64,000 bases of DNA from Saccostrea cucullata (lineage: Eukaryota), in assembly GCF_032062105.1 (NCBI RefSeq), contig NW_026935419.1, forward strand, positions 558,001 through 622,000, read 5' to 3'. The notes under the pieces were generated by a model, which was not told the DNA's origin, did no database searches, and saw only the letters and a program-made list of their open reading frames with translations. The position numbers and the translations under genes are program-made. Each line of letters starts with the position of its first letter. Within the stretch, counting starts at the first letter, position 1. This document shows positions 1-64,000 of the stretch, piece by piece.

Positions 1-1534
1 TTTATATTACACTCGAAAAACTTGAGAGAAGCGAGACGAAAAGACCGTTTCCTAAAAGTAATCGTAATTTTAGAGGGAAAGTTTATACATGATCGGTGAA
101 AAAGCCCCCTCCCCCCATCCCCTACCTGAAAAACAGCAATATTAAAATCGTGTGGTGATGATCAGGGATAGTTTTTTTTATTATTTTAAAGAAAACGTAT
201 TCAAAATGTAACCTTTTGGCTTACCTAGTCATATTTCATTTTTTTTTTATTAATTGCTTTAGCAATTCAAAACATTATCCAGAAAAATATTCCATTTTCC
301 TATTTCACTGGAATCAGATACATTAAAAGAACACTTAAATGTTATGAGTCTTTACTTTTTTGCCTTTTCTCTTTTTCAAATGCGCACAAGTTCCTGCCGC
401 GAATGCCAATCAAATACGAGGGTTGTCCCGTAAAATCGTGGACAAAGCTTTTTTCTCGAAAAGTAATGGCCGCACTTAGTTGAAAATTTCAGTAAATGTT
501 TATTTATCATATTTAAGTGCATGATAATTTTTTTGATAAAATATAGGCAAAAATAAAGATTTTATTATAATTGTAACCTTTACGGCGCACGGTAAAAAAA
601 CCAAGGTTTTATTAAAGAATACACAAGTTTGAATTCAAAATAAAAGTTTTAAATACATAAGATTTGGATTAAAATTATCCTAATTCAATTGCACAATCAA
701 TTTTGTAGTCTTTGTAAAAATTTTAAGCCATTTGGTTAAAGTACATTAGAAAGTGGTAAACACAACACACGAAAAATGGCGACGTTTTATGACGTTACGG
801 CGCACCGGAGAGCAGTTCAGTTTTAATTCGATGTTGTAATGACACTTTTTGAGACTTGAAATGACCATAGAAGAAAAAAGATTATAAAAATATCACCATA
901 TCTTAAGTATACAAATGAAATAAGAGTTTTCTTAGCGAATTCTTTTTTGATCGAGTCCCTGGGGAGTACAAAACATACGGACAAACTTCTTATGTAATAG
1001 CAAAAGAAGCTGTCACAGTAGACCGCCGATATGAGATTTTCAATTAGTTGAATGATGGTGAGAATATTGTCCGTAACTTACTAATAAATCTTTTGCATGA
1101 GGGTGCCAATTGGTTCTTCGACTGTTTATGGAGACTAAAGAATGTGTATCAATGAAATTCCTAAATTTAAGTCGGACTCATCCAACTTCATTTTCAGCAA
1201 AGATAAAACGTGACGCTGTTTTAGACACTTTGACGTTAAAATCCATGCGCCGTAAGGTGATACAATACATGGCATAAAATTTCATAATTTGTTTATTTAT
1301 GCATATATTTATCTGAAATTTTTGTATATTACTAAAATATGTATTAATTAATAGTGAAAATTTCAGAACACAGTGATGTTTATTTTTCATACTAGACAAC
1401 TTGTCCACGATTTTACGGGACAACCCTCGTACATCCTCATTCTTTAAACTAGTAAAATAAAAGATATAAAAGAAAACTGTCGAAGACTTACCAATGTTGA
1501 GAAGGCAGACAGAAAATAGGGTTGAGAGGTACAT
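1..1534 (-). CDS. Possible 5' end of an unidentified minus-strand gene running off the left edge (candidate exons 1492..1534 and 1..51)
   Basis: TATAAAA on minus near 1570, ATG at 1534, hydrophobic MYLSTLFSVCLLNI, strong phase-1 donor G|gtaagt at 1492/1491. Acceptor tacttttag| at 51 continues open in frame (GNGLFVSLLSSFSSVII) to the edge. No homology recognised. Confidence 0.3.
417..1429. mobile_element. Non-autonomous Tc1/mariner-type DNA transposon (~1 kb MITE)
   Basis: Perfect 29-bp TIR CGAGGGTTGTCCCGTAAAATCGTGGACAA at 417 and reverse complement ending 1429; TA on both flanks; subterminal TTACGGCGCA motifs at ~580, ~795 and inverted at ~1245; no transposase ORF. Confidence 0.88.
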
Positions 1535-1899
1535 AATTTTGCTCTAGTCGATGATCCGTGGGGGAGAGTTTTTATACCACTAGGATCATTGAATAAGAGG
1601 AAACAGGTTGCAGAAATCAAATCAAATCCCCCACACTGGTCAGATTTCATGTATTGATAAGTAATTCTTTTAATTAATGAAATGGCACGGTATATCCTTT
1701 GTTTCCTTTATTTTCAAAAGAAAAATTTAGTCAAAAGCTAATTTATGCGTGTATCTGTGTGTGTGTGTCTGGGAGGGAGGTACTTATTAATCTATATTTT
1801 TACACAGAAGGTCCCTATTTACGAGTTCCGATTTGGGCATTTTGATACGAGACTGGAGCTGAATTTTTTTATGAGATGAAAAACAACATGTAAACTTCT

Positions 1900-2790
1900 T
1901 ACCCGCTTGAAAAGCAGGGAGGTAAATAGTTATGGCACGCCAAATTCACAAAAATGAGATAAACCTAGTTTCACAATTGTTAAACTAGGTTTATCGTCTG
2001 TAAACTATAGTTTACAAACCGTAAACTATAGTTAACGATTCGTTAAGTATAGTTTTCATCTGTAAAACTATATTTAACGGTCGTTAAGTATAGTTTACGA
2101 ATGCTAATCTAAGTTTATCTGTCTGAATAAAGCGTTAACAATAGATTTTGTTGATAAACATAGATTCACTTTGTAAACTATAGTTTACAATCGTAAACTA
2201 TAGTTAAGAGTTGTTAATCATAGTTTCACAAATCGTGAAACTATATTTATCAGATCGTTAACTATAGTTAACGGTTTGTAAACTATAGTTTACAAATCGT
2301 GAAACTGTATTTATCAGATAATCTATGTTTTGCAATCGCAAATGATAGTTTTCGGTGTTAAGTATAGTTTACGGTTGTGAAACATAGATTATCGCGTTAA
2401 CTATAGTTTACAGATGTAAAATATAGATTAACGTTGTTAACTATAGTTTACAATCCGTAAACTATAGTTTACAACCGATAAACCTAGTTTATCGATTGTG
2501 AAACTATGATTATCTCATTTTTGTGAATTTGGCGTGCCATAATTAGTGATGGGAGTTTCCGTCCGTCCGTTACGCTTTCGGGTACGCATCTCTTATCCGC
2601 TCCTCCCTTGTACCACTTAGTAAAATTTGATGAATCTTGCACAGAATCTTTGTTATGTGGTGCTATTGCGCACCTCCTATTTTACTTTATGACAGGGCAC
2701 ATACTTTGGGTTTCCCAAAACAAAACATTGATACTGCCATTCTTTCTATCATATTGAGGGGTACCCATCTCCTATCCATATTTTGCTATG
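1900..2790 (+). mobile_element. HINE-like (non-autonomous Helentron) element interrupted by a MITE
   Basis: Begins CCCGCTTGAAAAG, resumes after 2541 with GTCCGTCCGTTACGCTTT...; same sequence family at ~40868-41152 and ~51918-52408. Confidence 0.65.
1931..2541. mobile_element. TIR element filled with short palindromic repeats (AAACTATAGTTT-like)
   Basis: ~32-bp TIR TATGGCACGCCAAATTCACAAAAATGAGATAA and its reverse complement ending 2541; interior is degenerate ~20-22-bp units centred on AACTATAGTT in both orientations. Confidence 0.85.
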
Positions 2791-3070
2791 GGAAACTCGA
2801 AATCATGTCCGATCAAAAAGTAAAATACATAAAAGGTGCATTTTGGCATTATTTAACAAAGATTCTTTGAAAGTCTCATTAAATTTCATTCAGTAGTACA
2901 GGAGTTGTAGAAAAGAGAGGGGTACCCCATATTGTAACAGACGATTGACGTACTGACAGACGGACGAACACCCCCATCACTATATACCACCCTGCTTTTC
3001 AACTGGGTGTATAAAAATATTTTCGGATTTGGAATTAAAGAAAAATTAACAACTTGTCCAGTCTATTTCG

Positions 3071-3074
3071 GTGT

Positions 3075-3105
<31 letters not shown>

Positions 3106-3108
3106 GGG
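3071..3108. repeat. (GT)n microsatellite followed by poly-G
   Basis: gtgtgt... followed by a run of ~20 G. Confidence 0.8.
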
Positions 3109-3676
3109 TGATCACCCTGTTACCCTCTCTAGATCTGTGCATTGTCTGAAGCTGATCACAACATATATATTACCCACGCAATTCAGATTTTTTTTGGGGG
3201 GGGGGGCACAAACCTCACTCTCATGATATATTGCTCATTTAAGCATATATGTTGGTCACACTTATTGCACAGCAAATCAATACATATATCTTCAATCCAA
3301 AATTATTTATGCATTGATGACCTTTTTTTCCTCTAGTGGAAGTAATACACAATGATGTAAAATCTATCAGTTTATATTTCTGTAAATTTGATAAATGACC
3401 TCTTTTGATGAAAGCTGACAGAATTGATTAACAAATCAATATACTTTTTGATTACCTAATTTTTCACAGGGTGCAAAGTCAATAATTAAACAAGGAAACC
3501 CAACAGGTGTATTTGTCTACCTATCTTATTTCTGTAATATTTTTTATTGACTAGAAATGGAAAATGTGAATACAGGATAAAGAAAAGCTGCATCCTGCAG
3601 ATTTTGATAATCAGACTTCAATAATAATTTAAGTTTTGAGGTAATAAAAATATCACACACAATATTTTTGATGGTT

Positions 3677-3682
3677 TTTATT
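3677..3682 (-). terminator. Candidate ULK4 polyadenylation signal (AATAAA on minus)
   Basis: tttatt on plus ~245 nt downstream of the stop codon. Confidence 0.5.
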
Positions 3683-3924
3683 TTCATTTGATGAGGACGG
3701 AATGTTTAAAATTTTACAGTGAGATTTTGTACAAAAAAAGGGAGTCATAAACAAAACACACACAAGTATCTAGCAGTATATCAGCAATACACAAAAAACA
3801 TTAAACAAGTGTACAGTGTTCAGTGTACAGTGTCTTGAACAATACGAAATGATTCACTTTTAAAACACACTTCATTCTACAACCATGAACACATCCAATA
3901 TAAGGGGCGTGGCTAGTAATTTTT

Positions 3925-20042
<16,118 letters not shown>

Positions 20043-20803
20043 TTATTCTTTTGCAATGCCTACCTGCAGTAATGAAATATTTGACCTATATTAAATTTTA
20101 AAAAAATCAATTTTCATAAACAAATACCTACTGGATTTCTTTTTGCTTTTAAAAGTCCCATCCCCAATATGTCCCAAAATAAAGATAAGAATATAATTTA
20201 TTCTGCATTGAACAGGTCGGGACCAATTTCCCAAAAGGGATACAATCCAAACTGTGATTCACATCAATTCACAGTGTAAATACATGTTATAAAGATTTTT
20301 CTTCAAAAGAGACATCAATATATATGTTTTTAGCTTCAACAAATCTGGCTGCACTGAGATTAATCATATCCCAATGCAAATATTGAAAAAATTATATTCC
20401 ATTCCAGTTGTTTCAATTTCTGCTTCAATTTTGAAATTAATGGATTCATGGCTAATACAAGAGATTAACGGTGTTTTATGTGCAAGTGTTATTGTAAACA
20501 GCAGAGACTCGCAACTGTTGGAAGTCGATCTTGCACTACTAGTATCTCAAGTTCCCTATTGTTTAATTTTTCAAATCTTGTGCAACTTAAATCCCATAAA
20601 ACTTTAAAATTATCTGTGATTACATAGTCAAATTTTTAATTTACACATGCATTAAAAAATTATTCCAGATTTTATATTCAAAGCCTGAATTTTTAATGAA
20701 ATAATTTATTTCCTCTTGGGATTTCAGTGGCGAGAATTTTTACAATGAAAAAGTTGCTGGAGGTTACGCTGCGACAAGTCAAAAGTATCTCACCGTGAAC
20801 CTC

Positions 20804-20914
20804 TAGAAGTAATCTAAGCAAGATGTCGTAGGAACTAAAATTTTTGGTCTGACGTTGTAGTAGTCGTCAGACCAAAATTTTTAGTCCTTATGACATCTCG
20901 CTGAGATTACTCTG
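20804..20914. mobile_element. Palindromic (hairpin) MITE
   Basis: gtaatct...gatgtcgtagg-actaaaatttttggtctgacg / cgtcagaccaaaatttttagtccttatgacatc...agattac inverted arms. Confidence 0.7.
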
Positions 20915-20924
20915 GTCTAGTAGT

Positions 20925-21020
20925 AGGCTTAGTGTGCTGGAGTAGCAGAGCACCTGACTCGAGTTTCAGAGGGCCAGGGCTCGAATCCCAGTCTAGTCCG
21001 CTGCATTTTCTCCTCTCTCA
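20925..21020 (+). mobile_element. tRNA-derived SINE head
   Basis: A-box-like segment (...gagtagcagagcacctgact) and B-box-like GGCTCGAATCCC at tRNA spacing; no full cloverleaf or CCA. Confidence 0.55.
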
Positions 21021-21764
21021 GTATTATTTAAAACACACACTTAAACACGAATCAATCGATCAAGTTATCAACATAAAATAACATTACTGTTGTTGATTAC
21101 CATTGATTTCAATAAATAGCAACGAAAGACCACAATCTCCTTCGTAATCCGGGGATGAATTCCCGGGCTCCAATCCCGCTAAGACACAGACCTTACACCA
21201 AAGAATTTTTTGTTGTAAATGATCATAAAGTTCAACAGAAATATTTCGGAATGTTTTAGCTAGTAGCAGAAGGAATTTAGCTGACGTATTTTGATTGGAT
21301 TATATTCAACATTCTCCACGAATCAAAAGTGATTTAACTAAATACAAATTATTGTGCAACCTTACGTAAAATAATTCGTACAGTCCTCCAAAAATAACGA
21401 TCAGTCCGGATTAAAAAAAAATTCCCATATTAATCAAAGTGATCGTAAATAAACATATTTAAATTTATGCTAAGCCTGGTGAACTTGAGCCATTTAAAAC
21501 AACAAAACATCCTGCACATTAACAAGGGTTTTTGAGTCGGTCCATTTTCCAGCTCACTTTAATTTTCCTTTTTCCCAAAGCATATATTCAATTGTTTTTT
21601 GCTGTTTGTTTTAAATCATGACAATAAACATAACTATATATATATATATACATACATGTGCATGTTTATATCACAGTGGATTGATTTAGATAATTGGGGG
21701 GGGGGGGAGGAGGTAGAAAAAAAATTCCTATCCAAATTTGAGGGTTTTTTTTTTTTTACATTGG

Positions 21765-22100
21765 AAAGTAGAAAGTTGGACTTTTCTCCGACTTTCGGTA
21801 CAATTTTTTTTTCATAATGCAGGAATTTGCCGGTTTTTGACCGTACAGAACCACCACCCACCCACCCAAAAAAAATGGGGTAAGGAAGAGGTAATATTAA
21901 TCAGCTCTAAAATAAAAATCACGTATACCAGGTATTCAAACAGATTAAATTTTTTCTCAGACCCCCCCTCCCTACCTGTGTAGAAAGTTGCAAGGACTTT
22001 TCTCCGACTTTCAGTACAATTTTTTCCATAATGCAGGAAATTGCCGGTTTTTGACCGTACAGCACCACCACCCACCCCAAAAACTAAAAATGGGGTTAGG
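21765..22100. repeat. Direct duplication of a ~110-bp segment (period ~215 bp)
   Basis: ggacttttctccgactttc.gtacaatttttt...cataatgcaggaa.ttgccggtttttgaccgtacag.accaccacccaccc at ~21779 and ~21994. Confidence 0.8.
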
Positions 22101-23459
22101 AAGAGGAAAGCAGCCCCCCCTTCTCCCCATATACTTCGGGCCTATACAATGGATCAAAACCTCATTATGCCAGAATTTTTTTGCAATGGTAAATTAATGA
22201 AACAAAATTTAAATTGGCAATGCTTAAAAAAATAAATACAAGCCGTTATCAGGCTGTTCTAGTCTGGGGTGTAGGTGAAACTGAAATTATAAGAAAACAA
22301 AAGTATGACTAAGTATGAGACATTCCCTTTTCCGATATGCACACAGTTATCCTTGACCTTAAACTACATGTAATCCCATGCAAGGAAGTATCAAACATGA
22401 TTAAGAACAACATAATTCCTCGATCCATTCTTTTATGACTGGTAGATATAATTCTCCACATGTTGATCTTTATAAAGTGTATAATTATGCATTACAAACA
22501 GCGACGTACATAGCCGCGGAGCGTGCGCTGCAACAGTAAGTTTTATAACCTACATTTTCAGTGACAAATTTAGTTAATACATGTACAAATTGTACATGTA
22601 TATGATTTGAAGTTTCGCAGTCATGTTTGAAAGAGACAATAAAGACAAAAAAGTGAAGTGAAAACTTTTGTAAAAATTAAACTTTGAAAAAAGTGTGGCA
22701 TCCTTCATGCTAATTGTCCGGCAAAACCCCAAATCATAAGTGAGAGAGAGAGTCAAGCTTCATAAATGAAAACTTAAATTGTTTAAAAATTAAACTTTTA
22801 ATGAGGAAAAAAATTAGTTTGGAAAAAAAATGTGGATGGAACAGAACTCTGAAGATAAGATATATCTGTTTCTAAAGTGCAATTCTACCTTATAAGATAT
22901 AAGATATTTTGTTGACCAGTCAATAACACTGATTATGGCATCTAACTGAATTAATGGAATACAACATTACAAGAACATGGAACTTTTATTTACTTGCACT
23001 ATCGTAAAGATAAACCCGCTAAAAAGATTCCCTAAATCTGACTTTAAAAAAAATAGACCGAGAATCTCCAGTATGTCTTAATCATGGGCGTCCGAAGCAA
23101 ATTGAAAAGGGGGGGGGGTGTGTGTGAATTTTCAATGCCTATATAATGTCTATTTTGGCAATGGGGGGGGGGGGGGGACGCCCATGTTAATAAGTGATGA
23201 AAAATGTTCTCCGCAACCGACCTTGAAGGTAAAACCAACTTTTTTGTTAAACATTTGTGTGTAGGGAGGTAGTCAAACCTGTTTTTGTAAAACAATTTTA
23301 TGATCGAAAATGTAACTTCAAATGTTAAATAGAATTTTTGAAAAGTTTTAAAATACACATGGTTATGAATTATATTTTTACTTGACAATGTACGTTTCTT
23401 CGGACTACTGGTATTTTTAAGATTCTTTTCATATGCATGTTACAAACTACATTTTCAGT

Positions 23460-24250
23460 GACATTTGCGTTTTCATTTTTTTCCGAGAGGTTAGACCTTC
23501 TGAGATGATTTGGTATACAAAGGAATAAAAAATAATTGGAAAAAAAATGTTATGAACCTTGCCAAGTTGGACTCAGAAAAATTCCAATTATTGGCAGTTT
23601 CTGTTCATTTTCTAAATGCATAAGTGGAACATAATGAGATGAAATTTTGTATATATCATAAGAATGCTTCGTTTTTGACAAAGTTATGTCCCTTGGACTC
23701 AGAAAAATTCCAATATTATTTGCAGTTTCCGTTCATTTTTTTTTTCGCAGAGAATACACCTACTGAAATGAAATTTTTTGTCTAGGTCAAATTCTGTTTT
23801 GAGTATAAACTAGCCTTATTTGTCAGAGTTATGCCCCTAAGATTTAGAAAAATTCCAATTATTTGCTATTTCCGTTCATTCATAAGAATATCTGGGTCAG
23901 GTTCTGTTTTGGATATATATAATCTAGCCATATTTGACAGAAATGTGCCCCTTAGACTTAGAAAAAATTCCAGATATATGCCATTTCCGTTCATTTTCTT
24001 CGCAGAGGTTAAATTACAAAGGTCTACGGAAATGAAATTTAGTGTACAGATTTTTCATAAGAATTTCTAGGTTCAACTTTTGTTTTTGGTAACGATCGAG
24101 CCATTTTTAGCAGAATTTTGCCCCCTTAGACTTATATTTACAAAAATTCTAATTAATCCGCTTGAAATTTTGTGTGTTAAGAATACCTAGGAATGGCGTC
24201 ATATTTTGAACGTAATTCCCTTGCACTTAGAAAAATTCCAATTAATCTTC
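23460..24250. repeat. Degenerate tandem array, probably the internal repeats of a HINE
   Basis: Recurring ttatgcccct...agaaaaattccaattatt...tttccgttcattttc...gaaatgaaattt units every ~120-140 bp. Confidence 0.7.
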
Positions 24251-24472
24251 ACCGTAGCAACATAATTTTTCATATCACTACGAATTGAAATTATTAAGTT
24301 TACACTGTGTAGCACTGATTACATGCAAAGCAGGCTAGCCAGTTAAAAAGGCGGTTTTACACACAAACATATGATTTAATTGTGCGCGCACACACACAGG
24401 TTAAATGGTCGGGGGGCTGGGTCGTAAATATCCAGACACCTAAATGTCTAGGTGATCCTCTCATCCTCCGCA

Positions 24473-27400
24473 ATGCCTAACAGAAGAGACGACATCCACG
24501 CAGCTAATCGGAATTTCTGTGTGATTTTGGCCTTTCTGACCGTGTTAATCATTACCTTAATCAGTGTGGTGATTTATCTCTCAGTTAAAGACCGCGACAC
24601 CGAAGGTAAGTGATCGATCTAAACAAAAATGGTAAACGTGCGTACCTGCGTGTATCGTGCATAAAACGCATTGGCGGATCTTACGCGCGTCGTATGGCGT
24701 TTTCCGCTTAATTTTCAATTTCACTCGAAAGAATAATTACTTTGACCTTTATCCCCCCCCCAAAAAAAAAAGAGAGTACAGACATATTTTGTATGTACAT
24801 ATATACCGATAAAACAATTTTTGTATTTTTATTCCTTATTTTTTGTAGAAAACAATTCTTCAAAGATGATTACAAGTTCTCCTTTTGGAACTCATAATGG
24901 GAAGGAGGTCCTACAGTAAGTGCAGCTTTGTCGTGTCTAAAATCCATTACAAAGTTAGCAGAATGTAAAAATACTTTATACAAAATTTTCATAATAAGAC
25001 TAAATCAAGAATGGTGTAGGAAGCATGGGGGTGTTCCTAAAATTTTAATAATTTTTGCCGATATATATTACATTAATTAATAAATACGTCTAAATATAAA
25101 TATACTAAATATGAATATATGGAAATATGTTACCACAGCAATTACTTCTGATGAAATTCCGGGTGTTACTGTATTTCATTATCAAGGATTTTTTGCTTCA
25201 TAGCCCCCCCCCCCCTCCCAATGAAATTCTTCACTGCAGCCCTAATTTATGTTTTCATAAGCTGCGTTATAACAATAATTAATTTCAAAAAACCACTTAT
25301 TTACTATTTGTATTAAACATGAAACAGGGGAAATTATAGATTAACTTAGTAGCCAATAGTAGGTATATTGTTGTAATATACATTTAATGAATAGCTCAAT
25401 TCTGGAATTCAAACATGTGAAAGACATTTATTTGTAAATGATGGAAGAATTCATTCCAAAAAATATTTTTAATAAATTTTATTGGACCTTGGTGAAAACT
25501 GTTTACGTTATTTTTTGCCCCCCCCCCTTTAGTTTTCATTCTAAATTTTCCATATCTCGATTTAATTAATGTTTATTTAACATGTTTAAACATCTTCGAA
25601 ATATGTTCAAAATTTATTTTAGCAGTAATATTACCTTAAAATCGCTTGACATTTTTTTTTTTAAATTGGCATATTGATTTAAAATTCCGATTTATAGCAG
25701 ATATACCGATATTTTGAAGCGATACCACTTGTTAGTGGTATAACTCGATTCAGATTTATGTAGAATATAAAATTTTATATTTTAATATGTTAATTTTGTG
25801 CAGGTATACGTTAAAGAATAGTAAAGGGACAGAAATACGCATTCTAAACTATGGAGGAATTATCACAAATATTATGATACCGGACAAGACTGGGAAAATG
25901 GATGATATTTGTCTTGGTTTTGATGGCATGGAAGGTAATTAAACTAGCTAATTCAGACAATTGATGTCCCCCGCTTACGGTAAAAAAGAGCATGTGCAGA
26001 TGGGGGGGGGGGGGGGGCTCTCCACTGTATTTGCAGATTTATTTATCAAATAAGGAAATGCCAATATATATAGATACATGTATATAGATTTGATTGGTTA
26101 ATTTTTAAAATGTTTACAGAAAATTTGTTTTTATATAAAATAATTATAACTCTGTAATAATTATGATATTATGAGAAAGTTTATGTTCATGCCTGATCTC
26201 TCATAACTTCTTCTTTTCATATGTTGAATACTCAGTACTTTCTTCTAGTATATCTCTAAAAAAAAAAAAAAAAACTGGATAATTTGACTTTTTCTTTACT
26301 ATCATAAAAAAGTATGTCGTGAAAAGTCATATCCCATTTCATTTATTATAGATTTTACTTTAAAGTGTAATTGTCAGTAAAATTCAATGAATTGAATACT
26401 GACATTAAATGCAATATTTAATTTTTTTAATGAATTTATTTCAGGATATGCAACAAATGGTCCGTACTTTGGTGCTCTGATCGGGCGCTATGCTAACAGA
26501 ATAGCAAATGGCCGTTTTACTATTGATGGAAAAACATACCAGTTAGACATAAATAATAGTCCGAATGCCCTTCATGGAGGAAAAGTTGGATTTGATAAGG
26601 TAAGAGAAACTTGCGGCTTTTATCGTTTTTTATTATTGGAAAGAAAAATATATAAAGATTGGAAATCTGAAGATATTTTACGACTAATAAACATTCTACT
26701 AATTACTTTTTCTTGTTCAAATTAACCAAGTAAGATTCTCCCTTTTAGTCACAATAATGATTTATTTATAGCGATTATGGAGTTCGGAGATCGACGGTGA
26801 CGTCCTACAGCTGACCTACGTCAGCGCTGATGGAGAGGAGAAATACCCAGGAGAGGTCAAGGTCACCGTCCGTTACCAGCTGACCAATGACAATGAACTG
26901 GTCATTCAGTATTCAGCAACCACATCAGCAAAAACTGTCATAAATCTTACAAACCACGCCTACTTTAATTTGGCTGGACAGGTAATTGCAAAACGCAGTA
27001 ATTCTAATTCTGCGTGGGTGGGTCGAGGGGGGGGGGTTATTTGCAGCCAATTAAATTAAAACAGTTAAAACAATGTGAACATTCTAAGGAGACAATGGAC
27101 AAGTACCGTGAAGAACGTATGCATTGTTCAAAATTACAGGGGTAACTGCTTGAAAAATAGCGGTACATTTCATCATATATGCGAAGATGTAATATTATAA
27201 TGTTAATTAAAGAGTTTAGTATATCTACTGTACTCACACTATGTTTAAATAATTACAAAAATTATACGTTAATGTACCGTAGAAATTTTTGCGAAATCTT
27301 ATTTTTGCAAGATAGATATTGATTCTTGATAAGCGAAACAAAAATTTGACGTATTGGGTCATTGCTCTATATAATCCTAAGGAATACTATTATACGCGAG

Positions 27401-30400
27401 AATTTAATTTTCGGGAGCACACTGTCTCGCTTAATTACGCGATAATTAAGTTTTTGCGAATAAATAATTGTTGACTTACAGTACAGTTTACGTGCTGGAA
27501 TGAATAGGTCTCTTTTTAAAATGGTAATTTACCGGGAATTCTATGGTTCACATGTATTTTACACAACCTGAAAACATACTCTCTTACAATGATCAATAAA
27601 TTCATAGAATTTTCTATAAATCTAGCTATATGACTCCTCGTTGCATGCTAATATTAAGCTAATGTTTCGAGAAAAGGCGCAGGTAGCTCTAGATGATTTT
27701 TCTATGACCCTCTTGTTTACGAAATCTAGTACCTAAAATGTAAAGATCTGTCCCATGACTATAGATACTACATGCACTGACTTTTGACTTTCGAAGTGTG
27801 AATGATCTACGAGATGTTTTGTAGGAAATCCAACACCCAATACCCCTCTCAATACAGTTCTACAATAAAACATGGGAATTACGTAAATTGTACGTTATGA
27901 TTTGCTACATGTATTCACGGGACATTCAAAGATTTTTACGCAACTTTTTATTTGAAAAATTATGGAGAGTCATGACAACTTAATGGGGGAACAACAATTA
28001 CTGGCAAATTGGCTTTAATATACCAGGGAAAATAATTATATGCTGCTATTATTTCGGGTTGAAACATGGTGAATTGAGATAATTTCATATGCTTTGTCTG
28101 TACTTACATGTAAATGAATCTTAACAGGATTTTTTCCCTCACTAAAACTTGCTTTATCATGCTACTTTTAAGGGTTCTGGGAACATTTTTGGCCACAATG
28201 TGACTATAATGGCTGATCAATATACACCGGTGGATTCCACATCCATTCCTACTGGTAAAAGAAAAAAACTGCACTTGTGTTCATAAACATAATTTTATAA
28301 AATTCTCAATCTAGATAAATTATAGATTATCTAGATAAATCCAATATTATATTATGCGCAGCTCGTTTGAAACCCGATTGAATATCCGAATACGCTATTT
28401 CGTAATTTTCTTCACATAGATTTTGGCGCTGAAATAAACACTGTAATTATATTTATTAACAGGAGTAATAGAGAATGTAGATGGAACAGCTTGGGACTTG
28501 CGCACCAAAAAGAATCTGGGAGAAATGATTCCAACAGTTCCCGGTGATGTGGGTTACGATCATAACTACTGCTTCGGAAAAACTGGGTGGCGGAAGTACA
28601 TGGCCAGGTATGAGTAGATTAAAATGTATTGTTGTGGAAAGAATAGAAATGCGTCTTGATCGTATAGTGGTTTATTTTAGACTCTGTTATTAACTATAGA
28701 AACATAACGTACAGTATTGTGACGTAACAATAACGTTAACGTACGTTACATAAACCCGCGGATAATTTTAATGAATCATTAGAATATTAGAAAGTTCAAA
28801 TCAAATTAACAGTTTGGAAATTAAACAAGTTAATAATCACTTAATTAAGAGGTCCATTCACGATAATTTGGCTTTTGTTTTTGACACTCGATTAAAATAT
28901 ATTAAGTTCGTTCTCATTCACTTCGATTGGATATAGTTTCACAATTGGTCTGTTGGTAAGTCCATTTTTGGTCCGTAAAGTGGCAGCTCTAAGTTCTTTT
29001 GTATGAGTTCCTCGGAGTGTTTGTGACGTAGTTCTGTGTTAGATTTCTCCAACTCCATGTTTCGAGTCCGTAGATTGGCATTTTGTTTATTATCTCTGCC
29101 ATGTCCCTGAGATTCTTTTTCTGTGAATTTTCTTTTTCCTTCTCCTCAGTCTCTGTACGTTTTTCTGTCATCTGAGTTTCTTCCCTTCGTGTGTCATCAC
29201 GGATCCTTACGGAAAACATCTTTCTCTCTTCCACGGGATCCTGTAGGTTTGTAATTGATTTTCAAGTGTTTGTACTTTGATATTTAGCTCACTTATTTGC
29301 CTTTGGGCGTAATCATATCGTGACTGAAGACTGATGTTTTTAGCATTAAGATGCTCCAAGTGAGTGCTGTAGGTTTTGATATTAACAACCTGGTCCTTTA
29401 ATTCCTGAACCTCGTTATGCAAGTGTCCGTTTTCGTGCGCAAGTTTATTCATCTGTTCCATCATATCCTTCATCCCATTCTCCACACGAGTCTGAAAATT
29501 TCTTTGTTGGTCGAATTGTAACAATTTCTCTAGCAGGGTACCATTTTCTCCTTCCAATGCGTTCATCCTCTGTCTTAGTCTTCAGCTCTGACTTAAGTTG
29601 CTGTATCTCGTTAGTGAGCTTGCTACGTTCTTGAATGGAGTCCACAGTCCGACTCATCGGAGTGGAAGCTGATTTCCATAAAACACTTTTATGTCGTTGT
29701 TCAACGTTTATTTCTGTGGTATTTGGTTTGCTCGTTCCTACAATGTTGACAATTGTTGATTTGGTGGATTTTTCGTTAGTTTCATGTCGCATATATTGTG
29801 TTGCTTCTTCTGGCACTTTTTACATCTGTTGCGGGATTTACAATCTGCGGCGTGGTGGTTTCCTAAGCAGTTGAAACATAATTTTTCCGTTAACAGTCGA
29901 ATCTTGCTACTTATGTACTTTCTTACAGTCCCCTGGGAAGATTTTTACAACAATAAATGCATTCTTTATCTCTGTTGTTTCGACATAAGGAGTTGACTCT
30001 TTTGTTTTCTGGTTGTGTCCATAATGAACATGGCGTTGTTTCTTTGAGGCTCCGGTAAGAAACATTGCTGTTGCGTGGAATCGATCGCTGTTTTCAATCT
30101 GGCCTGATTCAAGGATTTTGACTTCCTTGCTGATAGCTTTACGAAGATTGTGTAGTGAAATGTTGTCACCATCGTACTCACGTGCAATGTTTTTCCTGAT
30201 TTCAGCTGGTAGCTTGTTCATTATGACTGGAATAAGTAAAGCTCCGTACATCTCTTGTTTTTGTCCTAGACACTCTAAACTCCTGACATGAGATTCCAAG
30301 CAGTCTCCATAATTTCTTAAACTGATGGCGTCGTTTTCGGGGCTTGCAGTTCCATAAGTGCTCTCATGTGACCATTGATGATTTTTTGTGGTTGACCAAA

Positions 30401-32035
30401 TCGTTCCTTGAGCAGGTCTATGGCGGTTTCGTAATTTGCGTTTGTGAGAGTAAATCCTGCAATGGTTTGTGCTGCTGCGTCCTGTAATTGAGCCTTGAGA
30501 TACGAAAACTTTTGAATTGGTGTTAAAGTTTGGTTGCGGTGAATTGTTGATTCAAATGAATCCCAAAACGTATTCCATTGTAGTATATCCCCGTCAAAAT
30601 GTGGAAGATTTAGTTTCGGTAGTCGATGATTATTTGTGACCTGGTTGGATGGTAATGACAAAAAAATTTTCTGCCAATCGTGGTTACTTTGTTCATCGAG
30701 ATCAGTGGCACTGGCAGGAAAATTGTTCAGAATATTCTCACAAGCCGTTTCACTTGAATTAATTGCAGCTGATGTGTTTACATTACTATCATGAATTTCT
30801 AAGGCGGGTACAAAACACTCAACACTGGCATTCAAAGTTTTACATGAAACTTTTTCTGTAAATGTTTCTATTTTCTTAATTTTGCAATCGAATTCGTACA
30901 TATACTCATCTGTGTTTGTGATTTCTTCTTCTATGTCCTCTTCAGATAATGCGTCTAATATGCGTTCATTTAGTTCTTGTAAAGTTTGTCTTTTTTGCAT
31001 TAGGGACTTTCTGATTATTTCGATTTCCTCCGTTACTTCACTGGCTGTATTTTCTTTCAGGTCCAAAAATCGTCCGAAAAGTTTCGTCACCGCTGATCTG
31101 TTACCGGCCCGTATGGCTTTTAGTCTTCCTTCCATTTTACGTATATTATGTAAACATTCCGTCGATCACGGCACCAAAATTGTTGTAGAAATGCGTCTTG
31201 ATCGTATAGTGGTTTATTTTAGACTCTGTTATTAACTATAGAAACATAACGTACAGTATTGTGACGTAACAATAACGTTAACGTACGTTACATAAACCCG
31301 CGGATAATCCGTGACATGTATGTTCCAGATTAGACGCAGGGGACATATCAAAGTTTTGAAAGTAGGGAGGGAGGTTGCCAGCCAGAGGAAAAAAAATTAC
31401 CTGAAAAAATCGACAAGCAAATAGAAGTTTAAACTTGAAAATCCTATTTCCGGGGGGGGGGGGGGGGGGGGGGGGGGGTGGAGTGAATTGAATCTCTTTC
31501 AATAACATCATACATCACCCCTATTTGTCTATTGTTATGTTGTAAATTTTGCCACCCGATAAATTCAAATCTTACAGACTTACAACATGGCACTATACTG
31601 AAACCGGGGGGGGGGGGGGGGGGGGGTCAATGAACAAAGGCATTTAACAACTTCTTTTTTTTTTCTTTTAAAGAGTGGAACATCCGAACACGGGTCGGTA
31701 TCTGGAAATGTACAGCACTGAACCAGGTGTTCAGTTTTATACGGCATTCTACCTAAACGAAACTGGAAAGGGCGGGGCCAAATACGGGAAATTTGATGCC
31801 TTTTGCCTCGAAGCCCAGCATTATCCAGATAGTCCAAACAAAGTAGGTTTCAGTGGCTACATTTCAGATATAATTTCGAGAGAGATTAACTCTGTTGCAC
31901 ATGTTCAAATGGTTTCTTTTCATAAATATTTGTTATTATTATTTTTTTTATTTTCAGCCAAATTTCCCCACAACATTACTAGCTCCATCGGAGACGTATC
32001 TACAAACCACGACATACAAATTTGGTGTCATGTGA
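24473..32035 (+). CDS. GALM: Aldose 1-epimerase (galactose mutarotase) paralog A, with N-terminal transmembrane extension, ~389 aa
   Basis: Exons 24473-24605, 24849-24915, 25804-25934, 26445-26599, 26772-26981, 28173-28254, 28463-28607, 31674-31842, 31958-32035 (1170 nt). Motifs [55 protein letters not shown] at 32121. Confidence 0.93.
27275..27483. mobile_element. Small TA-MITE in a GALM-A intron
   Basis: taccgta...ttacagta ends; core cgagaat..aattttcg.gagca.ac..tctcgc.taat.acgcga shared with a copy at ~55640-55730. Confidence 0.6.
28630..31316 (-). mobile_element. Non-autonomous BEL/Pao LTR retrotransposon in GALM-A intron 7
   Basis: Short near-identical LTRs (31181-31316, TG...CA; 28630-~28766); 5-bp TSD TGTAT at 28625-28629 and 31317-31321; PBS TGGTGCCGTGA (31166-31176, complementary to tRNA-His 3' end); DUF1759-type gag; Zn knuckles; integrase C-terminal tail [18 protein letters not shown] at ~28915-28990. 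Confidence 0.92.
29790..31135 (-). pseudogene. Frameshifted BEL/Pao Gag
   Basis: ORFs 30317-31135 ([29 protein letters not shown]...QKFSYLK...[14 protein letters not shown]) and 29907-30299 ([11 protein letters not shown]), then [27 protein letters not shown] in another frame. Confidence 0.88.
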
Positions 32036-32529
32036 TCTCATAACTTGATATTTTTTCTCATCATTCCTTTCTTTTGTACTACATTTACATATTATACCAT
32101 GATTTGATTGATTATAAGTCAATAAATTAATTCCATGATCTTCATTGCGTTTTTAGGAATCTTTTTAATAGGTGGCATCTTATGCTCACATCCACTGAAT
32201 TTTTTTTCTCATGGAAATCGGATATTTATCGTGTCCATCGAAGGCAAGGAACTATTAATTTATTTCTAAACTATAGTTTATTTCAATTGAATCAAGAATT
32301 GATTATCGGAAATTGAATGTACAGTAACTACAAACACATGAATGATAAAAGTAAAAGATAAAATCACACATGGGTATCCAACAATGGAGGGCTCAGCTAG
32401 TGGTCATGCATGACTATATAATTCATGTATAGCTGTTGACCTCCTGAAATGGAAATAAAAGATTGCGGTCGTGAGAAGAGTGCTAAATGATGAGTGACAA
32501 TCCCCAAGGATCCACCGCTGTAATTTATT

Positions 32530-32670
32530 AAGGAATAACTGTCTTATTTTTCGAATTCATGAAGTGATCAATGGATTGGCTTGTGTGTTAATTTTATTCA
32601 TAAAAGCCATCGGCGTTTATGCAAATTATAACACAAGCCAATCCATTGATCATCTTCATATGATAACATA
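32530..32670. mobile_element. Hairpin MITE (copy 1)
   Basis: aaggaataactgtc...gatcaatggattggctt / aagccaatccattgatc inverted arms; same family as 35348-35475. Confidence 0.65.
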
Positions 32671-33659
32671 TCCAAGCCTGCTTCTCTCAACGTGGTTTTT
32701 TTTTTTAAACAGGAAATCAATTACACTTACTGGAAATGTATTTTTGTAAATATGATAACATATCAATAAACAGGTCCACTTACTAGTATTTTTGAGTGGC
32801 TACTGAACTGGACTTAAAACGAGATAAAATTGTATGCTTATTAAAAGCTTGACTTTGTTTATGTGCTGTTCGATTAAGGTAAGTAACGATTAGGGCCTAA
32901 CATAGGGGCTTGGCATCAGGATGGTGTATTTTGTGTATTATGTGTTTTTCTAGGTGTGTCTGAATACCCTCATTAAAATAAAAATTCGCTGAAATTAGCA
33001 CGTTCTAAAAATGTCATATTTACAGTATATAGTTAAAAAGAGTAAAGGAGCACCACTTGCCATCTTCGATTTGAGGTGGTGCCTCGGTTCACACTTGATT
33101 TAAATCAATATCTACTTATTTCCTACCGGTGTTGGGTGAGATCTAGCTTAAAAAATGATTGAATAATGCCTTTCAAACGTCTGCCGATTTGAACTTGCCA
33201 TATAAAACATGCAGTTATACGAGTAAACCCAAAACGTCCTCTATACGAAGTACAGAAATTGAAAGCAACAGAAGTGTCGATTTCTAACGATGAAAAATCT
33301 AGAGGCGTCCCGGAATAACATGGAAAATCTAGAGAGAACAAGTTTGGCGCGGTATCTGACCTCTAGATTTTCACACGCCGTGTGCTCCTTGTCTTGATCG
33401 GGAAATAATGCGATGGAAAAAATCCATGGAAACTCAGTTTGTAACTAATGGTCTAACAATTAACGATTAATTGTATTTACTGACAAGGACATTATATCGA
33501 CCATTGAATTCACGAAATGAGGACTTAAAACAAGATATTCCTGCTCCATCAACTTGTTTGTCAATAACTTACATGTACCTTGTCTTACAAATTGAATAGA
33601 AATCAGGCATAGAACATACTCTGCCGTATCGAATCAGCTGAGAGATACATACCCCGTAT

Positions 33660-35335
33660 GCAGAGAACAAATTTCGGCTGGGGCTGCCTGGCTAGGAGGC
33701 GCGTCCCCCGCGTGGCGGATAGGGGAGCCCTCACTAGAGGGGTGCACCGGATAGACTAAAGAAGGTGCCGTGGACCAACGCACCGTAAGGGAAAGACACC
33801 CTGACAGAAAACCACCGGTCCTACAAGACTTGGGGTTGGGCAGGAGCCCGACTACCTCCTCTCGGAAAAAAAATCACAGTTACAGAAACAGTGGACATAG
33901 AGAGCAAAGAAGATATTGTGAAGTGGGGACAGCAATAATGGCAGTAAGATAACAAGGGGTGAAAGTCTTAGGGAAGCCCAGCGTCCGACTAGAGCCCTTG
34001 TGACACCCAAACAAACATTCATCATCGAACACTGGAACGTGAAAACAATGTATAGAGGAGGAGCTTCAGCACAGATTGCCAGAGAAATGGAAGGATACCA
34101 GCTGGACATTTTGGGAATCGCCGAGTGCAGATGGACAGGAGCTGGGAAGATGAGACTGGCCTCAGATGAGACCGTCATATAAAGCGGGGATGAAGAACTG
34201 CATGAGGGAGGAGTTGCCATAATGATCAGCCAGCAGGCAATGAAGTCACTCAAGGAATGGACACCTGTCAGTAAGAGAATCATGACAGCACGATTCTATT
34301 CAAGATGCAGGAGAGTGTCAGTGATCCAAGCATATGCGCCAAATAATGAAGAGGAGGAGAAAGACAAATTCTATCAGGAGTTACAAGAGACCCTGGATGG
34401 ATGTAATAAGAACGAAATCATTATTATCATGGGGGATCTCAACGCCAAGGTAGGGGGGCGGAGTGAAATAATGGATATGAAAGAACTATGGGTATCCATG
34501 GACTGGGAACACAGAATGAAAATGGAGAAAGACTGTGAATTTAGTCAGACCAACGGACTAGTAATCACAGGAACACTATTTCCCCACAAAGATATACACA
34601 AAGCAACATGGGTGTCTGCTACTGGAACAGCGAGAAACCCGATTGACCATCTTCTCATCAGTGGACAGTGGAGATCTTCTGTTCTTGACACCAAGGTGCA
34701 GAGGGGAGCGAATGCCAACAACAACCACTACCTGGTGAAGACTCGAATCAGGCTACGGCTCAGCACACACAAGAATAAGAACAAGTTAAAGCCAAGATTG
34801 GATGTAGAAGTAAGAACGCCTCAAAAACAACGAAGTAAAAGCAAAGTTCAATTTCCGTGGGAGAAAGGGGTTAGAAGAGCACATGGAAAAGACGGAAGAT
34901 ATCGAGAAAATCTGGGAACAGCAGAAGATGGCATATGTGAATGCAGCAGAGGAAGTACTTGGCTACAGGAAAGGCAAAAGTAAACCTTGGATCAGCGAAA
35001 ACACCTGGAAGTTGATAGAGGAAAGAAAAGTCATCAAGACAAAGATAGATACTAGTAGTACAAGATCAGAACGAGTCAAGACAAGGATGAAGGAAAATTA
35101 TAGGGAGAAAGACAAAGCAGTCAAGAAAAATGCGAGAGAGGACAAGAGGAGATGGATGGCAGAGAAAGCTGAGCGAGCACAGAAAGCAGCCAAGAACGGG
35201 AGGCAGAAGGAACTGTACAGCATAGTTAAACAGTTGACAAGAAAAAGTAATATACAAATAGCAGCGGTGACGAACAAAGATAGAAAACTGCTGAAAAAAC
35301 AAAGAAGCGAGGCTTGCCAGTCTGGCGGAATCAAA
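33660..35335 (+). mobile_element. RTE-like non-LTR retrotransposon fragment: 5' UTR plus APE endonuclease and linker, RT missing
   Basis: HWNVKTM, DILGIAECRWTG, VIQAYAP, IIMGDLNAKVG, HKATWVS, IDHLLI and KPWISENTWKLIEERK; stop at ~34180 and several frameshifts. 5' boundary approximate. Confidence 0.85.
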
Positions 35336-35347
35336 GCATGTAAATAT

Positions 35348-35475
35348 AAGGAATAACTGTCAGATTTTTCAATTTCATGACGATGATCAATCGATTGGCT
35401 TCCGTGATAATTTTATGCATAAACGCAAGCCAATCGATTGATCACATCATGAAATCGAAAAATAAGACAGTTATC
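35348..35475. mobile_element. Hairpin MITE (copy 2)
   Basis: ataactgtc...gatcaatcgattggctt / aagccaatcgattgatc...gacagttat inverted arms. Confidence 0.7.
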
Positions 35476-37315
35476 TGGTCTAAAAAAAAAAAGGTCTTTA
35501 CCATGTTTACTCTGATGTCTCTTATTTGGTGGGGCAATAGGGCAAGGTCATGAGCAAAGTCCAGGTCTTCTAAAAACTATGATCAATAAATAGCTCCCAG
35601 CCTCCCTGCTATCAGTAACATTTGATCTGGGTTAATTTTATAAATAATCGTTACCCTTTAGCAAATTTCATACAGTGTCAATTTTTGAAGGCTACTTTCC
35701 CTACGAGTAATGATATGATGTTGTATCTTGGACCTTGAACGCTTTAACAAACGTAAACAAATATTGTTTCATAGATGAAAACTGAAAATTTCAAAATTGA
35801 AAATATTACATGTAGTTACAATAGATGAACTTATCTTATTAACTGGAATACACGTAAGTCTACTCACGACATCTCTTGAAATTCAGGTCAAGTATTCCGA
35901 AACTTTTCTTTCCACGTGAATCATTCCGGTAAATTTTTAAACGTACAATTTCCTCTTCTGTTTTCGCAAAAGTGTTATTTGGTTTTGCTTTGTAGAAGTT
36001 GTTTGTACGTGTAAGTTTTTTTAGTCGTTTAATGACACGGGGTTGTAAGTATGGGAATATGAACAGGTGTGCATTTACGTTGTACTTTTGCTTGTAAAAG
36101 TACAATCTTATAATTTTTGTTGTTGTTGTTCAGCATTGTCCGTCGAACGAATTTTGCTTCTTGTTTGGTGAGATGTAACCGTTATGTTTATGTTAAGAAA
36201 ACTACTATAATATACTGTAGCTGATTTTTTGAATGCTGTTATACAGAATGGCCGAGTCGACTATCCATTCAAACGAATTTAAAAAAAAAGGGGGGGGGCT
36301 TAACACCAGATCAGCATGCTGCAGCAGATTAATGATAACATATGACCAGTCTAAACGAACTCCTGAAAAGGAGTTATCAACAGTTAGAAATTGAGGCTAA
36401 AATAATGTGGAAAATAAATATGTGCTTAGGCACAAACACAAAAAAAATGTTGATTTAGGGGAAAAATTATGAATCTGCAAAAATGCCTACACGCACAAAA
36501 TGCTACAAAAATGGTAGGATAAGAGTATATTTATTAAATTTAAGATTCTATTTGTGACTTAAATTACTTTCTCAGTTGACATTTCAAGCATTTCAAGCAT
36601 TCTTATTAGAGTAAAAAATCAAACTTTCAACATATTTTAAAGAAGCATAATAAAAAGGAGATATATGAAAAATAGAACAACATGTGTTGCATCTGTTATA
36701 AGCTTCTCCATCTTTTACTTTTTAAAGTATCTGGTTAAATTGGAGGATAGGGTATAGGTAATAAGAATTTACCATGGAAATATATAAATTGAAAAGCAGA
36801 GTATTAAATCGTAAGGATTGCAATTTTTCCTTTCTCCTTTCTTGCTTTACTTTGTATTTTTTTCTGTTGTTGTTCAATGTTGTTCAAGATGTGGATCATG
36901 GGTTAGGGTTGGACTAAAATTGGAAATTAATTTAGTTAACAAAATGCATATACGGTACATGAAAAGGCATGAAAAAAAAGAACAGATAAAAAAAAAAGAA
37001 AAGAAATATATGTTTAAAAATCTTCCCCAGAGGAGTAAAGCCAAGTACCAGTAAGTCATCTGGATATACTTAATGTTATGTAGATTAAATCTATAAACCC
37101 TCAAGGCAAGACTGGTACCACAATATTAAAAAAAATATATTTCAAAATTAGCGGGTAAAATCTTATAATAATAATCTTCTGAAGTCAGCAGAAAGCAAAC
37201 GATTCAGGTGAATATGGTGGCCCATGGGCCTCTGCTGTGTGTATGGTCACTGTATCATGATTATTTTTTGTTTGTTTGCTTTGAATAGAAGACTGTTAAC
37301 TAACAAACATCTACC

Positions 37316-40300
37316 ATGATCACAAGTTCTCCATTTGGGACCTATGATGGGAAAGAAGTCATACAGTAAGTGATATTTGATTTAAAAAAAAATAATTCAT
37401 GTAAAATGCACCAATAATGTTTTTAAACTTGGTTATATTTTCCTCTCTCTTATCTAAATTAAAATTACACTGATATAAACAGGAGAATGTCTATAAATTT
37501 ACAGTTTAAAGCAGTGGAGAACAAAAATTTAATTGTCATGTACATTTGCATTATACACAGTTCATGAAAAGTTTGTCATGCTAATAAATACCAAATTGCT
37601 TATTCACAAAAATAAGGTGTCATGAAAATACTAGTAAAGTGATCTACAGTATACCATGTAAGTGGAAATTTTATTGAGACAAAGAACTATATGCCGTATT
37701 AACCAACATTTGCCCCCCAAAATCAAACTTTGATGGAGTAACATTTAATTAAGTCCTTAAACAGGGGAGTATATGCTGACTTCAACGCACTGAAGAATTT
37801 CATAAGTAATGACGTCATATGTACGTAATGACGTCACAAATATGACGTAATTTCAGTTTTTTATGAATTTTGCAGAAAAATGTACATATTTCGTCGATAT
37901 TTTAAATAAAAGTCACCGAGCGCATGTGTGTTCAGGATAAATATTTTGATATAATGGGTAGAATGATAATATCAATGGAATATGTCAATACTGTTCCTGA
38001 ACACACATGCGCTCTATAAATTTTAAAGCTTAAATTGTTGAAATTTTGTCCATTTTGTCCTCTTTCTGAAAAAGGATATAAAATCGGACTAGTTTGTGAC
38101 GTCATAAAAACAGAAATTGTGAATACACTTCTCTGGAACTATAATATTTTCTGTTAACTTATATTTCTCGTACAATTTATTGAATTCAGCACATTTCATG
38201 AAGTTTTCAAAATTTGACTTTTGTGGGGGCAAACATATGCAATATACCGCATATAGTTCTTTAGCGATTTGTCCTTAAAAACTGGTAATTTATTTTTAGC
38301 GAGATGTTATTTAAGCGATTTTAAAAAGCACATTAAAGAAACTATTACATGTAAAACGCAATTAATTTTTAGCGATATTCAATTTTAACGATCTCGACAC
38401 CCTCGGTAATAATGCCAAAATTAAATCCTCGCTAAAAATTCTACTTATACGGTATATGCAAATTTAAGTGTTGTTTGATGGGGATCACACTTCACTGGGT
38501 TTAGTCCCTTATAAGGAAATATGTTTAGTTATACATGTAATAGCATTAGTCTTTTTAGACAAATTATTTTTGCTAACAAGGTCATTACAACAACCATAAA
38601 ATTTTGAATTGCAGACCTTAAACAAGGTTGTTGAAACCCTTGTAACATCAACTTTTCAGTACGTAGCAAGCCTTGTTTTAAAAATTAATTGTACTCAGAG
38701 CAAACTCTCAGGTAAAGAATAAGTTGGGAGATATAGACACCATAAACAGGTGATAGTGGAATATTAATTCATAAAAAGAAGGGAAGTTGTTGTTGGAAAA
38801 TCTGAATCGAATTCATTGTGTTTGTCAGAATTTTTGTTCTTATGAGTAAACTTTATTTGGAATTATTTGGATATTAAACTAGAATGACAATTTATGTAGG
38901 GACTTTCTTTTATCAAATGTGTGCAGATATACCCTAAAGAACAGTCAAGGCACAGAAATACAAATCCTAAATTTTGGAGGAATCATCAAAACGATTTTGG
39001 TACCAGATAAAAATGGAAAGATGGAAGACATTTGTCTTGGTTATGATGACATGAAAGGTGTGTTTGAAAATTTCTTCCTGTGTCCTGTTTTTTGTAAAGG
39101 AAGAGACCTCTAGTTGGAAAAAAAGACAATTGATTAAAAAATGTTGGATAAACAAATTATTGGTCTATATACATGTACAATTAAAAATAATTGCTTTGTG
39201 ATTTTAGTGGTAGAACTGTTTTAAGATGAAGATTTTTTCTTTTAATCTGGAAACACAGAAACTAAAAAATGTTTAAGAAAATTTTCTATAATTTACCATT
39301 GGAAAAAGAAGTGAAAATATGTATGTCTAAACTCTAAAAATGTTGTTTCTTTGCCTAGGGTATGAGACAAATCCCTTTTACTTGGGTACTCTGTGTGGAC
39401 GCTTTGCCAACAGGATTGCAAATGCCTCTTTTATTATTGATGGGAAAACATATGAATTAGACAAAAATGATGGTCAGAATTCGTTACATGGAGGAAAAGG
39501 TGGTTTCCATAAAGTAAAGTACTTTTGATATTTACATTCAATTTACTACATATAGTTGAAACCCATATTTTATTGAAAGAATTTGCTACATAAAGGTCAA
39601 AGCCAAATTTGAAGGAATGACTGTTTTGGGGTGCCATGCTGTTTTGTCTTTTTTAAAATCTTGAAGAATTAGATATACATTTTTTTTAAATTTGAATTTC
39701 TAAACTCCATGATTGCTGTTTAAAATGATTTGGTCATAACAAGCAGTTATAATGCTTTCTTGCAGAAAGTATGGACTCCAGAGATTGACGGTGACGTCCT
39801 GAAATTGACCTACGTCAGCCCTGACGGGGAGGATAAATTCCCTGGGGAACTCAAGGTCACTCTCTGTTACCAGCTGACCGATGACAATGAATTGGTCATG
39901 CAGTACTCAGCAACTACATCAGCAAAAACTGTCATCAATCTGACAAACCACGCCTACTTTAATTTGGCTGGACAGGTAATCGGTTTGTGATGAATGTATG
40001 CAGATTCGTCTGAGTACTACAATGCACTATGAAAATTCAGCACAATACAAGGTATTAAACTTTTTCCTTTTACAGTTTTGATTTTTTGCAATGGACTTCT
40101 TGTTTTTTAGGGTGCTGAGAACATCTTTGACCATGATGTGACCATAAAAGCTGATCAGTATACACCACAAGATTCCACTTACATTCCAACAGGTAATGTA
40201 AAGAGATAGATAGTGAGAATACATGTATATCAAATTTGTGAAGCTTTTTTTTTTTTTACATCAAACCATAAAACATATTGATGTACACTTACTGAAAAAC

Positions 40301-41287
40301 TCCATACAGTATAAATCTCATCTGTTATTTGTCATTAACAGGAGCCATAGAAAGTGTAGAGGGTACACCCTTTGACTTACGCACAGCTAAAAATATTGGG
40401 CAGATGATTCCACGAGTTCCAGGAAATGTTGGCTATGCTCATAACTATTGCTTTGGGACAACTGGCGATAAAAAATTCATGGCAAGGTGTGAGCTTTTTT
40501 TTGCTTTCATTGAGCATCAGCTTTTCAGATTACCTTTCAAAAAAAAAATGTGTGAACATCATTTCCGATTTTTTTTTTAATTCTCTTTTTATCTTTCCTA
40601 GAGTAGAGCATCCTGCCTCTGGTCGATATTTAGAGGTGTACAGCACTGAACCAGGACTTGTGTTTTATACCTCATACTATTTAAATGAAACAGGAAAGGG
40701 CGGGGCCAAGTACCAGAAATACGGAGCCTTTTGTCTGGAAGCTGCACATTACCCGGATAGCCCAAACAAAGTGAGTTTCAGCTTAACTTAAGCTGAATTG
40801 AGGTCTATTGATTATAATTCATCATTTTTATCCCCCCTAGGTGGGGGAGTATGGCCTGTGTTTAATTATACCCCCTGCTTGAAAAGTGGGAGGGTATATA
40901 GTAATCGGTATTTCCGTCTGTCCGCCTGTAACGCTTTGGGGTACCCATCTCTTATCCGCAACTCCTCTCATACCACTGAAGGAAATTTAATGAAACTTTC
41001 ACAGAATCTTTATTACATATTGCCATTGTGCACCTCCTATTTTACTTTTTGATCTGACATATATTTTTGATTTTCCAGAGCAAAACATGGATACTGCCAT
41101 ATGGGAGGGGGGGGTATCATTTAGTGAGCTCATTGCTCACAGTACCTCTAGTTATGAAATAATACAATTATGATGATTTATTAATTAATATTTTTATTTC
41201 TATTTTTAGCCAAATTTTCCTTCAACATTACTTGATCCCTCTGAGACTTATCAACAAACTACTTCATACAAATTTGGAGTAATGTGA
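37316..41287 (+). CDS. GALM: Aldose 1-epimerase paralog B (no N-terminal anchor, altered sugar-binding residues), ~339 aa
   Basis: Exons 37316-37365, 38927-39057, 39359-39513, 39766-39975, 40111-40192, 40342-40486, 40602-40770, 41210-41287 (1020 nt; downstream exon sizes identical to paralog A). Motifs [48 protein letters not shown]. In-frame TAA lies shortly upstream of the ATG. Confidence 0.93.
37650..38455. mobile_element. Nested MITEs in the first coding intron of GALM-B
   Basis: Inner element 37681-38262 with TIR aagaactatatgc.gtatt...tttgccccc and inverse; outer ends taccatgtaagtggaaattt / aaattctacttatacggta. Confidence 0.7.
40868..41152 (+). mobile_element. HINE-like element in the last intron of GALM-B
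   Basis: ccccctgcttgaaaagtgggagggtatata...gtctgtccg...gtgagctcattgctcacagtacctctagt; same family as ~1900 and ~51918. Confidence 0.7.
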
Positions 41288-42270
41288 TTCATATTTTGTC
41301 AGCAATATTCTACATGTATATCTGTGTATTACTTCCTGGGTATTTGTACTTTATATATTTTGTAGAACAAATTTAGCAATAATGAAAATACTGCCTTTTG
41401 TACAGAACTTCAAGCATTGTGACAAAAAAATCTCTGTAATCAGAGATGTATATATGATATACATTATATCAATTTTTTGTTTGGAAGTTTACACTATGGT
41501 CCAAAGTTATCATTGTGACACAAACTCCGCTGCTGGCAGCCAAGTTTTCAATATGTGAATAAGAATGTGAAAATAAAAGGGCACAAAATAAAACATCATT
41601 TTGCTGCTTTTATTTTGTCTAATACAATAAATGCTACAACAGACTTCAGCTGTGTATCAGTTGTTTTGCTTGGATTTGATTCTATGATCCAAAGTAATCA
41701 GTGTAAGCCCCTTCCCATAGCCACTGCGTGGACTGACAGAATGCAAATTACCGGTAAATGACATCTATGTAGGAACACAACACACAACATCAAGTTCCCA
41801 CAGCAAGACTTGAACCAGTGGATATAACTTTTTTGTCAACCGCTTTCAGTGGAGGGACATTTAATCTCAATTGTCTATCCATCCGTTAATCAGTCTGTCT
41901 GTCTCAAAAATTTTAACCTCATTCATTATTTTTGAATGAGAAGAGATAAGACTTTCATAGTTTTTTTTTAGATACATTTAGAATTTATGATATTTGACAT
42001 GCTAGGACCATTTTTGAAACACACTATGCAGCTGATTTTCCATTCCGAGGTCTAATCTTTTCTTCTAACATGACTCTACATGTACTAGATCTCTTCCAAT
42101 TGAAGTTACTTAAACTTGTTTATTCAAATTACTACCTGGCTATTTCTTGAGGGGTCCATTCCCCTTTTCGATTCTATCTGATTGATACTGAATTCTTATA
42201 TGTCATCTGTATTATCTACAACTCGGCAGATTTTATCGCTGCCAAAATTTCAAAGGTGCTAAGAAGTTAC

Positions 42271-42448
42271 TACAGTCAAACTTCGTTATCTCACACTCAA
42301 CGGGACCAAGAAAAAAACATTGAGATATTCGACGATTCAAGATATCAAGGGTAAAATCTTAAAGATTAAGTGTTTGGGACTTCAAAAGCACTTCCACTAT
42401 CCACGGTATTCGACATATCGGTGTTCGAGATACTGAAGTTCAACTATA
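42271..42448. mobile_element. Small TA-MITE
   Basis: tacagtcaaacttcgttatctc ... gagatactgaagttcaactata imperfect TIRs. Confidence 0.6.
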
Positions 42449-43245
42449 TTTAGAATAAACAGTAATAATTTAAAAAACCCACATTTTTAGCATCTTTATT
42501 TATTGTACAAACTAGATACAAATGTGAAATATTTTTTACTCACATTTGAGGACTAAAAGGCATGTCAAAAATTGCCCAAATCCTTCCTGTATAATTACTT
42601 CATAAAAACACATCAAATGCTCTGTAAAAATGCTGTTTTTGCTTAAGATTAAAAAAAAATCCAGCAAATTCAAAACATCTAGATAAATAATATGATTGCT
42701 CCAGTTTAACTGATAATAAATAAAAAATAAATGAACATTTTCTTTGTTGGAAACATTACTGTCACTAAATAATTTTGTGAATGAATATTGCAGAATGCCT
42801 AAAATGGAATTATTCATTTTATGTAACTACAGTGCATATCCATGTACATGTATTGATAATGACTTTTTCTTAAAGACCCTTTACTGTTTTAAAACTATTT
42901 TAAACTACAGATTCACCAACGAGGAAGTCTAAATCTTACAAATAAATGTAAGATGTCACTGATTGAAAGTTTGGTTCATTAAAACTTTTCATTTAAATCC
43001 CAGACTTTGAGCCATTTGAGTATTATTCATTAGAAATATGAACCTGGTAAAATATATAAACTTAAGATGGAATCCCACCCCCCTTCCCCTAGAAAATGTG
43101 TTTTAATAATTCGTAAAACATCATCTTTAGAAGTGACCCAATCCAACCAATTACTCAGCCATCTATTAACACTTTGAAAAAGAAAAAAAAGAATTTAAAA
43201 AGATGCTATGAAAATTCTACATTATTGTAAATCGTATGGAATGTA

Positions 43246-43382
43246 CACAGGCACCTGACGTTACTTATTTTTCTTTTAATAAAAGAAATATACCTTTACC
43301 TATAATAAAACCTTGGTTTATTATAAGGTAAGGGTATATTTTTTTTATTAAAAGAAAAATAAGTAACGTTAGGTGCCTCTGG
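43246..43382. repeat. ~135-bp near-perfect inverted repeat (hairpin)
   Basis: aggcacctgacgttacttatttttcttttaataaaa...tataataaaacc ttgg tttattata...ttttattaaaagaaaaataagtaacgttaggtgcct. Confidence 0.85.
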
Positions 43383-46300
43383 GAATGTATTATACATATA
43401 TTAAGCTTCAAAGAAAAGCAAGTCAAAATGTGTTGTGTCAATCATAATGCCCAAAGACATGAACGAAAACAAGCAGTCAAATACCTTAATGTTAAGGACC
43501 CTCTCTACACCAGTGCAAGAATTTTTTGGACATTGAGAAAAATATACTGTATAAAGGAGTTAATATTGAGCTTATTTATCTAATTTTTACTGTATGGTGC
43601 ATGGCATTTAACCCCAGGAAAAATGTTCAAAGACAACACAGTATCGGTGAATAGAAATCACTGTTAATTACTTCAGTGGAGAAAATACATGTGAATAACA
43701 CGTTCAGTTAATTTGTCTTGGCCTTTTAAAATATAAAGAATACTTAAATTTAATAAAAATTAAGTAATACATTGTAAATATATTTTTTTAGAATTTAGAT
43801 CTAAGGGCAGATCACTCTAACTGCAGAAAAATACCTTAGAATCAGAATTCTTTAGTGTGCAGTGTAGAGAGGTTTCTTAATTAATAAAATTTGGGTTAGT
43901 ATTTTATAATCCTTACCAAACTTGAAAAAAACATTAAAAAAAATAACTCTGATATTAAAAAACCCTTACATAATAAAATATACAGAGCAATAATTCAACA
44001 GCTATATTAAATATTCAACAAGTCCGTTAAACAATATGATTCAAACTATCACATCCAAACTATAATTGGATATTCAACTTCTCCCCTTCCAAAATAAAAG
44101 AGTTGACATCAATTTTTTTTCATTTCATAACTGGAACTGACATTCTTTAAAATTATGAATATGTATAACGTTGGTAGATATATGCTATAACAAAATGTCA
44201 AGGTAAAATTTATTTCTCAATTCATAAAATTTGCAGTTTAAAGTATAACTATTAATCACTGCATGCTTTTACACTGAAAGTGAAACTTTGGCTACTTTTG
44301 CCCATAATACTTGCATAAAAATATACATACAACAAATTTAGATGTAATATCAGTATACTGACCAAATATCAACTTCTGATGCATATACATGACATGTATC
44401 ATACAAGAATACATAATTAGGCACTTTTTAAGTAAACAATGTGATTATTATTAATTTTATTATTATGTAAGTTTGAATATGGTGTAAAAAATAACAACCT
44501 TTATAAAATTGACAACAATCTACATGTAAGCTTAACTTTCACCCTTGAACATCTGACCAACAAAACGTTTTTCATAATAATGGTCGAAAGATAATTAAAT
44601 GGTACCGATGGGTTCAAAGCATGACCATTCATATATGATACATAAGTGATAAAAAAAAAAATGATAGTAAAAATAATTTTGAAATAGTTTTCTAGATGAG
44701 ACAAGCAAATGTTAACTCCACAACTGCTAAAAATTTTATGATGTTTCAATGCAAGAGTCATAAATACAATTTCAGTTATACATGTATTCTTTCCTGCTTG
44801 CTTGGTTTTAGTTTACATAGAATACACTGATCATGAAATGCATACTGCATTAAAAATATGAATGCAAGTTTAAGGACATACGCAAGGTACCTTACTTACT
44901 GATAATTTTTCAAGATATTCTGAATTTAAACTTATAATACCATAACATGTTCTTCGACAAAAAATCAGCATGTGTTACCAGGGGTTTTGAAAAGATATCA
45001 AATTTTGAAAATTTTTGCATTTATCAAAGAAAAATGTACAAAAATTACAAAAATTCCAGATTTTTTTTCATCAAAATTTGTTTTAGAAGAGGTGTACAAA
45101 TCCATATATAGACATTAAAAGTATTGCACACAGGTCCTTCATTTAGTGGAACTCTTCAACTCCAGGGAAGAACCCAATAAAGTTCAAACTACGTTGCATA
45201 TGACCTTAATATGATTTTTAATGACCAAAAATATCTTGATTACATAATATTAAAACATATGTAGAATATGAAATTTTTGATGAATGTATATGTGAAAAAG
45301 TCAAAAAATTATGGACACAGATTGAGTCAAGGGGGATTGTACTGTATTTGAATGTACAAATGATTAAAAAATTTTGAAGACTGTTTCCAAATCAGAAACC
45401 TTTTTTTGTATATATACATGTATAAATAACTGATGTCTACAATGGATTTGTGTACAACAGTTTATGGCACATCAACTGGCAAATACTTCATTTCTTAAAA
45501 AATAAAATATCTTTTTCACAATTTTCAAGATGTAAATGTTAAAATTGACAAATAAAACATTTATATATATTTATATATGATCAACAAATCATTAATTATA
45601 CATTTACATATGTCCAATCATTACATGATAGAATATACATGTATATCTTAAAAGTGTACAAGTAACATTAGGAATGGTCTTTGAGAATATACATGTAATA
45701 TAATTAACAATTTATAAACATCTTTTATTTAAAACACCTCCACAAAAGTCAGAACTCATTTAAGGCATATGTACCCAAGAAGGGAAAAAAATATTTCAAA
45801 GCCAAATAACTGAATTAAATGCATTTGCTTTCTTTTTTATCATTTGTGTCTAACATGGGCTTTCTGTTCTGAAGACCAGCAAATTAATTTTGAAGCTACA
45901 CAAATACATGTGTGTATTTTTCATTATATGGGAATGTTCATATTTTTTCCTGATCTGGAATTCAAATTAAAAAAATATATAATTTCATAATTTTTTTTCC
46001 ACACTATCATAAAGATCTAAACATCTGGTTGACTTTACATGTACAATAAATTGAACCAAATTTCATAATTTATAGTCCCTTTGAATAATTATATATGTAC
46101 AAAGAAAATTTAAAGCCCTAAAAATTTTCTTCAGAAAAATTTGAAAATATTTTATAGAATTGTTGATTTAATTGATTCCCTGATAAGACAAAGTTGTGGA
46201 ATGTGTGTGAAGCACTGTGAATTCACCCAATATATATTTTTTTTTTGAATTCTGGAATCAATAGATTTCAATAGAAACGGAAATATAGGTCAAAATTTTA

Positions 46301-46825
46301 ATAAAAAACTTCATCAACAATAAGCACTACTGCATTTTACCTAATCAACTAACAGTTACAAATCAAACATAAAAATCAAGAAGGAATGCCATTATTTAAA
46401 AAAATAATCAATCAAAACAAAAAGAATACACAAAACTAAGCACTCATTAGAATAATTAATTGGGAAGTATCAACCAAAAGCACACAAAAATGGAATGTCA
46501 TAATTCATCCATGGAATATAAAAAGACTAATATACATTTTTTGAGTTGCTCTAAAACACACTTCAATATCATTAAAATAGAATCTGAAACTACTTGCACT
46601 ACAATAAAAATCTTTATTCTATCAATACAAAGTTAGAAATTGTGAAACACAGAAAACATCACCTAAAATGTGAATAATATTAATGTACATACATAAGCTA
46701 TTCTTGCATAGTATTAAAATGGAATTCTTTTGACTTGGAAGACAATATGCTTCATACTTTGGGACTGTATATGATTATCGAACCTTGTCCTTATATATCC
46801 ACTAAGCTAACCATCCAAAGCACAA

Positions 46826-48501
46826 TCATAGCACATACTCTTGATCTCCGGTAATATCATGAGCTTTCTGGAGATGGATGCGCAGAGAACTTTCTGTGTT
46901 AAATCCCTTGAAGCACACTCGGCACCTGAAATGCATTTTAAGGTGGACCCCAAGTCCATTAAAAGTCGCGAAACCTCGTCCACAGAACTTGCACTTGTGA
47001 TTCAACTGATTGAGCGCTTGAGTCTTAATGCCCGTGACCTTGTGAGTTCCCAGACCAGGTGTGGTCCCCGATCCATCAGAGGGCATGCTGGGAACATCCA
47101 TGTTCCAGTCAATATCCTTCCCATGAACACTTCTCACATGCTTCTGGAGATCATAGCAAACAGAGTATTTCTTATCACAGTGAGCACACTCATACGGGCG
47201 AAATCGTGAATGGACACGCTTCACATGCTGCTCTAAGCTGTCATTTCCCCAGAAGCGTTTTATACATAAATTGCATTTATATGGTCGGTACTCCCCATGG
47301 TGCATTTTTATATGGCGCTTAAGATTGCCCATATAAGCAAAACTTTTCTCACAATGCGAACAAGGGTAGGAACCTTGTTCTGGCCCACCCTGGGTTACTG
47401 GATCTGGGCTACTTGGTTCTTGGCTGTCATCTGTTTTTGATGATGGGCTGCCTGTTGCTTTGGAGGTGGGGCTAACAGGGGCACTTTTGTCCAACGGAGA
47501 GCAAGTTGGTGAATCTGCAAAATATAAAACCAGAAAATTAATTGCAAGGCAATCAACTAATATTCTTTTTATCCATTTTGGCAACATAGAAATTAAAGCG
47601 TTTAATCAAGGATTACAGAAATTAAAACATGTTTCATAAGGTATTGCACAGTTCAGCCCTACAAATGTAAACTTTAGTCAGGGCAAAGAGCATGTTTAAT
47701 TCATGCTTCTGATGTAAGACTTGCAATTCATACTATTACTTCCACAGTTAAGCATATATAACCAATTGGTATCCCTAAGTTTACCTTGGTAATTTGCAGT
47801 TACATATTTTTTTTCTCTTTTTTTATCTTTATGAAACTTTTCAATACATAATAGTCCAAGCAAACAGTACTACACTTACATGTCTCTGGTTTGCGAGTTT
47901 CCTCTGCGACAAGTCCTCCTGCAGTAGAAGACTCTGGCGCAGCAGGGGAAGTTCGTATCTGTTTACATGGACTGGCCTCCCTCTGTAGCAGCATCTCTTT
48001 ATAGTAGACCAGCAGTACCTCCCTGTCTGACACACACTCCATCCCCACATCATCTGGCATACGAACAGGAACGGTCAATTTTCTCTTAGCTCTACCCTTA
48101 CTCTGAAGTAAAAACTCCTCCGCTCGTTCTTTTAATTGCATAGGTGTTAATGTAAAATGATCCGTTTTCTCTTGGTCTTCTGTTGCATTATGCTGTATTT
48201 CCCTATTCAAGGATAAATCCTGTGCCATCATTTGGGTCCCCTGGTTAACATCAGATGGAGATTTGGGTTCATCTGGAGAGGTTCGTTTTGGACTCATGTG
48301 AAGATCTAAAGGAAGACATGGTGACTTTGGTCGGAGCACAGGCAATAAGGGGGGCATCTCTAAGGGGCTACTGGCCATCTGGGTGAAATTTGGTAAAAGT
48401 TTTTGACCCAATTTCCAAACAGTGTCTGGATTGAGAAGGCCATTTAAAGTCAGTGATGGGTCATGTAACATGTCAGTCATCTTGGTAAATCCATGGAGAA
48501 A
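46826..48501 (-). CDS. C2H2 zinc-finger transcription factor with five fingers (~429 aa from Met 48480; may have upstream exons)
   Basis: Exons 47880-48501 and 46826-47514 join in phase 1. Fingers CSHC..HIKMHH, CNLC..HVKRVH, CAHC..HVRSVH (GEYRPY and SRFRPY linkers), CKFC..HLKMH, CRVC..HLQKAH. Acceptor at 48502 implies at least one more exon upstream. Confidence 0.88.
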
Positions 48502-48689
48502 CTGAAAATAATAAAATAAAATCAGCTCACTATTTGTGTACTTGTTGATATATATAACTAATTTATTATACCCACAGAATTTTTCTTATCATTATACATC
48601 GATCATTATACATGTATTCTATAAGGTTTGATTAAAACATTTTGAATAGTTTCTGTAAAAATCAGCTCTACTGGTTTATAAAAACACAT

Positions 48690-49608
48690 TTTGAAAAGTA
48701 GCAGTTGGGTGAGACTTTAAATCAGCAATAAAAGAAAAAAATCCTTGCCACTCATCAAAATAAAAAAATGCACAGAATTATGTATCAATATAACTTGTGT
48801 GCCAAGTTATACTGAAATCTCAAAACTGCAGGAGGAGTAGTATTTTGAAAGAATTTCACAGAAATTTCTATTTTTAGTAACCATGGGCAACATTGTTCAT
48901 TGAAATCAAAAACCGATGCACAGAATTAAAAAGTTTGTTTGCCAAGTTATATCAAAATGGCAAAACTGTAGGAGGAGTAGCATTTTGAAAGAATTTCACA
49001 GAAATTTCTATTTTTAGTAACCACGGCAACACCGTTTATCGAAATCAAAAACCGATGCACAGAATTATTATCTAGTGTAGTCTACTTGTGTGCCAAGTTA
49101 AAAAATCTGTAGGAGGCTTAGCATTTTGAAAGAATTTCAAAGAAATTTCAGTAACCAAAACCGTTCATCGAAATCAAAAACCGATGCACAGAATTATGTA
49201 TCTTAGTGTAGTCTACTTGTGTGCCAAGTAATATTGAAATTGGACCAAAACTGTAGGAGGAGTAGCATAGAATTTCAAAGCATAGTAACCATGCACACGT
49301 TAATGAATCAAAACCCGATGCACAGAATTAACACTACTTGTGTGCCAAGTTATATTGAAATCTACCAAAACTGTAGGAAGTAGCATTTTGAATTTCACAG
49401 AAATATCTATTTTTATTAAACGGCAACACTGTTCATCAAAATTTGCACAAAATTATGTATCTTAGTGTAGTCTACTTGTGTGTCAAGTTATACTGAAATT
49501 GGACCAAAACTGTAGGAGGAGTAGCAATGAAATACAGACAGACGGACGGACGACGGACGCATTACTATCGCATAAGCTCTTCTGGTCTCTGACCAGTAGA
49601 GCTAAAAA
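48690..49608 (+). mobile_element. HINE with degenerate internal tandem array
   Basis: ~6 copies of ...tgcacagaatta...acttgtgtgccaagtta...aaaactgtaggaggagtagcattttgaaag..., then gacagacggacggacgacggacg and a terminal hairpin agctct.ctggtc...gaccagtagagctaaaa. Confidence 0.75.
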
Positions 49609-50138
49609 TCAGCTAAAAACACATTTTGAAGTGAGGTCAAGGTCAAAGAAAAGGTCAAGGTAAAAAAAAAATGATGATGCAATATAATAGCTCTCATCAA
49701 TGTACATATTAGCATGTGAAGTTTTATGAAGATACATTAAAAAGTTTCTTTAAAATTGATCTAATGGCAAAATGTAACTGAAAAACAGATGGAAGGACAG
49801 AAGATGGACATGACAAACACTTCTTAGCCCAGACCATTATCTTGTGGGGCATTAAAAATTATCTTCACTGTGGTCTAATCATAAAAAACTCATGACAGGT
49901 TGGCAAACTCAACTGAAGATTACCTTGCATACAATGCATCATGCATGACTAATGAACAAGGAAACAACACTATTGTGCATTTAAAATATTTAGATTAAAA
50001 CTTTGCTATATCTTTCTTATTAAACCAACTGTTTAATTTATTTGAATGGCATTTTTGAGTATTATACTTATGCGATGAAATATACATAGTCGCTCAGGCT
50101 AAAGTGATGTCACATTGAGGCTATACATACATACCAGT

Positions 50139-50542
50139 AACAAGAGATGTTTGTAAAACACTTATGCCCCACTCCCCCAATAATAATTGGAATTTTTCTA
50201 AGTCCAAGGGATATAACTCTGTCTAAAATGGTCCCATTGTACCCAAAACAAAGCTTTACCTAGATATTCTTATGATAAATCTGTATACCAAATTTCATTT
50301 CAAAATGTGCAACCTCTGCAAATAAAATGAATGGAAACTGCAAATAATTGGAATTTTCTAAGTCCAAACAATACTTGGCCTAGATATTCTTATGATAAAT
50401 CTGTATACCAAATTTCATTTCAATATGTGCAACCTCTGCGAAGAAAATGAACAGAAACCAATGGTGAACCGACAGACAGACCGACCTACAGATGGACAGA
50501 AGCAAAGCAATATTCCATCCCTTCTTCAAAGGGGTCATAAAA
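50139..50542 (+). mobile_element. HINE-like element
   Basis: aacaagagatgtttgtaaaaca start, two internal copies, gacagacagacc microsatellite, ccttcttcaaagggggtcataaaaa end. Confidence 0.7.
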
Positions 50543-51917
50543 ATACAATGCATCGGGAAGCAAGATATTCAAGCATGGAGTGTATTCATGCTACTTTTAA
50601 ACATGTCAAAATAAAAGGAATGGGGTTTTTTGGTAGTGTGTATGCTTAAGAGGCTGGTAGGAAGCAATTTCCGTTGGGGGTAGGGAATGGGATGTGGTGG
50701 GGTTGGGCATGCATTTTCAGTTCGGGGGCACTATCAACCACCAAAAATTCCTTGACAAGCCAAAAAAAGGGTCACCTGATGTTAACATTCAGGGGGCACA
50801 AGTGTATGGTAGCTATGTTTTCTATAGTATTGTATAATTCAACATATCGGCAAATAATTGGGGGGGGGGGGGAGGGGGTACAAACACACCCAGTTCCTAA
50901 GGCCATGCTTAAATTATAGTATCTAAATACACAATGAAATGTTTGTAGCAACTTAAATGCTAATAAATATATTTTGTAAACATGATTTTTAACCATTCCA
51001 TATACACTGTAGGTTTTCATCTTTTAATTAAGTATTAAAAGATTTAGTCTCCCTCTCCTTATATCAGTCTACAATTCATCAACATTTTAAAATACTGTTT
51101 ACAATGAACATTTAAAGATAACATGAAATATTTTTCATCCCTTTAATAGATTTTTTTCTTGTCAGGCATATAGCTAAAAATATACTTTCAAGTTAAATGG
51201 CCTTCACCTTGCTTTACCTGGAACATAACTTTTTCCGAGAATTTGTAACTCATTCATTACTAAGTAATAATAAAACATGAATTACACAGTCAGTAAGTGG
51301 TGTTGTTCGGTCACTGTTTGTTTTATTAAGCATATATCTGGGTGCACTGGTGTAAAATGTCTCCCCAAAGTGTATTTATTCCTCCCAATATTTTCTATGG
51401 AGGAGAGGGGGGAGACATGCATAATACTGTGATGAATTCGTGGGACTAGCTAGACTTTTTTCAGATAACATATGGTTGATATTCCTGAATCAGGATATTT
51501 TCCTACATAACATCATGTAAGTAATAGTGATCAATTCTATTGTGCATCAAGCTATTAGTTTGTTGAAATCTTTGATCCACCACCAGGCCTGCCACTTTTA
51601 AAAGTACATGGTGAAATTATATGTTCATATTTCCTGTTTTACCAGATAAACTCTATAGTTCTAGATACAATAGATATGTTTACCTTTGTTGATCAAGATA
51701 ATTTTTTTAAATTAATCTTTTATTGATATGAATCAAGAATTATAATTGATACTCTCTCAAGCATGCAGACACTTGCTGTCTTACAAAAATGTTTTACCCT
51801 AGGCACATTTCTATCAATATTCATGATGAAAGAGTCGTAAATTTAAATAAGTGATTCTTTACTTCCTCCTATTTTGACACTCTCCTGTAACTCATCACAA
51901 ATCCATTTATATCTATA

Positions 51918-52408
51918 TCCCCCGCTTGAAAAGTGGGACTGTATATAGTGATTGGGATTTCTGTCTGTCTGTCCATCTGTCTGTCCGTCCGTTACGCTTT
52001 GGGGTGAACCATTTCTAATTCGCTACTCTTTTTATACCACTGAATGACTTTCAATGAGAACTTTTACAGAATCTTTATTAATATATAGTGCCATTGTGCA
52101 CCTCCAATTTTACTTTTTTATCAGACACATATTTCAGGTTTCCTATGGCAACTATGGACACTGCCATTCTTTCTATAATTTCTATAATATTGAAGGTACC
52201 CATCTTTTATCTGCAACTCCTCCTATACCATTGAATGAAATTGATACATTCATAGATTCGTTATTACATATAATGCCATTGTGCATCTCCTATTTCATTC
52301 TTTGATCTGACACTTATTTCATGTCTCACAGAACAAAACATGGACGTTGCCATTATAATAGTATGGGAGGCAGGAGTATCATTTAGTGAGCTCAGTGCTA
52401 CCTCTACT
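51918..52408 (+). mobile_element. HINE-like element (same family as ~1900 and ~40868)
   Basis: cccccgcttgaaaagtggga...gtctgtctgtccatctgtctgtccgtccgttacgcttt...gtgagctcagtgc. Confidence 0.7.
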
Positions 52409-52987
52409 GTGTATCATAAGTATATTGGCATATTCACAAAAGATTTTTTTTTTTTAATTTACAGTGTTATGTTTGGGGATAATAAGCTAATGCTAGCTGG
52501 TTTAATAAAATTTGATGTTATTTATAACAGTATGTTCCTCTAAAAGGTCTCTTAGATACTTTTACATTGAATGTCAGGCACTAAAATGCTAAACAAAACA
52601 GTTCTATTCCTGTTTTCAAGTCCAAAGTTTGAACTTCCAAAGAATTGAGTACATTAGGCAAACTTAGCTACTAGGTAGTGATAGACCTAACAGTCAAGTT
52701 TTTAGTTGAATTCTTTGACCATGCAGGAAAGCCTAGCCACTTTCAACACTGCTTTCTGACAATATTGCAGCCTGGAGGACAGGGCTTCTCTACATACTTG
52801 GGATTGTAATTTTTGGATTATTGGATTGAGGTGGGAGAACTAATTCAGAATTACAAGTTAACTACACATTAGAAAGATTATACATAAGAATGTTCTTTCC
52901 CTTTATAAATTACAAGATACACAATATATTTACTTCCATGAAGTACATCATGAAAAATAATTATATATTTTTTCATATTTTAATCAC

Positions 52988-54712
52988 TATGGGCCACAGT
53001 GCTCATCTAAGTAACAACTGCCCTTCTTGCTTCTTTTCATAAACCCATGTGACTTTGATAACCCATAATAGCCCAATCCTATCCCCACAATCATGATTTG
53101 AACGACCTCTACAATATCTCAAATACAATATCTGAGGATGCTTCTTTAGGAATACTAGTATGACTTATCATGATTTTTGTATTTCTGTGTAAAACTTTGT
53201 TCACTCACTGTGGTGACAATCTGCAATTCTAACCCTGGGAGTCATGCTTTGAACAAACTTTAATATACACTATATTTGTGGATGCTTTCATTTAAATACA
53301 AATTATAACATGGCCTTGCTGTTCTTATTAGAAAATTTTTTGAAGATTTGTTGCGTGGACCCTGTGGTCCACGCAGTAAATATATAAGCGAAGTTATACC
53401 GGATGCCCTGGGCAAACGACAGGCTACGCATGCGCGAGAATGCTAGAGAGTTCGCACTTTAGGTAACTTGCCCGTTGAATAATTCGCCCCATTTGAATGA
53501 AAATTTTGCCATTCATTGGCAAATCTGCACATCGCATTACATATTCATTGCCAGATCCGTTTTTCTCTCTTTTACGTAAACTTTTATATACAAACTAAAC
53601 ATTGATTCTATGGTACAAGCACTTTAAGAAGTTACGGTATATAGATACATGTAACTTATCAACTTGAATGAAAAACGTCACTCAACGAATAGAGATAGCT
53701 TTTAAAATATAGAGCAAGTTTTCTCGGCAATTAGTTTTGTGCATCAAGGCTTGCAAAATAATTTAATATTTCAGCAATCTAAATATCGTTTGGTAAAGGT
53801 CTGTAGCAACGGCTTTTAATGTGTGTGTGTGTGGGGGGGAGGGTGACCAAAAAATTCTGCGTACTACAGCTGTGCTACTCGTGAACCATCAGATCTCCAT
53901 TTTTCCCATGATAAATTAATCCAGAACAGTATGAATTACACGTATCAAAATAACCCAATTTTTTAAGCTGACAAAAACTATATAAAGGTCGCTAATCGCA
54001 GATAAAATTTCACAATTTTGCTTTGAGACTACAATCAGTTTTAAGTAAGCAGATCATTGTAGTAAAAGTGAAAAAACCTACATGAATATTCCCTACACAT
54101 AGAAATTTTCTTAATTGAATATCAGTTAGAAAAAACATGCATATGGTCCACGTATTACAGTCCTTTTTTAAAGGACTGCAACTTGTCTTATGTATTTCCT
54201 TTGGAAAATGTTGATCTCCAAAGTAGCCTCACCATACCACCAGAGGTCATGATTTGAACAAACATGAATCTACAGCTTTTGAGCATGCTTTCCTACCAAT
54301 ATAACAAATCAGTTTTGTTGTTCTAAGAATTTTTTTTGAAAACCCATGTAAATCTCTTATTTCTCATTGAATCCCCACCACACCCCCTCTAGTGCCATGA
54401 TTTGTACTTTAATCTACACTATTGTAGCTTCAAATAAGTTTCATCTTTTCCAGCCCAGTGGTTCTTCTTAATACTCTTTTTTTTTTTTTACTTTTTCCTA
54501 AATCTCCCTCCCCCCTCCACATAGGGTGTAGCCCTTCATTTAAACAAATTTGAACCCCCTTTATTTGACATTTTTAGGATACTCTGTGATAAGTTTGGTT
54601 GAAATTTGCCCAGTGGTTCTGTAGAAGGAGATGGACTTAAAGTAAAAAGTACAAGAATGGAAAGTGGATAAATTTTGATCAGAAAAGCTTACCTGAGCCT
54701 TCAGCTCAGGCC
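52988..54712 (+). mobile_element. Decayed Cg170-bearing HINE interrupted by an ~840-bp insertion (~53348-54185)
   Basis: atgggccacagtgctcatct start, degenerate gtcatgatttgaacaaac.tgaatctaca units, gatcagaaaagcttacctgagccttcagctcagg end, as in 58084-59632. Confidence 0.65.
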
Positions 54713-57700
54713 ATGAGAATGAACCTGTTTAACTTTTAACCTGTGATATCAACAGCAACATTCTTAAGCTGCATCCAGGTTTATATTGTAAATTCTGTGT
54801 GTATAATGTATATCACTTCTAGGCCCCTTGGCCTCCACTTTCTCAGGACATTAATCCTTTGTTCTCATTTGAACTACACAAATATTTCCTTAATAATCCA
54901 AGTAGCTCAGGTAATGAAATCTCAGATGATTTATATCCCCAATCTTTCCTCCTAATGTTGAAAAAGAAAACATTTCAGGAAAGAATAAGGGTAGATATGA
55001 GGTCAATTATGTGTCATCAAAGTAAAACAGAGTAACATTTAGACTTCTCTCAGTCAGGTTAAATGTAAAGTAAACACTCAAAAGTCTTGAGCAATGTTAC
55101 CCTTTAGAAACAATCAAAATATTTTTTACAATCTTAACTTCGCATTCACATAGTTTTTCTGCTCATTAATTTCTTCATTATTATTTATACAGTTTTTCTC
55201 TCCAATTTCTGGCTTTCTTTTTGTTTTGTTTTGTTTTGTTTTTTTTTTTAAGTATATTGTTAGAAAACTAATTCCTGTCGGTATTTTAAGAATCATTTTA
55301 GTTCTTCATTTTAACATATCCAAAACAAGATCATTTGCTCTCATTCAAGCAAATTTCTCATAAAACTCAGCTTCTACTCACTCAATTAAATGTTTGAACT
55401 TTTACAATTTCAAAATACAACCAACTTATAGGCAGACGGACTTATACGCGAGTATATATGGTAACAAAGATTCTGTGAAAGTCTCATTCAATTTCATTCA
55501 GTGGCAAAAGAGTTGTGGATAAGAGATGTGTACCCCAAAAGTTTTAATTAAATACACTTTATTTAGATGGTCATTGACTCTTCATTGACAAAATTTTCAC
55601 GAATTGTGGTCAGTGCTCTATATAATTTTAAGGAATTTTATTATACACGAGAATGAAATTTTCGCGAGCATACCATCTCGCGTAATCACGCGAAAATAAA
55701 GTTCTCGCAAATAAAAAGTGATTTACAGTAAAGATGGATGGACATCCTGTTTACGATATTCTCTCTTACTTTTCAAGGGGGGTGGGTAGTGGGATGGGGT
55801 TATTATACTTGTCAAGACAAAAATTAAGAGGAGTTTTGTATTACTGTACATGTATCAATGTATTTTTTAAAATGCAAGTATGGGTCAATGTCAAATGCAT
55901 TGTATGATAATGAATCAGGCAACCCTCAGCTACTGGCAAAGTTAGCAAAACCAGATCATATAGATATAAAATGTATCTGTTTGTATGTCAAGTGATCAAA
56001 GTGATATTAAAGATAAAATAGTCAAAATTTTCTGATAAAAAGAAACCTTTTACATAAACAAGTAAATCATGCAATGATGCATGCTATTTGTGAAAAATTG
56101 TTTCTATTTGAGCTATTCTTCATGCTGACATTACATTACAATTTGTTTTAAAAAAAAACCTACAGCAATATCTCAGATTGCTACATAACAAAAATGTCCA
56201 TGACTTGTTTTCTTTACTTTTAAATTCATCTTCTATTCCCCAACAGGCTCTATATTTATTATATAATAGCATTGAGTCAACTGACCTCACCTGGGACATT
56301 TCTAAAAAGTAAAAGTAGCTAAAAGGATACTATTTTGAAGTTAGAATGACATTAAAACAGAGCGGGGAGTGTAACAAGGGGGATTCATACTGCATGGCTA
56401 TCAAAATACAGCTAAATATACAATGGAATGGATAGCCTGGTAAAAGATTATTTTCTTTCATTCAAAAAGCCCAATCTTTTAAAATATATATAATTAAAAC
56501 ATATTCCAAGAAATTAAGTAACATTTGTCAAATGAGCAAGTAAAACATTTACTTACATTGCTGAAACAATAACAATTTATCAGTGACATTTATAAGTAAA
56601 AAATACATTCCATAAAATATGCAGTCCTACATTTGTTTTTACCCTTCGTAGACCGTTTTGTTCACCTTGTTTATTTTTCAAGGTGTACTTCAATACCTTT
56701 AAATTTCTAGAAACCTTGCCAGGACATTAAGCTTCTTATATTTCAGGGAAGTTTTAGCTGGAAATCCTGCCTAGAAAATTTAAAAGGCTACACACATGAC
56801 TAAGTCTTGAATAAAATGTGCTACATGAAATTTTATGAACCCCTTCTTTTTATGTAGACTTGGATACATAAAGGCTCTATTTATACACCTGATCTCATTA
56901 AAATCCATAACTAAATTCAATTGTATTGCAAAATAAATTCATATTTTGACCCCGATTTTTTTTTTATAACTGTATGTTCCAAACAGAATCCTGACATGAC
57001 ACTATATCTTAACCCTGCAATCATTTTTGTTCAGGAATTTCAAAACAATCTTACCAGTTTTCAAAGTGGTCATCTTTATGATCAATGTAATGATAAACAA
57101 TTTTAAACAAATCTGCTACCACAAACATGATAATAAAATCTACACACTGGTATAAATATAGATAACTCTCTTCACCTTGCATCATTACTGCATACATGAT
57201 TACTTACAAAAATTAAAATGCATAATTGAATGTAAACAGATGTTTAAAAGTTACTCCTTAATACACGAGGAAAATTCTGCGGCTTGAAATGTTTTGGAAT
57301 TATTTTTCCATCTTGTTATTCACATGCAATACTAAACCCTGTATTTGCAAATGGGCCAATCTTTTAATACGATGTATTATGACATGGCTTTTATGTCCAT
57401 CAGTCTGTCTGTCTGTTAGCTTTAACGCATCTAGCTTTTAACTTATATACCGGTACTATGAAGTCTAAAATGATAAAAAATTGTCAACTGGTACATCTTG
57501 GGCAGCAAATGTGTCACACATTAAAAGTAGGCCACTGTGATCTTTAATATAAGATGAAAAGGCAAAATATAACAAAATCCTGTCTTTCTCATGACTGGAA
57601 AAACTATTAGACTAATAACCGTATGTTTATGTAACAAGCTTTGCTCGTATGCAAATAATTTGCATATGTGCGGCACATATTTTGGTTGACCAGTCAGGGG

Positions 57701-58081
57701 CTATGTTGAACATGTAGCTTTTTTTCTTAAATTAAAATTCTTCACACTATATATTTTTTTATTTAACTGAATAAATTTTAGTACATTACACATAATAAAC
57801 CATGAAACGTGAAAATTCAGTCTCAGTAAAATTCATTTTCAAACCCAAGCCCTGTCCTGGATGCAGCTAGTTCTAGTCTATCATCACTTATAATGACCAG
57901 AATCTTCTGCCAAAGTTAACAATTTGCTTTTTCTCAAAGTGGCTTCAATCAAAAATTATTCTCAATATTCTCTGGCTATAACAATTTCTTTTTTTATGTA
58001 GCTTAAGAAAATTGACTTCATCGTAAAGACACATGCATGTTTACTGGTAACAACTGTCTCACAATTTACTGTATGTGTACT

Positions 58082-58083
<2 letters not shown>

Positions 58084-58118
<35 letters not shown>

Positions 58119-59443
58119 CACTGTGGCTTGGAAAAGGTAGAAAATTGGTTTATTATTGAAAAGTTTTAATCCAAAAGAAGTCCCATGACAAATCATGGCT
58201 TTACTATTCTTGAGAAGATGATTTTTAAAGAATTTTTCTATATATTTCTATGTAAAAATTTGGTCGGCCATTGTGGCCCCGCCCTACCCCTGGGGGTCAT
58301 GATTTGAACAAACTTGAATCTACACTACCTGAGGATGCCTCCATATAAATATGACCAATCATGGCTTTGTATTTCTTGAGAAGAAGATTTTTCAAGAATT
58401 TTCCTATATATTTCTATGTAAAACTTTGGTCGGCCATTGTGGCCCCGCCCTACCCTCGGGGGTCATGATTTGAACAAACTTGAATCTACACTACCTGGGG
58501 ATGCTTCCATATAAATATGATGAATTATGGCTTTGCTATTCTTGAGAAGAAGATTTTTAAAGAATTTTCCCATATATTTCTATGTAAAACTTTGATTCCC
58601 CATTTTGGCTCTGCCCTACCCCCAGGGGTCATGATTTGAACAAACTTGAATCTACACTACCTAGGGATGTTTCCATATAAATATGACCAAACATGGCTTT
58701 GTTATTCTAGAGAAGAAGATTTTTAAAGAATTTTCCTATATATTTCTATGTAAAACTTTGGTCGGCCATTGTGGCCCCGCCCTACCCCCGGGGGTCATGA
58801 TTTGAACAAACTTGAATCTACACTATCTGAGGATGCTTCCATATAAATATGACCAATCATGGCTTTGTTATTCTTGAGAAGAAGATTTTTCAAGAATTTT
58901 CCTATATACCGTATACAGGGAAATTTTCGCCCTTGTTTTATATATTTCTCAAAGAATACAGTATAATTTCTTAAACAAAACTATGACTGGGCGAATTTAA
59001 AATGGTGCAAAATTGTTAGCAAGAGTGAAAGGGCGAAAATAAGACAGGGCGAAAATAACCCTGTATACAGTATTTCTATGTAAAACTTTGGTCGGCCATT
59101 GTGGCCCCGCCCTACCCCCGGGGGTCAAGATTTGAACAGACTTGAATCTACACTACCTGAGGATAATTCCACATGAGTTTCATCTTTCCTAGCTCAGTGG
59201 TTCTTGAGAAGAAGATTTTTAAAGATTTTTCCTATATATTCCTATTTAAAACTTTGATCGGCCATTTTGGCCCAACCCTACCCCCGGGGGTCATGATTTG
59301 AAAAAAATTGAATCTACACTACCTGAGGATGATTCCACATGAGTTTCATCTTTCCTGGCCCAGCGGTTCTTGAGAAGAAGATTTTTAAAAAATGCCAATA
59401 ATTTTTTCTTAATTCATAATTATCTCCCCTTGGAAAAGGGCAT

Positions 59444-59494
<51 letters not shown>

Positions 59495-59632
59495 GCAAGT
59501 TTGGTTGAAATTGGCCCACCGGTTCTTCAGAAGAAGTCGAAAATGTGAAAAGTTTACGGACAGACAGACGGATGCCGGACAAAATGTGATCAGAAAAGCT
59601 CACTTGAGCCTTTGGCTCAGGTGAGCTAAAAA
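58084..59632 (+). mobile_element. Helentron-associated HINE with ~166-bp Cg170/HindIII-like satellite array (~7 monomers)
   Basis: aacaagaggcccatgggccacatcgctcacctgagc start; monomer ...ggtcggccattgtggccccgccctacccccgggggtcatgatttgaacaaacttgaatctacactacctgaggatg...; gacagacagacgg; terminal hairpin agctcacttgagcctttggctcaggtgagct. Satellite name is from recall. Confidence 0.85.
58907..59072. mobile_element. TA-MITE inserted in a satellite monomer
   Basis: taccgtatacagggaaattttcgccc ... gggcgaaaataaccctgtatacagta splits cctata|tatttctatg. Confidence 0.8.
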
Positions 59633-59719
59633 GCGGGCTTCATATTTCAGCGGCTTTGGCGCAGACAACAATGCGCTAATTTATGAATACCACTAAGAAA
59701 TCATTTATATATATATATA

Positions 59720-60601
59720 TATGCTCAACAAAAAAAGAAACGCATATTCAGATTAAACAATAAACATAATAATCAAAGTTTTCATTTTAAACCTTATATT
59801 TTAAAAGTGATTTTAGTGTGTGTTGTGATAAAAATCAAACATGTTCTATGTTGCGAATTGAAAACTTAAGTTGATGTCATTGTCGTCGATCGCCTCCAAA
59901 TTCTAGGGGCATACCGTCTTAACCAATGTCTCAGCGCTAGTTGATTTCCAATGACCAGACATCTTGCACGAATACCAACTCCTCTAAGTCCTCTCAAAAG
60001 AAATTGTGCACTTTTATGCAGATTTTTCATCCATCAATTGCAGCAGCAGTTTGTACAGCAGTTCTGTGTCGATTGCACAGGTGCTGAAGGCAGAGCTGAT
60101 GGTCCTGCTTGGGTGTGGAAACCTGTGGAAGGCCAGTCCTTGGTCTGTCATCCATGCTTCCTAGCTGGTGGAGATGTACGTTTAACTGCTGCAAATTGAT
60201 TGATGTACACCAAATGCAGTTGCAACTTCCTGTTGCGTAGCTCCGTTTAGTATCATCATTAGCCCTGTTGCATTCATCTTTGTTTAGGCATGGCAATGCA
60301 GCATCAACATTGCAATCAAATCTTACATATGGGTTAAAAGGAGTGTTCATTGATTTCCTAAATCCAAAATATCAATGAAAGTAGACCCCTGATTTACAAT
60401 AAATCATGTAAAACACTTTTTTCATAAACATTACTAATCAAGGGAAATAATTCAACACTAGGATTTTAAAAGCACATGTTGTCCTTTAAATACCTGTAGG
60501 TCACAGGTACCCCTTGATAAAAAAAAATAGTTGTTCCATAAACTTTTTCAAAATTTCTATGATAAGTAAAACAATATGCGTTTCTTTTTTTGTTAAGTAT
60601 A
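59720..60601 (-). mobile_element. Internally deleted Tc1-like DNA transposon with transposase N-terminal remnant
   Basis: TIRs tgctcaacaaaaaaagaaacgcata / atatgcgtttctttttttgttaagta in TA context; minus-strand peptide ...QEVATAFGVHQS...DDRPRTGLPQVSTPKQD...HLCNRHRTAVQTA resembles Tc1 HTH and GRPR region; no DDE domain. Confidence 0.8.
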
Positions 60602-63600
60602 CATACAATGTAAAAAATACTTTTGTAGCTCTAAATCATGATTTCGTCAACAACTCCATACCCACGTGATTGCGCTAAATTCTGAATACTCAAATTTATG
60701 TACAAGTAAAGTAGTACTAATTGTCTTCATACCAATCCATTAGAATCTAAAATCATTAACATTATATTTTACCTTTCAGTGTTGTCTTCTTTTTGAATAA
60801 GTGATACAATAAACACAGTTCAAGAAAACACTAGTACTAAATAGTAGAGATACAAAAAATATATCATTCATAATGAGAATGCTAAGAAAAAAAAAATCTC
60901 AGAGGATACTTTTCTGTTTTGTCAAATGTGCATTCAATTGCATCAATGTAGACTATAAAATCAATATCGTTTGATTTTTGTTATGAACTGTAAAACAGAC
61001 AAGACTATATGCATTTTGTCTTTACCTGATATGTAACCTAGGGGTATACCAAATCATCATATCTTACAATCAGATCAAAAGTGCATTCAACTATTGGTAA
61101 TATTCAGATCTATAAAAATGGAGTGGTCCTTTATGGTCCTGATGTTATTTCATGAGAGAAAATGTATAATTTCTTTGAAAAAAAAATTACTGTAAAATTT
61201 TACCCTTTTATGCCAGTGAACTACAATGATTTCAATTATAAGTTTCTTCCACTGTCAATTTCATATAAAATCAGTCTGTTTTTTAAATCAGGTTGATAAA
61301 TAGGCTTTTCAAGCACTTGCCAATATAAGCTAGTACATAATCAAAACTCACCCCACATGAACATGTATCAATTTTAACTTGCCCAACCAAACTCCATAAA
61401 TTCGCCCATTCATGCACCCCTAAAATTCCCAAGGATGATATTTTATCTAAACATACTAAAGCTAAAGGAATGCCTCTATGATTCTGAAATTCATATACTA
61501 TGATAATTTTTCAGCAGATCTATATTTTAAATGGTTTAAAGATGCTGATCAAATTGAAAAAAAAAATCTTACAATTGATGTGCTTGAAGGAAAGTGTGCT
61601 CACGGGCATCATATCCATCATACATTGTGCAATATACAGTATCTCTCTTATCCCTGTAATTAAGCCTTTCAGTTATAGGTTAATCAAACTGATTTCAGGT
61701 CCGACACCTGTTTCCTCAGTATTGTTGCATCTTAAATGATACTCAATAACTTTTCAGGTTTATATATTGACAGATGTGAAAGGGGAGGGGGTAACATGAG
61801 TTTTAATGCAAGAAAAATTATCTTTTGGATATGTCTTATGATTAATATGCTACTTAAACAAAAAAAAATCAGGACCAAAATAATTTAGGGTATTATTAAA
61901 TTCCTGTGGAAGTAATGACAAAAATGTAAGGAACATAGTTGATCTGCAGAATTTGAATTGGCGGTTCAAATATACAGAGAATAAAATAAAGAAACTGAAA
62001 CAGAATTTTTTCGTGGGTAATGTTTAATTTCATTCAGAGGGTGTCACTGTAGCTCTCTGGTGGTCCATCCATTTTTGTTCTTCAGACCAGGGAGCTACTT
62101 CATTAATCCAGTATGTGTGAATACATGTATATGCCAACAAGGCAGAAAAGTTTTGAATTATGTCAACACGAAGGTGGATACAGGGCCGGTGTGCCAGCTG
62201 TGCCCCCCCCCCCCCAAGTTTGAATTTTTTTGTTTAAATTCTGTTTGTACTAGCCTAAAATCAAGGGGAAAATACCTCCTATTTGTTAGAATTTCCTCAG
62301 TTTTCTGGGGCCTTATAAAAACAATGCCCCCAGACCCCCATCAGGGCTTTGCCCTAGACCAGGGATCTATAATCTATATACTAAGGGATGAGCAACTCTC
62401 ACAAGTCTCGCGATATCTCGTAAGTCCCAGGATTTCATAAGTCAACTTTAATTAATTGTATCTCTAAAGCTATCAAATATTTCAGCTTAAAACCTTTAAT
62501 TATATCTATCAAAAAATTATTCAAGATTTGTAAGCATTGATTATATTTCTTATCTTAGTAGTTACAAATTACGTTTATTTCAAAATTAGCACATGCCCCT
62601 GATCGCCCATATTTCCAAGAAATCGCTAATTTTGGTGTCTGTTTTCTTTATATTTAAATTACATTATAATATATGCTTAAAATTTAATTAAAAATACATT
62701 CCATAATACATAAAAGGAATTAAAAACTTTAATCAGAAAACAAACTTTTTACTGGGAATAAACATAGTTTGAAAAACTTGTAGTGTTGTGAATGTGATGT
62801 TTTGGGTAAATAAACAAGGTGATGAAGGAGTTGCCAATCCCATTACTATATACCGTCCCTGCCTGGACCACTGGGAGCCCCTAGACCCCCTACCTTCTAC
62901 TGCTCCCCACCAACCCGACTCCCTTGTTATTAAATTCCTAGATTCGCCGCTGCAACGTATGCATCTTTAACAGTATAATTCACTTTCAGACCTATGAAAT
63001 ACTAGTATGTAAGCTTCTCAGAACTTTTGGAGTTGTATCAATTAATTCTGAAGTTGAGAAAATAAATATTTATATTAAAATAATTCAGTGACTGTTGTGT
63101 TGAATGAACTTCCATTATGTCACATGACACTCATTTAAATACCCACAAAGATCTTTTTAATACTAAAAATATATATTTTGTAACTTACCTACAACTTCAC
63201 AAAATTTACTTTTCTATGTCAACTCCATCTAGATCTACCCGTTCAATGTGAAGGTCACGTCTCGATAAGTTTATCATCGTGACAAAATATTGGGCTCACA
63301 GTCAGCTGAGCTTACATATTTGATAGAATTAAGAATGATCCTTTCACGGATAAACTTTAACCAAATAAATTAAAATGATACCTTTAGTTTTCATTCCTCT
63401 CTGAACAGTTGTAGAAACTTCTCAAAGTTTTGTCACAGGTTCCACCCGATAAGTTTTGCCCCATGAACCTTTTGTGTTCACCTTACACAGAAGAGTTCCA
63501 CTGTTTACCTTTTCTAGGCATATGTAATGTTTACTTAGATACACATCACACAGTCAATAAAAATTATATCCTTACCAAGTTGGCAGTCGAATAACCTCAT

Positions 63601-64000
63601 CTTAAATGTGCAAATAAGTAAAATAGGAAACCAAATAAAGATCAGAATTTACAGTTCCTATTCTCTGTGTTGGTTAAAGCACGCGATATGATGCACATGT
63701 ACGTACCATGCGACCTTCAGTAGTAGGCCTAGTACTGAGCAGAAGGGCTGGTGCACTGATCAGAGTTAATTATAATTTGTAATTTTAGCCAATGAAATTA
63801 AATACATTACATGTATATATTTTAGAATGAATCCTTGATTCATCTATTCGTATCACATAAGATTAATTACGCTAAAATTATACACGACAGACGATGTTTC
63901 CCTGAAATCTTATATTTACGCAGGTAGTTTCAACATTTCACTGTAAATCTTATTCTAGGAAACAATATTACCTAATAATACCACAAAGAAAAATATTAAT

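Follow-up and report, generated by a model that had tools for sequence, protein, structure and literature searches.

A putative membrane-anchored galactose mutarotase, predicted to face the lumen or cell surface, in the rock oyster and other bivalves

Animal galactose mutarotase (aldose 1-epimerase) is regarded as a soluble cytosolic helper in galactose metabolism, and the human enzyme, GALM, is cytosolic. A relative with a different fate is described from plants: NbAELP is a secreted cell-wall glycoprotein with a signal sequence, is predicted to carry N-glycans, and has been detected in the membrane as well as the cell-wall fraction (PMC5622589). Here we analyze two mutarotase paralogs, A and B, that are encoded in a 64,000-nucleotide stretch of the genome of the rock oyster Saccostrea cucullata, hereafter the window. 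Paralog A shares its fold and family with human GALM (PDB 1SNZ/1SO0), to which residues 64-388 align with an E-value of 7.8e-98, including the catalytic His/His/Asp/Glu residues. As residue 20 of the 344-residue solved human chain aligns with residue 64 of paralog A, the human chain lacks anything equivalent to the first 50 residues of the oyster protein, namely the predicted tail, membrane span and stalk. Based on the sequence evidence presented below, we consider it probable that bivalves as a whole possess an anchored, lumen- or surface-facing mutarotase alongside a cytosolic form, and that the anchor predates the duplication that gave rise to A and B.

Gene structure and transcription of paralog A

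The features discussed here are as follows (window positions):

24412..24472, + strand: 5' UTR, minimum extent; a contig of RNA run X4 reaches 24412, with low read depth back to ~24264
24473..24605, + strand: exon 1, coding part; predicted 14-residue basic cytoplasmic tail, 24-residue hydrophobic helix and first stalk residues; donor GTAAGT
24515..24586, + strand: predicted membrane span, codons 15-38, 24 residues; 19-residue Kyte-Doolittle mean (KD19) 3.13
24606..24848, + strand: intron 1, 243 nt, GT..AG; a joint skipping 243 nt in runs X4, X22 and X21
24849..24915, + strand: exon 2; stalk codons (E)NNSSK, ancestral start Met (24866), beginning of the mutarotase domain
25804..25934, + strand: exon 3; joints in all four RNA runs, boundaries read from the sequence
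26445..26599, + strand: exon 4; His154 in NALHGG; RNA joints and Pfam match
26772..26981, + strand: exon 5; His224 in LTNHAY; RNA joints and Pfam match
28173..28254, + strand: exon 6; contains the HNVT sequon; RNA joints
28463..28607, + strand: exon 7; contains Asp292; RNA joints
31674..31842, + strand: exon 8; Glu354 in FCLEAQ; loose read ends behind 28608 match its start; Pfam match
31958..32035, + strand: exon 9 and stop codon; peptide an exact substring of P0167; outside placed-read coverage
37301..37365, + strand: first coding exon of paralog B; in-frame TAA at 37301-37303, five codons upstream of the ATG at 37316

The peptides of all nine exons of paralog A are exact substrings of the public 389-residue protein "galactose mutarotase-like isoform X1 [Saccostrea cucullata]" (P0167), which establishes that the gene model had already been annotated. 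This protein matches the Pfam domain PF01263 (Aldose_epim) over residues 67-385 with 297.7 bits against a cut-off of 27, and matches to the same domain were also recovered exon by exon in the genomic sequence. H154, H224, D292 and E354 of paralog A align with their counterparts in human 1SNZ; the two histidines and the glutamate are invariant in all 40 sequences compared and D292 is present in at least 90%, and the catalytic residues of paralog A are, as judged by this alignment, intact.

Positions 24473-24604 translate into 44 residues. Exon 1 ends with the donor G/gtaagt at 24605/24606 and the acceptor ttgtag/AA opens exon 2 at 24849; with lengths of 133 nt and 67 nt, the two exons thus join in phase 1, and the junction reads E, then NNSSK, then M at 24866. 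The hydrophobic segment in exon 1 is one of just two in the 64-kb window that attain a KD19 of 3.0 or more in a six-frame scan. The exon is single-copy genome-wide, and a Pfam search with it alone returned sub-threshold membrane-like matches only. In the AlphaFold model of paralog A (mean pLDDT 88.7), a helix at residues 5-39 is followed by a low-confidence linker (42-48) and then the domain. The N-terminal region contains a single 24-residue span (residues 15-38) without an earlier signal peptide and with a juxtamembrane Cys; the roughly 12-residue stalk behind it is disordered in the model, and the N flank is more positive than the C flank (C minus N = -3). These features support exon 1 encoding a strong N-terminal signal-anchor-like helix, whose type II orientation is predicted from the flanking charges. 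The stalk contains NNS/NSS sequons, and an HNVT sequon is found where paralog B reads HDVT.

Exon 1 is transcribed and spliced in frame. The joint from 24605 to 24849 (GT..AG) lies within a single 564-nt contig of RNA run X4 (depth 34.6), which follows one path through 24412-24605 and exons 2, 3 and 4. Among raw reads it is spanned by three over two runs, namely one in X22 and two in X21, where it is listed as 24605 to 24854 owing to extra letters from an insertion allele; the joint between exons 2 and 3, by comparison, has 16 and 7 reads in these runs, respectively. Raw-read depth is likewise about 2.3-2.9 on exon 1 versus 5.1-8.1 in the bin containing the 67-nt exon 2. Reads were placed mostly at 95-99% likeness, with a threshold of 95%, and because the X4 allele departs from the window by six letters and a 3-nt insert over 194 nt, exon 1 is undercounted at this threshold. 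Run X1 yielded a 1027-nt contig of exons 2-7 that lacks exon 1, and no contig of that run was placed on this exon. Given this contig and the few joint reads, the anchored form may account for few of the transcripts or be confined to certain tissues. When the RNA samples are compared with the window, four of the five coding substitutions in exon 1 are synonymous and the fifth is I8L. The two indels ahead of the inner Met, of +3 nt and +15 nt, preserve the reading frame, and in-frame 15-nt duplication alleles of the exon 2 stalk are present in the RNA. We also considered whether ten unlike letters at the start of the run X1 contig represent an alternative first exon and rejected this, as the pattern followed by GT had no match in the window at up to one mismatch; these letters match, save for one base, the final part of the 15-nt stalk unit duplicated in X4 and more likely belong to that duplication allele.

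Several points of the initial annotation, which had been made from the letters alone, are thereby borne out: translation, splice sites and RNA agree with its hydrophobic anchor exon at 24473-24605 spliced in frame to 24849, the X4 contig and the three raw reads supply the transcripts spanning 24605/24849 that it had named as a check, the sequons in the stalk and the HNVT/HDVT difference are seen in the sequence, and its 389-residue model is correct.

Spread and age of the anchor exon

We then compared paralog A with 16 other bivalve proteins that bear an N-terminal transmembrane segment (TM), giving a set of 17 with the window's own. All 17 display the same N-terminal architecture of tail, span, stalk and domain. 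The tail comprises 7-16 residues; the N side of the span has a net charge of +2 to +5 and the C side a neutral to acidic character. In 13 of the proteins the span measures 24 residues. Many possess a Cys in the stalk, a candidate for pairing two chains. Similarity to exon 1 exceeds that of architecture-preserving shuffles in 10 of the 16 comparators (none of 200 segment-wise shuffles reaches the real score), which include oysters, Mytilus, Sinanodonta, Mactra and Tegillarca. The scallops are alike in architecture, though none of their three anchors individually beats its 200 shuffles, and neither do those of the comparators lgn165, lgn151 and lgn013. A protein from Bulinus (P0280) also bears a TM; it shows no similarity to exon 1 and was rejected as a homologous anchor.

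In the phylogenetic tree, TM forms are found in both main bivalve subclades. The tree left out Dreissena isoform X1 (P0343), whose N-terminal part is aberrant; the models Pinctada P0270, Mya P0048 and Ostrea isoform X3 are fused or extended, the first two lying outside the tree. The TM label changes 14 times along the tree, but this figure is meaningless as a tally of gains and losses, as many rows labeled as having no TM are X2 isoforms of the same genes.

Paralog B is nested within the oyster clade with full support (100/100), and the anchor exon would hence predate the A/B duplication. The in-frame TAA ahead of its ATG means that B cannot carry an N-terminal extension. Searching for the anchor exon in paralog B and the six other GALM-like loci of the genome with exon 1 as a tblastn query yielded chance matches only; a scan for hydrophobic ORFs up to 6 kb upstream of each locus recovered none for B or four of the loci, and low-complexity T-rich stretches only at C598 and C7447. 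On this sequence evidence, paralog B has lost the anchor or is simply without it. These observations support the view that the anchor exon is an old feature common to bivalves and older than the oyster duplication. The initial annotation had stated that paralog A "has gained" an exon, and this does not hold, the anchor being bivalve-wide and older than the duplication. Its claim that paralog B is anchorless agrees with the stop five codons before the ATG, and the same N-terminal exon, which it suggested seeking in other molluscs, is represented by anchor similarity in oysters, mussels, a unionid, a mactrid and an ark clam.

Anchorless isoform X2 models exist in the public annotation, and the scallops Argopecten and Mizuhopecten have X1/X2 pairs with identical domains, indicating that one gene makes anchored and cytosolic forms there. 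In light of such pairs elsewhere in bivalves, and of the ancestral Met being retained in 14 of the 17 TM-bearing proteins, the paralog A gene probably also makes a cytosolic form.

Predicted topology, function and alternative explanations

We propose that bivalves share a mutarotase gene of which paralog A is the ortholog in the rock oyster. The first exon of this gene would supply an uncleaved N-terminal signal anchor made up of a basic tail, the juxtamembrane Cys and the 24-residue helix, followed by the stalk. This anchor is predicted to insert at the ER with its N terminus in the cytosol, which would place the entire catalytic domain at the cell surface or in the secretory or endo-lysosomal lumen. 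In such a setting the enzyme might speed the alpha/beta interconversion of free hexoses, such as the products of glycosidases, to the benefit of anomer-selective transporters or enzymes. From this gene the ordinary 339-residue cytosolic form of the Leloir pathway would be made as well. Its translation could begin at the next AUG, 24866, by leaky scanning, or it could come from an alternative first exon of the kind annotated in other bivalves; no ATG occurs between 24473 and 24866. The anchor exon would have arisen before the oyster duplication, with paralog B being without it. More tentatively, we posit a gene that has served two compartments since before the bivalve subclasses split, with one promoter or first exon for a cytosolic Leloir enzyme and another for a type II-anchored form. 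The active site of the latter would face the endo-lysosomal lumen or, in digestive or gill cells, the apical surface, where it could equilibrate glycosidase-released anomers during intracellular digestion or dissolved-sugar uptake; such an arrangement is possible, though we would not presently favor it. That a mutarotase assists sugar transport is, to our knowledge, an old idea that has never been proven, and a two-compartment gene of this kind, if real, would be a working example.

The hydrophobic segment could alternatively be a cleaved signal peptide, or the stalk could be cut after insertion, either of which would release a soluble enzyme that is secreted, lysosomal or present in digestive fluid. 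Soluble exported mutarotases are common in bacteria, where many matches have N-terminal signal-like segments, plant NbAELP is described as a secreted aldose-1-epimerase-like glycoprotein (PMC5622589), and the linker at residues 42-48 is disordered in the model. Although many type II enzymes are shed, a 24-residue hydrophobic core behind a 14-residue n-region far exceeds the usual signal peptides, the residues at the span end (L-S-V, L-A-T) misfit the rule of small residues at -3/-1 when judged by eye, and the conservation of both the length and the sequence of the span would be unusual for a mere signal peptide. We therefore regard cleavage as unlikely.

A second alternative is that the helix tethers the enzyme to a membrane but leaves the catalytic domain cytosolic, by N-out/C-in insertion at the ER or as an anchor in an organelle outer membrane, for example beside a sugar transporter. 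Where a span is very long and very hydrophobic and its N tail short, N-out insertion with translocation of the N terminus can also be favored, and the bivalve proteins combine such a span with a tail of the short lengths given above; moreover, a basic residue immediately follows the span in most of the 17 sequences, and the catalytic domain is the same as in the cytosolic isoform. Against this, the C-minus-N flank charge difference is negative in all 17, predicting N-in/C-out and agreeing with the type II orientation put forward, as a prediction, in the initial annotation. TM-bearing proteins also have more sequons (3.76 against 2.35 and 2.50) and fewer Cys (1.94 against about 3.5), contrasts between related sequences that are not phylogenetically independent but hint at lumenal adaptation. 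The stalk sequons of paralog A, N46 and N47, lie 8-9 residues past the predicted span, a distance that is probably too near the membrane for efficient glycosylation. We judge a cytosol-facing domain to be improbable.

Finally, a reading in which exon 1 is a minor and largely inconsequential 5' exon, with the 339-residue cytosolic enzyme as the working product, made from other transcripts or the inner AUG, accords with the few reads on exon 1, the run X1 contig without it, a three-codon upstream ORF in the 5' UTR (ATG at 24444) and the anchorless X2 models, but is very unlikely in view of the conservation of the anchor over bivalve subclasses, the synonymous-biased variation and in-frame indels, and the X4 contig, in which one path runs from exon 1 through exons 2-4 at a depth of 34.6 versus 51.7 over exons 5-7.

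Comparison with known systems

Our preferred reading, a type II anchored mutarotase, has its nearest counterparts in public annotation. The RefSeq "galactose mutarotase-like isoform X1" of Saccostrea cucullata is identical to the exon translations of the window, and the X1 models of Pecten maximus, Mizuhopecten yessoensis, Argopecten irradians and Mytilus californianus share its layout of tail, 24-residue span, stalk and domain; these bivalve models are automatic and their names are silent on a membrane anchor. The initial annotation had presented an anchored animal form as novel: the gene model itself is already a public RefSeq isoform, whereas a literature search, whose coverage was mostly outside subscription journals and supplements, found no paper on a membrane-anchored animal mutarotase. 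What is new is hence the reading of the sequence as an anchored mutarotase together with its phylogenetic spread, and its practical value is modest. If an entire class of filter feeders has conserved such an anchored form, probably facing the lumen, anomer interconversion would matter outside the animal cytosol, and this would bear on the intracellular digestion of algal glycans and on sugar uptake in bivalves. The gene would also constitute a clean natural case of dual targeting, in which an added first exon made a former 5' UTR into a stalk.

In layout, the predicted protein resembles the type II enzymes of the Golgi, such as glycosyltransferases, which combine a short basic cytoplasmic tail, a single N-terminal span and a short stalk with a lumenal catalytic domain; their catalytic domains are unrelated to mutarotase, and the 24-residue span of paralog A gives no clear compartment call. 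As described, the plant proteins NbAELP and gp40 are comparable in that an aldose-1-epimerase-like domain is sent to the secretory pathway by an N-terminal signal, but the account of NbAELP (PMC5622589) is of a signal sequence and plant regulatory roles, in contrast to the conserved type II anchor of bivalves, and the plant and bivalve forms are likely to be of independent origin. The exported mutarotases of bacteria, periplasmic or lipoprotein, belong to the same family (49-56% identity), many with N-terminal signal-like hydrophobic segments, and indicate that the fold works outside the cytosol; they use cleaved or lipoprotein signals, whereas the bivalve gene would employ a eukaryotic signal anchor encoded on a separate, alternative exon.

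Gene structure and enzyme domain of paralog A

Paralog A, the galactose mutarotase (GALM) copy with an N-terminal membrane-anchor exon, opens with 24473-24604, which translates to 44 residues including a hydrophobic segment and is followed by the donor G/GTAAGT at 24605/24606. The next acceptor downstream, ttgtag/AA, starts exon 2 at 24849; the junction codon GAA (E) leads into NNSSK and then the Met at 24866, the ancestral start. The limits of exons 3-9 were set by combining open stretches in the six frames, exon-level Pfam matches and read joints.

Coding exons of paralog A
24473-24605, + strand, exon 1 (133 bases), predicted membrane anchor
from 24849, + strand, exon 2 (67 bases), stalk and inner Met
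25804-25934, + strand, exon 3
26445-26599, + strand, exon 4
26772-26981, + strand, exon 5
28173-28254, + strand, exon 6
28463-28607, + strand, exon 7
31674-31842, + strand, exon 8
31958-32035, + strand, exon 9

These nine exons sum to 1167 coding bases, bearing out the 389-aa model of the initial annotation. The anchor segment, with a 19-residue Kyte-Doolittle mean of 3.13, is no chance product of an AT-rich genome: across the six frames of the 64-kb window, values of 3.0 or more occur in just two segments.

Database searches were run exon by exon: exon 5, queried against a representative library, retrieved P0013, which is transcript-derived and has an N-terminal span, and among whose relatives was the RefSeq model P0167, a 389-aa "galactose mutarotase-like isoform X1 [Saccostrea cucullata]" on which later full-length analyses were based. 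Each of the window's nine exon peptides occurs in P0167 without a mismatch and at its expected offset, and the sequence of the anchored form is already in public automatic annotation. Its residues 67-385 match the Pfam Aldose_epim domain (297.7 bits); the closest solved structure is human GALM (1SNZ, E 7.8e-98), with His154, His224, Asp292 and Glu354 aligning with the catalytic and sugar-binding residues of the human enzyme. In an AlphaFold model from a 40-sequence alignment (mean pLDDT 88.7), residues 5-39 form a helix, residues 42-48 are a linker modelled with low confidence, and the beta-sandwich domain begins at 51.

Several other elements lie in and around the gene. The 5' UTR contains a three-codon upstream ORF (ATG TCT AGG TGA, 24444-24455) 29 nt ahead of the main ATG, and directly upstream of the UTR, at 23800-24300, are several similar repeat units containing 'ttagaaaaattccaat'. 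Intron 5 holds a stretch of about 50 nt (27357-27411) where RNA word depth climbs to 200-519, as many as 8 contigs of a single run overlap and loose ends flank it left and right; it looks like a transcribed repeat common to other loci. Intron 7 carries a retroelement-like insertion with repeats at 28630-28766 and about 31100-31232, one peptide-like stretch recurring at each end, as would be expected of LTRs. An ORF of 272 aa lies on its minus strand (30317-31135), and RNA contigs and reads cover its left repeat.

Transcription and allelic variation of the anchor exon

We compared RNA reads and contigs of four runs (X21, X22, X1 and X4) with 4901 letters of the window at a threshold of 95% likeness. 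The predicted GT..AG joint 24605->24849 was recovered in one X4 contig (564 nt, depth 34.6) that starts at 24412, passes through exons 1, 2 and 3 and ends within exon 4, in one raw X22 read, and in two raw X21 reads, the last showing extra letters, since they come from an allele with an insertion at the exon 2 start. This is slender support: by comparison, the exon 2-3 joint is crossed by 7 X21 reads and 16 X22 reads, read depth is 2.3-2.9 over exon 1 versus 5.1-8.1 in the bin containing the 67-nt exon 2, and exon 1 is absent from the X1 contig (1027 nt, exons 2-7). The deficit is in part technical, since reads are mostly 95-99% like the window and the X4 exon 1 allele, with 6 differing letters and a 3-nt insert over 194 nt, falls right at the 95% cut-off.

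Relative to the window, the RNA samples show five substitutions in exon 1, four of them synonymous at third positions and the fifth I8L, and both indels 5' of the inner Met are in frame: 3 nt added after codon 2 and, where exon 2 begins (24849-24865), a tandem duplication of 15 nt that repeats the NNSSK stalk unit. The duplication is carried by the X4 contig and the two X21 reads, the window allele being single-copy. The X1 contig opens with ten unlike letters that correspond to none of the exon ends in the window and are one base off the end of the duplicated X4 unit; this contig probably carries the same duplication. Though small, these numbers point one way, the variation in exon 1 and the stalk resembling that of coding sequence.

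Conservation and age of the anchor

Among the matches of two protein searches, 17 bivalve proteins have an N-terminal span (19-residue Kyte-Doolittle mean of at least 2.5); the eight with species names come from Saccostrea cucullata, Pecten maximus, Mizuhopecten yessoensis, Argopecten irradians, Mytilus californianus, Sinanodonta woodiana, Mactra antiquata and Tegillarca granosa. The span is N-terminal in 8 and internal in 1 of the 24 species-named bivalve proteins, several span-less members of which are labelled isoform X2 or X3 with their X1 outside the compared set. The internal case is a fused Pinctada imbricata model (P0270), in which part of one GALM copy is joined to a second containing the span and stalk; P0177 (Ostrea X3), P0048 (Mya) and P0343 (Dreissena X1) likewise look fused or N-extended.

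All 17 have a common architecture: a tail of 7-16 residues with basic residues at its end (16 of 17), a Cys at span position 2-4 (15 of 17), a 24-residue span (13 of 17), often ending in (V/I)IYLA(T/V)(K/R), a stalk that is mostly about 10-20 residues long and in the majority of non-oyster species contains a Cys, and a Met at the ancestral start (14 of 17). Against 200 shuffles with tail, span and flank composition preserved, the similarity of exon 1 to these N termini exceeded every shuffle for 10 of 16 bivalve comparators (Sinanodonta, Mactra, Tegillarca, two mussels, three transcripts from oysters and two heterodont-like ones) and did not for three scallops and the proteins lgn165, lgn151 and lgn013. 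Outside bivalves, the comparison took in 31 named gastropod proteins and one from a brachiopod; the sole member of this set with such a span is Bulinus P0280, which has no similarity to exon 1 in the shuffle comparison.

Maximum-likelihood analysis of the catalytic domain alone (58 rows, 342 columns, bacterial outgroup, Dreissena excluded) yields a bivalve clade (97/89), each half of which contains TM-bearing proteins. Eight oyster rows form one clade (100/100) comprising the window protein, its S. echinata ortholog, Ostrea, a Magallana-like set and, from S. echinata, the ortholog of paralog B, the neighbouring anchorless copy, which lies within the clade on a long branch of uncertain exact placement. 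This puts the origin of paralog B inside the oysters, at a time when the anchor exon was already present; the anchor is old and occurs across bivalves, and is not a gain by paralog A as the initial annotation had it. The first coding exon of paralog B has a TAA five codons ahead of its ATG, with no anchor-like ORF up to 6 kb upstream. Six more GALM-like loci (L011-L022) occur on contigs C9115, C598, C7447 and C7430, and no anchor-like exon was found in their scanned upstream stretches; the C598 copy, whose exon peptides are almost identical to those at C9115:186-196 kb, may be a haplotig.

Predicted topology, products and known relatives

The orientation of membrane spans is governed by the positive-inside and charge-difference rules, and all 17 bivalve proteins have a negative difference across the span (-1 to -7), which predicts a cytosolic N terminus and a catalytic domain in the lumen or outside, the candidate compartments being ER, Golgi, lysosome and cell surface. 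Judged by eye, the hydrophobic core exceeds the length that ordinary cleaved signal peptides have, and small -3/-1 residues are missing where it ends. Domain N-X-S/T sequons average 3.76 in TM-bearing proteins versus 2.35 in gastropods and 2.50 in span-less bivalve paralogs, and cysteines 1.94 versus about 3.5, a contrast that fits secretory-pathway exposure, although the sequences are related and hence provide no independent test. Sequons very close to the membrane are poorly used, and those of the stalk (N46/N47) may be too near it. We posit that the enzyme might equilibrate anomers for glycosidase products and for anomer-selective transport in digestive or absorptive cells.

In Argopecten and Mizuhopecten, isoforms X1 (with span) and X2 (span-less) share identical domains, indicating alternative first exons of one gene. 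The paralog A mRNA has no ATG between 24473 and 24866, so leaky scanning could also yield the 339-aa cytosolic form.

Full-text literature searches yielded no description of a membrane-anchored animal mutarotase. Many bacterial relatives have export signals, and the plant aldose-1-epimerase-like protein NbAELP, "unlike" mutarotases of bacteria and mammals, is reported to have a signal sequence and to be present in membrane and cell-wall fractions (PMC5622589). Both the enzyme family and the anchor type of the bivalve form are ordinary; what the literature searched does not describe is their combination in an animal, its bivalve-wide conservation and the dual-product gene.

What the first reader, a model, noticed from the sequence alone, without database searches (positions are those of the whole stretch)
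40342..40770. GALM paralog B keeps the catalytic pair but has remodelled the sugar-binding pocket
Seen: versus paralog A, GYDHNY becomes GYAHNY (GCT 40437-40439), PGVQFYT becomes PGLVFYT (GTG 40660-40662), CLEAQH becomes CLEAAH (GCA 40744-40746), and GFDK becomes GFHK. The catalytic His (TNHAYFNL), Glu (CLE), LHGG His and ANR are intact and the ORF is unbroken. Established: the Asp of the G[FY]DHN motif and the Gln of VQFYT (human D243 and Q279, numbering from memory) line the sugar site. Inference: several polar-to-small or hydrophobic changes concentrated in the pocket suggest a different substrate (deoxy, N-acetylated, methylated or sulfated sugar) rather than decay.
Basis: partly seen in the sequence, partly recalled or inferred. 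Interest (0 to 1): 0.78.

Follow-up and report, generated by a model that had tools for sequence, protein, structure and literature searches.

The report
Rock-oyster mutarotase duplicate with rebuilt sugar pocket
Rock oysters (Saccostrea) carry a second, expressed and evolutionarily conserved copy of the sugar-anomer enzyme galactose mutarotase that keeps its catalytic residues but has swapped four highly conserved polar residues (two of them known sugar contacts) for small or hydrophobic ones, so it probably handles a different sugar, which nobody has tested.

Summary
The window comes from Saccostrea cucullata. It holds two tandem 8-exon, 339-aa GALM genes, A (24866-32035) and B (37316-41287), which are 75.5% identical.

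B equals the annotated XP_062580894.1. It carries D111H, D242A, V277L/Q278V and Q306A. It keeps Asn78, Arg79, His104, His174 and Glu304.

Asp242 and Gln278 correspond to human Asp243 and Gln279, two of the seven residues that surround galactose in human GALM. In 210 relatives these columns and Gln306 are 95-98% conserved, and none has Ala at 242.

B is not decaying:
- The S. echinata ortholog (XP_061174702.1, 90.6% identical) has the same four codons.
- Between the two species dN/dS is about 0.12.
- B is transcribed and spliced as modelled.
- The key codons show no listed variant in RNA reads from divergent samples.

After the duplication B took 36 fixed replacements against 6 in A. The stem-branch omega is about 0.39 against a background of 0.07 (p about 7e-8).

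No B copy lies at the syntenic place in Ostrea edulis, and no B-type protein was found for Magallana. The duplication is therefore probably Saccostrea-specific.

A changed substrate remains an inference. This is a new variant of a known enzyme kind, of moderate interest.

The parts
37316..37365 (+). GALM paralog B, exon 1 (start codon ATG 37316). The bases before the ATG are CC, not the AG acceptor that paralog A has.
   Evidence: Gene model. Splice joint 37365>38927 seen in RNA reads.
38927..39057 (+). B exon 2
   Evidence: Joints 37365>38927 and 39057>39359 (the latter reported as 39055>39357, cut +2).
39359..39513 (+). B exon 3. It carries Asn78/Arg79 (39409-39414), His104 (39487-39489) and the D111H change (CAT 39508-39510). 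It is the exon richest in B-specific replacements.
   Evidence: An RNA contig of run X1 covers it with no difference at the His111 codon.
39766..39975 (+). B exon 4, with catalytic His174 (39949-39951, TNHAYFNL). A possible short gene-conversion tract with A lies here.
   Evidence: Joint 39513>39766.
40111..40192 (+). B exon 5 (82 nt)
   Evidence: GT-AG on both sides. Its two joints were not among those listed (4 joints were not shown).
40342..40486 (+). B exon 6, with D242A (GCT 40437-40439) in GYAHNY
   Evidence: Joint 40486>40602 (reported as 40484>40600, cut +2).
40602..40770 (+). B exon 7, with V277L/Q278V (40657-40662), catalytic Glu304 (40738-40740) and Q306A (40744-40746)
   Evidence: Joint 40770>41210 and an X2 RNA contig identical over 40675-40770.
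41210..41287 (+). B exon 8 and stop codon
24866..32035 (+). GALM paralog A (comparator). It has 8 exons of the same lengths as B: 24866-24915, 25804-25934, 26445-26599, 26772-26981, 28173-28254, 28463-28607, 31674-31842, 31958-32035. It has the canonical pocket (Asp111, Asp242, Gln278, Gln306).
   Evidence: Identical to residues 51-389 of XP_062580892.1.

Best explanation
B is a tandem duplicate of the bivalve galactose mutarotase gene that probably arose in the Saccostrea lineage. It encodes a soluble 339-aa aldose 1-epimerase.

B keeps the ring-opening machinery: the general base Glu304, the general acid His174, and His104, Arg79 and Asn78, which hold the sugar near the ring oxygen and C1/C2. 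The far side of the sugar cleft has been rebuilt. Asp242 and Gln278 are the equivalents of human Asp243 and Gln279, which contact the sugar. They are now Ala and Val. The near-invariant neighbours Gln306 and Asp111 are now Ala and His.

Shown here:
- The gene is intact, transcribed and spliced.
- It folds as a GALM.
- It went through a burst of amino-acid change right after duplication.
- It has since been held under purifying selection in at least two species.

Inferred: it still catalyses mutarotation, but its sugar preference is shifted or broadened towards substrates that lack, or carry substituents on, the hydroxyls normally gripped by Asp/Gln. Candidates are deoxy or O-methylated hexoses, otherwise modified hexoses, or the reducing end of an oligosaccharide.
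For: - Gene model: 8 GT-AG exons with the same lengths as A, giving 339 aa with no stop. The model is identical to XP_062580894.1.
- Family and fold: PF01263 at 277 bits and NF008277 at 288 bits, above its cut-off of 240. The AlphaFold model has pLDDT 97.2, and its best PDB match is human GALM 1snz at TM 0.97 and rmsd 1.2-1.4 A.
- Residue mapping to human Asp243, Gln279, Glu307, His176, His107 and Asn81/Arg82. The list of seven residues around galactose is quoted in PMC11441068. L. lactis Asp243 is named among the sugar-anchoring residues in PMC5622589.
- Conservation in 210 relatives: Asp242 95.7% (never Ala), Gln278 95.2%, Gln306 98.1%, Asp111 85.5%.
- Asymmetric change after duplication: 36 fixed replacements on the B stem against 6 on the A stem. 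The four most conserved columns hit are exactly these four.
- Q278V and Q306A each needed two nucleotide changes. The codons are identical in both Saccostrea species.
- Ortholog: S. echinata P0169 shares all four changes, has the same tandem order and is 90.6% identical.
- Selection: B-B dN 0.044, dS 0.35-0.42, omega 0.10-0.14. In the branch model the B stem has omega 0.39 against a background of 0.071 (2dlnL 29.1), and the B tips have 0.115.
- Expression: five of the seven splice joints are seen in oligo-dT RNA-seq. No variant is listed at the key codons, although nearby SNPs are listed.
- Recurrence: loss of Asp and Gln together recurs in an abalone paralog clade (Thr + Met/Leu) and in P0044 (Asn + Leu).
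Against: - No enzymatic data exist for B.
- No atomic coordinates were available to me, so I could not measure distances or dock sugars.
- I could not show that Asp111 and Gln306 contact the sugar.
- The stem omega (0.39) is below 1 and marginally different from 1 (2dlnL 4.2). Gene-wide positive selection is therefore not shown, and the burst could be relaxed constraint followed by renewed constraint.
- From memory of Thoden et al. 2003 (paper not held): the L. lactis D243A/N mutants are impaired rather than re-targeted. D243A still crystallises with galactose (1nsm title).
- Expression depth is modest.
Confidence: 0.55

Rival explanations
1. B uses the same substrates with different kinetics. 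It is still a galactose/glucose mutarotase, but losing two sugar hydrogen-bond partners raises Km or lowers kcat/Km. It is kept as a low-affinity, dosage or tissue-specific soluble isozyme next to A, which makes both membrane-anchored and soluble forms.
For: - All catalytic and proximal binding residues are intact.
- The L. lactis D243A mutant still binds galactose in crystals (1nsm).
- B lacks the splice acceptor that A uses to join its membrane-anchor exon.
- Purifying selection fits any retained function.
Against: - Purely quantitative weakening would not need three 95-98%-conserved polar residues replaced.
- Two of the replacements came through double-nucleotide changes and then stayed frozen in two species.
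- A is itself annotated with a soluble 339-aa isoform in S. echinata (P0168), so there is no obvious compartment gap for B to fill.
Confidence: 0.25
2. B has a non-enzymatic or moonlighting role. It would be a sugar-binding or protein-binding module (sensor, lectin-like or regulatory) that keeps the catalytic residues only as binding determinants.
For: - The same genome holds GALM-like paralogs that have lost the catalytic Glu (CLIPMQ) or the ANR motif, so this family does drift away from catalysis in oysters.
- Some PDB neighbours of the fold are non-enzymatic subunits (NDH-PSI entries).
Against: - B keeps every catalytic residue and the Asn/Arg/His set.
- Omega at the B tips equals that of A.
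- Nothing suggests a new interface.
Confidence: 0.12
3. B is a decaying duplicate, a redundant copy on its way to becoming a pseudogene.
For: - Amino-acid change was accelerated after duplication.
- Sugar-contact residues were lost.
- No B copy is seen in Ostrea or Magallana.
Against: - The frame is intact in two species separated by dS of about 0.35.
- Omega is about 0.12 on both B tips.
- The codons at the four sites are identical in both species.
- The gene is transcribed and correctly spliced.
Confidence: 0.04

Closest known systems
Human galactose mutarotase GALM (PDB 1snz/1so0) and the oysters' own paralog A
   Same: - Same Pfam family and same fold (TM 0.97, 45% identity to the human enzyme).
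- Same length and the same 8-exon structure as paralog A.
- Same catalytic Glu and His, the second His, and the Asn-Arg pair.
   Different: - Asp243 becomes Ala and Gln279 becomes Val. These are two of the seven residues around galactose.
- Gln309 becomes Ala and Asp114 becomes His (human numbering).
- There is no membrane-anchored isoform.
Engineered Lactococcus lactis GalM D243A / D243N (PDB 1nsm, 1ns8; Thoden et al. 2003)
   Same: The same Asp-to-Ala replacement at the homologous position. The mutant still binds galactose in the crystal.
   Different: - The bacterial protein is a laboratory point mutant, described (from my memory of the abstract) as defective in substrate positioning.
- B is a natural protein with three further coupled changes, and it is kept by purifying selection.
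Aldose-1-epimerase family members with other specificities: sulfoquinovose mutarotase HsSQM/YihR (PMC5902678) and yeast hexose-6-phosphate mutarotase YMR099c (PDB 2ciq)
   Same: The same superfamily and the same conserved His/His/Glu chemistry, with specificity set by the rest of the pocket.
   Different: - These are distant subfamilies (11-19% identity) and differ in the C6 subsite.
- B sits inside the classical GALM subfamily and differs at the Asp/Gln subsite.
Abalone (Haliotis) GALM paralog clade (P0184, P0187, P0309, P0310, P0317)
   Same: A molluscan GALM paralog that keeps the catalytic residues and has lost the same Asp and Gln together.
   Different: - Independent origin in gastropods.
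- Different replacements (Thr and Met/Leu).
- Gln306 is retained.
- It is also uncharacterised.

Membership tests
Aldose 1-epimerase family (Pfam PF01263) | Profile match above the curated cut-off over the whole domain | tested here: met
   277.3 bits against a cut-off of 27, covering residues 17-335 and profile positions 2-299 of 299.
Aldose 1-epimerase family (Pfam PF01263) | Beta-sandwich mutarotase fold | tested here: met
   AlphaFold model with pLDDT 97.2. Foldseek top hit is human GALM 1snz, TM 0.97 and rmsd 1.2-1.4 A.
Classical galactose mutarotase (GALM/GalM, EC 5.1.3.3) | Catalytic base Glu (human Glu307) and catalytic acid His (human His176) | tested here: met
   Glu304 and His174 align with these residues. 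The columns are 100% and 99.5% conserved.
Classical galactose mutarotase (GALM/GalM, EC 5.1.3.3) | Second His (human His107) and the Asn81/Arg82 sugar anchors | tested here: met
   His104, Asn78 and Arg79 are present.
Classical galactose mutarotase (GALM/GalM, EC 5.1.3.3) | Sugar-contact Asp (human and L. lactis Asp243) | tested here: not met
   Ala242 (GCT 40437-40439). The column is 95.7% Asp and never Ala in 208 relatives.
Classical galactose mutarotase (GALM/GalM, EC 5.1.3.3) | Sugar-contact Gln (human Gln279) | tested here: not met
   Val278 (GTG 40660-40662). The column is 95.2% Gln.
Classical galactose mutarotase (GALM/GalM, EC 5.1.3.3) | NCBIfam models for galactose-1-epimerase | tested here: inconclusive
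   The subfamily model NF008277 scores 288.5, above its cut-off of 240. The equivalog TIGR02636 scores 317.5, below its cut-off of 397.65, but canonical paralog A also falls below it at 326. The equivalog therefore does not discriminate here.
Classical galactose mutarotase (GALM/GalM, EC 5.1.3.3) | Measured interconversion of alpha- and beta-D-galactose/glucose | not testable with these tools
   Needs recombinant protein and polarimetry or NMR exchange spectroscopy.

The most novel reading that the evidence does not exclude
B and, independently, the abalone Thr/Met clade would be the first animal GALM-subfamily mutarotases dedicated to a non-canonical sugar. Candidates are a deoxy, O-methylated or otherwise modified hexose, or the reducing end of a dietary or algal oligosaccharide. 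Paired loss of the Asp243/Gln279 clamp would be the specificity switch. That would make the tandem A/B pair a natural before-and-after system for how mutarotase specificity evolves.
Probability: 0.3. Interest if true: 0.6.

Novelty: new variant of a known kind. Interest (0 to 1): 0.45.

Why it matters
Mutarotases are usually treated as broad, housekeeping Leloir-pathway helpers, and what sets their specificity is poorly mapped outside bacteria. Here a young, datable duplicate differs from its canonical neighbour by few changes. Those changes include the natural equivalent of a well-studied laboratory mutation (D243A), and the gene is demonstrably kept by selection. Two proteins, A and B, could be expressed side by side to test whether the Asp/Gln clamp is the specificity switch. 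The answer would help interpret the many pocket-variant GALM paralogs in molluscs. It is a useful enzymology lead, not a new kind of system.

Tried and rejected
- Single-sequence AlphaFold of B gave an unusable model (pLDDT 36). It was replaced by a run on a 100-sequence alignment.
- The exon-7 search of 1.84 billion representatives and the word search for exon-sized ORFs found only A-like fragments (PGVQFYT/CLEAQH). B-type sequences are hidden there by clustering or by the length window. They appeared only when a spliced relative (P0155) and then P0169 were used as queries.
- The look-up of encoding contigs returned nothing for P0001, P0151, P0168, P0293 and P0289, because they are not the longest product or the records are withheld. 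P0402 gave only a transcript. No Magallana genomic flank could therefore be checked.
- Thoden et al. 2003 and 2004 are not held in the paper library. The kinetic effect of D243A/N is quoted from memory only.
- No literature on oyster GALM paralogs was found.
- Model coordinates are not exposed to scripts, so I could not do distance, clustering-in-3D or docking tests of 'concentrated in the pocket'.
- The AU test could not settle the order of A, B, Ostrea and Magallana.
- The decay reading is rejected (see rival explanations).
- Cross-mapping of A transcripts onto B is rejected. A and B exons are 72-87% identical, and reads had to be at least 95% alike.

Full report
**What is in the window**

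The region is eukaryotic and AT-rich, and the window holds no N. Two galactose-mutarotase genes lie head to tail on the + strand.

I defined the exons from A-versus-B similarity and from splice sites. Both genes have eight exons of identical lengths (50, 131, 155, 210, 82, 145, 169 and 78 nt). All introns are GT-AG. Both give a 339-codon frame without stops.
- A runs from 24866 to 32035.
- B runs from 37316 to 41287.
- The proteins are 256/339 (75.5%) identical, with no indel.

The finding's span, 40342-40770, is exactly B exon 6, intron 6 and exon 7.

The joined sequence was used only inside sandbox scripts built from window coordinates. Later it was used through the database id P0390, which turned out to be identical to my model.

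**Whose genome**

- P0288 (XP_062580892.1, galactose mutarotase-like isoform X1, Saccostrea cucullata) matches A at 100% over 339 residues.
- P0390 (XP_062580894.1, galactose mutarotase-like, S. cucullata) equals B exactly.

The gene is therefore annotated, but only by homology.

**The observation**

| Residue in B | Codon and coordinates | Motif | Paralog A |
|---|---|---|---|
| Ala242 | GCT 40437-40439 | GYAHNY | Asp |
| Leu277-Val278 | CTT GTG 40657-40662 | PGLVFYT | Val-Gln |
| Ala306 | GCA 40744-40746 | CLEAAH | Gln |
| His111 | CAT 39508-39510 | GFHK | Asp |

Asn78, Arg79, His104, His174 and Glu304 are retained.

Alignment to human GALM (1snz; chain index = residue + 2) pairs these residues as follows:

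| B | Human GALM |
|---|---|
| Ala242 | Asp243 |
| Val278 | Gln279 |
| Glu304 | Glu307 |
| His174 | His176 |
| His104 | His107 |
| Asn78/Arg79 | Asn81/Arg82 |
| Ala306 | Gln309 |
| His111 | Asp114 |

PMC11441068, quoting Thoden et al. 2004, lists Asn81, Arg82, His107, His176, Asp243, Gln279 and Glu307 as the residues around galactose. PMC5622589 lists L. lactis Arg71, His96, His170, Asp243 and Glu304 as the sugar-anchoring set.

So two of the seven documented contacts are replaced. I could not document a sugar contact for Gln309 or Asp114. In the model, residue 306 lies two places after Glu304 on the same beta strand (301-306), so its side chain should face the same way. That is an inference.

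**Family membership and fold**

- PF01263 scores 277 bits. NF008277 scores 288 bits, above its cut-off.
- The bacterial equivalog TIGR02636 is missed by both A and B, so it is uninformative.
- With a 100-sequence alignment (A1) AlphaFold gives pLDDT 97.2 and pTM 0.94.
- Foldseek puts human GALM first (TM 0.97, rmsd 1.2-1.4 A, 45% identity).
- The same list shows that L. lactis D243A and D243N mutants were crystallised with galactose (1nsm, 1ns8).

**How unusual the changes are**

This sample is biased towards GALM-like bacterial and animal proteins. The columns are:

| Column | Conservation |
|---|---|
| Asp242 | 95.7% (never Ala) |
| Gln278 | 95.2% |
| Gln306 | 98.1% |
| Asp111 | 85.5% |
| Five retained residues | 97-100% |

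Only B and its ortholog combine these changes.

Asp and Gln tend to be lost together:
- An abalone paralog clade has Thr plus Met/Leu.
- P0044 has Asn plus Leu.
- P0018 has Val278 together with His111.

This suggests the positions act as a unit. Again, that is an inference.

**Is it decay?**

No. Saccostrea echinata has the same tandem pair on one chromosome-scale contig:
- A is P0168/P0391.
- B is P0169 = XP_061174702.1.

P0169 is 90.6% identical to B and carries GFHK, GYAHNY, PGLVFYT and CLEAAH. I mapped the exons and recovered both S. echinata coding sequences; their translations equal the database proteins.

Pairwise estimates:

| Comparison | dN | dS | omega |
|---|---|---|---|
| B-B | 0.044 | 0.35-0.42 | 0.10-0.14 |
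| A-A | 0.036 | 0.31-0.39 | 0.09-0.12 |
| A-B | 0.13-0.15 | 0.72-0.99 | 0.15-0.19 |

The four key codons are identical in the two B genes. Q278V (CAG>GTG) and Q306A (CAG/CAA>GCA) each needed two nucleotide changes.

**A burst, then constraint**

I used other ostreid A-type sequences to polarise the changes. 36 replacements are fixed on the B stem against 6 on the A stem. The four most conserved columns hit are Q306A, D242A, Q278V and D111H. Twelve of the 36 lie in codons 62-112, the exon that carries the Asn-Arg and His104 loops. There B-versus-outgroup dN is 0.22, against 0.026 for A.

A GY94-F3x4 branch model that I wrote and fitted to six coding sequences gives:

| Model | omega | lnL |
|---|---|---|
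| One ratio | 0.095 | -3613.26 |
| B stem as foreground | 0.39 (background 0.071) | -3598.70 |
| B stem fixed at 1 | 1 | -3600.80 |

- The foreground model improves on one ratio by 2dlnL 29.1 (p about 7e-8).
- Fixing the stem at 1 costs 2dlnL 4.2.
- The B tips have omega 0.115 and the A tips 0.096.

The burst is real, but gene-wide positive selection is not demonstrated.

**Expression**

Two oligo-dT RNA-seq runs read as raw reads (X21, X22) and two runs held as contigs (X2, on record as RNA; X1, whose RNA status is the index's guess) were laid on 36200-42000. This was 5,801 letters, within the limit.

- Five of the seven predicted joints are seen, all GT..AG and with 2-30 reads per run in the raw-read runs: 37365>38927, 39057>39359, 39513>39766, 40486>40602 and 40770>41210.
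- The two joints flanking the 82-nt exon 5 were not among those listed.
- Exon depth is modest.
- The very deep stretches 37558-38527 and 40856-41243 are intronic repeats.
- No variant is listed at any of the four key codons, although nearby SNPs of similar depth are listed (40466, 40623, 40674).
- An X2 contig is identical over 40675-40770. An X1 contig covers exon 3 with no change at His111.
- Of the 21 listed exonic SNPs, 13 are synonymous. Several non-synonymous ones match S. echinata states. The RNA therefore comes from a divergent lineage that still keeps the pocket changes.

**Age and distribution**

- In a protein tree of 38 molluscan and brachiopod GALMs, B falls inside a fully supported ostreid clade. 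Its stem is 0.24, against 0.038 for Saccostrea A. The order inside that clade is open.
- With the Ostrea edulis coding sequence added, codon and third-position trees group Saccostrea A with B against Ostrea plus Magallana (99.7/82 and 97.9/98). An AU test does not reject the alternatives (p 0.38-0.43).
- The O. edulis locus has the same upstream neighbour (ULK4), one A-type gene, and no GALM exon in the 10 kb downstream. In Saccostrea, B starts 5-8.5 kb after A.
- A search with P0169 found only A-type proteins (about 77% identical to P0169) for O. edulis, Magallana gigas and M. angulata, and a 64% one for Pinctada.
- The most economical reading is a duplication in the Saccostrea lineage before S. 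cucullata and S. echinata split. An older duplication followed by loss elsewhere and some gene conversion is not excluded; exon 4 shows third-position identity up to 0.85 in S. cucullata.

**Mechanism**

- Shown: B is an intact, expressed, selectively maintained GALM-fold protein. Its catalytic and proximal binding set is complete, and two documented distal sugar contacts plus two near-invariant neighbours are replaced.
- From established knowledge: Glu307 abstracts the anomeric proton and His176 protonates the ring oxygen. From my memory of the abstract of Thoden et al. 2003: Asp243 serves substrate positioning.
- Inferred: B still opens the pyranose ring but no longer clamps the far hydroxyls. 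This favours sugars that are modified or lacking there, or larger substrates.

Rivals:
- Same sugars with weaker binding: 0.25.
- A non-catalytic role: 0.12.
- Decay: 0.04.

**Verdict**

The 'new substrate' half is plausible but untested. This is a lineage-restricted variant of a well-known enzyme. It is of moderate interest and offers a clean experimental test.

Noticed in passing
window 24473-24915; P0288 residues 1-50: Paralog A's membrane-anchor isoform is not a Saccostrea gain. Similar N-terminal anchors appear in A-type proteins of S. echinata (P0391), in oyster A-type transcripts of unnamed species nearest Magallana (P0290, P0292), in Pinctada (P0287) and in Tegillarca (P0179). The longer isoforms of scallops and Mytilus (383-394 aa) were judged by length only. 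B cannot use the same splice, because the bases before its ATG are CC where A has AG.
   Followed up: partly
G000 contigs C9115 (28-30 kb, 39-41.5 kb, 188.5-192.5 kb), C598, C7430 (148.8-158.3 kb), C7447 (90.4-94.2 kb); loci L001-L026: The genome holds at least five further GALM-like genes with more radical active-site changes. Two have VNV in place of ANR, and one of these also has Asp>Phe and Gln>His. Two have TER in place of ANR and CLIPMQ in place of CLE, so the catalytic Glu is lost. One is canonical. The family is expanded and diversified in this oyster.
   Followed up: partly
G000:C598:7.7-11.7 kb versus G000:C9115:188.5-192.5 kb: These are two near-identical copies of the canonical extra GALM gene. 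C598 is only a 14.5-kb contig, so it is probably an uncollapsed haplotig rather than a real duplicate.
   Followed up: no
window 37558-38527 and 40856-41243: Intronic stretches of B show very high RNA depth, many loose ends and odd joints in all four runs. They look like transcribed repeats or transposable elements and are unrelated to B expression.
   Followed up: no
window 39766-39975 versus 26772-26981: Exon 4 of A and B is unusually alike in S. cucullata: 87% nucleotide identity, third-position identity up to 0.85, and local dS 0.46 against 0.67 in S. echinata. A short gene-conversion tract between the tandem copies is possible.
   Followed up: partly
proteins P0184, P0187, P0309, P0310, P0317 (Haliotis): An abalone GALM paralog clade has independently replaced the same Asp (by Thr) and Gln (by Met/Leu) while keeping the catalytic residues.
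   Followed up: partly
L031 (Ostrea edulis OX387708.1) 1-6300 and 29630-33295: ULK4 lies upstream of GALM-A in O. edulis. An earlier first-reader note of this scan places a ULK4 exon in this window at 12906-14444, which I did not check. O. edulis exon 5 is three codons longer, and the annotated gene spans 23 kb with long N-terminal isoforms that carry a Med15_N-like hit.
   Followed up: no
window 38973-39903 (B exons 2-4), RNA runs X21/X22/X1: The RNA samples labelled as the same species differ from the assembly at many exonic sites (most reads are 95-99% alike). Several of their amino-acid states match S. echinata B. This fits with S. cucullata being a complex of divergent lineages.
   Followed up: partly
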